Source: Spirochaetia bacterium
GTDB taxonomy: Bacteria > Spirochaetota > Spirochaetia > DSM-2461
Assembly: GCA_963668315.1 (NCBI GenBank)
Contig: OY764216.1
Location: forward strand, 1,696,001-1,760,000
Direction of reading: 5' to 3'
Length of the DNA: 64,000 nt
Position numbers and translations under genes: made by a program. A model generated the notes under the pieces. It had not been told where the DNA came from and did no database searches. It saw nothing but the letters and a program-made list of their open reading frames with translations. This document shows, one piece after another, positions 1 to 64,000 of the stretch (positions are counted from its first letter, which is position 1; each line of letters begins with the position of its first letter).

Positions 1-68
1 TTTCCCCCGGCGGTCAGAGCTGCCATGGATATGAGCGTGATAAACAATAAATAAAACCCTTTCTTCAT
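1..68 (-). CDS. 5' end of an exported protein, probably an ABC substrate-binding protein (partial, runs off the window)
   Basis: Reads MKKGFYLLFITLISMAALTAGG..., a signal peptide ending in AGG as in spirochaetal binding proteins; SD AAAGGAG upstream. Confidence 0.7.
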   Translation of the reverse strand, partial: MKKGFYLLFITLISMAALTAGG

Positions 69-75
69 ACAAATC

Positions 76-165
76 TCTCCTTTGGTTGCATAGGCGGGCA
101 GGTTAGGAAGTAACCGGTCTGCCTAAGGTTGCATAGGCCATCAGATTACAGAGTAACCTTCCTAC
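76..165 (-). ncRNA. Candidate tandem structured cis-regulatory RNA (two nested hairpins, each followed by AUGCAACC)
   Basis: Direct repeat GCCTATGCAACC twice; stems TAGGC/GCCTA and GGTTA/TAACC; similar copy at 22553-22610. Confidence 0.45.
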
Positions 166-180
166 CTTGTTTAACCTATA

Positions 181-197
181 AACAAGAAGTGTGCCAA
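181..197 (-). promoter_or_regulatory. Putative sigma-54 (-24/-12) promoter
   Basis: TTGGCACACTTCTTGTT against consensus TGGCACG-N4-TTGC; -12 is imperfect. Confidence 0.5.
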
Positions 198-302
198 GAG
201 GATAAGTCTCGTTTTGTCACGTTTTATCACGCTATGTTGCTTTTTGTTTGGGACATTCAGGTATTATCTTGAGGAGATATACCTGAATGTCGTTTTTTCT
301 TG

Positions 303-2234
303 TCAGTCCTCCAGGGAGATCAGATTCCTTTCTTCCTCTTCTCCGATCTTGAAGAAAGCCACAAGATCTATCATAGCCTGGGCTTGGGAATCAAGTTCCT
401 CCGACATGGCCGCCATATTCTCGGAAACGCTCACGTTCTGCTGAACGACGGTGTTCATCTGTATAATGGCGCTGTTGACCTGCTCGGCTCCCGAGCTCTG
501 CTCACGGCTTGCCGAGGATATCTCCTGTATGAAGCTGGCCGTTTCTCCTATCTGCGGTACCATCGCGGAAATAATCTGTCCCGCCTTCTCGGCTTTGATC
601 ACGTTGTCTCCGGCGATCTGGGTAATGCCGGAAGCGGCTTCCGAACTGTTTACGGCCAGTTTTCGTACCTCCGAGGCTACGACGGCGAATCCCTTACCCG
701 CTTCGCCGGCTCTTGCCGCTTCAATGGCGGCATTCAGTGCCAGCATGTTGGTATTGCGGGAAATATCCTCTATGACGGCGATTTTCTCGGCGATATCCTT
801 GATCGCCTGCACCGTTTCGGTCACGGCGTCACCCCCGTCCACCGCAGCATAGGAGACCTTCTCGGCCAGACTGTTGGATGTGGCGGCGTTCTCCGTGTTC
901 TGCTGGATATTGGCGGTCAGCTCTTCCATGCTGGAGGAGATCTCCTCCACGCTGGCGGCCTGCTCATTGGCTCCTTCTGAGATTCTTATGGCCGATTCAT
1001 TCAGCTGGCTGCTGCCCTCTTTGAACTGTTCCGTACTCTGCCGTATATTGGTTATGATCCGGATCAGGTTCTCCTTCATGTTGTTCAGGGCTGTCGCCAG
1101 GCTGCCTAGCTCGTCCCTATGGGTGTATTCGAACCGGGCCGACAGGTTTCCCGTGGAAATCTCGTCGGCAAAGAGCACGGCTTTCTTCAAAGGACCGGTT
1201 ATGCTTCTGGAAATGAGCGAGAGGGCTATGATCATGACGACAATCATGACGATGGCGAGAAGCAGTATATTCCTGAGCATTATCATGGAGGAACGGTTGA
1301 TTTCCGATTGGGGGATCTGTGCCATGATATACCAGGTGTTCCCGCTGTTTCCTAACTCCAGCGGCCTGAGTGAGGCAAAAAACGTATCATCCCCGGATGC
1401 CGATTCATAGGTGAAGCTGAAGGGCTTCTTGGAATTAATTTCTCTTTTGATCTCCGATGAAACCCAGGGAAAATAGGAAATATTCTGTTTGAGGGCCTTT
1501 TCGTCCTTTGTCGAGACAATCCCGTCCCCTTCGGAAACAAGGGTCAGGAAACCGGTATCGTAGATAGAGACCTGGCTTATGGCGTCATGGAGAGAGCCTA
1601 TCTCGAAGTCGCACCCCACCACGCCGATATGTCTGCCGTTCCGGTCGTAAAGAGGCGCCGAGATGGCCACCACCGTCTGTATTCCGTCGGGATACTCAAA
1701 ATCAAAGAAATCGCTCACGGTTATCCGTTTTCTGTCCCTGGCTCCCGTATACCAGATATCGGCTTCCGGGTCTCCCGAAGGAACATTCACATATACGTCG
1801 TCTTCCAAAAGCCAGGCGCTGTACTGGCCCGTTTCCCCGTAACGTTCCGTGCCGGCGAACTCTTCATCCCGGTCATCGAAAGTACCCGGTTCGAAGGTTA
1901 CCCATGTATCGTAGACGCGGCTTTCCACCCGTCCCCGGTCGTACCAGGCCTTCAGCATGGCCGTGGCTGTTTCCCGGGAGGGGCTTTCCGAGGCGGCCAG
2001 GGTTTCCATCGCGTCGCTCATGGCCGCCGTTTCACTGAGGGTTGTCCCGAAGATCTGGAGAACATACTGCCCGTAATGTTCGGTATATTCCCCTGCAAGA
2101 AGTTCGGCATTCATATTTGCCTGGGCGAGGGTGGTCGAACGGGTATAGAAATAGAATCCCGTCATGGCAATTATGACAAGAAGGGCTAGAAGGGTATTCA
2201 GCTTCTGGCTGATTTTTAAGTCGGAAAATCTCAT
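303..2234 (-). CDS. Methyl-accepting chemotaxis protein (Cache sensor, HAMP, MCP signal domain)
   Basis: Two TM segments, HAMP (RDELGSLA), [33 protein letters not shown]. Confidence 0.97.
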
Positions 2235-2314
2235 TTTATTACCTTTTTGTAAATTGATTCATTAAGTTTAATGGTAAACAGGGTACTTTTCCAATTATTT
2301 TTGACTAAACACCG

Positions 2315-2346
2315 AAAAATCAATCCGGGAGGCATAATTCCCGGAT
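2315..2346 (-). terminator. Probable intrinsic terminator
   Basis: ATCCGGGA/TCCCGGAT 8-bp stem followed by a T run on the minus strand. Confidence 0.55.
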
Positions 2347-2480
2347 CGGGGGCTGTCATTCTGACCATGAGTGTTCTGCGTCTCTCCACCTCTTTGATTT
2401 CCCTGTCATACTCATTGGCTGCAGAGAACGGTCTGATATCCCGTTCCGCTCTGTTACGGGGAGATTATGGCACGGCTAAT

Positions 2481-2498
2481 ATGACGGCCCTGTGTCAT
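2481..2498. promoter_or_regulatory. Palindrome, possible operator of the adjacent WYL-family regulator
   Basis: ATGAC-N8-GTCAT just downstream of the WYL remnant. Confidence 0.35.
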
Positions 2499-2513
2499 GA
2501 TAGGAAATTATAA

Positions 2514-2671
2514 TCAGTATTTTCCGGCGATCTTCGCGGCCCTCTCCTTCAGAATGGCTTTGAGCCTTTCCGAGTCCACCGCTTCCCTGACGGCGTATCC
2601 CCCGCCGGGGCGCTGACCAGTACGTTATTGAGAAGGTAGACGATGATGGAGAGGAGCCGGTCTATTTTCAC
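2514..2671 (-). pseudogene. Internally deleted YafY/WYL-family transcriptional regulator remnant
   Basis: GTG overlaps the thpR stop; MKIDRLLSIIVYLLNNVLVSA, then in another frame PGGGYAVRE and ...LKAILKERAAKIAGKY*. Confidence 0.8.
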
Positions 2672-3219
2672 GGTTTCATCCCTGTCAGACGGACGCTGTG
2701 GAGGGACCGGTAGACCGGATGGCCCGATTCATAGAGGCTTTCCATCAGTTCCGCCCTTCCCACGGTGACGGGAGGGAGGGACAGGTGCTCCTTCTCCAGC
2801 TCCTTCAGGCGGCTGTAGGGGAGGCGGGCATTTCTCACGAGTGTCACATGGGGCTTTAATTCCCGCCGGTCCCCCCTGTCGATACTCTCCCTTATCAGGC
2901 GGGACAGATGGGCAAGTTCCCCGTCCCGGTCCCGGGCTTTGAGGAAAATCAGATCCCCCTCCCTCTGCCTGAAGTGGCCGTACCCGTTGAAAACCAGGCG
3001 AAAGGGAGCGGTGCCTTCGGCGGCTTTTTCGAGGGCTTCTTTGAAAAGGGGCAGCTCCTCCTCTTCGGCGGGACCTATGAAGTGAAGGGTGATGTGAAAA
3101 TTCTCCGCCCGGCTCCAGTTTCCCCGGGAAATCAGGGGGCGGAGACTGTTCTGCCTTTTCCCTATGGCGGAGATCATTTCCCGTGAGAAGTTAACCGCAT
3201 AGAAAAGTCTCCTTCCCAT
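2668..3219 (-). CDS. thpR: RNA 2',3'-cyclic phosphodiesterase (2H phosphoesterase)
   Basis: RLFYA N-terminus, HITLHF and PHVTL motifs; start overlaps the sbcB stop. Confidence 0.9.
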   Translation of the reverse strand: MGRRLFYAVNFSREMISAIGKRQNSLRPLISRGNWSRAENFHITLHFIGPAEEEELPLFKEALEKAAEGTAPFRLVFNGYGHFRQREGDLIFLKARDRDGELAHLSRLIRESIDRGDRRELKPHVTLVRNARLPYSRLKELEKEHLSLPPVTVGRAELMESLYESGHPVYRSLHSVRLTGMKP

Positions 3220-4691
3220 CACTCCTTCCCGTAACTTAAGATCTCCCTTTCCAGGTAATCGGCGTAATCGCTCAGGGTTTTGATGATCACCTTGCCCCGG
3301 GCGTCCACCTCTTCGGACCGGCGCAGATTCTCCAGCCTTTTGCGGAATTCCCCGAAGTCCGAGGCGTTTTTCACCGGCGGAAACAGGAGCCGGCCCGCGC
3401 AGTAGCTGCGCCACTGTCTGGCCCGGTCTTCCGGAAGGGTCTCGGGATAGTTGCGTCCCACGAAGCGGCGCAGCATTTCGGGAAGACGGGGGTCCCGGAA
3501 GGGCGGACGGAGTTTGTACAGATTCTCCGGAAGGGTGTTGTGCACCAGTTCGAAGCAGGATTTGTCATCGTCCCGGAAGAATCCTCCCGAGTATATCTGC
3601 ACGTCCGGGTCTTCCTTTACCGGAGGGGCCGTGGGGTCCTGTTCGGCTTTTTCGAATACCTGGCGCACCTTCTGGATGATCTCCCGGTGCTGCATGAGCT
3701 TGTGCCTGTGGAGTTCGCACCGGACCCGGTCCAGGCCCAGCCGGTCGGCCGCTTCGGAGGTCAGCGTGGAGAGGGGGGCGAGTATGGGGCATTTATTGAT
3801 ATGGATGCCCTTGACGGGAATGCGCGGCGTATCTCCCAGCTCTTCGGACCGGGTGAAAATGCGGCGGCGTATTTCCTCCACGGGGAGGTCTATGAGGGGC
3901 TGGGGATCTATGCGCAGATCATAAAAGTAGAGGCAGTTCCGGTTGGAGGGATCCACCGTGAGTGGGGCCATGATAGTGGTGCATCCCTTTTCCGAAGAGA
4001 GCATCCCCGACGTATGGAGGAGGGGCGTCATCTTCTCCAGGTTTACAAGGGGGCGGAGGGCGTTTTTGGTCCGTTTGTCAAAGGCCCATTTGAACAGGCG
4101 GGGCTGTCTCTTCTGTATCATCCGGGCCACTTCTATGGTGGCGTAGACGTCTGAGAGGGCGTCGTGGGCGTGCTGATGGCCTATCTTGTTGGCTTCGGTC
4201 AGCTTTTCCAGCCTGATGGTGGGACGCCCCGTCTCATCGCTGACCGGCCAGACGATACCTTCGGGGCGCAGATCCCGGGTCACTCTGACCAGATCGATAA
4301 TGTCCCAGCGGCTGTTTCCCCCGGACCACTCCCGCATATAGGGATCCATGAAATTGCGGTAATAGAGATTTCTGATAAACTCATCGTCGAAGCGGATGCT
4401 GTTGAAGCCGGTCACCGTGGTGCCCGGACGGGACATCTCCCTGTCAATCGCCCGGATGAATTCGTACTCAGAGACGCCCTTCTCCAGGGTCTCCTGGGGG
4501 GTGATGCCCGTGACAAGGCAGGCCTTGGGGTCGGGAATATAATCGGGAGGGATCCGGCAGTATAGTACGACCGGATCTTCCACCGGTTCAAAGTTGTCGT
4601 CGGTACGGACCGCGGCGAACTGGGCCACCCTGTCCCAGACGGGATTGGTGCCGAAAGTTTCCAGGTCGTACCAGAGAATTGTCTGGGCCAT
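3219..4691 (-). CDS. sbcB: Exodeoxyribonuclease I
   Basis: YDLETFG, QFAAVRTD, GFNSIRFDDE, HAHDALSDV, HINKCP motifs. Confidence 0.96.
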   Translation of the reverse strand: MAQTILWYDLETFGTNPVWDRVAQFAAVRTDDNFEPVEDPVVLYCRIPPDYIPDPKACLVTGITPQETLEKGVSEYEFIRAIDREMSRPGTTVTGFNSIRFDDEFIRNLYYRNFMDPYMREWSGGNSRWDIIDLVRVTRDLRPEGIVWPVSDETGRPTIRLEKLTEANKIGHQHAHDALSDVYATIEVARMIQKRQPRLFKWAFDKRTKNALRPLVNLEKMTPLLHTSGMLSSEKGCTTIMAPLTVDPSNRNCLYFYDLRIDPQPLIDLPVEEIRRRIFTRSEELGDTPRIPVKGIHINKCPILAPLSTLTSEAADRLGLDRVRCELHRHKLMQHREIIQKVRQVFEKAEQDPTAPPVKEDPDVQIYSGGFFRDDDKSCFELVHNTLPENLYKLRPPFRDPRLPEMLRRFVGRNYPETLPEDRARQWRSYCAGRLLFPPVKNASDFGEFRKRLENLRRSEEVDARGKVIIKTLSDYADYLEREILSYGKE

Positions 4692-4805
4692 GGGGGTATT
4701 GTAGGTGAATCGGTCCGCTTGAACAAGAGGGCTTTTCCGGGAGATAATGTTTGACAGGGCGGCTTCGGAGTAGGAGAATTCAAGATAGCCCTACAGGGGG
4801 AGATC

Positions 4806-5786
4806 ATGACGAAACTGGACGAGTTAGCCGCGCTGCTCAGGGAAGCGCCCGATGAGATTTTCATTCAGCCTCACAATGTTCCCGATCCCGACGCCATCGC
4901 CTCCTGCTTCGGCCTTCAGTATCTTCTGTCCGTCCGGGGCGTGAAAACGGTTATCGTCTATGATAACGAGGTGGAGAAGGCCAATTCCCTTAAAATGCTG
5001 GAACTCTTCGGGATAACCATGGTCAAGGCCTGCGATGTGGCGACAATGGGGGAGGAGGACTGGACGATTCTTGTGGATGTACAGAAGCACAATTCCAACG
5101 TTACCGATCTGGTGACCGACGAAGTGGCCTGCATCGATCACCATGAAGCGAACGGCCTGGATCAGGGCTGCCGTTTCATCGATCTGCGCCCCGAAGCAGG
5201 AGCCTGTTCCAGCATCATCGCCGAATATTTCTGGGAGAACGGCATCGATTTTCCCCGGAAGGTGGCCACCGCTCTTCTATACGGGATATTCATGGATACG
5301 GCGGATCTCTCCCGGGGCGTTTCCGAACTGGATATTAATATGTTCTACCGGCTATACCGGCTGTCGGATATCTCCCTTATCACCGAACTGAAGGGAAATC
5401 AGATTAGCCAGAGCGACCTGAACGATTACGCCCGGGCCTTCGAGTCGGTGGAGATCTATGACGAAGTGGGGTTTCTTTACCTGGATAACTGCAACGATTC
5501 ATTGCTGGGCGCGGCGGGGGATATGGTCCTCTCAATCGCGGGCGTGAATGTGGTGGTGGCCTATTCTCCCCGGCCGGAGGGGATCAAGTTCTCCCTGCGC
5601 AGTATCGACGGGATGGTCAGCGCCGAGGACATGGTCAAGAATCTTCTCAAGGATATGGGATTCGGCGGCGGTCACCGCTCCATGGCCGGCGGATTTCTTC
5701 CCCGGGAAAATATGCCGGATAACCGGAGTATCCACACCTTCGTTCGTCACCGGGCCATCTCCTATCTGGAGTCATGCCGATTATAA
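4806..5786 (+). CDS. DHH/DHHA1 family phosphoesterase (NrnA-like)
   Basis: HNVPDPDAIAS, IDHH, GGGH motifs. Confidence 0.92.
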   Translation: MTKLDELAALLREAPDEIFIQPHNVPDPDAIASCFGLQYLLSVRGVKTVIVYDNEVEKANSLKMLELFGITMVKACDVATMGEEDWTILVDVQKHNSNVTDLVTDEVACIDHHEANGLDQGCRFIDLRPEAGACSSIIAEYFWENGIDFPRKVATALLYGIFMDTADLSRGVSELDINMFYRLYRLSDISLITELKGNQISQSDLNDYARAFESVEIYDEVGFLYLDNCNDSLLGAAGDMVLSIAGVNVVVAYSPRPEGIKFSLRSIDGMVSAEDMVKNLLKDMGFGGGHRSMAGGFLPRENMPDNRSIHTFVRHRAISYLESCRL

Positions 5787-5822
5787 AGAAGCCCGGTAAC
5801 ATAATTGTTCCGGGCCAATGTT

Positions 5823-5999
5823 TTACATATTCCTGAATCTCTGGGCATCCAGATATTCCGCCGTCACGATATCCGCTCTGGAAGTGTAGCTGCGGATTCC
5901 ATAGAGCCAGCCTTTTCTCATCAGATTACAAATCTTCTGACATCCCCGATTATCCCGGGTAAGCCGACTTTTGCAAATAAGGTCTATGAGTCTTTTCAT
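5823..5999 (-). CDS. Small hypothetical protein (58 aa)
   Basis: ATG with SD GGGAGG; MKRLIDLICKSRLTRDNRGCQKICNLMRKGWLYG...; fills an intergenic gap. Confidence 0.5.
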   Translation of the reverse strand: MKRLIDLICKSRLTRDNRGCQKICNLMRKGWLYGIRSYTSRADIVTAEYLDAQRFRNM

Positions 6000-6253
6000 A
6001 GGGCCCTCCCTTGGGTTTGAATAATCGTCCCCGGCTATTTAAGGGTACCCCCTTTTCTTCAGCCCGTCTGGATGATGAGTCTATCCTCGCAGGATTGGGA
6101 GTTCCTTCCAAGTGGGGATTTATTTTTTAATTGAAAATTCCCTAAAAGTCGTTTCTACGCAAAAGAATATTCGCGATTTCCTCGGGAAAAGATTATAATA
6201 AAAGGGGATAGGGCGAATCGGAGGAACGGGAGAAAATTCCGGGGAGGACTTCT

Positions 6254-7054
6254 ATGGATTACCGGATTGTCGATGTGGATGAAAGTAACAGGGACCGGTA
6301 CTGTGTCTGCTTTGAGGAGTGGTCCGATGAGATGAAGGAGGCCGGCGACAGGAAATGCCGCTGGTATGAAACCATGAAGGACCGGGGGCTGGGAGTCAAG
6401 CTCGCTGAGGATGGAGACGGAACTCTATCCGGGCTCATTCAGTATGTTCCCGCCGAATACGCACCCCTTACCGACGGCAACTATTACTTTATCTACTGCA
6501 TCTGGGTTCACGGCTATAAAAAAGGTATCGGAGACAGAAGGGGGCGGGGGATGGGACAGGCCCTGCTGAAAGCCGCCGAGGAGGATATCCTCCGCCGGGG
6601 TGCGGAGGGAATTGCCGCCTGGGGACTGTCCCTGCCTTTCTGGATGAAGGCGTCCTGGTACAGAAAACAGGGATACCGAACGGTTCAGAAGGACGGCATT
6701 CGCCGGCTGCTGTGGAAACCCTTGAAAGAAGATGCCGAGCCTCCCCGGTGGTACTCCCACAGGAAGCTTGGATTGAATCCCCCGGAGGGGAAGGTGACTG
6801 TCACCTCGGTGGTGAATGGTATCTGCCCCGTTTCCAATCTGGCCAATGTCAGGGCCGCCTCCGTATCCTCCGAATGGGGCCCGGATGTGATTTTCCGCGA
6901 GATAGACAGCACCGATCCTGACATTTTGCGGGAGTGGGGGGCGGATAATTCCCTCTATATCAATAACAGGGAGATAGTACTGGGACCGCCCCTCGGAAAG
7001 AAGAAAATCCGCAGGGCCATCGCCAGGGAGTTGAAGATCGCCGGGAGAAAATGA
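6254..7054 (+). CDS. GNAT family N-acetyltransferase
   Basis: CIWV...RGRGMGQALL acetyl-CoA loop; SD GGAGG. Confidence 0.85.
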   Translation: MDYRIVDVDESNRDRYCVCFEEWSDEMKEAGDRKCRWYETMKDRGLGVKLAEDGDGTLSGLIQYVPAEYAPLTDGNYYFIYCIWVHGYKKGIGDRRGRGMGQALLKAAEEDILRRGAEGIAAWGLSLPFWMKASWYRKQGYRTVQKDGIRRLLWKPLKEDAEPPRWYSHRKLGLNPPEGKVTVTSVVNGICPVSNLANVRAASVSSEWGPDVIFREIDSTDPDILREWGADNSLYINNREIVLGPPLGKKKIRRAIARELKIAGRK

Positions 7055-7110
7055 ATATAACGGAAGATTCCCCCTCCCTTTACTAGACGGGACAGGCAAA
7101 GAGCCCTAAG

Positions 7111-8502
7111 ATGGGCGTTATGACTGAAAAAATGGGTACTCTCAATCCGATATTGTGCGTCAAGGAAGATAAGGCGTTTTTTTCCCCTCTGATCTCTCTG
7201 GCCATTCCGATCGCCCTCCAGAATCTGGTTGAGACCGCCGTAAACATGCTGGATACTTTTATGATCGGTCAGCTGGGAGAGGCGGCCATAGCGGCTGTCG
7301 CCCTGTCCAACCAGATCTTTTTCCTGCAGATGCTCGCCCTTTTCGGAATTTCCAGCGGATCCGCCGTTTTCACCGCCCAGTTCTGGGGCAAGAAGGATAT
7401 GCCCGGACTTCAGAAAACTTCCGGTCTGGCACTGATCCTGGCGCTTTTTTTCTCCGGACTTTTCACTCTGGCAACCCAGTTGTTCCCCGGAGAAATCCTC
7501 AGGCTTTTCTCGAAGGACGAAGCCGTCATCGCCCTGGCCGTACCCTATCTGCGCATCACTTCCGTCAGTTACATGTTTACCGCCGTGACCATTATCATGG
7601 CCGGCATCCTCCGTACGACGGGGATCGCCAAAGTTCCCCTTTATGTATCCGTCGGGGCTATTTTCATCAATGCCCTGTTCAACTATCTGCTGATTTTCGG
7701 CAAAATGGGATTTCCCCGCCTGGGAACGTCCGGCGCCGCTATCGCCACCAGCCTGGCCCGTATCCTGGAAATGTTAATCCTGCTGGCCATCATATACGGG
7801 AAGAAATACCCCGCCGCCCTCCATCCCCGGCAGATGGGCTCCCTTACCCGGGAATTCCTCAAGAGGTTTTTTCACCGCCTCTACCCGGTTCTTCTCAATG
7901 AAATCGGCTGGTCCGCCGGGATGACCATGTTCACCCTGGTCTACGCCCGGATGGGTACGGATATCCTGGCCGGGTACAATATCACCAATACGATCATTCA
8001 GTTCGCCTTCGTCTTTTTCATGGGGTCGGGCAACGCCAGTGCGGTGATTATGGGAAATATGATAGGGAGGGGAGAGTCATCGGAAAATCTGCAGCGCTGC
8101 AGCCGCAAGCTTCTCTATCTTTCCCCTCTTTTGGGACTGGGATTCGCGGCCCTCATGATTCTGCTGGCTCCCTATGTGCCCCTGCTCTTCAACGTTTCTC
8201 CCGAGGTCCGTCTGCTGGTGACCCGATTTATGTATATCATCTGCCCGGTTATACTGGTCAAAGTCTCCAATATGCATATTATTGTGGGAATATTGAGGAG
8301 CGGGGGGGATACCCATGTGTGTGCGGCGCTGGAACTGATTCCCCTCTGGTTTATCGCCATACCCGCCATGGCTGTAACCGGACTGGTCCTGCACTGGAAT
8401 CCCCTGCTCGTGTACCTGGTTTCCATGAGTGAAGAGGTTCTTAAGTATGTTCTGGGGCTTATCAGGGTTTATTCGGGAAAGTGGATTAATAACGTTACTT
8501 AA
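7111..8502 (+). CDS. MATE family efflux transporter
   Basis: LAIPIALQNL, DTFMIGQLG, about 12 TM helices. Confidence 0.95.
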   Translation: MGVMTEKMGTLNPILCVKEDKAFFSPLISLAIPIALQNLVETAVNMLDTFMIGQLGEAAIAAVALSNQIFFLQMLALFGISSGSAVFTAQFWGKKDMPGLQKTSGLALILALFFSGLFTLATQLFPGEILRLFSKDEAVIALAVPYLRITSVSYMFTAVTIIMAGILRTTGIAKVPLYVSVGAIFINALFNYLLIFGKMGFPRLGTSGAAIATSLARILEMLILLAIIYGKKYPAALHPRQMGSLTREFLKRFFHRLYPVLLNEIGWSAGMTMFTLVYARMGTDILAGYNITNTIIQFAFVFFMGSGNASAVIMGNMIGRGESSENLQRCSRKLLYLSPLLGLGFAALMILLAPYVPLLFNVSPEVRLLVTRFMYIICPVILVKVSNMHIIVGILRSGGDTHVCAALELIPLWFIAIPAMAVTGLVLHWNPLLVYLVSMSEEVLKYVLGLIRVYSGKWINNVT

Positions 8503-8942
8503 GACTTTTCCCTATGTTCCTTCCAGATTTCCCGGAGAAGGGTTTTGAGCATTTCCACCTGGTCATGACCTATCCCGGCGGCAATCTCCGACTCGATTTC
8601 TCCCTTCATGGCATTGCTTTCGAGGCAGTAATTGAGCCCCTTCCCGGTCAGGAACATATATTTGTCCCTTTTATTGCCTTCCCGGTACTCAAAGGACAGG
8701 AAATCCCGCTCTTCCAGACCGCGTGCGCATTTCTGCATGGCCTGGCGGGAAATATTTAAAAGGCGGGAGGCTTCTGATATGGACAGAGGATTCTGGTGAA
8801 TTCGGGCCAGCAGGTGAGCTTCCGTGTGGGAAATGTCATCGCTTCCCGTTTTTTTCCATCTCTCTTCGGCTATGCGGCGCAGATGCAGATGGCTGTCACT
8901 GATAAGGTCAATCAGATTCAATTCGCTCAAAGTCGATTTCAT
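8499..8942 (-). CDS. MarR family transcriptional regulator
   Basis: wHTH ISRQAMQK, NKRDKYMFLTGKG. Confidence 0.9.
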   Translation of the reverse strand: MKSTLSELNLIDLISDSHLHLRRIAEERWKKTGSDDISHTEAHLLARIHQNPLSISEASRLLNISRQAMQKCARGLEERDFLSFEYREGNKRDKYMFLTGKGLNYCLESNAMKGEIESEIAAGIGHDQVEMLKTLLREIWKEHREKS

Positions 8943-8966
8943 CGCAGAACCCTCTTTTCCGGAGTG

Positions 8967-9458
8967 TCAGGAGGCGTCTTCCGGATTATTCCTCACATCT
9001 ATAGCATAGATTTTTGAAAAGAGAAAGCGCACAAGATTTCCGACAATCAGGAGATTCAGGGGCAGGGCCATGACAAAATTCCTCAAGGCCACCCGGGGGT
9101 AGACAGAGAAGACGTCACGGGAGAATCCGACCGTCTGAATGCTGCCGAACAGGGACATGCAGATGACCATTCCCACTACCATGGAACAGGAAATGGTGAG
9201 GATCAGAACGATCTTTTTCACATCCGGATTGTTCCTGTGTACCCTGTGGGCGAATCCCTTCGCCAGGGGGCCGACGACGAAAATATCAAGGATAAGGGCA
9301 ATGAAAAAGCCCAGCCAGTATTCCCTGAGCAGAATCATAAGGAAGTGTTCTCCCCATCCGCCCATGTTGATATACATATTATAGACTGTCATTCCCAGAA
9401 CCATGAAAAAGCACATCATGGTCGTAAATACGAATTTTTGAAACTTGGTTTCACCCAT
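8967..9458 (-). CDS. Membrane protein (DUF2798-like)
   Basis: 4 TM; FTTMMCFFMV and NFVMALPL motifs. Confidence 0.75.
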   Translation of the reverse strand: MGETKFQKFVFTTMMCFFMVLGMTVYNMYINMGGWGEHFLMILLREYWLGFFIALILDIFVVGPLAKGFAHRVHRNNPDVKKIVLILTISCSMVVGMVICMSLFGSIQTVGFSRDVFSVYPRVALRNFVMALPLNLLIVGNLVRFLFSKIYAIDVRNNPEDAS

Positions 9459-9508
9459 TTATAATTTTCCTCTTCCTTGTTAATAATTGAACGAAATATA
9501 GAAGGATT

Positions 9509-9543
9509 TGTCATTATTGTCAACTATGTTGACAATAATGACA
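9509..9543. promoter_or_regulatory. Perfect palindrome with 16-bp arms, probable MarR operator
   Basis: TGTCATTATTGTCAAC-TAT-GTTGACAATAATGACA upstream of the membrane protein-marR operon. Confidence 0.75.
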
Positions 9544-9607
9544 GGGTTATGGGGCGAAAAGGGGAAAAAAGTCTTTTCTTTTTTTTTATTTAGGATAATA
9601 TTATTGC

Positions 9608-10729
9608 ATGGAATGGGACAATATTGCTCGAGATCCTAGAACGGTGGAAAATTATACTTTTCTGAAAGACGTGGGAATTCTGGACTTCGTGGATAGCCAG
9701 AAGAGCGAAATCAAAGACATAAATGATCTTTTGGAAGAAGCTTATGTATTGTTCCAGAAAGAATCGATAGAGGAAATCGTCGAGTACATTCTGTGGAGGC
9801 TTTCCGATAAGTTCATTCTCTCCAGCGTTTACATCGTCCTCAATGAAGGCATAATGGTGGATAATATTAAAACCATTGCCTATCAGGGGATGCAGGCGGT
9901 GGAAAAGACCCTGGATATAAAATCCCTCCATCCCTTCGAAGAATTTTTCAGGAAATACACGGGGACGACCAGTTATCTGATTCTGAAAAGTGAAATGGAT
10001 GAAGAGTTCCTGGCCCCGCTGGAAACCTGTTTTCCCGAGATAATCGTTCCCATCCTGGGGATTTCCGGTCTGTACGGTGTCATTCTCTTCGGGGAGAAGA
10101 TCCTGGGAGAGGAATACAGTCCCAAAGAGATTACCTATCTGAACAGGCTCATGAAGTTTACTTCCATCAGCATTCAGAATTCCATCCATTACCATCAGTC
10201 GGTGAAGGATTCCAAAACCGGTCTGTACAACCACAACTTCTTTATGAGCCGTCTTAATGAGGAGATCGCCCGAAGTAAGCGAAGCCACTCCGTTTTTTCC
10301 GTCCTGATTATGGATATAGACAAGTTCAAGCATTTCAACGATACCTACGGCCATCTGGCGGGGGATGAGGTGATTCTCAAGCTGGCGGCGACGATTAAGG
10401 GAGCCATGAGGGAGTGTGACATCCTTTCCCGATTCGGAGGGGAGGAATTTACCATTCTCCTGCCCGATACGACGCCAGAACAATCCTGGGCGGCTTCCGA
10501 AAGGCTGAGAAAAGCTGTGGAGAACATGGAAACGCCCTATCAGGAACATATTTTGAAAGTCACCATAAGCATCGGTATCGCCTCCATACACCCCTATAGC
10601 CTGGGAACCGGCGAAGAGCTTATGAAAAGGGCCGACCAGGCGCTGTATCAGTCCAAGGAGAGGGGGAGAAACCGTTCCACCCATCACAGGTCGGGTCTTC
10701 TCCACCAGGCCCTGGATAAGGAAAATTAA
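9608..10729 (+). CDS. Sensor (GAF-like) diguanylate cyclase
   Basis: DIDKFKHFNDTYGH, RxxD I-site, RFGGEEF. Confidence 0.93.
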   Translation: MEWDNIARDPRTVENYTFLKDVGILDFVDSQKSEIKDINDLLEEAYVLFQKESIEEIVEYILWRLSDKFILSSVYIVLNEGIMVDNIKTIAYQGMQAVEKTLDIKSLHPFEEFFRKYTGTTSYLILKSEMDEEFLAPLETCFPEIIVPILGISGLYGVILFGEKILGEEYSPKEITYLNRLMKFTSISIQNSIHYHQSVKDSKTGLYNHNFFMSRLNEEIARSKRSHSVFSVLIMDIDKFKHFNDTYGHLAGDEVILKLAATIKGAMRECDILSRFGGEEFTILLPDTTPEQSWAASERLRKAVENMETPYQEHILKVTISIGIASIHPYSLGTGEELMKRADQALYQSKERGRNRSTHHRSGLLHQALDKEN

Positions 10730-12750
10730 CCGAGACCGTTCTCCCTGCGGTTCCTTCTTAGCAGATAAGAGAGGATTCCCACGATGATGTAGATGAGAGG
10801 AAGAAGGGTGAACAGGATGTCCCGGGCCTCTTTTTCCACACTATCGTAATCAAGTGTCACATCAAGGGATATTGTCTCTATGTCGGCTTTCCTATAGGCG
10901 TGGCTTGTAATGACCCCTCTGCTCTGCCAGGGTATAAGGGGGGACGCCCATTTCTCTTCCCGGGCTTTAAGTTTTTCTTCGGCCCCGATCTTATCCCTGA
11001 TTTCGTAGCTTTCATTTATTCCCGTAAAGGTGGTGAAGACGTATAAGGCCAGGTCATCTCTTCCTATCCTGTCAGGCCGCCTGTCAAAATCCGAATAATA
11101 CTCCACCAGGCGGATCCGGGGACGACCCTCAAAAAGCCGGGACTGGGCCTTTGTCAGCTCTTCATTCAGCCGGTCGGTCTGCTCCTGCAGGAACATCAGG
11201 GGAATCCGTTTAATCTGCCCCAGGAGGAACTCCCCCGTCATTCCCTCTTCACTTTCCGATACTTCGAGGGCCTTCTCCTTGAGAAGGCCTCCGGCGGGAT
11301 AGGGGATAAGCTCGAAATCCTCCACGCTCTCCACCCAGTTCAGGGCCTCGGCTATTTCCATAAGGACGGGGAAGCTGGCACTGTCTCCGAAGTCTCCGGC
11401 GAAATCTTTCAGCTCTTTTGTTCCCTCTCCGGCAGCGAGAGTCTCCAGCAGAAACATATAGGACTTATTGTTGTCGCTCAGCTCGTAGGAGGCGATATAG
11501 ATATAATCCTCCGTACGCTGAAGTTCCTCTATGAGGGCTATACGCTGGAGGAGGGGATCAAGGTCGAGTACCGGGAAGGGAGAATCGTCGGTGAGCAGAA
11601 TCGCTTCGTAGTTATCCAGGGGCAGATAGGCCGTTTCGGTTGTGAGGTTCACATACTGGCCCTCCCGGAAGGAAAAGGAGGAGATCTCATCCCATCCGCT
11701 GAAGTCCGAAGGAAGATCCCTGGTTTGTACGTAATTATACAGATGCCGGCATTTTAAGGGTATCTCCCCGGCGAAAAGAAGTATCAGAAGGGTTAGGAAG
11801 CTGAGGGAGGCAAAAAGAATAAAGCGGTGGGGCCTTCGGGTCGGGTTTTTCTCTTCCTCCTTCTCAACGGACAGGAAAGGCTCCATGGACAGGACCCGGA
11901 GCTGGTATCCGTCTGTACCCTGGGGATAGGCCTCAAGGCTTATCTCTTTGCCGGGAGAGAGGTCCTTTTCCCATCCCGATGGAAAGATAAGGCTGAATCT
12001 GTCCAGGCTGTAGGCCCCGGGAGCTCCGGCCAGGGGGCCCTTCACCCTTACCAGCTCCTTCCTGTGAATCGGGTATTTCAAGGGGTAGCGGTCGCTGAGG
12101 ATGAACAGCAGAAAAATTACCAGCGCCCCTGCCGCCGTTCCGATTCGGAGAGGAAGGGAGGGGAGGACGGCGGAGAGAACGGTCAGAGCCAGGAACAGCA
12201 GGATGGGAAGCCAGCGGTAATCCTTGAAGAGCCAGTCCTGCTCCCGGTCGCTGACCATACGGGAGCGGCTCAGGCTAAGGTTCTCACCGGTAAAGGATGC
12301 ATCCTTCTCCAAGGCGGTTTGAATCTTTTCCTCATCGATCAGGGAATAGCTTCCGTTCAGGGTAAGGATAAGGGCTCCCTTTTTTCTATGGGGGAGGATG
12401 ATTTCGGCCCGGTTATTGTCGGCCAGAAAGGTTTTGTGGCGGTTCTCCCACTGGACGACCACATCGCCCAGAGTATAAACGGTCTCTGTCTGGCTGTTAT
12501 TGGTTCGCAGGATCAGGGAGGTCAGCTCTCCCTCCAGGGCATAGACCTTCTCGCCGGAATCTATCGTTTCTCCATAGAGGGCCCGGACAGCCCGGCTTTC
12601 TTCGGGGCGGACGGTCCTGTGAAAGGGTGTATTTTCCACCACCTTCCGGGATATTTTCTTTTTATCCTTTTTCCCGCTGTAATAGGCGATTACATTGATG
12701 ATCGATACGGTAATGATAATAAGATATAGGACGAGTCTTAAGGTTCCCAT
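10726..12750 (-). CDS. IgaA/UmoB-like multi-pass membrane protein
   Basis: 5-TM topology with cytoplasmic motifs resembling IgaA/YrfF; SD AAGGAG before ATG at 12750. Confidence 0.65.
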   Translation of the reverse strand: MGTLRLVLYLIIITVSIINVIAYYSGKKDKKKISRKVVENTPFHRTVRPEESRAVRALYGETIDSGEKVYALEGELTSLILRTNNSQTETVYTLGDVVVQWENRHKTFLADNNRAEIILPHRKKGALILTLNGSYSLIDEEKIQTALEKDASFTGENLSLSRSRMVSDREQDWLFKDYRWLPILLFLALTVLSAVLPSLPLRIGTAAGALVIFLLFILSDRYPLKYPIHRKELVRVKGPLAGAPGAYSLDRFSLIFPSGWEKDLSPGKEISLEAYPQGTDGYQLRVLSMEPFLSVEKEEEKNPTRRPHRFILFASLSFLTLLILLFAGEIPLKCRHLYNYVQTRDLPSDFSGWDEISSFSFREGQYVNLTTETAYLPLDNYEAILLTDDSPFPVLDLDPLLQRIALIEELQRTEDYIYIASYELSDNNKSYMFLLETLAAGEGTKELKDFAGDFGDSASFPVLMEIAEALNWVESVEDFELIPYPAGGLLKEKALEVSESEEGMTGEFLLGQIKRIPLMFLQEQTDRLNEELTKAQSRLFEGRPRIRLVEYYSDFDRRPDRIGRDDLALYVFTTFTGINESYEIRDKIGAEEKLKAREEKWASPLIPWQSRGVITSHAYRKADIETISLDVTLDYDSVEKEARDILFTLLPLIYIIVGILSYLLRRNRRENGLG

Positions 12751-12937
12751 GGGCCGCTCCTTGATGCTGTATAGTTTTTCGGGAATCAAAACATACAGCA
12801 ACAATCCCCCATAATCCACTCTTATATAGATATTCTTCCCGCTTCAAGGGCATTTTTGTTTCTGGTGGATTTTCGGTTCCCTTTCAAGAGGGGGAAGCGG
12901 GGTTATGTTCCGGCGGAAAAAGCCCTATAATCACGCC

Positions 12938-15436
12938 ATGGCCGATGATCTTCCCGTAAAGCAAATTCTCCCAGTCCTCATTGAAACGCTCCGAACCGGC
13001 GGGACTGCCCTTCTGGAGGCTCCCCCCGGCGCCGGCAAATCCACTCTTGTTCCGCCCGCCCTTCTCAAGTCCGGTCTGGCGGGGAAGGGGAAAATCTATC
13101 TCCTCGAACCGCGCCGTCTGGCCGCCCGCTCTCTGGCCAGGTATATTTCCCGTGAACTGAACGACACGGTGGGAGGGCAGTGCGGCTACCGTGTTCACAG
13201 GGAAACGAAAGTCTCATCAAAAACTCGGATCGAAGTTGTCACAGAGGGTGTTCTGGTGCGCATGCTGCAGAGCGATCCGGCCCTGGAAGAGGGAAGTATC
13301 GTTCTTTTTGACGAGTTCCATGAGAGGAATATCCTGTCCGATCTGGCTTTGACTCTTCTTATGGAAGTGAGAGAAACTCTCAGGGACGATCTCATTCTTC
13401 TTTTCATGTCCGCCACGCCGGACTGCGAGGCTCTGGAGCGTATTCTTCCCGGCCTTCCCCTCATCCGCTCGGAGGGGCGTCAGTTTCCGGTGGAAAAGAT
13501 CTACCGGCCCATGAAGGGAACTGGCGCCGCCGGCTCCTTGAGGCTGGGAGCGGCTCCTCTGGATACGGTGAGGGAAGCCCTGGAGAAAACGGGGGGAGAC
13601 ATACTGGTCTTTCTCCCCGGCGAGAGGGAGATTTCCCGCTGGCAGGGAGAACTATCCCGCGAATTCGGGAGCGGGGCTTCCCCGGCGGAGGTGCTCGCCC
13701 TTTACGGACGTTTGTCTCTGGACCGGCAAAGCCGGATCATCACCCCCGATCCGGCACGGAGAGGGAGAAGGATTATTCTGTCCACGGACATTGCCGAGAC
13801 CAGTCTGACCATTCCGGGAATCACCGCCGTTATCGATACGGGATTGACCCGGCGGCCGCTCTATAATCCGTCCACCGGCCTCACCCTGCTGACCACCGAG
13901 GAGATCTCCCTCGCTTCGGCGGAGCAGCGGGCCGGCCGCGCGGGAAGAACCGCCCCCGGCGTGTGTTTTCGCCTGTGGGAGCCGGCCGGAGAGAGGGGAT
14001 GGGACAGGCAGACTCCCCCCGAAATACTCCAGGCCGATCTGACGCCCCTGGTCCTTGAAAGGGCCTTGTGGGGCAGTCCCGATCCTTCCGACGCCGCCTG
14101 GCTGACCCCTCCCCCCGAGGGAGCCTGGAAAGGGGCGGCGGATCTTCTTATCCTCCTGGGAGCTCTGGACGGGGAGAGGCGGATTACCCCTAAAGGCAGG
14201 GAGATGGCCTCCCTGCCGGTCCATCCCCGTTTGGCGGCTCTGCTGCTTTTCGGAAAGGAGAAGGGCCTCTTCGGGGAAGCGGCTCTCCTGGCCGCGTTTC
14301 TGGGAGAGAGGGATTTTCTGCCTACCTCCGCCGGGGGGGATATCTTCCTCAGGCTGGATTATCTGACCGGCGGGCGGGCCTCCGGTGAGTATGCCCGTGC
14401 GGTTGGGGGGATAAGAGATGAAGCCGGTCATCTGATGGGGCTGCTCGGGAAAGAGGGTTTTACCTATAAGGGGCTTTACCAATCCATCCTTACCGAGGGA
14501 GCTTCTCTGGTGGCTCAGGCCTATCCGGACAGAATCGGCCTCCAGACGGGAGAAGCGGTTTACCAGCTCTCGGGAGGGGGACGCGTTATCCTTGATGCCG
14601 CCGATCCCCTGGCCGTGCATCCCATGCTCGTCGCCGCCCATTGCGGGGGGCACCGGGACAGGCAGAGGCTTTTTCTGGGAATGCCCCTGGACAGGAAGGA
14701 AGCGGAGGAAATTTTCGCAGACAGGATTATCCGGGAATCCCATGGGAGATGGGATCGGAATACATCCCGGCTGCGCTGTGAAATCCGCCGCCGGCTGGGG
14801 CAGATAACCCTTTCCGTCACGGCGGAGAAGAGTCCCGGTTCCGGGGAGGCCGGCCGGATTCTCGGCGAGGCCATCCGTTCCGAAGGACTGAGCATTCTAC
14901 CCTGGGACAGGGAGAGCCGCCGGTTGTATGATCGGATGGTGTTCACGGCGGCCCAGCGGGGGGACGACTGGCCCGATCTGGCCGATGAGGCCCTGGGGGA
15001 CAGGGCGGGGGAGTGGCTCGTTCCCTTTCTGGACAGGGGAGGTCTGAAAGGCTCTCTGGTTCAGCCCCTTCTCTCCCTGCTGACATGGGAACAGCAGCAG
15101 GATCTGGATAGGACGGCGCCCGACTCCTATCAGACAGCCCTGGGAAACAGGCGCAGAATCGACTATTCCGAGAGAGAGCCCTTTCTGCCGGTACCGCTTC
15201 AGGAAATGTACGGTACCACCGAGTCGCCCCGCCTGGGGAATCACCCCCTGACTCTGCATCTGCTCAATCCCGCCGGCCGCCCCGTTCAGGTCACCTCCGA
15301 CTTGAAAAGTTTCTGGGCGGGCAGCTGGGCCCAGGTCAGGAGTGAGCTGAAGGGGCGCTATCCCAAGCATTTCTGGCCCGAGAATCCCGCCGAAGCTGTC
15401 CCCTCCCTGAAAACGGGAAAGAACCGTCCCGAGTGA
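12938..15436 (+). CDS. hrpB: ATP-dependent RNA helicase HrpB
   Basis: APPGAGKST, DEFHER, MSAT, QRAGRAGR, C-terminal GRYPKHFWP. Confidence 0.96.
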   Translation: MADDLPVKQILPVLIETLRTGGTALLEAPPGAGKSTLVPPALLKSGLAGKGKIYLLEPRRLAARSLARYISRELNDTVGGQCGYRVHRETKVSSKTRIEVVTEGVLVRMLQSDPALEEGSIVLFDEFHERNILSDLALTLLMEVRETLRDDLILLFMSATPDCEALERILPGLPLIRSEGRQFPVEKIYRPMKGTGAAGSLRLGAAPLDTVREALEKTGGDILVFLPGEREISRWQGELSREFGSGASPAEVLALYGRLSLDRQSRIITPDPARRGRRIILSTDIAETSLTIPGITAVIDTGLTRRPLYNPSTGLTLLTTEEISLASAEQRAGRAGRTAPGVCFRLWEPAGERGWDRQTPPEILQADLTPLVLERALWGSPDPSDAAWLTPPPEGAWKGAADLLILLGALDGERRITPKGREMASLPVHPRLAALLLFGKEKGLFGEAALLAAFLGERDFLPTSAGGDIFLRLDYLTGGRASGEYARAVGGIRDEAGHLMGLLGKEGFTYKGLYQSILTEGASLVAQAYPDRIGLQTGEAVYQLSGGGRVILDAADPLAVHPMLVAAHCGGHRDRQRLFLGMPLDRKEAEEIFADRIIRESHGRWDRNTSRLRCEIRRRLGQITLSVTAEKSPGSGEAGRILGEAIRSEGLSILPWDRESRRLYDRMVFTAAQRGDDWPDLADEALGDRAGEWLVPFLDRGGLKGSLVQPLLSLLTWEQQQDLDRTAPDSYQTALGNRRRIDYSEREPFLPVPLQEMYGTTESPRLGNHPLTLHLLNPAGRPVQVTSDLKSFWAGSWAQVRSELKGRYPKHFWPENPAEAVPSLKTGKNRPE

Positions 15437-15489
15437 GGGCTGTCCCTTCGGCTTGACATTTTTCCAGGCTGCGAAGATGATAGAGATTC

Positions 15490-16719
15490 ATGGCAGAGAT
15501 GAAGGGAAAAAAGGAAAATCTATTCAGGGAACTCTCGCAGAGCGAAAAGATTCTGCTCCCCGTTGATACTCTCAGACAGGGGGTGGACGGGATTTTCGAC
15601 ACCCTGAAGAATACCGTTTTTCTTCTGGTCGCCATTCAGTTCTATCACGCGGGAGATCACTGGAATTCACTTATCAGCGCCGCCGTGGCGGGCGGGATGC
15701 TGGCGGCTATCTTCCTTACCCCCTTTCTGGAAAAGAGATTCTTCCCCCGCACTATCCTGGTGGTGTCGACCTTTCTCATGGCCCTTTCTCTGCTGGTTCC
15801 CCTTGCCGTTCCGGGAGAAGAGGCCTACGCCCTGGGGATTTCTTTCTGTCTTTTCCTCACTTCCCTCAGGATCCCCTTTTTTACCGGCTATTACAGTGAG
15901 TGCTACCGGGCGGACAGAATGGCCCGTCTCATGTCCGTGGGGACGCTGATCATGTTTCTCCTCGCTACCGGCTCAAGCTGGCTTTTCGGTCATATGCTGG
16001 AGCAGAATTTAAGGGCCTACCGCTCTATTCTGATTCTGAGCGCGCTGCTTATCATGGCCAACGGCTTTTTTCTCATGAAACTTCCCGCGGGAAATGAGCC
16101 GGCCGCCGGGAAACTGCCTTTCTGGGAGAATCTCAAGCTTATCTGGCAGGACCCCCGGTTCGGCATAGCCTCTCTCAGTTGGATGGTTCTTGGCTTCGCC
16201 AATCTCTGGTCCACCCCTATCCGGACCGTTTTTCTTTCCGATCCCGAAAGGGGGCTGGGACTTGATCCTATGACCGTACTCCTGATCCTGGGGATCATTC
16301 CCGGAATTGTCCGCCTTTTAAGCAATTTTTTCTGGGCCCGTTTTTATGACAAAGCTCCCTTTGTCGTCATGCGTATGGCTATGAATATAATCATCGGTCT
16401 GGGGTTTTTCTTTTTCTTCATCAGCAGGAATCTCTGGATCATCGGACTGGGATCGATTCTTATCTATATGTCCCTGGCCGGAGCACCCTTTGTCTGGAAT
16501 CTTTGGGTGATGAGGCTGGCCCCTGCGGGAGAGGCCAGACGCTATATGTCGGTCCATTCGTTCCTCTGCGGAATACGGGGACTGGCCGGTCCCCCTCTGG
16601 CCTTTCTTTTTATCCAGAGCCATGACATCAGGGAAATCGGCATGATCTCAGTCGTCCTGGCTTTTCTGTCCGTCATTATTCTGCTGCCCCTGCTGCTCGT
16701 ACAAAAATACCGGTTTTAA
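15490..16719 (+). CDS. MFS transporter
   Basis: About 12 hydrophobic segments in 409 aa. Confidence 0.85.
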   Translation: MAEMKGKKENLFRELSQSEKILLPVDTLRQGVDGIFDTLKNTVFLLVAIQFYHAGDHWNSLISAAVAGGMLAAIFLTPFLEKRFFPRTILVVSTFLMALSLLVPLAVPGEEAYALGISFCLFLTSLRIPFFTGYYSECYRADRMARLMSVGTLIMFLLATGSSWLFGHMLEQNLRAYRSILILSALLIMANGFFLMKLPAGNEPAAGKLPFWENLKLIWQDPRFGIASLSWMVLGFANLWSTPIRTVFLSDPERGLGLDPMTVLLILGIIPGIVRLLSNFFWARFYDKAPFVVMRMAMNIIIGLGFFFFFISRNLWIIGLGSILIYMSLAGAPFVWNLWVMRLAPAGEARRYMSVHSFLCGIRGLAGPPLAFLFIQSHDIREIGMISVVLAFLSVIILLPLLLVQKYRF

Positions 16720-16731
16720 TAAGGAGAACCT

Positions 16732-16968
16732 ATGCCCCATATCGTAGTGAAAATGTATCCCGGACGCACGGAAGAACAGAAAAGCGCTTTCACCGAGAAG
16801 ATTGTCGAATGCGCCCTGAAAGAGCTTCAGTGCAGGAGAGACGCTCTTTCGGTAGCCATTGAGGAGATATCCCCCGAAGAGTGGATGGACCGTGTCTACG
16901 CACCCGAAATAGAGGGAAAAGCAGAGACCCTGACAAAGAAGCCCGGTTACGGATCGCTGGCTGAATAG
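16732..16968 (+). CDS. 4-oxalocrotonate tautomerase family protein (PptA-like)
   Basis: N-terminal Pro, GRTEEQK, C-terminal KKPGY. Confidence 0.9.
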   Translation: MPHIVVKMYPGRTEEQKSAFTEKIVECALKELQCRRDALSVAIEEISPEEWMDRVYAPEIEGKAETLTKKPGYGSLAE

Positions 16969-16979
16969 TATAGGGTATA

Positions 16980-17504
16980 TCAGCCGATGATGGCGCCCCG
17001 GCTCTCCTTCATTTGAAAGATCGTGTCGATAAGTCCTTCATGGTAGGGGACGAAGAGGCTTTCGTTGCGCATACCATGGATCTCTTCGCGGGAAGCCCAT
17101 CGGACATCTTTTACCTCTTCTTCCTGAAGATCCAGCTCGTCAAGGTTCAGAGCCCTGTCAATAACAAGGTAGAAGTCGTCGAAGCCCTGCTCGAAGTTGA
17201 CCGTAAGATGGGGACGGAGACCGTTCATATCCTTTCGGTAGCCAATCTCCTCCCGCGCTTCCCTGACGGCGGCCTGCAGGCTGGATTCTCCCGCCAAGGC
17301 GCTTCCCCCCACGCTTAGATCCCACATTCCGGGCCACCCCTCCTTGAACGTCTGACGCTGCTGGATCAGGAGTTCTCCCCGCCCGTTGAACAGGCAGACA
17401 TGAACAACGAGATGGAACTCCCCCGGTTGAAATTCCGTCCCCCGAGTCTTGGTCTTTCCCGTCTTTTGCCGTGTGCTGTCATAAATATCCCAAAGTTCTG
17501 TCAT
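16980..17504 (-). CDS. NUDIX hydrolase (IPP isomerase-like)
   Basis: Nudix box GGSALAGESSLQAAVREAREEIG. Confidence 0.92.
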   Translation of the reverse strand: MTELWDIYDSTRQKTGKTKTRGTEFQPGEFHLVVHVCLFNGRGELLIQQRQTFKEGWPGMWDLSVGGSALAGESSLQAAVREAREEIGYRKDMNGLRPHLTVNFEQGFDDFYLVIDRALNLDELDLQEEEVKDVRWASREEIHGMRNESLFVPYHEGLIDTIFQMKESRGAIIG

Positions 17505-17611
17505 TATCTTCCGCCCCTGTTTTTCAGTTGTCCATTATAGCCCGGAGGAATATATCGGGCAATTCTCTCGGGCAAATTCCTCCGCGAACCGCAGTTCTCA
17601 TGATGTTTTTC

Positions 17612-17664
17612 TTGACAACTATTCAGATCTTGCCTTAGAATATTGATGCGTGAACGGTAACGCA
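17612..17664 (+). promoter_or_regulatory. Sigma-70 promoter and LacI-type operator of araB
   Basis: TTGACA-N18-TAGAAT, then palindrome TGCGTGAACGGTAACGCA (17647-17664). Confidence 0.7.
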
Positions 17665-17722
17665 GACGGTTTACCGATTATAATAAACTCAGAACTTTCA
17701 GCTGAGGAGCGGGAGCAGAGCT

Positions 17723-19366
17723 TTGGAAAAGAATTATGTTATAGGAATAGATTACGGTTCCGATTCGGTAAGGGCCCTGCTTCTTGACAGTGCCGACGGG
17801 CGCGAACTGGGAGAATCGGTTTTCTATTACCCCCGCTGGATGGAGGGGCAATACTGCGATCCCGGAAAGAACCAGTTCAGACAGCATCCCGGCGACTATC
17901 TGGACGGCCTGGAATATACCGTAAAGGATGTTCTCGGACAGGCGGCCGGATCGGCAGAATATGTGCGCGGCATCGCCGTGGATACGACGGGCACGACCCT
18001 CTGCGCCGTGGACAGAGAGGGGACGCCCCTGGTTTTCAAGGAGAAATGGAAGGACAATCCCCACGCCATGTTCGTTCTCTGGAAAGATCATACGGCCATC
18101 AAGGAAGCGGCCGAAATCAATGCCCTCATAGAAGGGGGCGCCTTCGATGACTATACGCGCTATACCGGCGGGGTTTACTCCTCCGAATGGCTATGGGCCA
18201 AGATCCTTCATCTCCTCAGGGAAGAGGAGGACTTGAGAAAGGAAGCCTACTCCTGGGTGGAGCATTGCGACTGGATTCCCGCCGTTCTGACGGGGAATAC
18301 CAGGCCGGAGTCGATGTACCGCTCCCGCTGCGCGGCCGGACATAAGGCAGCATGGCATGAGGAATTCGGCGGGCTGCCGTCGGAGGAGTTCCTCTCCGCC
18401 GTGGATCCCCTTCTCGCCGGCGTGCGTGCAAGATTATACGAAAGGACGGAAACGGCGGAGAAACGGGCCGGTTTCCTCTGCCCCGAATGGGCGGAAAAAC
18501 TCGGTCTGAGTACCGGTGTGGTCATAGGGGGCAGCGCTTTCGACTGCCATATGGGAGCTGTCGGAGGGGGAATCCGCCCCTTCGATCTCTGCAAGGTTGT
18601 CGGAACGTCCACCTGCGATATCATGGTGTCTCCCTACGATTTTATGAAAGACCGCGCGGTGGGAGGCATCTGCGGCCAGGTCGACGGTTCCGTTCTGCCC
18701 GGCATGGTGGGACTGGAAGCCGGTCAGGCCGCCTTCGGCGATATCTATGCCTGGTTCAAGAGGATTCTTCTCTGGCCGCTGGAAGAGTTCCTCGATGACG
18801 ACGAGCAGAAAAAGGCCATCCGAAAGAAACTGCTTCCCCGGATCGAGGAAGTAGCCTCCGGACTGCCGCCCGAGGAAAATCTGGTGGCCCTGGACTGGAT
18901 GAACGGCCGCCGGACTCCCTGGACCGATCAGAGTCTCCAGGGAGTTGTGGCGGGGATCAACCTGGGGACCGATGCGCCTCGGTTCTACCGGTCTCTGGTG
19001 GAGGCCACGGCTTTCGGCGCCCGGAAAATCATGGAGCGTTTCATGGAGGAGGGCATGGAGATCCGCAGGGTCATTGCCATCGGTGGGGTTGCCAAAAAGT
19101 CGTCCTTTGTCATGCAGATTCTCTCAGATGTGATGAACAGGCCCATTCTGGTGGCCGAATCGCTTCAGGCTGTAGCCCTCGGATCGGGCATGTTCGCCGC
19201 CGTGGCGGCCGGGATTTACGGAACGCTGGAAGAGGCCCAGAAGGCCATGGGGTGCGGGTTCGCCGCCCGTTATGAGCCTCGGCCGGATTGGACGGACCAT
19301 TATCAAAAAATGTTTTGTAAATATGAAAAACTAAGCCGATTGCTGGACGAAAAGTACTTTCACTAG
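17723..19366 (+). CDS. araB: Ribulokinase
   Basis: IGIDYGSDSVRA, VLWKDHTA, GTSTCD, GICGQV; TTG start. Confidence 0.92.
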   Translation: MEKNYVIGIDYGSDSVRALLLDSADGRELGESVFYYPRWMEGQYCDPGKNQFRQHPGDYLDGLEYTVKDVLGQAAGSAEYVRGIAVDTTGTTLCAVDREGTPLVFKEKWKDNPHAMFVLWKDHTAIKEAAEINALIEGGAFDDYTRYTGGVYSSEWLWAKILHLLREEEDLRKEAYSWVEHCDWIPAVLTGNTRPESMYRSRCAAGHKAAWHEEFGGLPSEEFLSAVDPLLAGVRARLYERTETAEKRAGFLCPEWAEKLGLSTGVVIGGSAFDCHMGAVGGGIRPFDLCKVVGTSTCDIMVSPYDFMKDRAVGGICGQVDGSVLPGMVGLEAGQAAFGDIYAWFKRILLWPLEEFLDDDEQKKAIRKKLLPRIEEVASGLPPEENLVALDWMNGRRTPWTDQSLQGVVAGINLGTDAPRFYRSLVEATAFGARKIMERFMEEGMEIRRVIAIGGVAKKSSFVMQILSDVMNRPILVAESLQAVALGSGMFAAVAAGIYGTLEEAQKAMGCGFAARYEPRPDWTDHYQKMFCKYEKLSRLLDEKYFH

Positions 19367-19384
19367 GGATATACCGATTTAAAT

Positions 19385-19430
19385 TTGACATAATCGGGTA
19401 GGAATATTACAATGCGTTATCGAACACGCG
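19385..19430 (+). promoter_or_regulatory. Sigma-70 promoter and second copy of the same operator
   Basis: TTGACA-N17-TACAAT; TGCGTTATCGAACACGCG matches the reverse complement of the araB site at 14/18. Confidence 0.72.
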
Positions 19431-19453
19431 ATTTAGGACAAAGGGGAAAAATC

Positions 19454-21055
19454 ATGAGTGATGTAAAACAGACTGCCGCAATGATAGAAAACGGGCAGGC
19501 CGTGGTGGGCATAGAAATGGGATCCACCCGTATTAAAGCCGTTCTTATCGGACCGGATAACAGTCCGCTGGCCTCGGGAGGTCACGGCTGGGAGAATTCC
19601 CAGGTGGATGGTATCTGGACCTATCCGCTGGATGAGGTGTGGGAAGGCGTATCCTCCAGTTTTGTAAATCTGGCTAAAAATGTAAAGGAAAAATACGGCG
19701 TCTCCCTGACGAAATTGAAAGCCCTGGGATTCAGCGGCATGATGCACGGCTACATCGTTACCGATAAGGATGAGAAGCAGCTTGTTCCTTTCAGAACCTG
19801 GCGGAACAATATAACTGGCCAGGCTTCCGAAGAACTGGCGGAGCTTTTCAACTATCCCATTCCCCAGAGATGGAGCGTGGCCCATCTTTATCAGTCTATC
19901 CTCAATGGAGAGGAGCATGTGGGAAAAATCGATTATCTGACCACCCTGGCCGGATACGTCCACTGGCGCCTTACGGGAAGGAAAACCATGGGTATCGGAG
20001 AGGCTTCCGGAATGTTTCCCATCGACCTGAATACCAATGATTTTAACGAAGCCATGTGCGCCAAATTCGACGAGCGGGTCAGGGACAAGGGTTTCTCCTG
20101 GAAGATCAAAGAGATTCTTCCCGAGGTGCTTGTCGCCGGAGAGGAAGCGGGAGTGCTGACCGAAGAGGGGGCCCGGCTTCTTGATCCCACGGGAGCTCTG
20201 CAGGCAGGTATTCCCGTCTGTCCCCCCGAGGGCGATGCGGGAACGGGAATGGTCGCCACCAACAGCGTGGCGGTCAGGACGGGAAATGTCTCGGCCGGTA
20301 CTTCCGTTTTCGCCATGATCGTTCTGGAAAAGGAACTATCCCGGCTGCACCATGAGCTGGATCTGGTCACCACGCCCGACGGCCACCTGGTGGCCATGGC
20401 CCACTCGAACAACTGCAGTTCCGACTACGATGCCTGGATGAATCTCATCGGAGAGGCTGTGGAGGCCCTGGGACTGGAAGTCTCCAAACCCAAACTGTAT
20501 GACACGCTTCTTGAGCAGTCCCTCAAGGCCGATCCGGACTGCGGCGGTCTATTGAGCATCGGCTATGTCTCCGGCGAGCACATGACGGGATTTACCGAAG
20601 GGCGACCCCTGTTCGTCCGTTCTCCCGAGGGGAATTTCAATCTGGCCAATTTCATGAGATCCCACCTGTTCACCGCGCTCTGCGCCGTCCGTACGGGGCT
20701 GAATATCCTCTTTGACGAAGAGGGCGTGGAAGTGGATGAAATCCGGGGCCACGGGGGATTTTTCAAAGCCGCCGAAGTGGGGCAGAGAATCATGGCCGCC
20801 GCGACCAACACGCCCATTTCCATTCTGGAAACGGCGGGGGAAGGCGGCGCCTGGGGTATAGCCCTCCTGGCTTCCTATATGGTCAGGGATGATAAAAATC
20901 AGGATTTTCCCACCTTCCTCTCCGACGTATTCAAGGGAAGCATGGGGGCGGCGGTCAAGCCGGATCAGACCGATGCCGAAGGTTTTCAGAAATTCTTCAC
21001 CCGCTATCACCAGGGGCTGGAGATTGAACGAGCGGCCATAAAGAATCTTATTTAA
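19454..21055 (+). CDS. FGGY carbohydrate kinase (AraK-type ribulokinase/xylulokinase)
   Basis: [38 protein letters not shown]. Confidence 0.9.
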
Positions 21056-21078
21056 GGGTTCTCTGATCTGCTGTGCAG

Positions 21079-21107
21079 GCCCGGGGCGAATGTCCCGGGC
21101 TTTTTTA
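21079..21107 (+). terminator. Intrinsic terminator
   Basis: GCCCGGG...CCCGGGC followed by TTTTTT. Confidence 0.85.
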
Positions 21108-21117
21108 TGGCGAGGGG

Positions 21118-21690
21118 CTACTGCCGGTCGGAGCCCAGCCGTCTGACTTCACCCGTTTCCAGATGGGTGAGGGAGCGGTGGTACCGGGGGTCCTTTCCTT
21201 CAAACCAGGCTTGCCCCAGCTGAAGGGCGTCGCCGTGGGATACGAGGATAATATCCCTGCCCGAGAAGCGGGATTCAAGATCTTCTATCAGAGAGGCAAT
21301 GCGGGCCGTTACTTCCCTGGGCGATTCCACCCCTTCCTTTTTGTTGTCCCCGTCCTTTTCGTCTTCCTTCCATACCAAAGCGTAATTGCTGTCGTCCCTG
21401 CCGTCATAGGCGCCGAAGAACCTCTCCCTTAACCGGGCATCCTCCCGGGGAGCGGCGCAGTTAAGGATACGGGAGGCAACGGCCGCCGTTTCCCTGGCCC
21501 TTACGAAATCGGATGTTATGATCAGAGTCTCTTCTCCCAGGCTGGAGCGGCTGACTCCCTCTTCCACCTGACGGCGGCCCTGGGCGGTGAGACCCCACCT
21601 TTTTGTCCCTTCATCGGGATGGCTGATGATCCGCCCCGCTTCATTGGCTTCGGAGCGGCCGTGGCGAAGAGCGTAATACCGATTATTCAA
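21118..21690 (-). CDS. Histidine phosphatase family protein
   Basis: LRHGRS, LRERFFG, VSHGD. Confidence 0.92.
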   Translation of the reverse strand: MNNRYYALRHGRSEANEAGRIISHPDEGTKRWGLTAQGRRQVEEGVSRSSLGEETLIITSDFVRARETAAVASRILNCAAPREDARLRERFFGAYDGRDDSNYALVWKEDEKDGDNKKEGVESPREVTARIASLIEDLESRFSGRDIILVSHGDALQLGQAWFEGKDPRYHRSLTHLETGEVRRLGSDRQ

Positions 21691-22477
21691 GACCGAATCC
21701 CTCTCTCTTAATTCTCTGATTGAAGTACATATTTACTGCGAAGCAGCTCTGGAGCCCGATGGATAAAATGACCACAGGGAGACTCAGGATGTAGTACAGA
21801 ATCGTGGATGCCATGCTGCCGCTGTTGCTCAGGAAAAGGCGCAGGATCCATTCCACCAGCTGGGAAGAGATCATATCCATGCCGATGAAAATCAGCCAGA
21901 ATACGATCCAGTAACCGGCCATCTGGAAGAACTCGCCCCGGATAAGAAGAAAAGAGCGCCTGAGACTTTCCCGGGGGGAACACTCCTCGAAAATGAGAAC
22001 CGGGTAGAGGAGGGACAAAAAGAGAGCGGCTACAAGGGCGCCGACTATCAGCACGAGAAATCCTCCCATGATTATCAGCGAAGAGAGGAGAGTTGCCAGC
22101 AGGATGGGAACGAATCTTTCAAGCCCTTTTTTTAGGGATGACGGAAGGTGCCAGTCATCTTCCCGGAGAAAAAAGGATTTGACGGCAATATCGTTTACCA
22201 TAAACTGGAAAAGGGGAGAGATCAGTATGATCAGGAGAAGGGAAAGGAAATAGGGCCCACTCTTAAAAGAGGAGAGCAGATCTTCCGTCATCTGGGCCGA
22301 TGCTGATACGGCGGAGAAAAACTCGCTGTTGGCGCTAAACATGTACTCCATGAGAGCCGTGGTAACGGCGGAGTACAAAGCCACGGGAATGAGAAAGCGG
22401 GAATAGTTCTTCAGGGTCATGCGAAAGGAGTGATCCAGCAACTGTCCCAGCTTATGGGGCTGTAGTGTTGTTTCCAT
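21683..22477 (-). CDS. Hypothetical integral membrane protein
   Basis: About 6 TM; overlaps the phosphatase start. Confidence 0.75.
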   Translation of the reverse strand: METTLQPHKLGQLLDHSFRMTLKNYSRFLIPVALYSAVTTALMEYMFSANSEFFSAVSASAQMTEDLLSSFKSGPYFLSLLLIILISPLFQFMVNDIAVKSFFLREDDWHLPSSLKKGLERFVPILLATLLSSLIIMGGFLVLIVGALVAALFLSLLYPVLIFEECSPRESLRRSFLLIRGEFFQMAGYWIVFWLIFIGMDMISSQLVEWILRLFLSNSGSMASTILYYILSLPVVILSIGLQSCFAVNMYFNQRIKREGFGLE

Positions 22478-22552
22478 AGTCCTATCATAGACTATTTTTA
22501 TAGCCGGGGGAAGACAGATTCAAGGCGGATGGGTTATACTGAAACAGTAAAC

Positions 22553-22610
22553 ACGCAACTTAAGGCCGGCGGTAGTCCTGCTGCCTGTCAGGCCATACAA
22601 CCAAAGGAGA
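22553..22610 (+). ncRNA. Single copy of the candidate leader RNA motif
   Basis: GCAACT-TAAGGCC..GGTAG/CTGCC..TG..GGCC-ATACAACC-AAAGGAG; same layout as 76-165. Confidence 0.45.
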
Positions 22611-22615
22611 CATAT

Positions 22616-23668
22616 ATGTCCTATGTAATCGGCGGAATACAGCAGCTGGGAGTGGGGACGCCCGACGAAAACAGATCCTGTGACTGGTATGCCCGGGTTT
22701 TCGGCATGACGACGCCTATCTTCAGAGAAGCCGCGCCTGCCCCCTTTATGACCCGTTATACGGGAGGGGAAGTTCAGTCACGCTCGGCGACACTTGCCAT
22801 CAACCTCCAGGGGGGCAGCGGTTTTGAGATATGGCAGTATACCAGCCGTAAGTCCGCACCTCCGGAATTTACCATTCAGGCCGGTGATCTGGGAATCCTC
22901 TACGGAAAGATCAAATCCTCCGATCTCGAGGGAGCCTTCGCCCGCATGAAAAAGGAAGGGGTGGAGATCCTTTCCGGGAAAATCATGTCCCTTCCCGACG
23001 GCAGGGGATGTTTTTATATCAGGGACCCCTGGAAGAATATCTTTCAGATTCTGGAGGATAATGATTTTTTCCAGAAGGGAAAATTCCCCACCGGCGGCCC
23101 TTGCGGTGCCGTCATCGGCGTTTCCGACTGCGACAGGGCCATGACTTTCTACAGGGAGATCCTCGGCTATGATCTGGTCATAGAGGACAGTAAGGGGCAT
23201 TATGATGATCTCGAGGCTCTGCCCGGAGGCGAGGGTGAGTTCAGGAGAGTTCTTCTGAGCCATTCCCAATCTCCCAGCGGGCCCTTCGCTCCCGTTTTCG
23301 GAACCAGTTATATAGAACTGATCCAGGCTCTGGACAGAGCCCCCGTGAAAATCTTCAAGGACAGATTCTGGGGGGATCAGGGATTCATTCATCTCTGCTT
23401 TGATATCCTGGGAATGGAGGATCTGAAAAACGCCTGCGAGAAAGCGGGACACCCCTTCACGGTAGACAGCGCCGACTCTTTCAACATGGGCGAGGCGGCA
23501 GGACATTTCACGTATATTGAAGATCCTGACGGAGCTCTGATCGAGTTTGTGGAAACCCATAAGATCCCCCTTCTGAAAAAATTGAACTGGTATCTGGATC
23601 TCAGGAAAAGGGAGGGGAAGCCTCTTCCCAGGTGGATGCTCAAAATGCTTAAGACCAATAAGTATTAG
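22616..23668 (+). CDS. VOC/glyoxalase family protein (two VOC domains)
   Basis: GIQQLGVG, YIRDPWKNIFQI, HLCFDI, YIEDPDGALIEFVE. Confidence 0.88.
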   Translation: MSYVIGGIQQLGVGTPDENRSCDWYARVFGMTTPIFREAAPAPFMTRYTGGEVQSRSATLAINLQGGSGFEIWQYTSRKSAPPEFTIQAGDLGILYGKIKSSDLEGAFARMKKEGVEILSGKIMSLPDGRGCFYIRDPWKNIFQILEDNDFFQKGKFPTGGPCGAVIGVSDCDRAMTFYREILGYDLVIEDSKGHYDDLEALPGGEGEFRRVLLSHSQSPSGPFAPVFGTSYIELIQALDRAPVKIFKDRFWGDQGFIHLCFDILGMEDLKNACEKAGHPFTVDSADSFNMGEAAGHFTYIEDPDGALIEFVETHKIPLLKKLNWYLDLRKREGKPLPRWMLKMLKTNKY

Positions 23669-23671
23669 GGC

Positions 23672-23700
23672 AAAAAAAAGCCGGTCTTATACCGGCTTTT
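23672..23700. terminator. Bidirectional intrinsic terminator
   Basis: A8-GCCGGT-CTTAT-ACCGGC-TTTT. Confidence 0.85.
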
Positions 23701-23749
23701 GTGCTGATCGGTGTTGCTTCACAGGGAAGGTCGCCGATTCAGTTCTCAT

Positions 23750-23839
23750 TCAATTACCGTATCTATTCAGTAGATCCGGCTTGAATATATAATTGTCTTC
23801 CCGGGTCTTCCGGGTCTGCATCTTGGGTGGATTTGACAA
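23750..23839 (-). CDS. Putative small protein (29 aa) or part of an sRNA
   Basis: SD GGAGGTG, TTG start, MSNPPKMQTRKTREDNYIFKPDLLNRYGN*; own promoter and terminator. Confidence 0.4.
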   Translation of the reverse strand: MSNPPKMQTRKTREDNYIFKPDLLNRYGN

Positions 23840-23868
23840 CTATCACCTCCCCTCTTATGCATATTATA

Positions 23869-23897
23869 AGTTTAGCCCTTGATTGACGGGATGTCAA
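23869..23897 (-). promoter_or_regulatory. Sigma-70 promoter
   Basis: TTGACA-N17-TAAACT on the minus strand. Confidence 0.65.
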
Positions 23898-23970
23898 TTT
23901 TTTATGAAAAAAAACATAAAAATATTTTGAATCAAACCGCGGCTCTCCGCGGAGAAACAAGGAGTAATGG

Positions 23971-24471
23971 ATGAAGAAGACAGTTATGGCGTTTCTGATG
24001 TTTGCGGTCCTGGCTGCCCTGGCGGGAGCTCAGGAAATCACCGGTTACTGGAAGACTATCGATGATGTCACGGGAGAGGTGAAATCCATCTGCGGTGTCT
24101 ATGAAAAGGGCGGGAAGGTCTACGGAAGGATTCTGGCCATCTTCGAGGAAGGGGCATACCTGGAGGATTACCGCCGGCCTGCCAAAGTGGCCGAGGAAGT
24201 CCCGGGCGCTCCTTTTTATTGCGGTCTTGATTTCATCTGGGATATGGAGCTTAAGGGGAGCAGCTACAAGAAGGGCTCCATCATGGATCCCGAGAACGGC
24301 AAGGTGTACGCCTGTGAAATCTGGCGTGAGGGAAGCAATCTGATGGTTCGGGGCAAAATCGGTCCCTTCGGGAGAAACCAGACCTGGGTGCCCGTGGACG
24401 GTTCGGAGGGGTTGCCTGCCGATCTGACTCTGCCCTCCCTGAGCAGTTTCACTCCGGTTATTCCCCGGTAA
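23971..24471 (+). CDS. Exported DUF2147-family protein
   Basis: Signal peptide, GYWKTIDD, GSIMDPENGKVY, GRNQTW. Confidence 0.85.
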   Translation: MKKTVMAFLMFAVLAALAGAQEITGYWKTIDDVTGEVKSICGVYEKGGKVYGRILAIFEEGAYLEDYRRPAKVAEEVPGAPFYCGLDFIWDMELKGSSYKKGSIMDPENGKVYACEIWREGSNLMVRGKIGPFGRNQTWVPVDGSEGLPADLTLPSLSSFTPVIPR

Positions 24472-25861
24472 AGTCCCTGCCCCGGTATTTTTTCAGGGGC
24501 AGCATTTTCATCGTTCCCGGCTGGGCGAAAGACCGGGAGCGGGATTCGGACAGAATTGCCGTCATCCGGCGGATTTTCTCCGAGTTCAAAAGGCCGCACA
24601 GATATTCCGCCTCTTCCCGGGAGTCGCAGGCTATATAGGCATGCATGGCCTGGTTGGGAATGGCATCGGTGATCACCGCCGCTTCCAGTCTTTTCGCTCC
24701 CATGGCACGCCAGATGACTTTATAGGGCGCAAACGTATAGGGTCCGATGCCGAAGAGGGCATACCAGTTTTTCCGGGCAAAGCGGGATTTCCTCCCTTCC
24801 AGCTTCTTCCTGCAGGAACAGAGATAGCGCCATGCCCGGGGATAGGACTCCGCAAGATCTCCCTCGGTCAGAAGTTCTCCCCTTTGTGAATAGGGAAGAA
24901 GCACCCACCGGCTTGCTTCGGCCCTGTTCTCCTCCACGTCCCCGCTCCTAAGAAGGGGGCGGATCAGCTCCTCTTCCAGATCCGGCTTACGGTCGAAGAA
25001 GAAGACACCATTGGCTCCCAGGGTGTTGATCCCCTGTCTGATGGAGTACTCCGAGCCCTGCTCCAGGGAGAGGTCCTCCTCGATAAGCAGGCCGTTTTTT
25101 CTGATGAGGAAACTCTCTTCTTTCTCCTTCTCATAGGGCAGGGGATAGATCGTTTCTCCTCCCCGTGTTCCCATGATATAAAAACAGCTGCGGTTCGTAT
25201 GGAGGAAGGCGTCGGTATGGGAGATATCCACGATCCGCTCCACCGAGATTCCCCTGAATTCCCTGAAGTTTTCCGTGGCCCGGTTTCCCTTGATCAGGGA
25301 GTTGGGAAGGATAACGGCGAATCGGCCCCCTTTCCGGAGATAGGTATTAAGGGAGTGGTAGAATACCAGGGCGGCAATATCTCCCCGGCTGTCCCCCAGA
25401 AGGAGGGAGAAGCCCTTCTGAACGGGCAGATAACCGGTCCAGAGAGGTTTGATCTCCTCGCGGTAGGATTCGGGAAGATCGGCATAATTGATGAAGGGCG
25501 GATTGCCCAGGTAGAGATCGCAGGGGGGAATGGGGAATGTGTCCAGGAGAATATCTCCCTGGAAGAAATGCAGGTTTTCAACCCTGTCCAGAAGGGGGGC
25601 CAGGGCTTCGAAAATCGCCGGATTCCTCTCCACCCCGTAGAATGTTTTCTCCGGAAAACGGCGTGCCAGGGGCAGGAGGAAATTGCATGATCCCGCCGTC
25701 GTATCCACGACGGAATTAATCTGAGAGAAATCTATGCGCTGGCAAATTTCCTCCACCACATGGGGTGCGGTAAAGAAAATCCCCTCCTCCAGCTTTGTCT
25801 TCCGGTCAATCCGGCTCTCTATGGAGGATATGTCCACCTGGTCATCCGTCGTTGGCATCAC
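24458..25861 (-). CDS. Amino-DNA methyltransferase (N6-adenine, TaqI/Eco57I-like), orphan
   Basis: FFTAP, DTTAGSCNFL (motif I), GNPPF (motif IV), C-terminal specificity region. Confidence 0.8.
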   Translation of the reverse strand: MMPTTDDQVDISSIESRIDRKTKLEEGIFFTAPHVVEEICQRIDFSQINSVVDTTAGSCNFLLPLARRFPEKTFYGVERNPAIFEALAPLLDRVENLHFFQGDILLDTFPIPPCDLYLGNPPFINYADLPESYREEIKPLWTGYLPVQKGFSLLLGDSRGDIAALVFYHSLNTYLRKGGRFAVILPNSLIKGNRATENFREFRGISVERIVDISHTDAFLHTNRSCFYIMGTRGGETIYPLPYEKEKEESFLIRKNGLLIEEDLSLEQGSEYSIRQGINTLGANGVFFFDRKPDLEEELIRPLLRSGDVEENRAEASRWVLLPYSQRGELLTEGDLAESYPRAWRYLCSCRKKLEGRKSRFARKNWYALFGIGPYTFAPYKVIWRAMGAKRLEAAVITDAIPNQAMHAYIACDSREEAEYLCGLLNSEKIRRMTAILSESRSRSFAQPGTMKMLPLKKYRGRDFTGE

Positions 25862-25936
25862 CCGTCAGGATAGAGCAGCCGGGCGGAGCTGTCAACATCC
25901 TCTTGATTCCCCGGGCCGGGGCTGATACTATTCCCC

Positions 25937-26773
25937 ATGGCCGTTCCCTTTTATAAAAACAAATTAGAAAGCCGGGAAATCACCGGGCCTTCCCTGTGGG
26001 CGGAATATATGCTCAGCCGGGGCCGGTTCGAAGATTTTCATCCCCCGGAGATCATGTTTCTCCTCTGGCAGAAGCCCCTTTTCAACTGGATCAAGTCCCG
26101 CTACTCCCACATCCGGCAGAACGGCTTTCAGGGGGAGACCATTCTTCTCGACGGAACACTCTCCCATGAGAAGAAGACCGTGGAACCCAGAATCGGAGTT
26201 TCCTGCGGATTCGGCATAGGCGGCCCATCCGCCGTCCTGGCCATGGAGGCTTTCGCCGCTCTGGGGGTCACCCGCTTCATCGGTCTCGGAACCGCTGGCG
26301 GTCTCCTGGGCCAAGAGGAGTTGAGTCTGCCCTACGGGGACAGAACCGTTAAAACGGGGGATATTATTCTTCCCGACCGGGCTGTCCGGGATGAAGGTAC
26401 CAGCTACCATTATCTGGAGGACGGAGAGGATGCGGTTCCCGATGGGGAAGAAAGGGTGAGACTGGAAAATCTTTTAACCGACGAAGGGCTTACCTGCAGA
26501 AAAGGCCTTATCTGGACGACCGATGCCTTTTTCCGGGAAACCGAAGGAGAGATCGACGCCTATCTGAAGCAGGGAGCCCTGGCCGTTGATATGGAAGCGG
26601 CCTCCCTGTATGCCTGCGCCCGGAAGAGGGGACTGTCCGCCGCTTCGCTTTTCGTCATCAGCGATATCCTGACACGGGAGGGCTGGGCTCCCGAATTCCA
26701 TCATGTTAATATCATGACGACTATGAAGCGGCTTTTTGAGATCAGCTCGGGCCTCTCTCAGACAGGGGGCTGA
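25937..26773 (+). CDS. Nucleoside phosphorylase (PNP/UDP family)
   Basis: GIGGP, RDEGTSYHY, WTTDAFFRET, VDMEAA. Confidence 0.92.
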   Translation: MAVPFYKNKLESREITGPSLWAEYMLSRGRFEDFHPPEIMFLLWQKPLFNWIKSRYSHIRQNGFQGETILLDGTLSHEKKTVEPRIGVSCGFGIGGPSAVLAMEAFAALGVTRFIGLGTAGGLLGQEELSLPYGDRTVKTGDIILPDRAVRDEGTSYHYLEDGEDAVPDGEERVRLENLLTDEGLTCRKGLIWTTDAFFRETEGEIDAYLKQGALAVDMEAASLYACARKRGLSAASLFVISDILTREGWAPEFHHVNIMTTMKRLFEISSGLSQTGG

Positions 26774-28185
26774 TCCTTTCCGGTCAGCCGTGCCAGGCGC
26801 TTAGGATCGATTTCCACGGTCAGGTTCTTTTCCCGGGTGGGGAGAACCGTTCCCTGAGCGGCTCCTTTAGCTCTTCTGAGGTATTTGACTTCCGTATAGT
26901 AGAGGTCCCCCTTTCCCGATCTGGGGGCGCGGCTGTAGTGGAGAGCCAGATTCCCCGCGTCAAGAAGTGTCTCCAGGGGGACGGACTTACCCTTGATCGT
27001 TTTTATAAAAACATAGCCGCCCGGCCAGTCCCGTGAGTGGAACCACAGGTCGTTGCCTCTCACGTGATGGCGAAGAAGCATGTCGTTTTCAGCGGAATTA
27101 CGCCCCACCAGAATGAGAAAGGATCCGGAGTTGAACTGAAGGCCGGGCAGGGGACTGTCGTTTTTGGTCTTCCTTTCCTTTTCCAGGGTAATCAGGGTCT
27201 GGAGCTTCTCCCTGTCCGACAGGAAGGGAAGATCCTCCCGTTCTTTTTCTATGTCCTTGAGGCGGAGAAGAATCTGCTCCTTCTCTTCCCGGGCCAGGCT
27301 TTCCCCCGTTTTGGATTTTTTATACCGCTTGTAATAGCGTTCCCCGTTTTCCACGGGGGACAGTTTCGGGTCCAGCTCCAGTACGGTCTGGATCTCTTCC
27401 CCGTCCTCATCATAGGTCATGATCTCCAACCGGCTGTCGCCCCGCTTGATCAAATAGAGATGGGCCATGATCGCATCGCCCCAGAGTTTATAATTTTCCC
27501 CGTGACCGTAGTCGGCTATCCGATTTTCCAGCTTTTCCAGTCTTCCCTCGAGACGGCGTTTCTCCGCCTTGAGACAGCGTTCGGCCTCTTCCCGCAGACG
27601 GTCAAGATCGGTATCGCTCTCTTTCTCTTCGTAAAAGTTTTCGATCCTGCTGTTGTAAGATCCCTCCCCGGGTAGTTCCCTGGCTAAAAAACGGTCCGTA
27701 TGGAGGGGGGCGGGATCGGAAAGCTCTTCCAGGGGATTATAATATTTTCCGGGAACTTCGCCCCGGTTGGGACGGCGGGAGAAAACATCAACAATTTTAT
27801 GTCCGCCGTCGGTAACCAGAATATTGGCGCTGTTTTCCCACAGCTTTATATACAGACGGCAGTCCTCTCCCCCCCGGTGGATGGTGAACCATACGATTCT
27901 TTCCCGGCCTACCTGTCCGTAGTCTGCCACTTTGCCCCCCTTGAGGCGTGCTTTAAGAAAGGTGGTGAACCGGGGAGGTCGGGGAAGGGCCTTCCGCTTC
28001 TGTTTCGTTGTGTGAATACGCAGGGCCCCCTGCTTCAGGGAAACAAGAAGATTCGTCCCCCCGGAAGGCCCGTAGAATTGAAAGAGGATATGGTGATAGT
28101 CAAATTGCCGGATTTCCTGGAGAAAGGCGTGGGATAGATCCCATTCCGTCATCAGCCGGTCAATCTCTCTCCAGTTTAAGGACAT
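26758..28185 (-). CDS. NFACT/Rqc2 family ribosome quality-control protein (RqcH-like)
   Basis: ERIV, ANILVTD, LDPKLSPVEN, VGRNSAEND, WFHSRDWPG. Confidence 0.9.
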   Translation of the reverse strand: MSLNWREIDRLMTEWDLSHAFLQEIRQFDYHHILFQFYGPSGGTNLLVSLKQGALRIHTTKQKRKALPRPPRFTTFLKARLKGGKVADYGQVGRERIVWFTIHRGGEDCRLYIKLWENSANILVTDGGHKIVDVFSRRPNRGEVPGKYYNPLEELSDPAPLHTDRFLARELPGEGSYNSRIENFYEEKESDTDLDRLREEAERCLKAEKRRLEGRLEKLENRIADYGHGENYKLWGDAIMAHLYLIKRGDSRLEIMTYDEDGEEIQTVLELDPKLSPVENGERYYKRYKKSKTGESLAREEKEQILLRLKDIEKEREDLPFLSDREKLQTLITLEKERKTKNDSPLPGLQFNSGSFLILVGRNSAENDMLLRHHVRGNDLWFHSRDWPGGYVFIKTIKGKSVPLETLLDAGNLALHYSRAPRSGKGDLYYTEVKYLRRAKGAAQGTVLPTREKNLTVEIDPKRLARLTGKDQPPV

Positions 28186-29033
28186 TAAACCTCCAGTCCC
28201 GCGGCCACGTCTTTGAAGACTTTAGCCGTTACCGATTCGGGATGGGTCTGGATAAAGACGTCTCCCCGTTCGCAGGCAACCATCAATGCCGGGTCCAGGG
28301 GCACCTCGCCCAGGAACGCCACGTTTTCGTCCTTGGCCATTTTCTGGCCTCCCCCGGTGGAGAAAATATCGGTTCTCGTACCGCATTCGGGACAGACAAA
28401 GCCGCTCATATTTTCTATGACGCCCAGTACGGGCAGCTTGAGTTTCCGGCAGAAGTCTATGCTGCGCCGGCAGTCGGAGAGGGATACTTCCTGGGGAGTG
28501 GTCACGATGACCGCTCCGTCGGCGTCTTCGATAAGCTGGCAGGCCGAGAGGGCCTCGTCTCCGGTTCCGGGAGGGAAGTCGATGATCAGGTAATCCAGTT
28601 CTCCCCACTCCACGTCCTTGAGCAGCTGCTCGAGAACGCCCATCTTCATGGGACCGCGCCATACCACGGCGGCTTTGTCGTCGGGAACGAGAAAACCAAC
28701 GGACATCAGTTTTACCCCGTTGGATTCAATGGGAATGATCGTCTGCTCCGGTGTGCCTTCGGCCCTCATATGCTGAACGGAAAACATGCGGGGAATGGAA
28801 GGACCGTGGAAGTCTATATCCAGAAGACCTACCTTCTTTCCCATTGTTGCGAGGGTTGATGCCAGATTGGCCGATACGGAGCTTTTTCCCACGCCGCCCT
28901 TACCGGACATAACCATTACTTTATGTTTGATATTATTCAGGCGTTCTTTCAGTTGCGCCTTTGCCTGTTTTTCTCTGTCGTCGCAGTTGTCATTGCTGGC
29001 GCAGTTTCCGCAGTTGCCGTCACATTCGCTCAT
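28185..29033 (-). CDS. mrp: Mrp/NBP35 Fe-S cluster carrier ATPase
   Basis: SGKGGVGKS, WRGPM, DFPPGTGD, ENMSGFVCPEC; Cys-rich N-terminus. Confidence 0.95.
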   Translation of the reverse strand: MSECDGNCGNCASNDNCDDREKQAKAQLKERLNNIKHKVMVMSGKGGVGKSSVSANLASTLATMGKKVGLLDIDFHGPSIPRMFSVQHMRAEGTPEQTIIPIESNGVKLMSVGFLVPDDKAAVVWRGPMKMGVLEQLLKDVEWGELDYLIIDFPPGTGDEALSACQLIEDADGAVIVTTPQEVSLSDCRRSIDFCRKLKLPVLGVIENMSGFVCPECGTRTDIFSTGGGQKMAKDENVAFLGEVPLDPALMVACERGDVFIQTHPESVTAKVFKDVAAGLEV

Positions 29034-29188
29034 AAGAGCCTCCTATTCATACGTGCCGGCTTTCTGGTTTCTGCTGTCGGCATCGCTTATTCCCTTGATT
29101 TTCCGGGAGTCCGTCGTATAAAATCTGACCGACTCCTAGTAAAAATACTTAAAATAGGAGGTCGAATCAAGTATAAGGGGATTAAAGA

Positions 29189-29647
29189 TTGAAAGCTGTT
29201 GTACAGAGAGTTAGCCGGGCCTCCGTTACGGTTCACAGGGCAGAGGATAGGTCCGTCCGATCCATCGGAGAAGGGCTCATGATTCTACTGGGCGTGGGAC
29301 CGGAGGACGGGGAGGGTGATGCGGACTATCTGGTGAGGAAGATCCTGAATATGAGAATCTTTACCGACGGGGAAGGAAAAATGAATCTTTCCGTTCTGGA
29401 CAGGGGAGGGGAGGTGCTCGTGGTGAGTCAGTTCACCCTCTACGCCGATACGAAGAAAGGAAATCGCCCCTCCTTCAACGGCTCCGCGCCGCCGGCTCAT
29501 GCCATTCCCCTGTACGAATCCTTTGTCGGCAAAACTGAGGCCCTCCTGGGAAAAAAAGTACCTACCGGGGAATTCGGGGCAAAGATGGAAGTGGATCTGG
29601 TTAATGACGGCCCTGTGACAATTCTTATGGACTCCCGGGAGAGATAG
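29189..29647 (+). CDS. dtd: D-aminoacyl-tRNA deacylase
   Basis: VVQRV, SQFTL, GNRPSF, NDGPVT. Confidence 0.97.
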
Positions 29648-29648
29648 A

Positions 29649-30647
29649 TCAGGTTATCCCGGGGGAGACGGCCCGGATCGATGTCTGGAGCTTCACGGTA
29701 AGGGGAAAATCTTTTCTGTCCCCTCCGATCCTTCTGAGAAGCAGCTGGGCGGCCCGCCGGCCCATCTCGACCATGGGCTGGGCGACGATAACGCTGGAAT
29801 AGGGAAAGAAAGACGCCAGGGGCATGTCGTCAAAGGAGAGAATGTGGAGCCCCTCGTAGAGGGCGGAATTTTCCAGGAGGTAACGGGCGGCGCCCAGGTG
29901 CATGAAGTAGTTGGAAATAAACACGTAGCGGGGGAAATCACTCTGTTCCATGAGCTCCCGCATCAGCCGGTATCCGCTCTCTTCGTGGTAATCTCCGAAC
30001 AGGATATCCTTTTCTCTGGGGACCAGATTTCTCGCTGTCAGGGCGTCCTTATACCCTTCGTATCTTTCCCGCGCGGTGGAGAGATGGATGTCTCCACCGA
30101 TGAATCCGATTCTTTCCGCCCCCTCGTCCAGAGCCAGATTCACCGCTTCATAGGTTCCGCGGTAGGTATCGGCCAGAACGGCGTCATAGGCCGGATCATT
30201 TACGGTTCTATCCACCAGAACGAGGGGAAGCGGATCGGCTGTCCCGAGGTGATCCCCCCTGTCGCTTTCCGGAATGAGAATGATCCCGTCCACCCCCCTG
30301 TCCTTGAGTAGTTCTATCTGCCGGGCCTCCTCCGCTGTACTCTCCCGTGAGCTGCAGAGAATTACCGAATAGCCTTTACTGTTCAGTTCGGCCTCAATTC
30401 CCGTAACGATGTTCATGAAGAATTCATTGCTGAACTCAGGAGCTATCACTCCCGCCGTCAGGCTGCGGCTTGTCTTGAGGCTCTGGGCGACTCTGTTCAT
30501 GCGGTATCCCAGCTCTTCTATGGTGCGGTTGACCAGATCGACCGTTTCCCCTTTGACCCGGCTGTCTCCGTTGAGCACCCGTGAGACGGTCGCCGTGGAA
30601 ACTCCGGCTGTCCGGGCTACATCTTTGACGGTGGCATTCTTTTTCAT
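29649..30647 (-). CDS. LacI family transcriptional regulator
   Basis: TVKDVARTAGVSTATVSRVLN. Confidence 0.96.
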   Translation of the reverse strand: MKKNATVKDVARTAGVSTATVSRVLNGDSRVKGETVDLVNRTIEELGYRMNRVAQSLKTSRSLTAGVIAPEFSNEFFMNIVTGIEAELNSKGYSVILCSSRESTAEEARQIELLKDRGVDGIILIPESDRGDHLGTADPLPLVLVDRTVNDPAYDAVLADTYRGTYEAVNLALDEGAERIGFIGGDIHLSTARERYEGYKDALTARNLVPREKDILFGDYHEESGYRLMRELMEQSDFPRYVFISNYFMHLGAARYLLENSALYEGLHILSFDDMPLASFFPYSSVIVAQPMVEMGRRAAQLLLRRIGGDRKDFPLTVKLQTSIRAVSPGIT

Positions 30648-30686
30648 AAAACTTTTCCTTGCCAAATAGTTGAAAACATGCAAAAA

Positions 30687-30733
30687 TGTAATCGATTACA
30701 GTGGCTCTTTTGTTAGGATTGTAATCGATTACA
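30687..30733. promoter_or_regulatory. Two identical perfect LacI-type operators
   Basis: TGTAATCGATTACA at 30687-30700 and 30720-30733, between divergent lacI and fucI. Confidence 0.85.
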
Positions 30734-30767
30734 TTGAAGTTGTAAAGCTTTTTTCAGGAGTGTTTAT

Positions 30768-32570
30768 ATGGATATCAAGACGGTTAAAGCGGTAAACAGG
30801 CTTAAAGGCGATATGCCCAAGATCGGCATCAGACCCTGTATTGACGGCCGGGAGAGGGGAGTAAGAGATTCTCTGGAGGATCAGACGATGAATATGGCCA
30901 AGGCGGCCGCCGAGCTGATCTCTAAGAATCTCCGCCATCCCAACGGACTTCCCGTTGAGTGCGTCATCGCGGACAGTACCATAGGGCGGGTAGCCGAAGC
31001 GGCGGCCTGCGCCGAGAAATTCGCCCGGGAAGGGGTGGGTGTATCCCTGACCGTCTCTCCCTGCTGGTGCTACGGCAGCGAAGTGATGGATCAGGATCCC
31101 CTTATTCCCAAAGCCGTCTGGGGTTTTAACGGAACGGAGAGACCGGGCGCCGTTTTTCTGGCCGCCGTTCTGGCCGCCCACAGTCAGAAAGGGCTTCCCG
31201 CCTTCGGCATCTACGGACGGGATGTGCAGGATTCTACGGACACAACCATTCCCGAAGACGTAAAGGAGAAGATTCTCCGCTTTGCCAAGGCCGGACTGGC
31301 CGTTGCCTACATGAAAGGGAAATCCTATCTCTCCATCGGCGGATGCTCCATGGGAATCGCCGGTTCCATCGTTAATCAGGACTTCCTCCAGGAGTACCTG
31401 GGCATGAGAACGGAAGTTGTGGATATGACCGAGATCCATAGGCGTATTTCGGTCGGTATATATGATCAGGAAGAGTTTAGAATGGCCCGGGAGTGGGTCA
31501 GAACCTGGTGCAAGGAGCAGGAGGACACGGTTAACGCCCCCGAATACCGCCGCTCCGCTGAGCAGAGGGAAGCCGACTGGGATTACGTCGTGAAGATGGT
31601 GATGATCGGCCGGGACCTCATGATCGGAAATCCCAAACTCAAGGAGATGGGATTCGGCGAAGAAGCACTCGGGCATAATGCCATCGCTTCCGGTTTTCAG
31701 GGCCAGAGACAGTGGACCGATTTCTACCCCAACGGGGATTTCATGGAGACCATACTTAACAGTTCTTTTGACTGGAACGGTATCAGGGAGGCCTATGTCA
31801 TGGCCACCGAGAATGACCATTTGAACGGGATCACCATGCTTTTCGGCCACCTCCTGACCGACACGGCCCAGATCTTCAGCGATGTCAGAACCTACTGGAG
31901 CCCCGAAGCCATTGAGAAAGTCACCGGATGGAAACCTGAGGGCCTCGCCAAAGATGGCTTTATCCACCTCATCAACTCCGGATCCACCACTCTGGACGGA
32001 ACGGGACAGTGCTCCGACAAGGAGGGGAAACCTGTTATGAAGCCCTTCTGGGACATCACCGGCGAAGAGGTGGAAAAATGCCTTAAAGCCACGGAGTTCT
32101 GCGTGGGTGACGGCGGTTACTTCAGGGGAGGCGGTTACTCCTCGGACTTCCTTTCCAAGGGCGGAATGCCCTGCACCATGAGCCGTTTGAATATCGTCAA
32201 GGGACTGGGGCCTGTCATGCAGATAGCCGAAGGATGGACCATCGATATACCCCAGGAAGTTCACGACCAGCTGGATAAACGTACCAACCAGACCTGGCCT
32301 ACTACCTGGTTTGTTCCCCGTACGACGGGAGAAGGTGCTTTCCGAGACGTATACGAAGTGATGGCCCACTGGGGCGCCAACCATGGAGCCGTAAGCTACG
32401 GACATATCGGTGCCGATCTGGTGACTCTCTGTTCCATGCTGAGAATTCCCGTTTGTATGCACAATCTGGATGAATCGTCCCTGTACCGCCCCAGTGCCTG
32501 GGCCTCCTTCGGAATGGATCCGGAGGGCGCCGACTTCAGGGCATGCAAGGAACTGGGGCCCCTGTACTAG
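30768..32570 (+). CDS. fucI: L-fucose/D-arabinose isomerase
   Basis: [34 protein letters not shown]. Confidence 0.97.
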
Positions 32571-32642
32571 GTAAAGTCCCGATCCGTTCGTCATCTTGAC
32601 CTCCTTTTTCCGCCGTGATAACGTCAGAGAAAGGAGGATCAT

Positions 32643-33149
32643 ATGTCGTTTATCAGTATCGGAGCAGATGAAATTCAGGGGAACCTGATAAAAAGGATCC
32701 GCGATCAGTGGATGCTTATCTGCTCCGGATCCGAAGGAAAAGCCAATTCCATGATAGGAAGCTGGGGGTTCATGGGAGAAATGTGGGGGCGCGATACGGC
32801 GGTCTGCACAATCCGGCCCCAGAGGTATACCTATGAAATCATAGAACAGAATGCTGCCTATGCCCTCTGTTTTCTCCCCTCCGCCTACCGTTCCGTGCTG
32901 AACACTTTCGGCTCGAAATCGGGGAGAGATATCAATAAAGTGGAAGGCGGCCCTCTGACTCCGGCCTATAAGCACGGAACCCTCTATTATGAAGAGGCGG
33001 AACTGGTTCTGTTCTGCAAAAAGCTTTATGCTCAGGACCTAAGGGAAGAGTTATTCCTTGAACCCTCCATTGCAGAAACTTATTATGAAAAGAAAGACTT
33101 TCACCGTTTCTATTATGGAGAGATTCTGGAAGTCATGCAAAAGGAGTAG
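32643..33149 (+). CDS. Flavin reductase family protein
   Basis: NSMIGSWG, IRPQRYT, GSKSGRD. Confidence 0.88.
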   Translation: MSFISIGADEIQGNLIKRIRDQWMLICSGSEGKANSMIGSWGFMGEMWGRDTAVCTIRPQRYTYEIIEQNAAYALCFLPSAYRSVLNTFGSKSGRDINKVEGGPLTPAYKHGTLYYEEAELVLFCKKLYAQDLREELFLEPSIAETYYEKKDFHRFYYGEILEVMQKE

Positions 33150-33152
33150 GGG

Positions 33153-34127
33153 TTACCACTCCAGGAGAATCCCTCCGTAGGAAAGACCGGCGCCGAAGCC
33201 GCAGAGAATTATCTTGTCGCCCCTTTTCAGTTTTCCCTCTTTGTTAAGCTCATCAAGTGCGACGGGGATCGAGGCGGACGAGGTGTTGGCCGTCTTCTCT
33301 ATGTTCATGTGGAATTTGCCGAGATCGTATTTATTCCTCTTGCAGACAGCTTCAATAATGCGGATATTCGCCTGGTGGGGAACGATGTGGTCTATATCAT
33401 CTATGGTAAGGTTGGCTTTTTCCATAACCTCTTCAATCACATGGCCGATAGCCCGGACGGCGAAGAGATAGACAGCCTGGCCGTCCATTTTAAGATAGGC
33501 TTCCTTGCCGATTACGTCACCCTCTTTCAGGGGGAGGGCTGATCCGCCCAGTTCGCGGATCAGCTTGTCATAGCCTTCGCCTTCCGTATGAAGGGCGCTG
33601 ACCCAGGTGGATTTGCTGTCGTTTTCAACAATGGCGGCGCCCGCACCGTCTCCGAAAAGCACGCAGGTGGACCGGTCTGTCCAGTCGGCGATCCGGGTCA
33701 GAATTTCACTTCCGATGACGAGTATTCTTTTCGCCGTTCCCGCTGCGAGAAATCCCCGGGCCGTCTCAAGGCCGAAAATGAAACCGGCGCAGGCGGCGCT
33801 GACATCCATGGCCGCTGCGTTTTTTGCGCCCAGTTTATTCTGTACAATGGCGGCCGTGGCGGGAAAACCGTTATAGTCTCCCGTTACCGTGGATACGATA
33901 ATCATACCAATCTGAAGGGGGGTGATGCCCGCTTCATCCATGGCTTCTTTGGCCGCTTCCACGGCCAGGTCCGAACAGGCCCAGTCGTCGTCGGCCATAT
34001 GTCTCTGGTGAATTCCCGTGTGGGAGTATATCCATTCATCGGATGTATCCATCCTGCTGGCTAGTTCATCGTTGTGAATTATTTTTTTTGGTAGAAAGCT
34101 ACCCGTTCCGGTAATTACTGGATGCAT
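33153..34127 (-). CDS. fabH: Beta-ketoacyl-ACP synthase III
   Basis: AACAGF, LFGDGAGA, HQAN, NTSSAS, GFGAG. Confidence 0.96.
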   Translation of the reverse strand: MHPVITGTGSFLPKKIIHNDELASRMDTSDEWIYSHTGIHQRHMADDDWACSDLAVEAAKEAMDEAGITPLQIGMIIVSTVTGDYNGFPATAAIVQNKLGAKNAAAMDVSAACAGFIFGLETARGFLAAGTAKRILVIGSEILTRIADWTDRSTCVLFGDGAGAAIVENDSKSTWVSALHTEGEGYDKLIRELGGSALPLKEGDVIGKEAYLKMDGQAVYLFAVRAIGHVIEEVMEKANLTIDDIDHIVPHQANIRIIEAVCKRNKYDLGKFHMNIEKTANTSSASIPVALDELNKEGKLKRGDKIILCGFGAGLSYGGILLEW

Positions 34128-34309
34128 ATAATCCTCCTGCTCTCGTTCATAGCTGATAAAGTTTACCATTTTTCAGAGGCTCTTCCTATTCCCTGCTTTG
34201 ATATAACGCGTAAGGATTGTTATTATTTTGCACTAGTGTAGATACACTAACAGAAGCAGCGGGACGCCTCTGGGACGCTTAGAGACTCAATCTGTGTAAA
34301 TACGGTCTC

Positions 34310-34918
34310 TTAGCTCTTAATCCTGCCTGCCATCTCGCAGGTCCTCATAAGACGAAGGCCCAGGGCCTCGGACTCTTCAAGAATCGTCTCTTTTTCTAAT
34401 ACCTCACCCGGTTTAAAGGCATGGATTACCTCCTGGCTGAAGACGATGCGGTAACCAAGTGAGGAAAAGGCGGCCCTCATCGCGGCCGAGGTGAAGCCAA
34501 GGTTTTCCCGGTCAGGCTGTTCGCAAAGGGAAATAAGTCCGGCGTAACGGGGACGGCCGCTTTCAAGCTCGCTTACCCAGGCTGATCTATCCTTTTCATG
34601 GTACGACGTGAGGCAGTAGCAGCGGTCAATAAATCTTTTCATATCGGAGGAGACATTGTAGAAATAAGTGGGAGAGCCGGCAATGAGCGCATCCGCCTCG
34701 CGGAGGAGGGCATAGAGCGGCGTCATCCCGTCGCTGATGACGCACCTGTTGGTTTTGGCGCAGCCTTCACAGCCCGTACAGGCCTGGATTTCCCTGTCGC
34801 CCGGATAAATCAGGCTGGTTTCCCAGCCGGCGTCTCTGAAGGGGGTCAGCGCCCTATTAAGCAGGGCCGCTGTATTGCCGTTTTTCCTGCGGCTGCCCGA
34901 CAGGGCGAGGACCTTCAC
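34310..34918 (-). CDS. Flavodoxin-like iron-sulfur flavoprotein
   Basis: SGSRRKNGNT, CTGCEGC...C, GSPTYF. Confidence 0.88.
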   Translation of the reverse strand: MKVLALSGSRRKNGNTAALLNRALTPFRDAGWETSLIYPGDREIQACTGCEGCAKTNRCVISDGMTPLYALLREADALIAGSPTYFYNVSSDMKRFIDRCYCLTSYHEKDRSAWVSELESGRPRYAGLISLCEQPDRENLGFTSAAMRAAFSSLGYRIVFSQEVIHAFKPGEVLEKETILEESEALGLRLMRTCEMAGRIKS

Positions 34919-35436
34919 TGTTTCTCTTCGGAAAAGTAGCTGTCCACCGCCTGTGAACTGGCGGCGATAGGACCGCTGAATAGAACGGGTGGCGCGTCTA
35001 TGTTTTCCGCATTCATCATGGAAGCCAGCCTCTCAAGGGAAGAGAGAATCATATGTTTTTCCCAGTCCTCCAGTTTGATGAATTTTTCTGAGAAGTCTTC
35101 CTGCAGAAGGGATGGACGATTCTCAAGAATATGTAGAGCCTTTTCCGTCAGCTGGAGGTTGACCTTTCTTTTATCCTGAATGCTTCTTTGCCGTTTTGCG
35201 AAGCCCTGCTGTTCAAGGCGGTTGAGTATGGTCGTTACCGTTGCCTGAGACAGACTGACCTCTCGGGATATGATGGAAATAGGGCGGTTGGGGTCTTTCT
35301 GAATCTCCTTCAGGAGAATGAGCTGCGGGCCGGTCAGACCGTAGGTCTTTGTAAGTTTTTTAGATTGAAGATCTATGGCCCTGATGATTCTTCTCAGGGT
35401 TGAGACAACTTCGTCGGCTGTTTCATTTAAATCCAT
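34915..35436 (-). CDS. MarR family regulator, EctR/CosR-like
   Basis: LRRIIRAIDLQSKKL..YGLTGPQL, DKR; divergent from the osmolyte transporter. Confidence 0.88.
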   Translation of the reverse strand: MDLNETADEVVSTLRRIIRAIDLQSKKLTKTYGLTGPQLILLKEIQKDPNRPISIISREVSLSQATVTTILNRLEQQGFAKRQRSIQDKRKVNLQLTEKALHILENRPSLLQEDFSEKFIKLEDWEKHMILSSLERLASMMNAENIDAPPVLFSGPIAASSQAVDSYFSEEKQ

Positions 35437-35663
35437 AATTTAATTCTCATTACGTCATATTATCATTGACTACGAAATAATGTAAAGAACTAAATATATT
35501 ATAATACTAAATATTAGACATAGATGTAAAATAGAATAAAATAGAGTTAAAAATGCGTTATAAAGGGGTAAATAATGTTAGCGTAGGAAGCGTCATTCAG
35601 TATGACCTTGACTAAATATGATATAATAATTAGACTACTAAGCAAAAATACTTAGGAGTTAGA

Positions 35664-36608
35664 ATGAAGAAGTTACTATTTGCAGCCGTTGCTTTTGCTT
35701 TATGCTTTGGTTTTTCCCTTACCGCTGAGGGACAGCAGGACAGCGGAACGACAACTATCGTCTTTGGGGATGTTTCCTGGGACAGTGTTCAGGTTCACAA
35801 CCGGATTATGGCCTTTATCATTGAGAACGGTCTTGACGGTTATGAGGCTGATTTTATGGCCGGAGATACCCTTCCTATCATCAATGGAGTCATTCAGGGC
35901 GATGTGGATGTTGATATGGAATCCTGGCACTCCAATTTCCGCGATGTCTACGAAAAGGGCATCGCTTCAGGCGATATGGTTGATTTAGGGAAGAATATGC
36001 CCGACGGACCCCAGGGCTGGTGGATTCCCCGCTATGTTGTGGAAGGACCCGATGCGGTGGCTCCCGGTTTGAAGTCCGTTGCCGATCTGCCTGAGTACGC
36101 CGATCTCTTCACCGATCCGGAAGATCCGGGTAAAGGAATTGTCTACGGCGGTGTCGCCGGATGGTCTCAGCTTGAGATCTCCCAGAAAATATTCGATGAT
36201 AACGGACTGGAAGATTCCTATAACCTGGGAGTAGCTGGATCCGGTTCCGCCCTGGCCGGCACCATGGTGGGAGCCTATCAGAAGAAGGAACCCTGGATTG
36301 GGTATTACTGGGCTCCCACGGCCGTTCTGGGAAAACTGGATATGATAAGGCTCGCAGGAAGCGAATATGACCCGGCCGATGTGAATATTCTGGTGAACAA
36401 ATCCATGATGGAGAAAGCTCCCGAAGTGGTTGAGATTCTGAAAAACTATTCCACCACTGTTGATGATAACAACGAGTTTCTCGCCAAAATGGATGAGAAT
36501 GACTGGGATACCGAACAGGCCGCCGAATGGTTCCTTAAAAACAAGGAAGATGCCTGGACCCGCTGGGTTAGCGCCGATGTGGCAGCTAAGGTAAAGGCGG
36601 CCCTCTAG
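35664..36608 (+). CDS. proX: Glycine betaine/proline ABC substrate-binding protein
   Basis: Signal peptide, SWDS, GWWIPRY, YYWAPT. Confidence 0.9.
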   Translation: MKKLLFAAVAFALCFGFSLTAEGQQDSGTTTIVFGDVSWDSVQVHNRIMAFIIENGLDGYEADFMAGDTLPIINGVIQGDVDVDMESWHSNFRDVYEKGIASGDMVDLGKNMPDGPQGWWIPRYVVEGPDAVAPGLKSVADLPEYADLFTDPEDPGKGIVYGGVAGWSQLEISQKIFDDNGLEDSYNLGVAGSGSALAGTMVGAYQKKEPWIGYYWAPTAVLGKLDMIRLAGSEYDPADVNILVNKSMMEKAPEVVEILKNYSTTVDDNNEFLAKMDENDWDTEQAAEWFLKNKEDAWTRWVSADVAAKVKAAL

Positions 36609-36610
36609 GG

Positions 36611-37870
36611 ATGTCTGAGAGGAATATTCAGAATCAGCCTTCTGAAGATCTTCCTGTAAAAGAAGACGTTCCTCAGGTTCAGATAAAGGACCTGTGGAAA
36701 GTCTTCGGCAGAGATCCGAAGCGGGTATTGAAAAATGATCTTCGAACAAAAAGTAAAGAGGAAATTCAAAAAAAGACTGGCTGTATTGTGGGTATGAGGA
36801 ATGTAAACCTCACCATCAGGAAGGGCCAGTTTTATATACTGATGGGGCTCTCGGGAAGCGGGAAGTCCACTTTGATCAGGAATATCATACGGCTGGTTAA
36901 TCCCACCTCGGGATCGATAACTATTAACGGGCAGAATGTTACGAAAATGAGCAGCGACCAGCTGCTTCAGTTCCGCCGGAAAACATTCGGTATGGTTTTT
37001 CAGCATTACGGATTACTGCCCCATCTGACCGTGCTGGATAATGCGGCGTATGGTCTGAAGGTGCGTGATGTCCCTAAAGGGGAGCGTTACGCCCGAGCCA
37101 TGAGCACTCTGGAGACGGTCGGACTGAAAGGCTGGGAGGATTACTACCCGGGATCTCTCTCCGGCGGTATGCAGCAGAGGGTCGGTCTGGCCCGTGCCCT
37201 GGCAAATGACCCGGAAATCCTCCTGATGGATGAACCCTTCAGCGGCCTTGATCCCCTGATCAGAAGGCAGATGCAGGATGAGCTGGTGGAGCTTCAGGAA
37301 AAGCTTCAGAAAACCATTATCTTCGTTACCCATGATCTCCATGAGGCGCTCAAACTGGGTGACCGTATTGCCATCATGCGTAACGGTGAGGTCGTCCAGG
37401 AGGGAACTCCCGAGGAGATCGTCACCCATCCCGCCGATGAATATGTGCAGGAGTTCGTTCAGGACGCATCTCCCGCCAAGGTTTTAACCGCCGGATCCAT
37501 TATGGAACCGGCCAAAATTCTCCTATATGCCTGGGAGGGACCGAAAACGGCATTGACCCTTATGCGGTCCAACAAGCGTAAAGCCGCTTTCGTAGTGAAT
37601 AAGAATCATAAGCTTCTGGGTGTGGCCAAAGAAGAAACACTGGCCAGGCTTCTGGAGACGGAGGCCATCCCCGAAAAAATACCCCAGTCTGCCATCAGAA
37701 CTGTTCCCGTTGTGCAGGAGGATACCATTCTGGAAGATATGTTTTCCATCATCTCCGACAATCCCTACCCGGTTCCCGTAGTGAACGGAGAAGGACGGTT
37801 TATGGGACTTGTGACGACGGACCAGATATTTGAATCCATATCCCCTTCCGAAGGAGATGAACATGCTTGA
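36611..37870 (+). CDS. proV: Glycine betaine ABC ATP-binding protein with CBS domains
   Basis: MGLSGSGKST, LSGGMQQRVGLARAL, DPLIRRQMQDEL. Confidence 0.95.
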   Translation: MSERNIQNQPSEDLPVKEDVPQVQIKDLWKVFGRDPKRVLKNDLRTKSKEEIQKKTGCIVGMRNVNLTIRKGQFYILMGLSGSGKSTLIRNIIRLVNPTSGSITINGQNVTKMSSDQLLQFRRKTFGMVFQHYGLLPHLTVLDNAAYGLKVRDVPKGERYARAMSTLETVGLKGWEDYYPGSLSGGMQQRVGLARALANDPEILLMDEPFSGLDPLIRRQMQDELVELQEKLQKTIIFVTHDLHEALKLGDRIAIMRNGEVVQEGTPEEIVTHPADEYVQEFVQDASPAKVLTAGSIMEPAKILLYAWEGPKTALTLMRSNKRKAAFVVNKNHKLLGVAKEETLARLLETEAIPEKIPQSAIRTVPVVQEDTILEDMFSIISDNPYPVPVVNGEGRFMGLVTTDQIFESISPSEGDEHA

Positions 37871-38705
37871 TTTTCCCGAATTTATAGATATTCCCCTGGC
37901 AAAGGCCATCGATGCCGCCATGGAGTGGCTTCTTACCCATCTTGATGGTTTCTTTGATGCCGTCGGCTTTATCATCCTCCAGGTGGTGAACGGTTTCGAA
38001 TCGATATTTCTATTTGTTCCCTGGTTCATTCTCATTCCCCTGGCGGGACTGGCGGGATGGAAACTGGTGGGCAAATGGAAATCGGGGATCGCTTTTATGG
38101 TTCTGCTCATGCTTATCGGATCCTTCGGATATTGGGAGCTGGCCATGAGAACCCTGGCCCTCGTCATCGCGTCGGTTTTCTTTTCCCTGATCATGGGAAT
38201 CCCCCTGGGAATAAAGATGGCACGGAGCGACCGGGCCCAGGCCGTTCTTCAGCCCATTCTGGACGGAATGCAAACCATGCCCAGCTTCGTGTATCTTATC
38301 CCGGCGCTGATGTTTTTCGGAATGGGAAAGGTCCCGGCCATGTTCGCCACGGTCATCTATGCGGTACCCCCGGTTATCCGGCTTACCAATGTGGGGATCA
38401 GAACCGTCGATGAGGAGGCTGTGGAGGCATCCAAGGCCTTCGGCGCCACGCCCCGTCAGGTTCTGTTCGATGTGCAGCTGCCCCTGGCCAAACCTTCCAT
38501 TATGGTGGGAATAAATCAGACGACGATGATGGCTCTGGCCATGGTCGTCATGGGCTCCATGATCGGTGCGAAAGGACTGGGAATGGAAGTGCTTATCGCC
38601 ATCAGCCGGATCGAAGTGGGACAGGGGTTTGAGGCGGGATTATCCATTGTGTTCCTGGCCATTGTCATTGACAGGATAACCTATTCGTTTTCAGAGAAAA
38701 AATAG
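37863..38705 (+). CDS. proW: Glycine betaine ABC permease
   Basis: MQTMPSFVYLIP, EASKAFGA, GINQTTMMAL. Confidence 0.95.
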   Translation: MLDFPEFIDIPLAKAIDAAMEWLLTHLDGFFDAVGFIILQVVNGFESIFLFVPWFILIPLAGLAGWKLVGKWKSGIAFMVLLMLIGSFGYWELAMRTLALVIASVFFSLIMGIPLGIKMARSDRAQAVLQPILDGMQTMPSFVYLIPALMFFGMGKVPAMFATVIYAVPPVIRLTNVGIRTVDEEAVEASKAFGATPRQVLFDVQLPLAKPSIMVGINQTTMMALAMVVMGSMIGAKGLGMEVLIAISRIEVGQGFEAGLSIVFLAIVIDRITYSFSEKK

Positions 38706-38771
38706 AAAATCAGGCCGGCCGGATGATTACGTTATCCCCGGACGGTCCTGGACATTACATAAGGAGTAATT

Positions 38772-38981
38772 ATGGCATATGTTAAGATAGAGAATGATGA
38801 GCCCCTGGAGAAGGGAATTAAGAGATTTCGCAGGAAAGTGGAAAAGGAAGGAATTATCCGCGAATACAAGAGGCGCGAATATTACGATAAACCTTCTACT
38901 ATCCGTCATATAAAGGAGAAGGCAAGGCAGAGAAAGGAACTCAAAAAACGCCTCAAGAACCAGAAGCGGAATTCCTATTAA
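38772..38981 (+). CDS. rpsU: 30S ribosomal protein S21
   Basis: [21 protein letters not shown]. Confidence 0.96.
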
Positions 38982-38995
38982 TTCCTTGCCCCCGG

Positions 38996-40621
38996 TCAGG
39001 GTTCCCTTTCCGAGTTCTTGTTTAATTCCAGGCGGGAATATTCCCTGGCCACATCGGATGAGAAGAGCAGATCGTGCAGCCGGCTGTCCAGTTCGTTGCC
39101 GTCTGCCATCTTCTTGATTATTTCCAGAGCCCGGCTCCATTCAATAGGCTTTCTGTAAGGCCTGTCCCTTGCCGTCAGGGCCTCAAATATGTCCGATACG
39201 GCAATAATCCTTGCCTGAAGGGGAATCTGATCCTCCTTCAGACTGCGGTGATAACCGGAGCCGTCCAGCTTTTCATGATGCATGGAGGCGTACTCCGACA
39301 CCATGGACAGGTTGGCGGGGAAGGGCAGCTTATCCAGTATCTCCTTGGTCATAGCCACGTGGTTCTCTATGATCTTCCTTTCCTCTGCCGTCAGGGTACC
39401 CCGGCGTATGGAAAGCTTCTCCCTTTCCCCTTCCGTAAGGTAAGGGTACGTCTCCCCGTCCAGGATATAGGTCTTCTCCCCGATCTCATTCAGACGGGTC
39501 AGCCTGTCGTCATCCATATATTCGCTGGGCATATTGCAGCTCACCACAAATTCGCGATCGGCCCGTATCTGCCTTTTTTCCTCCTCCGTGGAGGCAATCT
39601 CCTCTATCAGCCGGAATCGGTTATTAATCAGCTCAATACGGTCTTCGAACAGTTCCAGCTTTGTCGCCTTGTTTACCAGATTGTCCGGTGTGGTCAGCTT
39701 TCCTATGTCATGGAGCCAGGCAGAGATGCGTATCTCTTCCATCTCTTCATCGGTAAAACAGACATCTTTAAAAGGACCTTCCTTCGCTTCGTTCACGGCC
39801 TGGGTGATCATCATGGTCAGCGTCACGACTCTTCGTATATGGTCTCCCGTATAGGGGGATTTCTTATCTATGGCCGAGGCTATGCTGCGGATAAAAGCAT
39901 TAAACAGTTCCCTCAGCTGGTCGGTCAGCTGCACATTGTTCAGAATGGACGCCGCATGGGCCGTCAGGAGGGAGATGAGATTCTCATGGTTTCTGGTAAA
40001 GGACACGGGACTTCCCGTCTTTTTGTCCTGGGCGTTGATCAGCTGAATGACGCCGATCATTTTTCCCTCCAGATCCTTCATGGGCATGACGAGCATGGAG
40101 TGGGAACGGTAGCCCGTGCTGCTGTCGTATTTTCTCGTTCCGGAAAAGTTATAGTTCTCTTCCTTGTAGACATCGGGTATGTTGATGGTCTTGCAGCTCA
40201 CGGCGCAGCTGGAGCAGACATTTTCCCAGTTGGGCTGTCCGTCCCGGTAAAGGGGCACGGAAGGCAGTTCGATCGGGTTGCCGCTGGTTCCTCCCTGCCG
40301 AATTCCCCGGGAGTTGGTATGCATGATGGCAAAGTCCAGTTCCTCGTTTTCCCGGTCATAAAGGTAAAGGGTTCCCGCATCGGCCGCCGTCAGGGACTGG
40401 CATTCATCCAGAATCAGTTCGAGAAGTTCATAGACCGATGAACCGCGGGACAGCACTTTTCCTATGAGGGCATAGGTTTCGTAACCCTGGCGGCTCTCTT
40501 CCAGATCCTGCGCCGTTTCTGCCTGAAGCTCACGGAAATTCCTTTTTGCCTTTCTTTCCCTCAGGAAGAAAAAAATGAGAACGATAACGGTTGTACACAG
40601 AAGGGCATTGATAAACATCAT
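38996..40621 (-). CDS. Membrane-anchored GAF + HD-GYP phosphodiesterase (start may be 40678)
   Basis: GAF region, LHDIGK, HHEKLDGSGYH, DRPYR. Confidence 0.9.
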   Translation of the reverse strand: MMFINALLCTTVIVLIFFFLRERKAKRNFRELQAETAQDLEESRQGYETYALIGKVLSRGSSVYELLELILDECQSLTAADAGTLYLYDRENEELDFAIMHTNSRGIRQGGTSGNPIELPSVPLYRDGQPNWENVCSSCAVSCKTINIPDVYKEENYNFSGTRKYDSSTGYRSHSMLVMPMKDLEGKMIGVIQLINAQDKKTGSPVSFTRNHENLISLLTAHAASILNNVQLTDQLRELFNAFIRSIASAIDKKSPYTGDHIRRVVTLTMMITQAVNEAKEGPFKDVCFTDEEMEEIRISAWLHDIGKLTTPDNLVNKATKLELFEDRIELINNRFRLIEEIASTEEEKRQIRADREFVVSCNMPSEYMDDDRLTRLNEIGEKTYILDGETYPYLTEGEREKLSIRRGTLTAEERKIIENHVAMTKEILDKLPFPANLSMVSEYASMHHEKLDGSGYHRSLKEDQIPLQARIIAVSDIFEALTARDRPYRKPIEWSRALEIIKKMADGNELDSRLHDLLFSSDVAREYSRLELNKNSEREP

Positions 40622-40751
40622 TACTGCAATTATAGAAAAAAACTTGCCTTTTTGCCTCCATATTAGTATTTTTTCCATGAAAAATCAAATTAACACCAAG
40701 GGCCTCCCCAAATGACATCTCAGAGGCCCGTGATTAGGAGAATATCGCCCC

Positions 40752-42626
40752 ATGGCCAAACAGAAGTTTAAAACCGAAGTTGATCAATTGCTCAATCTGC
40801 TTATTCACTCCCTCTACTCCCATCCCGAGATATTTCTGCGTGAGCTGATTTCCAACTCTTCCGATGCTCTTGATAAGCTTAAATATCTGACTTTGACCGA
40901 TGAAAAGTTTAAAAATCTGGAGTTCGATCCCCGGATCGATATCGAGATAGACGAAGTGAATCACAAAACCCTGTCCATATCCGACTGCGGTATCGGTATG
41001 AACAAGGACGATCTGGTGGATTCCCTGGGTACCATTGCCCGGTCGGGAACGAAAAACTTCCTTTCAAGCCTTTCGGGCGACGCCAAGAAAGACTCCAACC
41101 TTATCGGACAGTTCGGAGTGGGATTCTACTCCATCTTCATGGTCGCCGACAAGGTTGACGTCATTACCAGAAAAGCCGGTGAGGATCAGGCCTGGAAATG
41201 GTCGAGCGACGGTAAAACCGGATTCTCCATAACCGAAGCGGAAAGGGAGTCCGCCGGTACGACCGTTATCCTCTACCTGAATGATCAGGGACGTGAAATG
41301 GATTCCCAGTGGGAAATCAAAAACATCACGAAAAAATATTCCAACCACATTGCTTTCCCCATTTTCCTCCACTACGAGAAGACCGAATGGGAAGGGGAAG
41401 GGGAGGACCGGACGTCCAAACAGGTTCCCACCACGGAACAGATCAACTCGGCCAGTGCCCTCTGGCGGAGAAACAAATCGGACATTACCGACGAGGAATA
41501 TACGGAGTTCTATAAATCCGTGTCCGATGCCTGGGATGAGCCGATGATGACCGTCCATACCAAGGCAGAGGGTACCATGGAGTACACCACCCTGTTCTTC
41601 GTTCCCAAAACGGCCCCCATGGATATGTTTCAGGCCGATTACAAGCCGGGGGTCAAACTCTATGTGAGAAGGGTTTTCATCACCGACGACGATAAGGAAC
41701 TCATGCCCTCCTATCTGCGGTTCGTCAAGGGTGTCATCGATTCGGAAGATCTTCCCCTGAATGTCAGCCGTGAACTTCTCCAGAAAAACAAGGTCCTGGC
41801 CAACATTAAAACAGCCAGCACCAAGAAGATGCTCGCCGAGTTCAAGAAACTCTCCGAGGACAAAGAGAAATATGCCGAATTCATCGACCAGTACAACCGC
41901 CCCCTTAAGGAAGGTCTCTACTCCGATTTCTCAAATAAGGAAGTTCTCATGGACCTGGTGCGCTTCAAATCCACCACGGAAGAGGGCTGGGTCTCCCTGG
42001 CCGAGTACAAGGAGCGGATGAAGGAAGATCAGAAGGCAATTTACTACATCGCCGGCGAAAAAGAGGAACAGCTGCGCAAGTCTCCCCTCCTGGAAGCCTA
42101 TGCCAAGAAGGGAATTGAAGTACTAATCATGGCCGACGAGATCGATGAGATTGTCATCCCCATGGCAGGTCCCTATCAGGAAACCGAGCTTAAGGCCATT
42201 AATAAATCCAATGCCGCCGACGACCTGAAGGACGAGGAGGACGAGAAGAAGGAAAAAGCCGTAGAGCCCGTGGTCAAGAAGATCAAAAAGGCTCTGGGTG
42301 ATGCGGTGAAAGATGTGAAAGCATCCAGCCGTCTCCATGAATCGCCCTGCTGTATCGTGGCCGATGAGAACGATCCCAGCGCGCAGATGCGTCAGATGAT
42401 GGCCGCCATGGGGCAGGCCGGGAACCTTCCCGAGATTCAGCCGATTCTGGAGATCAATCCGGATCACGAAATGGTAAAAAAACTGGCCGATACAAAGGAC
42501 AAACAGGTCATCGAAGATGTTTCCTGGGTTCTCCTGGGGCAGGCTATGCTCCTGGAAGGTCATGAGCTCAAGGATGCGAGCGATTTCGCCGCGCGTCTGA
42601 ACCGACTGGTTACCGGAACTCTTTAG
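40752..42626 (+). CDS. htpG: Chaperone HtpG (Hsp90)
   Basis: FLRELISNSSDA, IGQFGVGFYS, DLPLNVSRE. Confidence 0.98.
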   Translation: MAKQKFKTEVDQLLNLLIHSLYSHPEIFLRELISNSSDALDKLKYLTLTDEKFKNLEFDPRIDIEIDEVNHKTLSISDCGIGMNKDDLVDSLGTIARSGTKNFLSSLSGDAKKDSNLIGQFGVGFYSIFMVADKVDVITRKAGEDQAWKWSSDGKTGFSITEAERESAGTTVILYLNDQGREMDSQWEIKNITKKYSNHIAFPIFLHYEKTEWEGEGEDRTSKQVPTTEQINSASALWRRNKSDITDEEYTEFYKSVSDAWDEPMMTVHTKAEGTMEYTTLFFVPKTAPMDMFQADYKPGVKLYVRRVFITDDDKELMPSYLRFVKGVIDSEDLPLNVSRELLQKNKVLANIKTASTKKMLAEFKKLSEDKEKYAEFIDQYNRPLKEGLYSDFSNKEVLMDLVRFKSTTEEGWVSLAEYKERMKEDQKAIYYIAGEKEEQLRKSPLLEAYAKKGIEVLIMADEIDEIVIPMAGPYQETELKAINKSNAADDLKDEEDEKKEKAVEPVVKKIKKALGDAVKDVKASSRLHESPCCIVADENDPSAQMRQMMAAMGQAGNLPEIQPILEINPDHEMVKKLADTKDKQVIEDVSWVLLGQAMLLEGHELKDASDFAARLNRLVTGTL

Positions 42627-42676
42627 GCATCCGGCTCTCCGGACGTGAATATTTCCCGGGGAGTTTTATATAAACC

Positions 42677-42708
42677 GGACCGCTTTCTCTGGAGGGCGGT
42701 CCTTTTTT
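42677..42708 (+). terminator. Intrinsic terminator of htpG
   Basis: GGACCGC...GCGGTCC followed by TTTTTT. Confidence 0.85.
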
Positions 42709-44863
42709 ATTGCAGCGGGATCCTGCTCTCAAGCTTACTGAGCAGATCCCGGGTATATTCATTCAGGTCGGCAATCTCCTCTTCGGGAATGCGGAATCCC
42801 ACCGCCCCGGGATGACCGCCCCCGTTCTTTATCTGGAAATGCTCAAGAAGATCCCTGAGGTCCAGGGTCTGGAAGCTGTGACTCCGGCGGATCTTGAACT
42901 GTATCAGACCGCTTTCCCTCTGATCGTCGGCATAGGCGATCAGACCGAGAAAGCCGCTCTCCTCGGCCAGGGAATCGGCGAGATAACGGGTGACCGTCAC
43001 AATCGTCTCATGGTCGAATTCACCCGCAATGACTTCCATATCCTCCGGGGGGATCACGACGGAACCGACGGGGGAGGGAGAAGGGCTTTTGTACCGGCTC
43101 ATTGCATGAAGGCAGCTGTCTTCCCGGTTGGAAAGGCTCTGCATCTCACGGAAAATCTCATTCATGGAGGAAAAATTACTCGATCCCGTGTGGGTTTTCC
43201 TTGCAAGCATCTGGTTGAAAACTTTGCTGAAAAGATCGTAAAACCAACGTTCCCTGGGGGTTTTTATGAACTGTCCCATCTTGGTGTCACCCACGATGCC
43301 GGTGAGGACGGAAAGAACAAAATTCCTTGAGAAAACATCGTAGAAGGCATACTTCTTCCTTAGATCTTTCCGGTTATTCAGTTTACACCCGATCATAGCC
43401 ACCAGTTCGCTGGAAGACGCCGATTCATCCACCAGCCGCAGATCCGGATCGCCTATAAAACCGCTGTCCGCTTCGAGATGATGATCTATCTCCACGACGG
43501 GAACTCCGGGATCGGCTATCATCTCCTCATCCCCGGGAAAGGTCTGTCTCATGGAGGACTTGGGCGTATCCATGATAAAAAGTGTAGAAATCCCCTGCGG
43601 CCGGGGTGCGTCATGGTAGAGGATCTCGATAGAGTTATGTCTGGCTATTTTGACCAGATAGAGATATTTTCTATTCAGCGTACGGGGTATCAACAGGTAA
43701 ACTCTTTTCCTGAAATCCCGGATAAGCAGGGCCATGGCGACCTGGGAGGAGATACAGTCTTCATCGGGATTCAAGTGGCCCGCCACCAGGAAGTTATCCC
43801 TCCCGTCTATCAGATCCAGTATCCTGTGGATGATCCGGTTCCGGGCGGCAATGCTCCCAAGGGGATGTTTGGTCTGGCTGGCGACTGAACTCTGCCAGAT
43901 CACCGCACGGCCCCGTCCCGCTTCTTTTGCCAGATAGACCGCCTGATCCGCCCTTTCCCAGAGCAGTTTCCTGTCCTTTCCATGTACGGGATATCCGGCA
44001 ATTCCTACGCTGGCCGACACAGTTTTCAGGTCACCTTCCAGATCATGGAGAAGATCGATTTTTTTCAATTCTTCTATCATCTCTGTACAGAGTTCACAGG
44101 CCTTTTCAGGCTGAGTGTCGGGAAGGATGAAGGTGAACTCATCGCCGCCGTAACGGCATAGAATATCGCTCTTTCTGAACACCCTGTGAAAAATCTCCAC
44201 GGCCTTCAGCAGCACCTTATCGCCCTGATCCTGTCCGTAAAGATTATTCAATGTCCCGAAATGGTCCAGATCCAGCATCACAAGGGACAGGGGCTGCTCT
44301 CTTTCTTCCGCTTCCCTCAGCCGTCCGTCCACAGACTGATCAAGAAAACGTCTGTTGTAGAGACCAGTGAAATCATCGGTTATCGCCCGGGCCCGGGCCT
44401 GATCTCCCCAGGTGACCATATCCGAAAGGAATGCGCCGGTCACCTGCAGACGGCCCGAAGTCGTATTCAGCATGCTCTGCATGATCCCGATACCCGCCCG
44501 GGGACGGCTCTGTATATATCTGTAAAAATCCTCGCCTTTCAGGCGAAGGAGGCGGGAAGCGGATTTGGGAACACAGGTCGCGGAACGGGGGGCATTGTCG
44601 AAGATGGACATCTCACCGAAAAAATGGCCCTCCGTGATCTCCGCCAGTTCCAGAGTTTCTCCGTCCTGGGTCTCTATGGTAATTCCTACCGAGCCGGACA
44701 GGATGATATAAAGGGCATCCCCCGCATCACCCTCATGAAAAACGGGTGTTCCCGCAGGGAAACTCAGGTTCTTCATCATGTCGTAAAGCTCTTTCAGCTC
44801 TTCTGCAGTGAGAGCCTTCAGCATTTCAAAGGAACCCAGGATTTCAATCGGATCGGATGTCAC
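42707..44863 (-). CDS. cNMP-binding + GGDEF + DHH/DHHA1 fusion protein
   Basis: FFGEMS..PRSAT; RYGGDEF; GHLNPDEDC, IDHH, GGGHPGAVG. Confidence 0.9.
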   Translation of the reverse strand: MTSDPIEILGSFEMLKALTAEELKELYDMMKNLSFPAGTPVFHEGDAGDALYIILSGSVGITIETQDGETLELAEITEGHFFGEMSIFDNAPRSATCVPKSASRLLRLKGEDFYRYIQSRPRAGIGIMQSMLNTTSGRLQVTGAFLSDMVTWGDQARARAITDDFTGLYNRRFLDQSVDGRLREAEEREQPLSLVMLDLDHFGTLNNLYGQDQGDKVLLKAVEIFHRVFRKSDILCRYGGDEFTFILPDTQPEKACELCTEMIEELKKIDLLHDLEGDLKTVSASVGIAGYPVHGKDRKLLWERADQAVYLAKEAGRGRAVIWQSSVASQTKHPLGSIAARNRIIHRILDLIDGRDNFLVAGHLNPDEDCISSQVAMALLIRDFRKRVYLLIPRTLNRKYLYLVKIARHNSIEILYHDAPRPQGISTLFIMDTPKSSMRQTFPGDEEMIADPGVPVVEIDHHLEADSGFIGDPDLRLVDESASSSELVAMIGCKLNNRKDLRKKYAFYDVFSRNFVLSVLTGIVGDTKMGQFIKTPRERWFYDLFSKVFNQMLARKTHTGSSNFSSMNEIFREMQSLSNREDSCLHAMSRYKSPSPSPVGSVVIPPEDMEVIAGEFDHETIVTVTRYLADSLAEESGFLGLIAYADDQRESGLIQFKIRRSHSFQTLDLRDLLEHFQIKNGGGHPGAVGFRIPEEEIADLNEYTRDLLSKLESRIPLQ

Positions 44864-45888
44864 GGCTGCTTCTCCTTTTTTCTGTATACGAGTATACGGC
44901 TCCCCCCCCGCTGACGGCCCTCCAGGGGAAGCTCGTGGGTGAGGCGGATCAGTTTCTCCCCATCTGTGGAGATGTCGGGGTAGATTCCTATTCCCACGCT
45001 GGCTGTCATTTGAAAGGGATCGGATCCGATAACCGGAGACAGATCCAGGGAGCTGATGCAGGTCTGAATGGCCTGGGCCGTGGCATAGGCTTCCCTCCGG
45101 TCCCTGCCGTAGAGGATAACCGCCATGGCGTTTCCCTTGTACCGGGCGGTGCGGTTGTCGTCGCCTATCAAATCCCTCAGACCCTTTGCCATGATGCGGA
45201 TAGCCCTGTCCCCTGCCTCGTGACCGTAGCTGTCGTTGAGTTCCTTGAAATTATCCGGCTTGGAGATAAGCAGGGTCAAGGGAGCGCCCGATTTGTGTAT
45301 ATGATCGCGCAGGGTTTCTGTCAGGTAATTCTGATTGTATATGCCGGTCAGTTTATCGCGGTAGACCTGTTTCTTGAGTTCCTGTACCAGAGGGGAATTC
45401 TCTTTCACCAGGTCATTCGCCCGGCGGATACGGTCGGAAACCAAGACAAGAAGCCTATGGAGAATCTGAGCCGCGATCAGGGAGCGGGACTCGAAAAAAT
45501 CCTGAATATCCATGCCCTTTTTGGGAAAGCGCAGCACTTCCGTCTCTTTGCTGGCCAGGGCATCGGCTTTTCGCTGTTCTCCGCAGAACAGGTCCAGTTC
45601 GCCGAAGCTGCTTCCCGGAATGTATCGGGCCAGATGGATCTCGGGACCTTCGGAATATTCCTCTGCTTTCCGAACGACCAACTCGCCGGATTCAACGATA
45701 AACAAGGCGTCCCCCGGATCGCCCTCCGAAAAGAGCAGATCACCCGAATTGAGTTCTATGTATTCGCAGAAGGGAATCAGTTCTCTCAGTTCCCCGGGTT
45801 TAAGCTCGCTGAATATGTTAATCTGCCTGAGTAGATTGGCCGTGTCTGAAGGATCTTTCTGTTTCATGGATGTAATCAATATATCCAT
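44860..45888 (-). CDS. cNMP-binding + degenerate GGDEF protein
   Basis: SFGELD..RKADA; DKLTG, FKELNDSYGH, RYKGNAM in place of GGDEF; stop overlaps the next start. Confidence 0.88.
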   Translation of the reverse strand: MDILITSMKQKDPSDTANLLRQINIFSELKPGELRELIPFCEYIELNSGDLLFSEGDPGDALFIVESGELVVRKAEEYSEGPEIHLARYIPGSSFGELDLFCGEQRKADALASKETEVLRFPKKGMDIQDFFESRSLIAAQILHRLLVLVSDRIRRANDLVKENSPLVQELKKQVYRDKLTGIYNQNYLTETLRDHIHKSGAPLTLLISKPDNFKELNDSYGHEAGDRAIRIMAKGLRDLIGDDNRTARYKGNAMAVILYGRDRREAYATAQAIQTCISSLDLSPVIGSDPFQMTASVGIGIYPDISTDGEKLIRLTHELPLEGRQRGGSRILVYRKKEKQP

Positions 45889-46045
45889 AACCAGGGGGAA
45901 AAACCATATTGGGCGTTAATTCCTGTAAATATAAAAAATCCCGCAGACGGCCTGTGCCGTAACGGCCTATGTCGGCACCGGAGCTGAAAGGAGAATACTG
46001 ACTTTTTTCCTGTTATGTGATAAAACAGTCCTAAGGAGAAGTATT

Positions 46046-46567
46046 ATGGATTTGGATAAAGTTATACGCAAGGTGCCCGATTTTCCCGCCAAGGGCATTC
46101 TTTTCTACGATATCACCAGTGTCATCGGTAATCCAGGGGCTTTCAGTTACTGCATAGACAAAATGGTGGAGCTGTACAGCAATAAGAAGATCGATGCGGT
46201 TGCCGGTGTGGAATCGCGGGGATTTATTTTCGCCGCTCCCTTTGCCGAACGGATGGGAATACCCCTTATCCTTATCCGCAAGGCGGGAAAGCTTCCCGGT
46301 ACGACTCTGAAAGCCGCCTATTCTCTGGAGTACGGCAAGGCGGAGATCGAAGTGCATCAGGCCGATGTGCCCCAGGGAGGCAATGTCCTTCTGATCGATG
46401 ACCTTCTGGCCACGGGAGGAACTCTCGAGGCGGCGGCCCGTATTCTCAGAGACGGCGGCGCCCGGGTCGAGAATATCTTCGGTGTGATCGGCCTGCCCTT
46501 TTTGGGATTCAAGGAAAAACTCGAAGGTATCGATGTGACGACTCTCATCGATTACGACAGCGAGTAA
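46046..46567 (+). CDS. apt: Adenine phosphoribosyltransferase
   Basis: PDFP..GILFYDIT, ESRGF, RKAGKLP, IDDLLATGGT. Confidence 0.97.
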   Translation: MDLDKVIRKVPDFPAKGILFYDITSVIGNPGAFSYCIDKMVELYSNKKIDAVAGVESRGFIFAAPFAERMGIPLILIRKAGKLPGTTLKAAYSLEYGKAEIEVHQADVPQGGNVLLIDDLLATGGTLEAAARILRDGGARVENIFGVIGLPFLGFKEKLEGIDVTTLIDYDSE

Positions 46568-46584
46568 ATTCTCTCCCCGCCGGG

Positions 46585-46860
46585 TCAGAGAACCTTGACT
46601 CCCGCCCGGTTGTCTATCATGACCTCCAGACCGAAAATGGTGTCTTCGCTTATGTAGTCGGGCAGGTCTCCCTTGAGTACCCCCAGTGAGGCGTGATAGG
46701 CTCTGATGATCCTCCAGGTGTTCATGGACATGATGACCTGAGTGCCGGAGAGGCCCGCATGGAGCCGTTCCGTTTTCTGCCGGTATATTTCGACTATCAG
46801 CTCTTCCGGCCGCGGTTCATCCGGCTGACTTTCTGATACATGGCGTGGGCTTCCTTCCAT
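46585..46860 (-). CDS. Small hypothetical protein (start uncertain)
   Basis: ORF follows and overlaps the TPR gene on the same strand. Confidence 0.55.
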   Translation of the reverse strand: MEGSPRHVSESQPDEPRPEELIVEIYRQKTERLHAGLSGTQVIMSMNTWRIIRAYHASLGVLKGDLPDYISEDTIFGLEVMIDNRAGVKVL

Positions 46861-47333
46861 TTCTTCCTCTCCCCGAGCATTTCATAGGTATCCCTCAGGT
46901 TAAACCAGCTGTCCTCCCAGTCGGAATCCAGATTTACGGAGGTTCTGAAGCACTCCTCCGCCTGTTCATATTGGTCTTTCTGGAAAAAATAGACACCCCG
47001 GTTGTTCCAGGCTACGCTGTGGGTGGGATCCAGCTCCAGCGCCCTGTCGTAGGAGGACAGAGCCTCTTCCCGCCTGTCTGACCGGTAGAGGCATAACCCC
47101 AGGTCGTTGTGGAAATCGGCCTCATCCTCTTTCAGCTCGATGGCTTTCTCCAGAAGTTCCCGGGCCGTATCGTAGTCCTCTTTCCTGATGAAAACAAGGG
47201 CCATATTATAGATAATGCGCGGATTGGCCGGTTCCAGTTCCAAAGCGGTTGTAAAGGCCAGCAGGGCCTTGTCGTACTTACCCGATTCGGAGAGACGGAT
47301 TCCTTCGCTGTTCAGTTGATCGGCGGATACCAT
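46797..47333 (-). CDS. Tetratricopeptide repeat protein
   Basis: Four or five TPR units (YDRALELDP, AWNNRG). Confidence 0.92.
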   Translation of the reverse strand: MVSADQLNSEGIRLSESGKYDKALLAFTTALELEPANPRIIYNMALVFIRKEDYDTARELLEKAIELKEDEADFHNDLGLCLYRSDRREEALSSYDRALELDPTHSVAWNNRGVYFFQKDQYEQAEECFRTSVNLDSDWEDSWFNLRDTYEMLGERKKWKEAHAMYQKVSRMNRGRKS

Positions 47334-47350
47334 AGTATCCTTTTCGGCAT

Positions 47351-48073
47351 TTAGAAGGCCCAGATAAATGAAAAGCTGATGGGGGTGGGATAGGGAACCC
47401 AGTCACTGTTGCTGGAAGGTGCCCAGTCGGATGTCCAGAAAGGAGAGTAGGAGAAGAAGGTGATGGTCCTGTCTATGATGTCGTCCCGGTAGTACTCCTC
47501 ATCCCAGCGGAGGCCCAGCCTCAGGGCTTCCATCCAGATGCGAACATGTAATCGGCTGAAAGGGTTTACTTCAAATCCCAGGGGAATATCCACCGTTCCT
47601 GTTATGGCGCCCCGTCCGGGGTCGAAGTTGTATCCCGTGGGCGAGCTGGAGCCCCACTGGGGAAAAATGACCAGGAACTCCGTTCTGAAGCCGGAAAGGA
47701 CATTGATCGCCCGGGATTCGACAAAGGTCCAGTAGAATCCCGACCCCAGCCCGACGCTCAGTCTGTTCAGGTCGGTATGGACGGTGTCGGTATTTACAAT
47801 CAGTTCCTCGTTGGAATCCTTCTCGTAGCGTACGAGCAGATAGGGCGCGAACTCCAGATTGTTTTCTGTCTGATAGTGAAGGGTAGGCATCAGGGTCATA
47901 TCCCACTTAAAGGCCCCCTCGCCGTTATCTGAATAAAGGGCCGAATAGAGCCTTGTTTCCATTCCGAAGCCTTTTTTAATCAGCCCCTGCCCTTTCTCCT
48001 TCCCGTCCTCTGCCGTTACAAGGAAGAGGGGCGTGAGAAAAAACATAAGGAGAACGAGGCGTTTACTAAGCAT
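47351..48073 (-). CDS. Putative outer-membrane beta-barrel protein
   Basis: Signal peptide, amphipathic strands, C-terminal FIWAF. Confidence 0.65.
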   Translation of the reverse strand: MLSKRLVLLMFFLTPLFLVTAEDGKEKGQGLIKKGFGMETRLYSALYSDNGEGAFKWDMTLMPTLHYQTENNLEFAPYLLVRYEKDSNEELIVNTDTVHTDLNRLSVGLGSGFYWTFVESRAINVLSGFRTEFLVIFPQWGSSSPTGYNFDPGRGAITGTVDIPLGFEVNPFSRLHVRIWMEALRLGLRWDEEYYRDDIIDRTITFFSYSPFWTSDWAPSSNSDWVPYPTPISFSFIWAF

Positions 48074-48756
48074 TATTTATTCCCGAAATAGTAGATGCCA
48101 GCCAGGGAGACAATGGCCATGTTGTCGCTGTCCAGGAAGGGGAAAGTCGATTCGAAAATCCCCGATGAATCCTCTCCGTCATCATAGCTGTTCCTGTCAT
48201 AATGGTATCCGATCTTAACCACATCCGCCGTCAGACGGAGGGTGAAATCCCTCGTCAGGATAAAATCCATGGCCAGGGGTACATAGCCCTGGATATCAAA
48301 GGTACTGTTCTCGGCGTCCGCTGAAGATGTACCCTCCGGGGCTCCGTCGCCCATCTGGTGCAGGCCGAAGAGAAACTCCCCCCTGAGACCGGTGACAAGA
48401 TCGATTCTCCAGGTCTTGAGAAAGTGCCAGAGAAGGGAGGCTCCTCCTCCCAGGGATATGCGGTAGACATCGTCATCAATGGAGCCGCTTATGCTGTCCG
48501 TATCATCCTCCCATTCCACGCCGAATGTCAGAAAGGGAACGAATTCAGTCTCCTTTTCCGGCTCAATGAAAAAATGGAGGGAAGGCTGAAGGAATAACTG
48601 CGACCGGGATGCTTTAAAGGTATCGCCGTTCGCGTCCGTATCACGTAAAACGGTACTGGAAAAATTCAGGTTTAAACCGGCGCCGTCGATTTCTCCTATC
48701 TCCGCCCATAATGAGGCCGCCAGGGCAAAAAACAAAGGCGCGAGGTACTTTCTCAT
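48073..48756 (-). CDS. Putative outer-membrane beta-barrel protein, paralogue of the adjacent gene
   Basis: Signal peptide; shared P(S/T)LH, EF(V/A)P(F/Y)L, G(L/F)R.EFL motifs; ends GIYYFGNK. Confidence 0.65.
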   Translation of the reverse strand: MRKYLAPLFFALAASLWAEIGEIDGAGLNLNFSSTVLRDTDANGDTFKASRSQLFLQPSLHFFIEPEKETEFVPFLTFGVEWEDDTDSISGSIDDDVYRISLGGGASLLWHFLKTWRIDLVTGLRGEFLFGLHQMGDGAPEGTSSADAENSTFDIQGYVPLAMDFILTRDFTLRLTADVVKIGYHYDRNSYDDGEDSSGIFESTFPFLDSDNMAIVSLAGIYYFGNK

Positions 48757-48884
48757 GGTTCCATCCTTCCTTGGGTCGACATAATGATTTATTATACCGG
48801 AAAAAAGGAGAAAAAACCGGAAGCCTCCGCTCTTTCGGGAACTTTTTCTACCCTTTTTACCGAGAAATAACTATTATATAAGGT

Positions 48885-50645
48885 ATGCTGAAAGAATATT
48901 CATCACTGAAACCTTATCTTAAGAAGTATGCCGTGAGTTACGTGCTGGGAATCATCTGTCTGGCCCTGACAAACGGCGGACTTATCTATATCCCTCAGCT
49001 CATGAAAAGAGCGATTGACCTGATTTCCCAAGGTCAGACAGACCGGGAGCTCATTGGTCGTATCATGCTGATTATGATAGCCGTCGCCTTCATCGTGGCT
49101 GTTTCCCGGCTGGGGTGGCGCCATTTCATACAGGGGGCTTCCCGCCGTATCGAAGCGGGACTGAGAGGCAGGCTCTACGACCATCTGGTCACTCTGGACC
49201 GTTCTTTCTACGGCACAACGAAAACCGGAGATATCATGGCCCGGGCGACCAATGACATGAACGCGGTCCGCATGGCCACGGGTATGACCCTTATTGCCTT
49301 TCTCGACGGGCTCTTTATGACTCTTTTTATACTGATTATCCTCTTCAGAAACTATCCGGGACTGACCTGGATTCTCATCACGCCCCTTCCGCTGGTCACC
49401 ATACTGATTCTCTACGCCGGACCCCGGCTGGGAAAGCGGTTCCGGGCTGTTCAGGCCGGATATTCCGACATCTCTGACAGAGCTCAGGAGAGTTTGAGCG
49501 GCCTCAGACTCATACAGACCTACCGGCAGGAAGAGTACGCCATGAAGCGGTTCAACGAGGTGAACGAAAACTACCGCCGGGTCAATCTCTCCCTGGTGAA
49601 GATCTGGGGGTTTTTCCATCCGGTCATTATGTTCTTCTCGGGGATTATTACTTTTCTGCTGATCTTTTTCGGCGGCAAATCCGTTTTGGAAGGCGTCCTC
49701 ACTCCGGGCGATTTCGTGGCTATCATGAGTTACATGGGAATGCTTATCTGGCCCATGATGGGCGTGGGCATGGTGATAAACTGGCTCCAGAGAGGGGCGG
49801 TTGCCCTGGAAAGGATCAATGCCATTCTGGACCGGGAACCGGATATCCGGGACGACGCCGGGGCTGTTTCGGGCCCGGTGGGGGGGGATTTTGTCATTAG
49901 GGATTTAACCTATACCTATCCCGACGGGGAGAGCCCGGTTCTTCATGATATCGATCTGACCATAAAGAAAGGCATGACCGTGGGAATCCTGGGGCCTACG
50001 GGCTGCGGAAAAACCACTCTGATAAAGCTGCTTCCCCGGCTGCTGGAATCGGAAAAGGGACAGATTACCTTCGGTGATCGGGAGCTCCACTCCATCCGCC
50101 TGGAAGAACTGCGCTCCGCCTTTTCCATCGTTCCCCAGACGACCTTTCTCTTTTCCGATACGGTGTGGAACAACATCGCCTTCGGCAAACCCGATGCCCC
50201 CCGGGAGGAAGTCCTGCGGGCGGCGTCCATCTCCACCATCGACCGCGATCTGGACAGTTTTCCCATGGGCTATGAAACCCTTGTCGGTGAAAAGGGCGTT
50301 GCCCTGTCGGGGGGACAGAAACAGAGAACCGCCCTGAGCCGCGCCCTCCTTCTGGACAGGGAAATCATGATCCTGGACGATTCCCTCTCCGCGGTGGACA
50401 CCAATACGGAGGAGTATATCCTGAACCATTTCCGCGAATGCCGGAAGGGTAAGACGAATATTATCGTCAGCCACCGTTACACGACCCTGCAGAAGGCCGA
50501 CTTGATTCTTGTTATGGAGGAGGGGCGGATTGTCGACAGGGGTATTCACGACGAATTAAAGGACAGACCCGGTTTCTATCAGGAAATTTACAACTTGCAG
50601 CGACTGGAAGAGGCGGAGAGCCGGGAGGTATTGGAAAATGAGTAA
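48885..50645 (+). CDS. Heterodimeric ABC exporter subunit (MdlA/YheI-like)
   Basis: TMD plus NBD: GPTGCGKT, LSGGQKQR, DDSLSAVD. Confidence 0.93.
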   Translation: MLKEYSSLKPYLKKYAVSYVLGIICLALTNGGLIYIPQLMKRAIDLISQGQTDRELIGRIMLIMIAVAFIVAVSRLGWRHFIQGASRRIEAGLRGRLYDHLVTLDRSFYGTTKTGDIMARATNDMNAVRMATGMTLIAFLDGLFMTLFILIILFRNYPGLTWILITPLPLVTILILYAGPRLGKRFRAVQAGYSDISDRAQESLSGLRLIQTYRQEEYAMKRFNEVNENYRRVNLSLVKIWGFFHPVIMFFSGIITFLLIFFGGKSVLEGVLTPGDFVAIMSYMGMLIWPMMGVGMVINWLQRGAVALERINAILDREPDIRDDAGAVSGPVGGDFVIRDLTYTYPDGESPVLHDIDLTIKKGMTVGILGPTGCGKTTLIKLLPRLLESEKGQITFGDRELHSIRLEELRSAFSIVPQTTFLFSDTVWNNIAFGKPDAPREEVLRAASISTIDRDLDSFPMGYETLVGEKGVALSGGQKQRTALSRALLLDREIMILDDSLSAVDTNTEEYILNHFRECRKGKTNIIVSHRYTTLQKADLILVMEEGRIVDRGIHDELKDRPGFYQEIYNLQRLEEAESREVLENE

Positions 50646-52449
50646 TGAGACCGTACTGGATGAATTCCGTGAAGACCGGGACGGACGTTTCAACCCCCGG
50701 GTTATGGGGCGTATCCTTTCCTACCTCAGACCGTATAAACTAGTCGTAGCCCTGGCCCTGGTCGGGCTGGTCATCTCTACCGTCGCCTCCCTGCTGGCGC
50801 CGGTGATTATTCAGAAAACCGTGGACCAGTTCATCATACCCGATGAAGCGGCCGCAATCCTTTCCAAAGCGGAGAGGCTGGCCGGAATAGAGCGTTATGC
50901 TCTTTTTTATCTGGGCCTTCTGATCTTCTCTCTGTTTTTTACCTTTGCACAGGTCTATCTGACCGCCATGACAAGCCAATATGTCATGAGGGATATCCGC
51001 AAGGAGCTGTTCGGCCACCTTATCGGCCAGTCCCTTAAGTTCCTGGGGAATACTCCCGTGGGCGGTCTGGTTTCCCGGGTCACAAGCGACGTGGAAAAAA
51101 TCAACGATTTCTTCACATCCGTAGCCCTGGCCATTCTCAAAGATATCACTCTCATGGGGGGTGTTCTTCTGACTCTGTTCCTGATGAATGCTCATCTGGC
51201 CCTTATCGTGCTGGTGACGCTGCCCCCTGTCTTTTTTCTGACCCTGTTCATAAAAAACCGAATCAGGCAGGTGTACCGGGAAGTACAGCATCAGACCTCC
51301 CGGGTGAATGCCTTTATTGCCGAATCGGTCGGGGGGATGGATGTTGTCCAGCTTTTCGGCCGGGAAAAGGGTTTCTCCCGGGATTTCGGTGAACGGAACG
51401 AAGCGCTTTTCAAGGCCAATATGAATGAGGTATATCTGTATAGTTTCTTCCGGCCCCTGGTAAACTTTTTCACTTCCGTCTCTCTGGGTGTTCTGATTTA
51501 TTTCGGGACGGGACTTCATAACAGCAGCCTGGTGTCTCTCGGCGTACTGATCGCCTTCGTCAATCTGGTGGAGCAGTTCTATCAGCCGATCCGGGATATC
51601 ACCGAGCTGATTACCGTTATGCAGTCCGCCATGGCGGGTGGCGAGCGGGTTTTCGCTCTGATCGACAGGGATGAAGCCATTCCCGACGAAGGAACATTCG
51701 AGCCGGAGACGGTCCGGGGAGATCTGGTCTTTGACAAGGTCCGGTTCGCCTATAAGGAAAATGAGCCGGTTCTGAGGGATCTGAGTTTTACGGCCCGGGC
51801 CGGAGAGACAATCGCTGTGGTCGGTACGACCGGCGCGGGCAAAACCACGATAGCCAATATGCTGGCCCGTTTCTGGGACCGTGACGAAGGAAGCATTACC
51901 CTTGATGGGCGGGATATCAGAGACTATTCCCTTCAGGCACTCAGAAGTCATATACAATCGGTCCAGCAGGATGTGACTCTCTTTTCCGGTTCCGTAAGGG
52001 AGAACATAGCCCTGGGCAAGGATATTTCCGACGAGGAGATTCATCGGGCCCTGGAGATCGTCCGTGCCGATCATTTTGTCAAGGAACTGCCCTACGGGCT
52101 GGATACCATTCTGAGCGAAGGCGCCGAGAATATCTCAGCCGGCCAGAGACAATTGCTCTCCTTCGCCCGGATCTTCGTCCATAATCCTTCGGTGGTGATT
52201 CTGGATGAGGCCACCAGCAGTATCGATACGCAGACGGAAACCTGGATTCAGGAAGGTATGGCCAATCTGCTGAAAGACAGGACCGCTCTGGTTATTGCCC
52301 ACCGTCTCTCAACCATCAGGAATGCCCAGCGTATTCTCGTCCTGGGAAAGGGATCTCTCCTGGAGGAGGGAACTCATCAGGAGCTGATAGACCGGGAGGG
52401 TATATATTACAATCTTTATAAGTTACAATACGAACAGGCCGGTCAGTAA
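50638..52449 (+). CDS. Heterodimeric ABC exporter subunit (MdlB/YheH-like)
   Basis: GTTGAGKT, ISAGQRQL, LDEATS. Confidence 0.93.
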   Translation: MSNETVLDEFREDRDGRFNPRVMGRILSYLRPYKLVVALALVGLVISTVASLLAPVIIQKTVDQFIIPDEAAAILSKAERLAGIERYALFYLGLLIFSLFFTFAQVYLTAMTSQYVMRDIRKELFGHLIGQSLKFLGNTPVGGLVSRVTSDVEKINDFFTSVALAILKDITLMGGVLLTLFLMNAHLALIVLVTLPPVFFLTLFIKNRIRQVYREVQHQTSRVNAFIAESVGGMDVVQLFGREKGFSRDFGERNEALFKANMNEVYLYSFFRPLVNFFTSVSLGVLIYFGTGLHNSSLVSLGVLIAFVNLVEQFYQPIRDITELITVMQSAMAGGERVFALIDRDEAIPDEGTFEPETVRGDLVFDKVRFAYKENEPVLRDLSFTARAGETIAVVGTTGAGKTTIANMLARFWDRDEGSITLDGRDIRDYSLQALRSHIQSVQQDVTLFSGSVRENIALGKDISDEEIHRALEIVRADHFVKELPYGLDTILSEGAENISAGQRQLLSFARIFVHNPSVVILDEATSSIDTQTETWIQEGMANLLKDRTALVIAHRLSTIRNAQRILVLGKGSLLEEGTHQELIDREGIYYNLYKLQYEQAGQ

Positions 52450-52491
52450 TTCTGCCTCAGCCGGCCTGTGTAAGAAAAAGGAGGATGTTTC

Positions 52492-52833
52492 ATGATTCAA
52501 TTGAGTGATCAGGATTTGCAGAAAGCCATAGAGAATGGCGATTTCTCCGAAGATATTCTGGGAAGCCACGAACGGGTGGCCGTCGTACTGACTCAGAGCT
52601 GGTGTCCCCAGTGGATGATGATGCGCCACTGGCTTGCTAAGATGGATGAGGATATGCGAATTTACTGGGCCGAGTATGAGAAGATGGACAGCTATCACAG
52701 CTTCATGTCATTCAAGGAGAATACCTTCGGCAACCACCTGGTTCCTTATATCCGGTTTTATAACAACAAGGAGCTGGTGGGGGAGAGCAACTACTGCAAT
52801 AAGGAGCATTTTCTGGATAAAATCGGTCTTTGA
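52492..52833 (+). CDS. Thioredoxin-fold-like small protein
   Basis: TQSWCPQW single-Cys motif, VP-like cis-Pro loop; SD GGAGG. Confidence 0.65.
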   Translation: MIQLSDQDLQKAIENGDFSEDILGSHERVAVVLTQSWCPQWMMMRHWLAKMDEDMRIYWAEYEKMDSYHSFMSFKENTFGNHLVPYIRFYNNKELVGESNYCNKEHFLDKIGL

Positions 52834-54579
52834 TCATGGTCCGGGCATATAAAATACCGCCGAAGAGTAGCCGCAGTTATTCTCACCTCCGATAAGATAA
52901 CTCTGCTTAACAACGGGCTCTATAGGTTTAAACCAGACGGCTCCGTAGGGGAGGAGAGTCATCGGCTCATCGGGATACACTCTTTGAGGTCCCTTCAGAG
53001 AGAAATCCTGACCGTTAATCATATAAGTGCCCAGGAAGGGATCCATATTGACCGCTTCCCCTGTTACAGGATCGCAAGGAATATTCCTCGTTTCCCATGA
53101 GGCTTCGTTTAGAAAGCGGAACCACTCCTCCAGGGCGCGGTCGGCATCCCGCTCCAGGGCATAACTGATATTGTCCCAGCCCGTATAATTACTGTTCTGA
53201 AGTTTTTTCAGGAAGATTTTTCCCCCTTCATCATAACCTCCTTCCTGCCAGAACAGCCAGCACAGAAAGGCCGACAGGGCGCCCCGTTTTCCCACGCTGT
53301 CCCGGGCGCCGTTGAGATCGCTCTCTTTGAGGGAATATTTATAGGGCTCTGCCAGATAGCGGGAAAAAAAGGCCATATTCCCTCCCGATTCCCCGAAACC
53401 GCAAAGCGATTCGGTCAAATGGGCCAATCCTTCGTCCAGAAAAAGTTCCTCCCCTTCGGGAGCGGCCTCGCCGCCGGCATAGGGGATATAAACCTTACGG
53501 GAGTAGTGGATCAGATGGAACAGTTCATGGCAGAAGGTTGCAGTAAGTGAGGGAACGGAGTAGGCAAACCGCTCCGGATTTTCCGAGGGATCTCCCAGAT
53601 AGACAATATCCATGCCGTTGGAAATGGGATTATATTCTTGTGAGGCGGGATCGCTGCAGAAGGCATAGAAGTCATTGGTATTGAAAAAGCCGACAGCCCT
53701 CTCTTCTTTGTTGATCTTAGGCGTGATAAGAATATCTATGGCACCGTTGCCGTTGATATCTTCCCATTCTCCCCAGAGCTCCCTCACACGGTCCAGGCAG
53801 AGGGTATGTATATTTTCCCATAGCCTATTCAGAAGCTGCTCATCCCTTTTCGATTCTTTATCAAGCCACAGATTTATTGCGGGCGATTGTAAATAGAGCT
53901 CTGCCGTAACCGTACCGGCCGAATTTCCCGATGTATTCGTATCGGCTACGATAAAATCCCTTACTTCTCCGATAAAAGGTTTTAACCCCATGGGACTATT
54001 GCTTCTGGATTTAATTTCGAAACGCCCGGGAGGGCTCTGGGACACAATCCGATCCACTCCCGTTTTCAAAAGGAAAAAGTCATCACCCGGAGGGGAAGAG
54101 GATTGTGAAACTGCCGCAGAATGCTCAGAGGTCTTTTCTTTCAGAAAAATGGAAAAAGGGGACGTCCCCAGGGAGTAGATAAGGGGAGCATATCTGCCAG
54201 GGGAAAGGGTTACCGCGTTTTCTCTCCCGTTTAATTGTATTGCGATGGATTTTCCCATTTGGTAAAGGGGAGGCTGAATCGTAATTTCCACGGAATCTTT
54301 ATTACCTGAAGGCGTTTGAAGGGTTATGAGATGGTTCCCCTCTGATAATTTTCTGGCGAATCGAAAGGAATCACCCAGGAAACCATCCTGGGATGAGACC
54401 CATGCGCAGGAGTCTGCTCCCTCAATACGGGCATCGAAAAAGACCGTTTCCCCCTCCTGATAGATCTGTCCCTCTTCAGGGGCCCTTATGCTGACTTTTT
54501 CTTCCGGGGTGGGGTGATTCGGTGCATCGCATCCCGAAAGAAAAAGCAAAGTGAGGACAATAAACGTGATTTCCCTCAT
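52834..54579 (-). CDS. Lipoprotein zinc metallopeptidase (M30/hyicolysin-like) with N-terminal Ig/PKD-like domain
   Basis: Lipobox LSGC; HELFH and LDEGLAH motifs. Confidence 0.78.
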   Translation of the reverse strand: MREITFIVLTLLFLSGCDAPNHPTPEEKVSIRAPEEGQIYQEGETVFFDARIEGADSCAWVSSQDGFLGDSFRFARKLSEGNHLITLQTPSGNKDSVEITIQPPLYQMGKSIAIQLNGRENAVTLSPGRYAPLIYSLGTSPFSIFLKEKTSEHSAAVSQSSSPPGDDFFLLKTGVDRIVSQSPPGRFEIKSRSNSPMGLKPFIGEVRDFIVADTNTSGNSAGTVTAELYLQSPAINLWLDKESKRDEQLLNRLWENIHTLCLDRVRELWGEWEDINGNGAIDILITPKINKEERAVGFFNTNDFYAFCSDPASQEYNPISNGMDIVYLGDPSENPERFAYSVPSLTATFCHELFHLIHYSRKVYIPYAGGEAAPEGEELFLDEGLAHLTESLCGFGESGGNMAFFSRYLAEPYKYSLKESDLNGARDSVGKRGALSAFLCWLFWQEGGYDEGGKIFLKKLQNSNYTGWDNISYALERDADRALEEWFRFLNEASWETRNIPCDPVTGEAVNMDPFLGTYMINGQDFSLKGPQRVYPDEPMTLLPYGAVWFKPIEPVVKQSYLIGGENNCGYSSAVFYMPGP

Positions 54580-55266
54580 CTACTCCTCCGAAAAGTAGAG
54601 GGAGGAGCCGCCCTTCTCACTGTAGGAGTAGTAATTCTGATTCCGGAGCAGGGGATCCCCCCCTATGTACTGAGCCTTTATCTGGCAGGAATAATTCCCT
54701 TCTCCTGAGAGGACCTCCCCCTGGATTATGGCCGTATTCTCCGGAGATGTCTCCAGATGGACAAGGCTCCCGTTTTTATAGAGACAAATCTGGTAAACCG
54801 TGGCTTGGGAGGATTTTTTCCAGGACAGGCGGATCTCATTTCCCGTTCCCAGGCTTTCTCCCGAGAGGGCGGAAGCGCCGGAGCTGTCCTGAAGAAGGGT
54901 AATATCCGGACTTTCCCTAAGAACATAATGATCTATTGTCTTGCTATAAGGAGTGTCAAGGAGAGTGCCGTCCACAAGAACGGTGTAATGACCGTCGGCA
55001 GAATAGGGAATCTCCCCCTCGTAGCATCCTGCATCAATATCGAAATGCAGTAGATTGACCGCTCCTCCGCTGTTTTCAATCATGACGCGGCTGCCTGTCA
55101 GGTAGTTGCCGTCCGGTCCCTCGAGATATACGGATGCCCGGCCGTTATACGATTCTCTTGATTCCAGGATCATATGTATATTCACGGAGCGATCAGAATC
55201 TTGCTGGGCCAGGGAACAGCCTGTGAGGCCAAGGCTTATAAGGAGAACACATAGGGTATATTTCAT
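54580..55266 (-). CDS. Hypothetical lipoprotein (beta-rich, FnIII-like C-terminus)
   Basis: Lipobox LTGC; LSW...YQI pattern. Confidence 0.7.
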   Translation of the reverse strand: MKYTLCVLLISLGLTGCSLAQQDSDRSVNIHMILESRESYNGRASVYLEGPDGNYLTGSRVMIENSGGAVNLLHFDIDAGCYEGEIPYSADGHYTVLVDGTLLDTPYSKTIDHYVLRESPDITLLQDSSGASALSGESLGTGNEIRLSWKKSSQATVYQICLYKNGSLVHLETSPENTAIIQGEVLSGEGNYSCQIKAQYIGGDPLLRNQNYYSYSEKGGSSLYFSEE

Positions 55267-55267
55267 C

Positions 55268-56515
55268 TTAATCCATCCTGACAGCAACAATTCTTTCTCT
55301 TTGAAGTATATAGAGAATATCATCCCGATGAGGCATATAGCGCTGTGAACGGTAGCCGGGAACCCCCAGGTTTTCATTTACCCCCAGAAGCTTGCCCGTT
55401 CTTTTATCGAATTTGCGCAGGGCGTCGGAATCCACCACATATACGTGGTCTCCGTAGATGATAGGCTTGCAGTCACGGGTATAGAGATTCTGATCTTCCC
55501 AGACGAGCTCTCCCGTAGGAATATGGAAGCATTTTAGGTAGTTGCACCAGGGAACGTAGGCGTAATCCCCGTCAATGGTGATATATTCCCAGCCACCATC
55601 GCAGGATTTTTCATAGATAATATCTCCTGTGGCTTTATCCAGAAGGGCTACTCCATCGGCACCAGTGAGAAAGAGTTTGTCACCGTTGAAGAATTGTAGA
55701 ACTTCTTGACTAATTCCTATCCATCCACATTTTTCCAGAGGGGTATTCCATATGAGATTTCCATCTATACTATAACAGGCAACGGAAAGGTCGCTCTGAT
55801 GATGCTCCGATAAATTCTTGGGGGATTGATCTTCAGGAACCTTCCTTCCTGCACCACCAAAGTAAGTATAGATTCTGTTATCTTCAAATAAGGGTTTTAC
55901 TCGAAACGTTCCATTCTTTTGATAATCGAAAAGCAATTCAGCCTTTACTTCTTGCTCTTCTGTATTTGGAATTGTGAGGCCTTTTAATGATATTTTGTAT
56001 AGTCGGTTGGAAATTTGTGTATAGTCATTATAGGTTATTACACCAGTAATAAATATATCATCATCAATGGATTTAATTCTTTTACCTTGAAGTGGAAAAC
56101 TCGAGGAGCCTTCGATAGATTGTGTACTAGCCTTTGCTACTATTTCACCTGTTTTTTTATTATAAAAAACCAAGTCTGGTCTGCTGTCACGAAAGCAAAT
56201 AATATAGTCATTCCAGCAGACAGGTTTGGTTTTAAAACCGTATAACTCTGAATTTCTCCAAAGAAGTTCACCAGTGGACAAATCCGTTGCAGACATGCCG
56301 TTTGTTGAGAATTCCGGTGTGTAAAGAATACTACCATCCATTAGGGAATCAAGATGATTTGTTATGTCATAATTATTATCTTTTTTCCAGATGATTTCAG
56401 GATAATAGTTCGTTTCAGATTGATCATCCCTATTCGTTACAATGTTTAAAAAGGGACATCCCGTAATTAATAAAAGACATAGTATCAACACCGTGAAATT
56501 CAGAGTCATTTTCAT
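55268..56515 (-). CDS. PQQ-like beta-propeller lipoprotein
   Basis: Lipobox ITGC; repeats DLSTGELLW, DGNLIW, PTGELVW. Confidence 0.82.
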   Translation of the reverse strand: MKMTLNFTVLILCLLLITGCPFLNIVTNRDDQSETNYYPEIIWKKDNNYDITNHLDSLMDGSILYTPEFSTNGMSATDLSTGELLWRNSELYGFKTKPVCWNDYIICFRDSRPDLVFYNKKTGEIVAKASTQSIEGSSSFPLQGKRIKSIDDDIFITGVITYNDYTQISNRLYKISLKGLTIPNTEEQEVKAELLFDYQKNGTFRVKPLFEDNRIYTYFGGAGRKVPEDQSPKNLSEHHQSDLSVACYSIDGNLIWNTPLEKCGWIGISQEVLQFFNGDKLFLTGADGVALLDKATGDIIYEKSCDGGWEYITIDGDYAYVPWCNYLKCFHIPTGELVWEDQNLYTRDCKPIIYGDHVYVVDSDALRKFDKRTGKLLGVNENLGVPGYRSQRYMPHRDDILYILQRERIVAVRMD

Positions 56516-57813
56516 TCCATAAAACCTTTTATCTGCATAGCTTGAAGAATTTCCACAATTCTCCCACTCTTTCCATAAATATCCTTCTTCAGAGGCTCTC
56601 CCCCGAAATCTCCCTCGCTGAAGAATTGATCTTCCGGAGGTACATTGGACCTGGCATGGTCAACTTTCAGGCTTCGAATAAAGAGCGGATCAGTTCCCGG
56701 CAGGGTCTGGGTGCCTACGGCGATGAAACCGTCGTTATCCCGTCCTCCTATAAGGTCGCCCCATCTCTGTTTGTAATTTCCGCACCAGTTGGCGGCTGTA
56801 AAGGAGTCCCTTGCCCAGGTATCGTAGCGGTGATGGAGTGGGGGAAACCAGAGGAATGACAAGGCAAGGGACTCATTTCTTATCGCTGAATGATAGAAAA
56901 CCACTTGGGCCAATGAAACGACGATTTTGATGTTTTTTTCTTTCTCTTCATCATTAGACAACCTGATGGGGTCGTTATCGGTTCCCACAATATGTCCTAT
57001 CGGTGCATAATCGGGAACCTTACTGGTAATAGTGACATTTGTCCTGTAGCCATAGTCGTTTTTTATCTGAAAGTAAACAAGGGGAACTCCGAATCTCCAC
57101 TTAATCACCGGCTTCAGATACGTTCTCTTTACATATCTCTCGGTTTTAACATCCTTCTCCTGAATATTATTCCTTACAAAGTCACTTTGTGGTCCCATAT
57201 CGGTGATCTCCCGTATGGCATCACAGGGGGCGACTGTATTAATGATGGTGTCAAAGAGTTCTTTCATGGGAAAACCATCGCCTCCGAAGTGCTTCGAGAT
57301 TTTATCATAGAGATAGATGAATACATTCAGCTTGAACTCAATCGGCATTTCATCGTAGAGTTTCCCCATGGCCGTTGAGACAGGAGTTGAGGGGCGTAGA
57401 ACCGCTGATGCCCCTCTCTCGAATATTTTTATGCTATCCAGAACCCGCCTTCTCATTACCCCGTATCCGGCATCAAGTCCGGCAAAACCGACGATGGGAG
57501 AGTCAACGGAAATGACAGCGTCAATATTCTCCTGATATCCATTTTTCATCTTCTGCATATAACCCATAGCTTTCAATCCCCCCTGACTATGGCCGACGAC
57601 AATCTGGTGGGGGTTCTCCTTTTGGGACGAGAAACCGGGAATATTGCTCTTTTCGTTCATTATTAAGTCCACTTTTTCATCAAGGGATTGGGAGAAATCT
57701 CCCCCGGCAAACTGAAATCCTTTTATCCTGGTAACATTGTATTCCATTTCTTCTGAAAAAACTTCGCAAACGGACCAAACAGTTAATATGATTAAAAATA
57801 TAGTATATTTCAT
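56512..57813 (-). CDS. Secreted alpha/beta hydrolase (lipase-like)
   Basis: Signal peptide, VGHSQGG nucleophile elbow, NDGFI and late DH as candidate Asp/His. Confidence 0.8.
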   Translation of the reverse strand: MKYTIFLIILTVWSVCEVFSEEMEYNVTRIKGFQFAGGDFSQSLDEKVDLIMNEKSNIPGFSSQKENPHQIVVGHSQGGLKAMGYMQKMKNGYQENIDAVISVDSPIVGFAGLDAGYGVMRRRVLDSIKIFERGASAVLRPSTPVSTAMGKLYDEMPIEFKLNVFIYLYDKISKHFGGDGFPMKELFDTIINTVAPCDAIREITDMGPQSDFVRNNIQEKDVKTERYVKRTYLKPVIKWRFGVPLVYFQIKNDYGYRTNVTITSKVPDYAPIGHIVGTDNDPIRLSNDEEKEKNIKIVVSLAQVVFYHSAIRNESLALSFLWFPPLHHRYDTWARDSFTAANWCGNYKQRWGDLIGGRDNDGFIAVGTQTLPGTDPLFIRSLKVDHARSNVPPEDQFFSEGDFGGEPLKKDIYGKSGRIVEILQAMQIKGFME

Positions 57814-57825
57814 CTATGCTGCCTC

Positions 57826-58836
57826 CTATAGCACAATTCTGAAAAGGGAATCATCAATTGTATTCAGCTCTATGTTTTCATATAGATCCAGATAGGTTTC
57901 CGTATAGTTGGGATCGCTAAGGTCGCCCAGCCAGATTTCCGTATCCTCCGAGGTGATTTCCCCTTCGGCAGCTTTCTTCTTCAGTTCATTCGCCGAAATC
58001 AGGGGAACATCTTCCACTGTCTCATACTCTGCTGTAATGCTGTCGGAGGTGTCTATGCGCTCTCCGAAATCATTCTTGTCTATTGTCAGGGTTCCGATCT
58101 CGATGGGGCCCTCCTCTCCGGTCTCCGATTCGGCGAACAGAGGATATGTGGTGATGGTGCGGATGGAACCGTCACTTTCGGCAATGACCATTTCGGTTGA
58201 GAATAGGGTTTCATCCTCCGTATCGAAGGATACTTTACAGCTTATGATTTCGTCCGATTCGCTTGAACCGTCCGCTATGCCGGGAAAGAAATCCTTAGGG
58301 TAGGATAGGGTTAGCAGCCCGGGCGTTGCGTCATTCACGTCAAAGGACAGGCGGCTTGCGGTGTTTTTAATGGTTCCTATATCCATCCGGCCCGACATGG
58401 GCAGACGGTCGGATTCAGAAGAGAAAAGGGGATCTCCCTCCGATGAAGGAACGGGATAACGCTCGAGAACTTCGTTTGAGTCGGGATAAATGAGGACCTG
58501 TTCTTCCGGGCTGCTGATGATAGAGCGGGAGCGCTGATCGGGGAAAGCTTCGCCGCTGAAGTCCAGTCTTGTGTAGAGAGAGCCGTTTATCATTTTCAGG
58601 GACAATCGGTATTCCTGCCTGACTTCCATATCAATGGCCTTCCGGTCATGGGAGTAATAGCTGGTAACGTCGGCGGTGTAGCTGTAGATTTCATCGGCCT
58701 CCCTGTCTCCGTTATAGATGGAGACATCACTATCTCTGAACTCATCTGCGGGAGAATCGGTCGATGAACCGGTCATGCTGCATGAAGCAGCTGTCATGAA
58801 CAGTAGTACCATGAACGGGAATAAAAATTTCTTCAT
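57826..58836 (-). CDS. Hypothetical lipoprotein, possibly LolA-like fold
   Basis: Lipobox AASC; C-terminal YENIELNTIDDSLF. Confidence 0.65.
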   Translation of the reverse strand: MKKFLFPFMVLLFMTAASCSMTGSSTDSPADEFRDSDVSIYNGDREADEIYSYTADVTSYYSHDRKAIDMEVRQEYRLSLKMINGSLYTRLDFSGEAFPDQRSRSIISSPEEQVLIYPDSNEVLERYPVPSSEGDPLFSSESDRLPMSGRMDIGTIKNTASRLSFDVNDATPGLLTLSYPKDFFPGIADGSSESDEIISCKVSFDTEDETLFSTEMVIAESDGSIRTITTYPLFAESETGEEGPIEIGTLTIDKNDFGERIDTSDSITAEYETVEDVPLISANELKKKAAEGEITSEDTEIWLGDLSDPNYTETYLDLYENIELNTIDDSLFRIVL

Positions 58837-59015
58837 TTAACATTTACCTCTTCTTGTTTTCTATGTACAGGGAGGACATTTTTTGTCGGAATAGGCAGTT
58901 TTCGGAGAAAATATTTCTAACGGGGGTCTGCAAGGCGGGGAAGAAAGAAAAAAAGGACTGAATTTTTTACAATTTCAGATATTTATAGTATTATTAAAAT
59001 CCTAGGGAGGATGTC

Positions 59016-60269
59016 ATGATAATCAGCAAATATTCCATGGGTGTTGGCGACCGTTTCGCTAAAGAGGGAAAAGCTCAGCTTCAGGCTATTAAGAAAGCAG
59101 AGGAACAGGGGGTCGTGGTCGCGCCGGTCTGGAATAAATCAAACCGGGAGCACGAAATTATTGGTTCCCTTCCCATTCATACCCGCCTGGAAGCCGACGA
59201 GGCTGTTTCGGAACTGGACTGGACCCATGACTATTATGTTGATGCCGACCATATAGGCCGGGGAAACGTGGGCAAGTTCATGGCCCATTGCGATTTTTTC
59301 ACCATCGATGTGGCGGACTTTATCGGAGCGGAGATCATGGATATTTCCGGCGATGAGATTGAAGCCTTTGCCCTGTCATGCGAGAGATTCGCCGGGGATC
59401 TTGTTCTGGACGGTCTGGATTCTCCCGTGAGAATTACGGAGGAGGCAATATTTAATACGGCCCGGAAGTATTACCCCGCCGTGAAGGAAGCCTCGGCTAT
59501 CTACCGGATGATAGAAAGGGAGAAGGGAAGGGATAACTTCGTAACCGAGATTTCCATGGATGAGACCGATTCCCCCCAGACTCCCGATGAAATGCTGATA
59601 ATTCTGGCGGCCATTGCCCGTGAGAATATTCCCGTGCAGACAATTGCCCCCCGTTTTTCCGGCCGCTTCAACAAGGGGGTCGATTACGTAGGCAATCCCG
59701 AGGATTTCGCCAGGGAATTCGAGGCGGATCTGGCGGTTATCGCCTTCGCTGTCAAGGAATTCGGTCTGCCGGAGAATCTCAAACTCAGTGTTCATTCGGG
59801 AAGCGATAAGTTTGCCATATACGGAGCGATCAGCAAGGCCCTCAAAAAGTTTGATGCGGGTATTCACCTGAAGACGGCGGGCACAACCTGGCTGGAGGAG
59901 ATCATTTCTCTGGCGGAACACGGGGGTGAAGGCCTTAAGCTGGTGAAAGAGATTTATGCCGATTCCCTGGAGCGCTTTGATGAGCTGGCCGGACCCTATG
60001 CCGAAGTTATCGATATTAACCTCAGCGCCCTGCCTGCGCCGGAAGTGACGGCCTCCTGGTCGGGAGAAAAGTTCGCCGCAGCCCTGCGGCATGACCTTTC
60101 CTGTCCCGATTACGATATGAATCTTCGGCAGATGCTGCATATCGCCTATAAATTAGCATCAGAGAAGGGCTCCCGTTTTTATCCTCTTCTGGATGAAGCC
60201 CGTGAACTCTGCGCTAAAAATGTTCATGAGAATCTCTATGAAAGGCACATCAGAAGAATCTTCTTTTAG
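59016..60269 (+). CDS. uxaE: Tagaturonate/fructuronate epimerase
   Basis: GVGDRF, DADH, EISMDET, KLSVHSGSDKF, HLKTAGTTWLE. Confidence 0.9.
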   Translation: MIISKYSMGVGDRFAKEGKAQLQAIKKAEEQGVVVAPVWNKSNREHEIIGSLPIHTRLEADEAVSELDWTHDYYVDADHIGRGNVGKFMAHCDFFTIDVADFIGAEIMDISGDEIEAFALSCERFAGDLVLDGLDSPVRITEEAIFNTARKYYPAVKEASAIYRMIEREKGRDNFVTEISMDETDSPQTPDEMLIILAAIARENIPVQTIAPRFSGRFNKGVDYVGNPEDFAREFEADLAVIAFAVKEFGLPENLKLSVHSGSDKFAIYGAISKALKKFDAGIHLKTAGTTWLEEIISLAEHGGEGLKLVKEIYADSLERFDELAGPYAEVIDINLSALPAPEVTASWSGEKFAAALRHDLSCPDYDMNLRQMLHIAYKLASEKGSRFYPLLDEARELCAKNVHENLYERHIRRIFF

Positions 60270-61213
60270 ATAAGGCCCATTCCGTTCATCACCGCCAGTC
60301 CCCCTCCTATGGTAAGCAGGGAAAAAAGCGTCGTTACGGTTATTACGTCGGCCGAGAGTTCCGTATCGTTATTCAGGGCTCCCGCCATGGCGAAGGAGGA
60401 TACCGCCGTAGGACTGCCTGCCAGAATGAACACGACCGCCAGAATCTCCCCGTCCAGTTTGAAGGGAATGGCGGCCGCCAGTACGATGAGGGGGGTGAAT
60501 ATGAGTTTGAACCCGACCGCGCCCAGAGTGGGGAGCCACCGCGATTTGAGTCCGCTTATCTTGAGTGTACCTCCAATTCCCAGAAGAGCCAGGGGAAGGG
60601 TCATGCGGGAGAGGTAGGTCAGGGATGTTTCAATGAGCACGGGCAGATGCAGTTTCAACAGGGAAAAGAGGATTCCCAGAACAATGGCGATGATCAGGGG
60701 ATTCAGCACGATATTCCGGACCTGTTTTTTCAGGCGCTCTTTCCGGTTTCCCGATTTATTCCAACCTGTCAGGGCAAAGACCGCCAGTATGTTGTAAAGG
60801 GGAATCAGAAACGCCAGCAGTCCCGCCGCAGTGGCGGAGCTTCGTTCGGGGAGAGCCCGCTCTATAATGGCCAGGCCGAATATGGCCAGGTTCCCCCGCA
60901 TGGAAGCCTGAACGAAAGCTCCCTTCTGGTCGTCTCCGGAACAGAAGATACCCGTGACTACCCAGGAAAGGAAAAAACCGGCCATGGTCCCGGCGAAAAG
61001 GAGAAGGTACAGCTTACCGTCGAAGAGCGAGCCGAAATCGGTACGGTAGACGACGGAGAAGAGAGAAGCCGGCAGAGCAAGTGTGAAAACTACCTTGCTG
61101 GAGGTGGTGATAAAAGCATCGTCTATTAGCCCTTTCCTGTGGGAAAACATTCCGACAAGGATAAGCAGGAAAACCGGTATGATAACATTCGCGCTGTAAA
61201 CTAAGCTGTTCAT
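60266..61213 (-). CDS. AEC (auxin efflux carrier) family transporter
   Basis: ALPASLF, RGNLAIFG, NPLIIA, SPTAVSS. Confidence 0.9.
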   Translation of the reverse strand: MNSLVYSANVIIPVFLLILVGMFSHRKGLIDDAFITTSSKVVFTLALPASLFSVVYRTDFGSLFDGKLYLLLFAGTMAGFFLSWVVTGIFCSGDDQKGAFVQASMRGNLAIFGLAIIERALPERSSATAAGLLAFLIPLYNILAVFALTGWNKSGNRKERLKKQVRNIVLNPLIIAIVLGILFSLLKLHLPVLIETSLTYLSRMTLPLALLGIGGTLKISGLKSRWLPTLGAVGFKLIFTPLIVLAAAIPFKLDGEILAVVFILAGSPTAVSSFAMAGALNNDTELSADVITVTTLFSLLTIGGGLAVMNGMGLI

Positions 61214-61276
61214 TGTGTTAATATATGTGGAAAAATCGGTAAATACAAGGTACAATAGCACCAAAAGGATGGATAT

Positions 61277-61795
61277 ATGGAATACGTAGTACTTTCCGTT
61301 ACCGGCGAAGACCGCATCGGCCTGGTCGAAGAACTCACAGAGAGAATCAGCCGGTACGGATGCAATATTGAAGACAGCCGGATGGCCCTCCTGGGAGGGG
61401 AGTTTTCCGTTATCATGCTTCTCTCCGGCGATGATGCCGACCTTGAATCATTAAAAGCGAAGGTTCCCGTTTTAGAAAGGGAACTCAAACTTACTGTTCG
61501 TGCCAAAGATACCAATCCTCCCCAGCATCAGAAAGGACAGACCTACCGTCTGGAAACCGTATCACCCGATTCGAAAGGACTTGTTCATCAGCTCACCGCT
61601 GTACTGAGGGAATATGATGTGAATATCGAGGATTTCAAGACAGAAGTCAAAGCCGCTCCCTGGACGGGTACGCCCATGTTCCATATGAAGGGCACCATCG
61701 TCGTCCCTCCCGCCGCGGATATAAGGAATCTGCGGGAGAAACTCATTGAGCTGGAAGGGGAGAAAGAGCTGGATATATTTCTTAAGCCCGTTTAA
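61277..61795 (+). CDS. GcvR-like tandem ACT domain protein
   Basis: GEDRIGLV, NIEDSRM, PDSKGLV, APWTGTPMF. Confidence 0.88.
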   Translation: MEYVVLSVTGEDRIGLVEELTERISRYGCNIEDSRMALLGGEFSVIMLLSGDDADLESLKAKVPVLERELKLTVRAKDTNPPQHQKGQTYRLETVSPDSKGLVHQLTAVLREYDVNIEDFKTEVKAAPWTGTPMFHMKGTIVVPPAADIRNLREKLIELEGEKELDIFLKPV

Positions 61796-61798
61796 GTA

Positions 61799-63583
61799 AT
61801 GGCGAAACTTCCCCAGAGCATCGGCCCCTTTACCGTCCTCGAATCCCTGGGACGGGGCGGAACCAGTCAGGTTTATAAAGCCGTCCATCCGGAACTGAAG
61901 AAAACGGTTGTCCTCAAAAAACTGACTCTCAAGGGTACCGGTACGGTTAAGGAGCGTTTTCAGAGAGAAGCGGATCTGATGATGGGATTCAACCATGAGC
62001 ATATCGTCAAAGTCTATGATATTTTCAAGGACGGGAGCAGCTGGATCACGGTTCAGGAGTTCGTGGACGGTCCCAATCTGGAGGAGATCATCTCCCGCCG
62101 GGGCGGCCTGGGAAAAAGGGAATCCCTGGGGATTATCATTCAGTGTCTCAAGGCTCTGGTTTATATTCATAAACAGGGGGTTGTCCATCGTGATATTAAA
62201 CCTTCCAATATTTTCCTGACCTCCCGGGGAAAGGTCAAACTGGGAGATTTCGGAATTGCCTCCCGCCTCGACGGGGGTAAGGCCCTGACCCGGGAGGGCG
62301 CCGCTCTGGGGACTCCCGACTTCATGGCTCCCGAGCAGGCTCTCGATCCGGCATCCGTAGACGGCCGGGCCGATATCTATGCTCTGGCTCTGACATGGTA
62401 TGAAGCCTGGACGGGAGAACCCTGGCCCAGGCGCGGAAGGATAGCCGGCGGCGTCAGGTTTTCGGTGGCGGGAAGGCTTCTTCTCAAGGGGGCCAGAAAA
62501 AACCGTCTCTTCCGGTTTCGGTCGGCCCGGTCGCTTCTTCTGCAGATACGGCTTTTGCTTTTTCCCCTGCTTATCCGCTCCCGTTCCCTGACTGCGGTGG
62601 TTCCCCCCCTGATAAAAAGCGGGGAAGGTTCCGGGACAGGACAGGAGAGAAAAACCGCCCGGGAGAAAGCCGGCATTCCCCGAAAAAAGACCAGGAAACC
62701 GGCAGGAATCATTCTGCTGATTCTTCTTCTGGGACTGCTGACGGCCGGCGGCCGATTCGCCTATTATCGATTTCCCGGGGGAGCCCGTTTTTCCCGTTTT
62801 TCCGCTGAAATCCCCTATACGGTGAATACGGCCGCCTGGTACCGGAAGGAGGTCAAACTGCGCCTCTACGAGGACCGGGAGGGAGGCATGCACCGGGAAA
62901 GACGGTTCTTTCTGCTGGATAGAAGGGACAGCTCGAAACTGGTTACCCGAAGGATATATCTCTCCCGTGGGAGTTACCGCCTGCGCGTAACCCTGCCGGA
63001 CAGGGAGGAGTGGCATCGTTTTTATCTGGAGGGGAGGGACATGCATTATTCCCTGGAGGCGCTGGATTTTCCCCAGACACCCCTTCTGGTGGATTCGGTC
63101 GTTTATGATATTCTGACCGGGGAAGCTCTTTCCGAATCTCATATGGAACTTATCGCAGGGGAGGAGCCGATACCCTTGAGCGGACCCGTTCCGGTTCTTC
63201 CCGGAGAAACGACGAAGCTTCTCGTGACCTCGCCCGGATACCAGGATCTGGTTCAGGAAGTGCGTATCGAACCGTCCCAGAAGGAACTGACCCTCAGGCT
63301 GGGGCTGCTGCCAGAACCGGCCCGGCTGGTTGTGAAAAGGGGAGACGTGCCGGACGAACCGGGCTGGACAACATCAGTGAAGATAGACGGATCGGCCGAC
63401 TATCTCTCATGGGAGGGGACGCCCCACTGGGAGCGGATTGATCAGAAGGATCGGGAAATCCTGCTCTATCTGTCACCGGGGAAACATAGAGTGGAAATAG
63501 CCCTTTCGGGGGAAGAGAATAGTGTCTTTGCCAAAGAGATTATCCTGGAGCCGGGCCGTACTTATACGGTTTACGGAGAGTAG
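61799..63583 (+). CDS. Membrane-anchored Hanks-type Ser/Thr protein kinase
   Basis: GRGG..VYKA, HRDIKPSN, DFG, GTPDFMAPE, TM, PEGA-like external domains. Confidence 0.93.
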   Translation: MAKLPQSIGPFTVLESLGRGGTSQVYKAVHPELKKTVVLKKLTLKGTGTVKERFQREADLMMGFNHEHIVKVYDIFKDGSSWITVQEFVDGPNLEEIISRRGGLGKRESLGIIIQCLKALVYIHKQGVVHRDIKPSNIFLTSRGKVKLGDFGIASRLDGGKALTREGAALGTPDFMAPEQALDPASVDGRADIYALALTWYEAWTGEPWPRRGRIAGGVRFSVAGRLLLKGARKNRLFRFRSARSLLLQIRLLLFPLLIRSRSLTAVVPPLIKSGEGSGTGQERKTAREKAGIPRKKTRKPAGIILLILLLGLLTAGGRFAYYRFPGGARFSRFSAEIPYTVNTAAWYRKEVKLRLYEDREGGMHRERRFFLLDRRDSSKLVTRRIYLSRGSYRLRVTLPDREEWHRFYLEGRDMHYSLEALDFPQTPLLVDSVVYDILTGEALSESHMELIAGEEPIPLSGPVPVLPGETTKLLVTSPGYQDLVQEVRIEPSQKELTLRLGLLPEPARLVVKRGDVPDEPGWTTSVKIDGSADYLSWEGTPHWERIDQKDREILLYLSPGKHRVEIALSGEENSVFAKEIILEPGRTYTVYGE

Positions 63584-64000
63584 CTATTTCTTGCGGATGA
63601 GGATATCCCGGTCCTCGGGAAGGAGCCGGGCCTTTTCCAGATCTTTTATGAAGCGGGTCCCGTCCTTGTAATATCCGGCGGTTTCTCCGATTCCTTCGCA
63701 CTTCCCTGTCCAATACCGGTTGAAGAGTATCATTGCGCATTCACGGGCGAATTTGGCAAAGAGAGAAGCCAGCGCCGTCTCCATCGCCTTGCCATCGGCT
63801 CCCACCATAAATTGAATGGTCCGTGTCCCCGAACGGTAGAGGGACCGTTCCGCCCTCTCCTCCACGGCCTGGAGCGGTTTTCCCGGAAGAAGGGACAGGA
63901 GCCAGTCGCCATAGAAACGCCGTCCCCCCTGACGGTCCACCGTGAGAATCACATCATCTTCCTTCAGTGCTGCGGCCATAAGGGGGTCAAGAAGATCCTG
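63584..64000 (-). CDS. Hypothetical protein, 3' part (frame open to the window end)
   Basis: Open frame convergent with the kinase gene. Confidence 0.6.
   Translation of the reverse strand, partial: QDLLDPLMAAALKEDDVILTVDRQGGRRFYGDWLLSLLPGKPLQAVEERAERSLYRSGTRTIQFMVGADGKAMETALASLFAKFARECAMILFNRYWTGKCEGIGETAGYYKDGTRFIKDLEKARLLPEDRDILIRKK

Follow-up and report, generated by a model that had tools for sequence, protein, structure and literature searches.

Complementary residue losses in two spirochaete GGDEF proteins suggest a candidate heterodimeric, cyclic-nucleotide-gated synthase

Genes and features of the locus

We examined a 64,000-nucleotide stretch of a Spirochaetia genome (the window), in which two adjoining genes, A and B, each encode a cNMP-binding and a GGDEF domain. 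B lies directly upstream of A, with a 4-nt GTGA stop/start overlap and an AAGGAG sequence 8 nt 5' of the A start, an arrangement that likely couples the translation of B and A. The features are as follows.

42677..42702, no strand: 11-bp hairpin in the gap that separates A from htpG, a convergent gene; terminator-like by consensus match only
42707..44863, minus: gene A, 718 aa, GTG start; cNMP, GGDEF, DHH and DHHA1 (ORF, Pfam)
42737..43792, minus: DHH (aa 358-505) to DHHA1 (aa 617-709) of A (catalytic motifs, fold)
44135..44149, minus: intact GGDEF of A, aa 239-243, with the RxxD I-site just before it (motif, family counts)
44219..44272, minus: A motif DLDHFGTLNNLYGQDQGD, aa 198-215; retains the metal Asp, N206 and D215, with K/D/H replaced at 203/207/211
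44507..44764, minus: cNMP-binding domain of A, aa 34-119, with a GE...RSA cassette (Pfam, conservation)
44860..44877, minus: GTGA overlap and AAGGAG ribosome-binding site (sequence)
44860..45888, minus: gene B, 342 aa; cNMP-binding domain and GGDEF domain with a dead metal site (ORF, Pfam, family counts)
45124..45138, minus: degenerate B signature KGNAM, aa 251-255; mostly RG[D/N]E in the family
45208..45261, minus: B motif KPDNFKELNDSYGHEAGD, aa 210-227; Lys-Pro for the metal Asp, K215, N218, D219, H223 and D227 kept
45514..45756, minus: cNMP-binding domain of B, aa 45-125; GE and Arg106 present

Both open reading frames of the preliminary description were recovered in place on the minus strand, Pfam assigned cNMP_binding and GGDEF to each and DHH and DHHA1 to A, and all the motifs it had quoted are present (RKSD, GGDEF and AKEAGR in A and KGNAM in B, besides the two longer motifs above). 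We found no Rfam matches in 34-54 kb of the window and no relative in viral contigs, the promoter scan stayed at chance level, and no RNA holder was listed. Among the most frequent neighbour clusters at 208 loci (representatives judged by reading), no conserved effector neighbour of the pair was present.

The CRP-type phosphate-binding cassette GE...R was found in both subunits. In 120 pairs, A kept G83 in 117, E84 in 111 and R93 in 105, while B kept G96 in 118, E97 in 114 and R106 in 91; the cassette Arg was lost from both partners at once in none of the 120. Coiled-coil spacing was 25 aa in 120/120, in A and B alike, and T142/G143 of the A C-helix align to CRP positions 127/128. Coiled coils of equal length would pair A with B, and a cNMP, with cAMP as the better guess, would switch the pair on. 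A cNMP domain also stands right before GGDEF in XC_0249 of Xanthomonas campestris, a cGMP-stimulated diguanylate cyclase with ligand contacts from the opposing C-helix (PMC3770947). XC_0249 is one gene, and its product alone is reported to make c-di-GMP, whereas two complementary genes occur here, and its C-helix contacts for cGMP are Asn/Glu, against a CRP-like Thr in A and an Asn in B.

Complementary losses in the A and B GGDEF domains

We classed 101 A and 119 B domains by HMM score and used 55 intact GG[D/E]EF domains from the same genome as controls. Residue numbering was transferred through the 6zxb alignment, and residue roles follow the DgcR competent-dimer model (PMC8041772). A further 75 control domains had been pulled partly by FKxxNDxxGH, which makes their 75/75 retention of K/D/H circular, and they were discarded; the K210/P211/K215 counts in a paired alignment and the Lys-Pro count among 121 representatives are circular too, and the HMM-classed counts were used. 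A joint alignment of fusions and single subunits put B on the A half and was also discarded.

The metal residues of A (equivalent to DgcR D174, E217 and E218) were complete, with D198 in 101/101 and D241 and E242 in 101/101. Its gamma-phosphate residues (DgcR K289/R293) were nearly so (K313 in 100/101, R or K at 317 in 100/101), and its guanine readers (DgcR N182/D191) were N206 in 93/101 and D215 in 80/101, with Asn in the other 21. Mapped on DgcR, A retains the metal, phosphate-clamp and D282/Y286/R147 residues and has lost K179; its R171 is invariant. Its cross-subunit residues (DgcR K179, D183 and H187) were present as K in 3/101, D in 10/101 and H in 40/101, and in 55/55 ordinary cyclase controls. 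The loss of Lys, Asp and His from the A motif, described earlier, is therefore real, but the lost Asp (207, DgcR D183) is a cross-subunit contact and not a base reader; the Asn and Asp that do bind guanine (N206, D215) are both kept in A. The base reader of A is relaxed, as D215N occurred in 22/120 by about nine changes against Asp in 55/55 controls, and the I-site RxxD was fairly often kept (R 72/120, D 97/120).

B showed the reverse pattern. The metal Asp position held Lys, as Lys-Pro, in 119/119, and the K179, D183 and H187 equivalents and the guanine-reading Asp were each kept in 119/119; likewise, the 121 Lys-Pro-type representatives (50% identity) retained K in 121, D in 120, H in 121 and the guanine-reading D in 121. 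The first Gly of the B signature was kept in 6/119 and its fourth-position Glu in 111/120, while the signature Glu was lost once, in the window's lineage. The C-terminal K/R loss ascribed to B holds for the Arg (G329), but the Lys was only changed, conservatively, to Arg (R325). The invariant Lys-Pro looks selected, not decayed. The Hypr hallmark, Ser for the guanine-reading Asp, was absent from both sets, which had Asp in 80 and Asn in 21 of the A domains and Asp in all 119 of the B domains. Reciprocal substitutions were thus conserved phylum-wide across homologous pairs (101 A and 119 B domains, set against 55 controls) and not random, which excludes a sequencing artefact or recent decay.

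Distribution of the pair and the heterodimer model

In 401 sampled Spirochaetota genomes, 104 contained A or B and 103 contained both, about one quarter of the sample. B-A fusions accounted for 13 of 119 loci, and a solo B paralogue was found at 16 loci in the sampled genomes. When metagenomes were searched by motif only, A adjoined B or was fused to it in 56 of 64 informative loci, and in four further loci the cNMP gene was cut by the contig end. A GTDB-wide locus scan (1/64 parts) was swamped by ordinary GGDEF genes, with one B-type among 80 kept; Atlas clusters were mostly from Spirochaetota, with one Chloroflexota-dominated look-alike. The A and B trees were congruent, sharing 52/58 and 56/69 of their supported splits. 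Together with the co-occurrence, this shows that related genomes inherited the two genes jointly, and not that the proteins bind. The pair persists alongside ordinary cyclases, also where a genome has just three GGDEF domains; no genome was found with the pair as its sole GGDEF proteins, and the two third domains inspected were ordinary cyclases. AlphaFold2 on a natural B-A fusion (19-row alignment; pLDDT 82, pTM 0.47) was uninformative on domain packing. At about 10 residues, the fusion linker is probably not long enough for a parallel dimer to form within one molecule, so that fusions would pair between chains.

Of the two half-sites of a symmetric dimer, the residue sets of A and B leave exactly one, and we consider it probable that the proteins form an obligate A:B heterodimer with one metal centre. 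The preliminary description had proposed such a heterodimer with one donor and one acceptor site; the conserved reciprocal losses, the co-travelling and fused genes and the one working half-site by DgcR roles speak for that part of it. A second complementary set, missed in that description, points the same way by these roles, with D306/Y310 of A matching H223/D219 of B and R171 of A placed to read the B guanine. B would be the nucleophile-holding subunit, binding a guanine nucleotide without metal and reading it through N218 and D227 together with A R171, and A the metal-bearing, electrophile-holding one. The A metals would activate the 3'-OH of the B-bound nucleotide so that it attacks the A-bound NTP at its alpha-phosphate, B K215 would steady that attack, and one 3'-5' bond would join the two nucleotides. 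The reverse bond would have to form without B metals and without the A lysine. The fourth-position Glu, kept in 111/120 B proteins, has been proposed as a cross-dimer base (PMC6456294), and in some members the second half-site may therefore still function.

The A losses are graded: position 203 is R in 70/120, position 207 is E in 64/120, and the conservative [KR][DE]H occurs jointly in 41/120, about one third of homologues. This last group and the solo B paralogues would fit a B that binds A without catalysing anything, as a regulator or a sensor of guanine nucleotides, with an A homodimer working or with no synthase activity at all; degenerate GGDEF receptors are common. We regard this as unlikely, as the full K+D+H set occurred in 0/120 A proteins, position 203 was Gly in 39/120, and the residues retained in B are just those through which one subunit acts on the substrate of the other, for which a pure inhibitor would have no use.

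Possible products and relation to known systems

The DHH/DHHA1 part of A has the two-domain fold and the motifs of the DHH/DHHA1 phosphodiesterases (DxD, D, DHH, D, GGGH): H362, D367, D369, D432, D460-H461-H462 and GGGH were invariant and D526 was present in at least 90% of 66 sequences. Its predicted model (pLDDT 88) found DhhP, TM1595, GdpP and NrnA as best folds (E ~1e-15), with which it shares fold and catalytic motifs at an identity of 14-19%, too low to read the substrate; scores against the NrnA and GdpP equivalog models fell far below NCBIfam cut-offs (NrnA 17-32 bits vs 350, PRK14538 34 bits vs 707). The GGDEF-DHH fusion is as in GdpP, with the difference that the fused GGDEF of A keeps its metal site. 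DHH was found in 83 of 104 pair genomes and missed in 21 at the threshold used; a profile re-search of five DHH-lacking genomes left 4/5 still without it, including one of the same genus, and some of the DHH-lacking genomes are complete or near-complete. As a DHH orthologue also occurs without the pair in 10 genomes, the fused DHH is not the dedicated part it had been taken for: it is linked to the pair but not obligatory.

That one bond must give a linear end product, as had been argued, does not follow, since cGAS, DncV and Cas10 reposition the intermediate and cyclise; such single-site repositioning would here result in c-di-GMP. A broad reading, to which we give somewhat less than an even chance, is that spirochaetes employ the split GGDEF to convert cAMP/cGMP signals into a dedicated messenger of a new kind. 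This would be either a Cas10-like oligoguanylate or a dinucleotide in linear form (pppGpG, pGpG or pppGpA), running parallel to c-di-GMP with its own phosphodiesterase family. The Lys-Pro of B, the relaxed A against the strict B base reader, the DHH fold and the presence of ordinary cyclases beside the pair argue for an output other than c-di-GMP. Our preferred model as a whole, a cyclic-nucleotide-gated heterodimer that releases a linear product such as pppGpG or pGpG, is a possibility that we rate a shade below that broad reading. Its weakest step would be that the linear product (pppGpG, or pGpG if B takes GMP) leaves as output; where the A pocket is relaxed, pppGpA may arise, and removal of the product would fall to the linked DHH/DHHA1 or to a paralogue. 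The strictly guanine-type site of B makes a mixed cyclic product unlikely, and cGAMP was ruled out on the same pocket.

Somewhat more doubtful, though a serious candidate, is that the same heterodimer is a cNMP-gated diguanylate cyclase with c-di-GMP as end product. The pppGpG could be repositioned, with its 5'-triphosphate end going to A and its 3' G to B, for ring closure at the same centre; in DncV and cGAS a linear intermediate is likewise rotated within a single site, and Cas10 repeats single-site ligation and then cyclises (PMC11734703). This would have to compete with millimolar GTP for rebinding, and the relaxed A pocket (D215N) would yield dead-end mixed products. Alternatively, a metal-free basic second half-site could close the ring in R/E/H lineages, in keeping with the agreement of a basic A203 with B251 Arg in 110/120 pairs; Gly at A203 and Ala at B254 leave no such half-site in the window's lineage. 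On either route, the DHH would serve to remove pGpG or any intermediate that leaks. The normal place of pppGpG as a diguanylate cyclase intermediate, guanine readers in both pockets of most members, an I-site often kept as in c-di-GMP makers, and PilZ domains in 5/5 small genomes checked favour this product, against which stand the ordinary cyclases of the same genomes. Far less probable is a Cas10-like iterative synthase in which, with each bond made, the new 5'-triphosphate end moves to A and fresh GTP to B, giving linear or cyclic oligo-G of three or more units. In Cas10, it is mainly lysines of Palm1 that hold the triphosphate of the nucleophile ATP, and Palm2 (GGDD) holds two Mg (PMC11734703), a division of labour that B and A would match. 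Against this, we identified neither a channel for the chain nor additional base pockets, the two-fold geometry of GGDEF would favour closing at the dimer, and the neighbour survey gave no effector gene.

GGDEF enzymes are regarded as symmetric homodimers, and B-like proteins are annotated as dead receptors or ordinary cyclases. Against what a canonical homodimeric cyclase carries, A has the metal and guanine/gamma-phosphate residues and lacks the cross-subunit ones, and B lacks the metal site and GG[D/E]EF; jointly they hold one full catalytic set, which neither has alone, with one metal site per predicted dimer. A single active site likewise results from duplicated domains that have lost complementary residues in the adenylyl cyclase of mammals (C1/C2) and in soluble guanylyl cyclase (alpha/beta); class III cyclases need one reaction per product, whereas a cyclic dinucleotide needs two. 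No paper on a heterodimeric GGDEF was found in the literature searched, and the pair would be the first such enzyme found described, with catalytic residues split along the cis/trans line. Residue roles under dispute (K179 and metal M2 vs the fourth Glu as base) could be tested directly on it, and, if the product is linear, about one quarter of sampled Spirochaetota genomes would encode an enzyme that makes a molecule hitherto met as an intermediate of a reaction or a product of breakdown.

The pair shares the GGDEF fold, the TGLYNR wide turn and the coiled-coil linker with PleD, WspR and DgcR of Leptospira biflexa (PMC8041772 for DgcR). In the Hypr GGDEF GacA (PMC6456294), the product range is changed through base-reading and cross-dimer residues; GacA is a homodimer with Asp-to-Ser, whereas here B retains the Asp and A has either Asp or Asn. 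In mechanism, the nearest parallel is Palm1/Palm2 of Cas10, pseudosymmetric palms of which one carries the metals and the other holds the nucleophile nucleotide through basic residues (PMC11734703); the A/B pattern of one metal-bearing and one metal-free basic site resembles it by analogy. Cas10 architecture and a type III CRISPR context were absent (Pfam gave cNMP-GGDEF; frequent neighbour clusters, 208 loci). Cas10 is one chain in a CRISPR complex, adenine-specific and RNA-gated, against two GGDEF proteins with a guanine pocket and predicted cNMP gating here, and the pair would show a stage that lies between diguanylate cyclases and palm synthases with a single site, Cas10 among them.

A split GGDEF enzyme with one predicted catalytic centre

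The two overlapping reading frames of the preliminary description and the motifs it quoted are all present in the sequence, with an overlap of 4 nt. The genes of the pair and of its surroundings are the following, the transporter and its regulator being judged from translations:

44860..45888 (-), B (P0002), 342 aa, Pfam cNMP_binding-GGDEF
42707..44863 (-), A (P0001), 718 aa, Pfam cNMP_binding-GGDEF-DHH-DHHA1
46046-46567 (+), phosphoribosyltransferase gene (apt-like), upstream of the pair, divergent
40752-42626 (+), htpG, downstream of the pair, convergent
38996-40678 (-), GAF and HD-GYP-like protein, 560 aa, GYP reading GYH, 2 kb downstream of the pair
35664-38705 (+), ProXVW-like glycine betaine ABC transporter
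34915-35436 (-), MarR-type regulator, divergent from the transporter

The apt-like gene and htpG were absent among the most frequent neighbour clusters of the pair loci. GAF-HD genes also adjoin the pair in L050, L089, L099, L100 and L341/L346.

A and B were aligned to DgcR of Leptospira biflexa (6zxb), where an offset of +5 reproduces all the residue numbers of PMC8041772. In the competent-dimer model of that paper, each subunit uses N182/D191 to bind its own guanine, K289/R293 for its own gamma-phosphate and D174/E217/E218 for the metals; the opposing substrate is acted on by K179 and metal M2, its guanine may be read by R147, and the subunits are bridged by D183-Y286' and D282-H187' (PMC8041772). 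We counted these residues in 101 A and 119 B domains (classed by HMM score) and in 55 intact GG[DE]EF control domains of the window's genome, leaving out one ordinary cyclase neighbour.

Conservation of DgcR positions in A, B and control domains
Position; A; B; control
D174; 101/101; 0/119 (Lys 119, then Pro 119); 55/55
K179; 3/101; 119/119; 55/55
D183; 10/101; 119/119; 55/55
H187; 40/101; 119/119; 55/55
D282; 100/101; 0/119; 53/55
Y286; 99/101; 7/119; 52/55
K289; 100/101; 1/119 (Arg 107); 53/55
R293 (R or K); 100/101; 2/119; 50/55
R147; 101/101; 55/119; 51/55
N182; 93/101; 118/119; 55/55
D191; 80/101; 119/119; 55/55

The lesions described as complementary in the window's pair thus recur as conserved reciprocal substitutions in homologous pairs (K179 in 3/101 A and 119/119 B; D174 in 101/101 and 0/119). 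It follows from these counts that of every two symmetry-related contacts an A:B dimer would retain one, and all the retained contacts would serve the same single bond, in which the 3'-OH of a B-bound guanine nucleotide would attack the alpha-phosphate of an A-bound NTP, an assignment drawn from the model of another enzyme, DgcR. An alternative view, from PMC6456294, makes the fourth Glu of GGDEF the cross-dimer base; this Glu is invariant in A, and therefore the same bond is supported on either view. The split GGDEF enzyme is real and conserved, and a heterodimer with one catalytic centre is a well-supported prediction from the alignments. It is apparently undescribed so far: neither an A-B pair nor a heterodimeric GGDEF protein or DGC was found by full-text searches of open PMC and bioRxiv, though subscription papers and supplements could mention one.

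The asymmetry is graded. The K179 position of A (A203) carries Arg in 70/120 and Gly in 39/120 pairs, and A reads [KR][DE]H in 41/120 and the full Lys, Asp and His in none of the 120, while B retains its fourth Glu in 111/120, with a single loss that falls in the clade of the window. By these residues (Gly at A203, loss of the fourth Glu of B) the window represents the more fully one-sided grade. A basic A203 and Arg at B251 were concordant in 110/120 pairs, with only 6 and 9 changes on the tree.

Arrangement and distribution of the pair and its hydrolase

Of the 136 non-self B places, 100 were retrieved, and 20 loci from close relatives were added; B is present in 119 of these loci. B was followed by A in 88/119 loci (DHH fused in 14, encoded by the next gene in 23, without DHH in the locus in 51), 13 held B-A fusions, and 18 held B alone, with A on another small contig in 2 of these and A elsewhere in the genomes of all 18. 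In a check independent of similarity to the query, a DNA pattern of the B motif alone retrieved 120 metagenome loci, 80 with flanks: B then A in 50, a fusion in 6, B solo in 4, the next cNMP gene running off the contig in 4, truncated in 15 and unreadable in 1. Lys-Pro-type domains made up 121 of the best 150 matches in a library of 50%-identity representatives, and the named homologues of the pair come from spirochaetes (Oceanispirochaeta crateris, Marispirochaeta aestuarii, Spirochaetales and Spirochaetia bins).

One clade of solo B paralogues (L066, L067, L075, L082, L084, L086, L087, L091, L092, L214, L221) has as neighbours a peptidase-like gene and a membrane protein of the DUF5698/DUF2179 type. 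RYGGDEF is read in some members, which nevertheless retain Lys-Pro; these paralogues may be alternative partners of a shared A. One B-type protein (P0305) has an extra N-terminal segment of ~170 aa, GNAT acetyltransferase-like by eye, and in L366 (G034) the A-DHH fusion is broken by a change of frame within its DHH domain, which may reflect an assembly error or a pseudogene.

We searched 401 genomes from the window's phylum, taken as one even draw. Matches to B occurred in 91 of them (E<=1e-45), to the cNMP-GGDEF portion of A in 102 (E<=1e-55) and to the DHH portion in 93 (E<=1e-40); 90 genomes matched both A and B. When all 12 loci with A only were fetched, 11 proved to carry a divergent B of the Lys-Pro type immediately upstream; in the twelfth genome, G397 (87% complete, 440 contigs), a profile search found no B. 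In the sole genome with B only, A adjoins B (L048), and profile search added G356 as a pair genome. After these re-checks 103 of the 104 genomes with either gene hold both, a descriptive count because related genomes are not independent.

The DHH/DHHA1 part conserves all catalytic motifs. Its predicted model (pLDDT 88) matches DhhP, TM1595, GdpP and NrnA about equally, at 14–19% identity, and its scores lie far under the NCBIfam cut-offs; we therefore regard it as an unclassified family. The preliminary description made the fused DHH domain part of the system, and as a frequent companion it stands (83/104 pair genomes at threshold), but not as a required part: a repeat search by profile in five pair genomes gave no copy in four (G001, of the same genus, G349, G362 and G210) and a divergent one in the fifth. 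DHH without the pair was found in ten genomes of the draw (nine re-searched with the B profile) and in G020. Stand-alone members in pair-less genomes (L334 in G141, L337 in G294, L338 in G119, L016 in G020), one of these genomes being of 1.1 Mb with a single GGDEF-like match, are candidate pGpG or nano-RNA hydrolases.

The predicted cNMP sensor and its linker

The cNMP cassettes are mostly intact in both proteins. The phosphate-binding Arg is retained by both subunits in 76 of the 120 pairs, only by A in 29, only by B in 15 and by neither in none, its losses in A amounting to about two events. T142/G143 in the C-helix of A align to CRP 127/128, and B has Asn in 93/120 at the CRP position that we take to contact the partner subunit's ligand. 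The pair thus has a CRP-like Thr in A and Asn in B, whereas XC_0249 uses Asn/Glu at that site for cGMP (PMC3770947); cAMP as the ligand of the pair is therefore only a guess. Four class III cyclase domains are encoded in the window's genome.

The Arg of the C-helix and the wide-turn Asp stand 25 residues apart in every A and every B compared (120/120 each), as required of a parallel coiled coil. Most supported splits are common to the trees of A and B (52/58 and 56/69), evidence of co-inheritance only. A second paralogous pair type (L038, L055, L073, L076, L089, L096-L100, L103, L105, L107, L119, L242), in which A is without the cNMP-binding Arg and often carries D215N and B keeps its own Arg in 15/15, is a candidate for a different input and substrate.

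Linear or cyclic product

A single catalytic centre would make pppGpG, which diguanylate cyclases normally form as an intermediate (PMC6005682). We tentatively favour its release as a linear product, because the Lys-Pro of B is invariant rather than decayed, the base reader of A is relaxed (D215N in 22/120, about nine changes) and that of B is not, the pair is retained alongside ordinary cyclases (in three complete genomes the GGDEF set consists of A, B and one more), and a dinucleotide-type hydrolase recurs as a fusion to it or as its neighbour. If the product is linear, the pair would be a new messenger system. The PilZ domains in those small genomes, the retained I-site and parsimony speak for c-di-GMP, which we consider slightly less probable and which would require that pppGpG be repositioned and closed. 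Known enzymes offer possible routes for this step: DncV and cGAS reposition and close a linear intermediate, and so does Cas10, in which the nucleophile ATP is bound by Palm1, chiefly through lysines, and the metals by Palm2 (PMC11734703).
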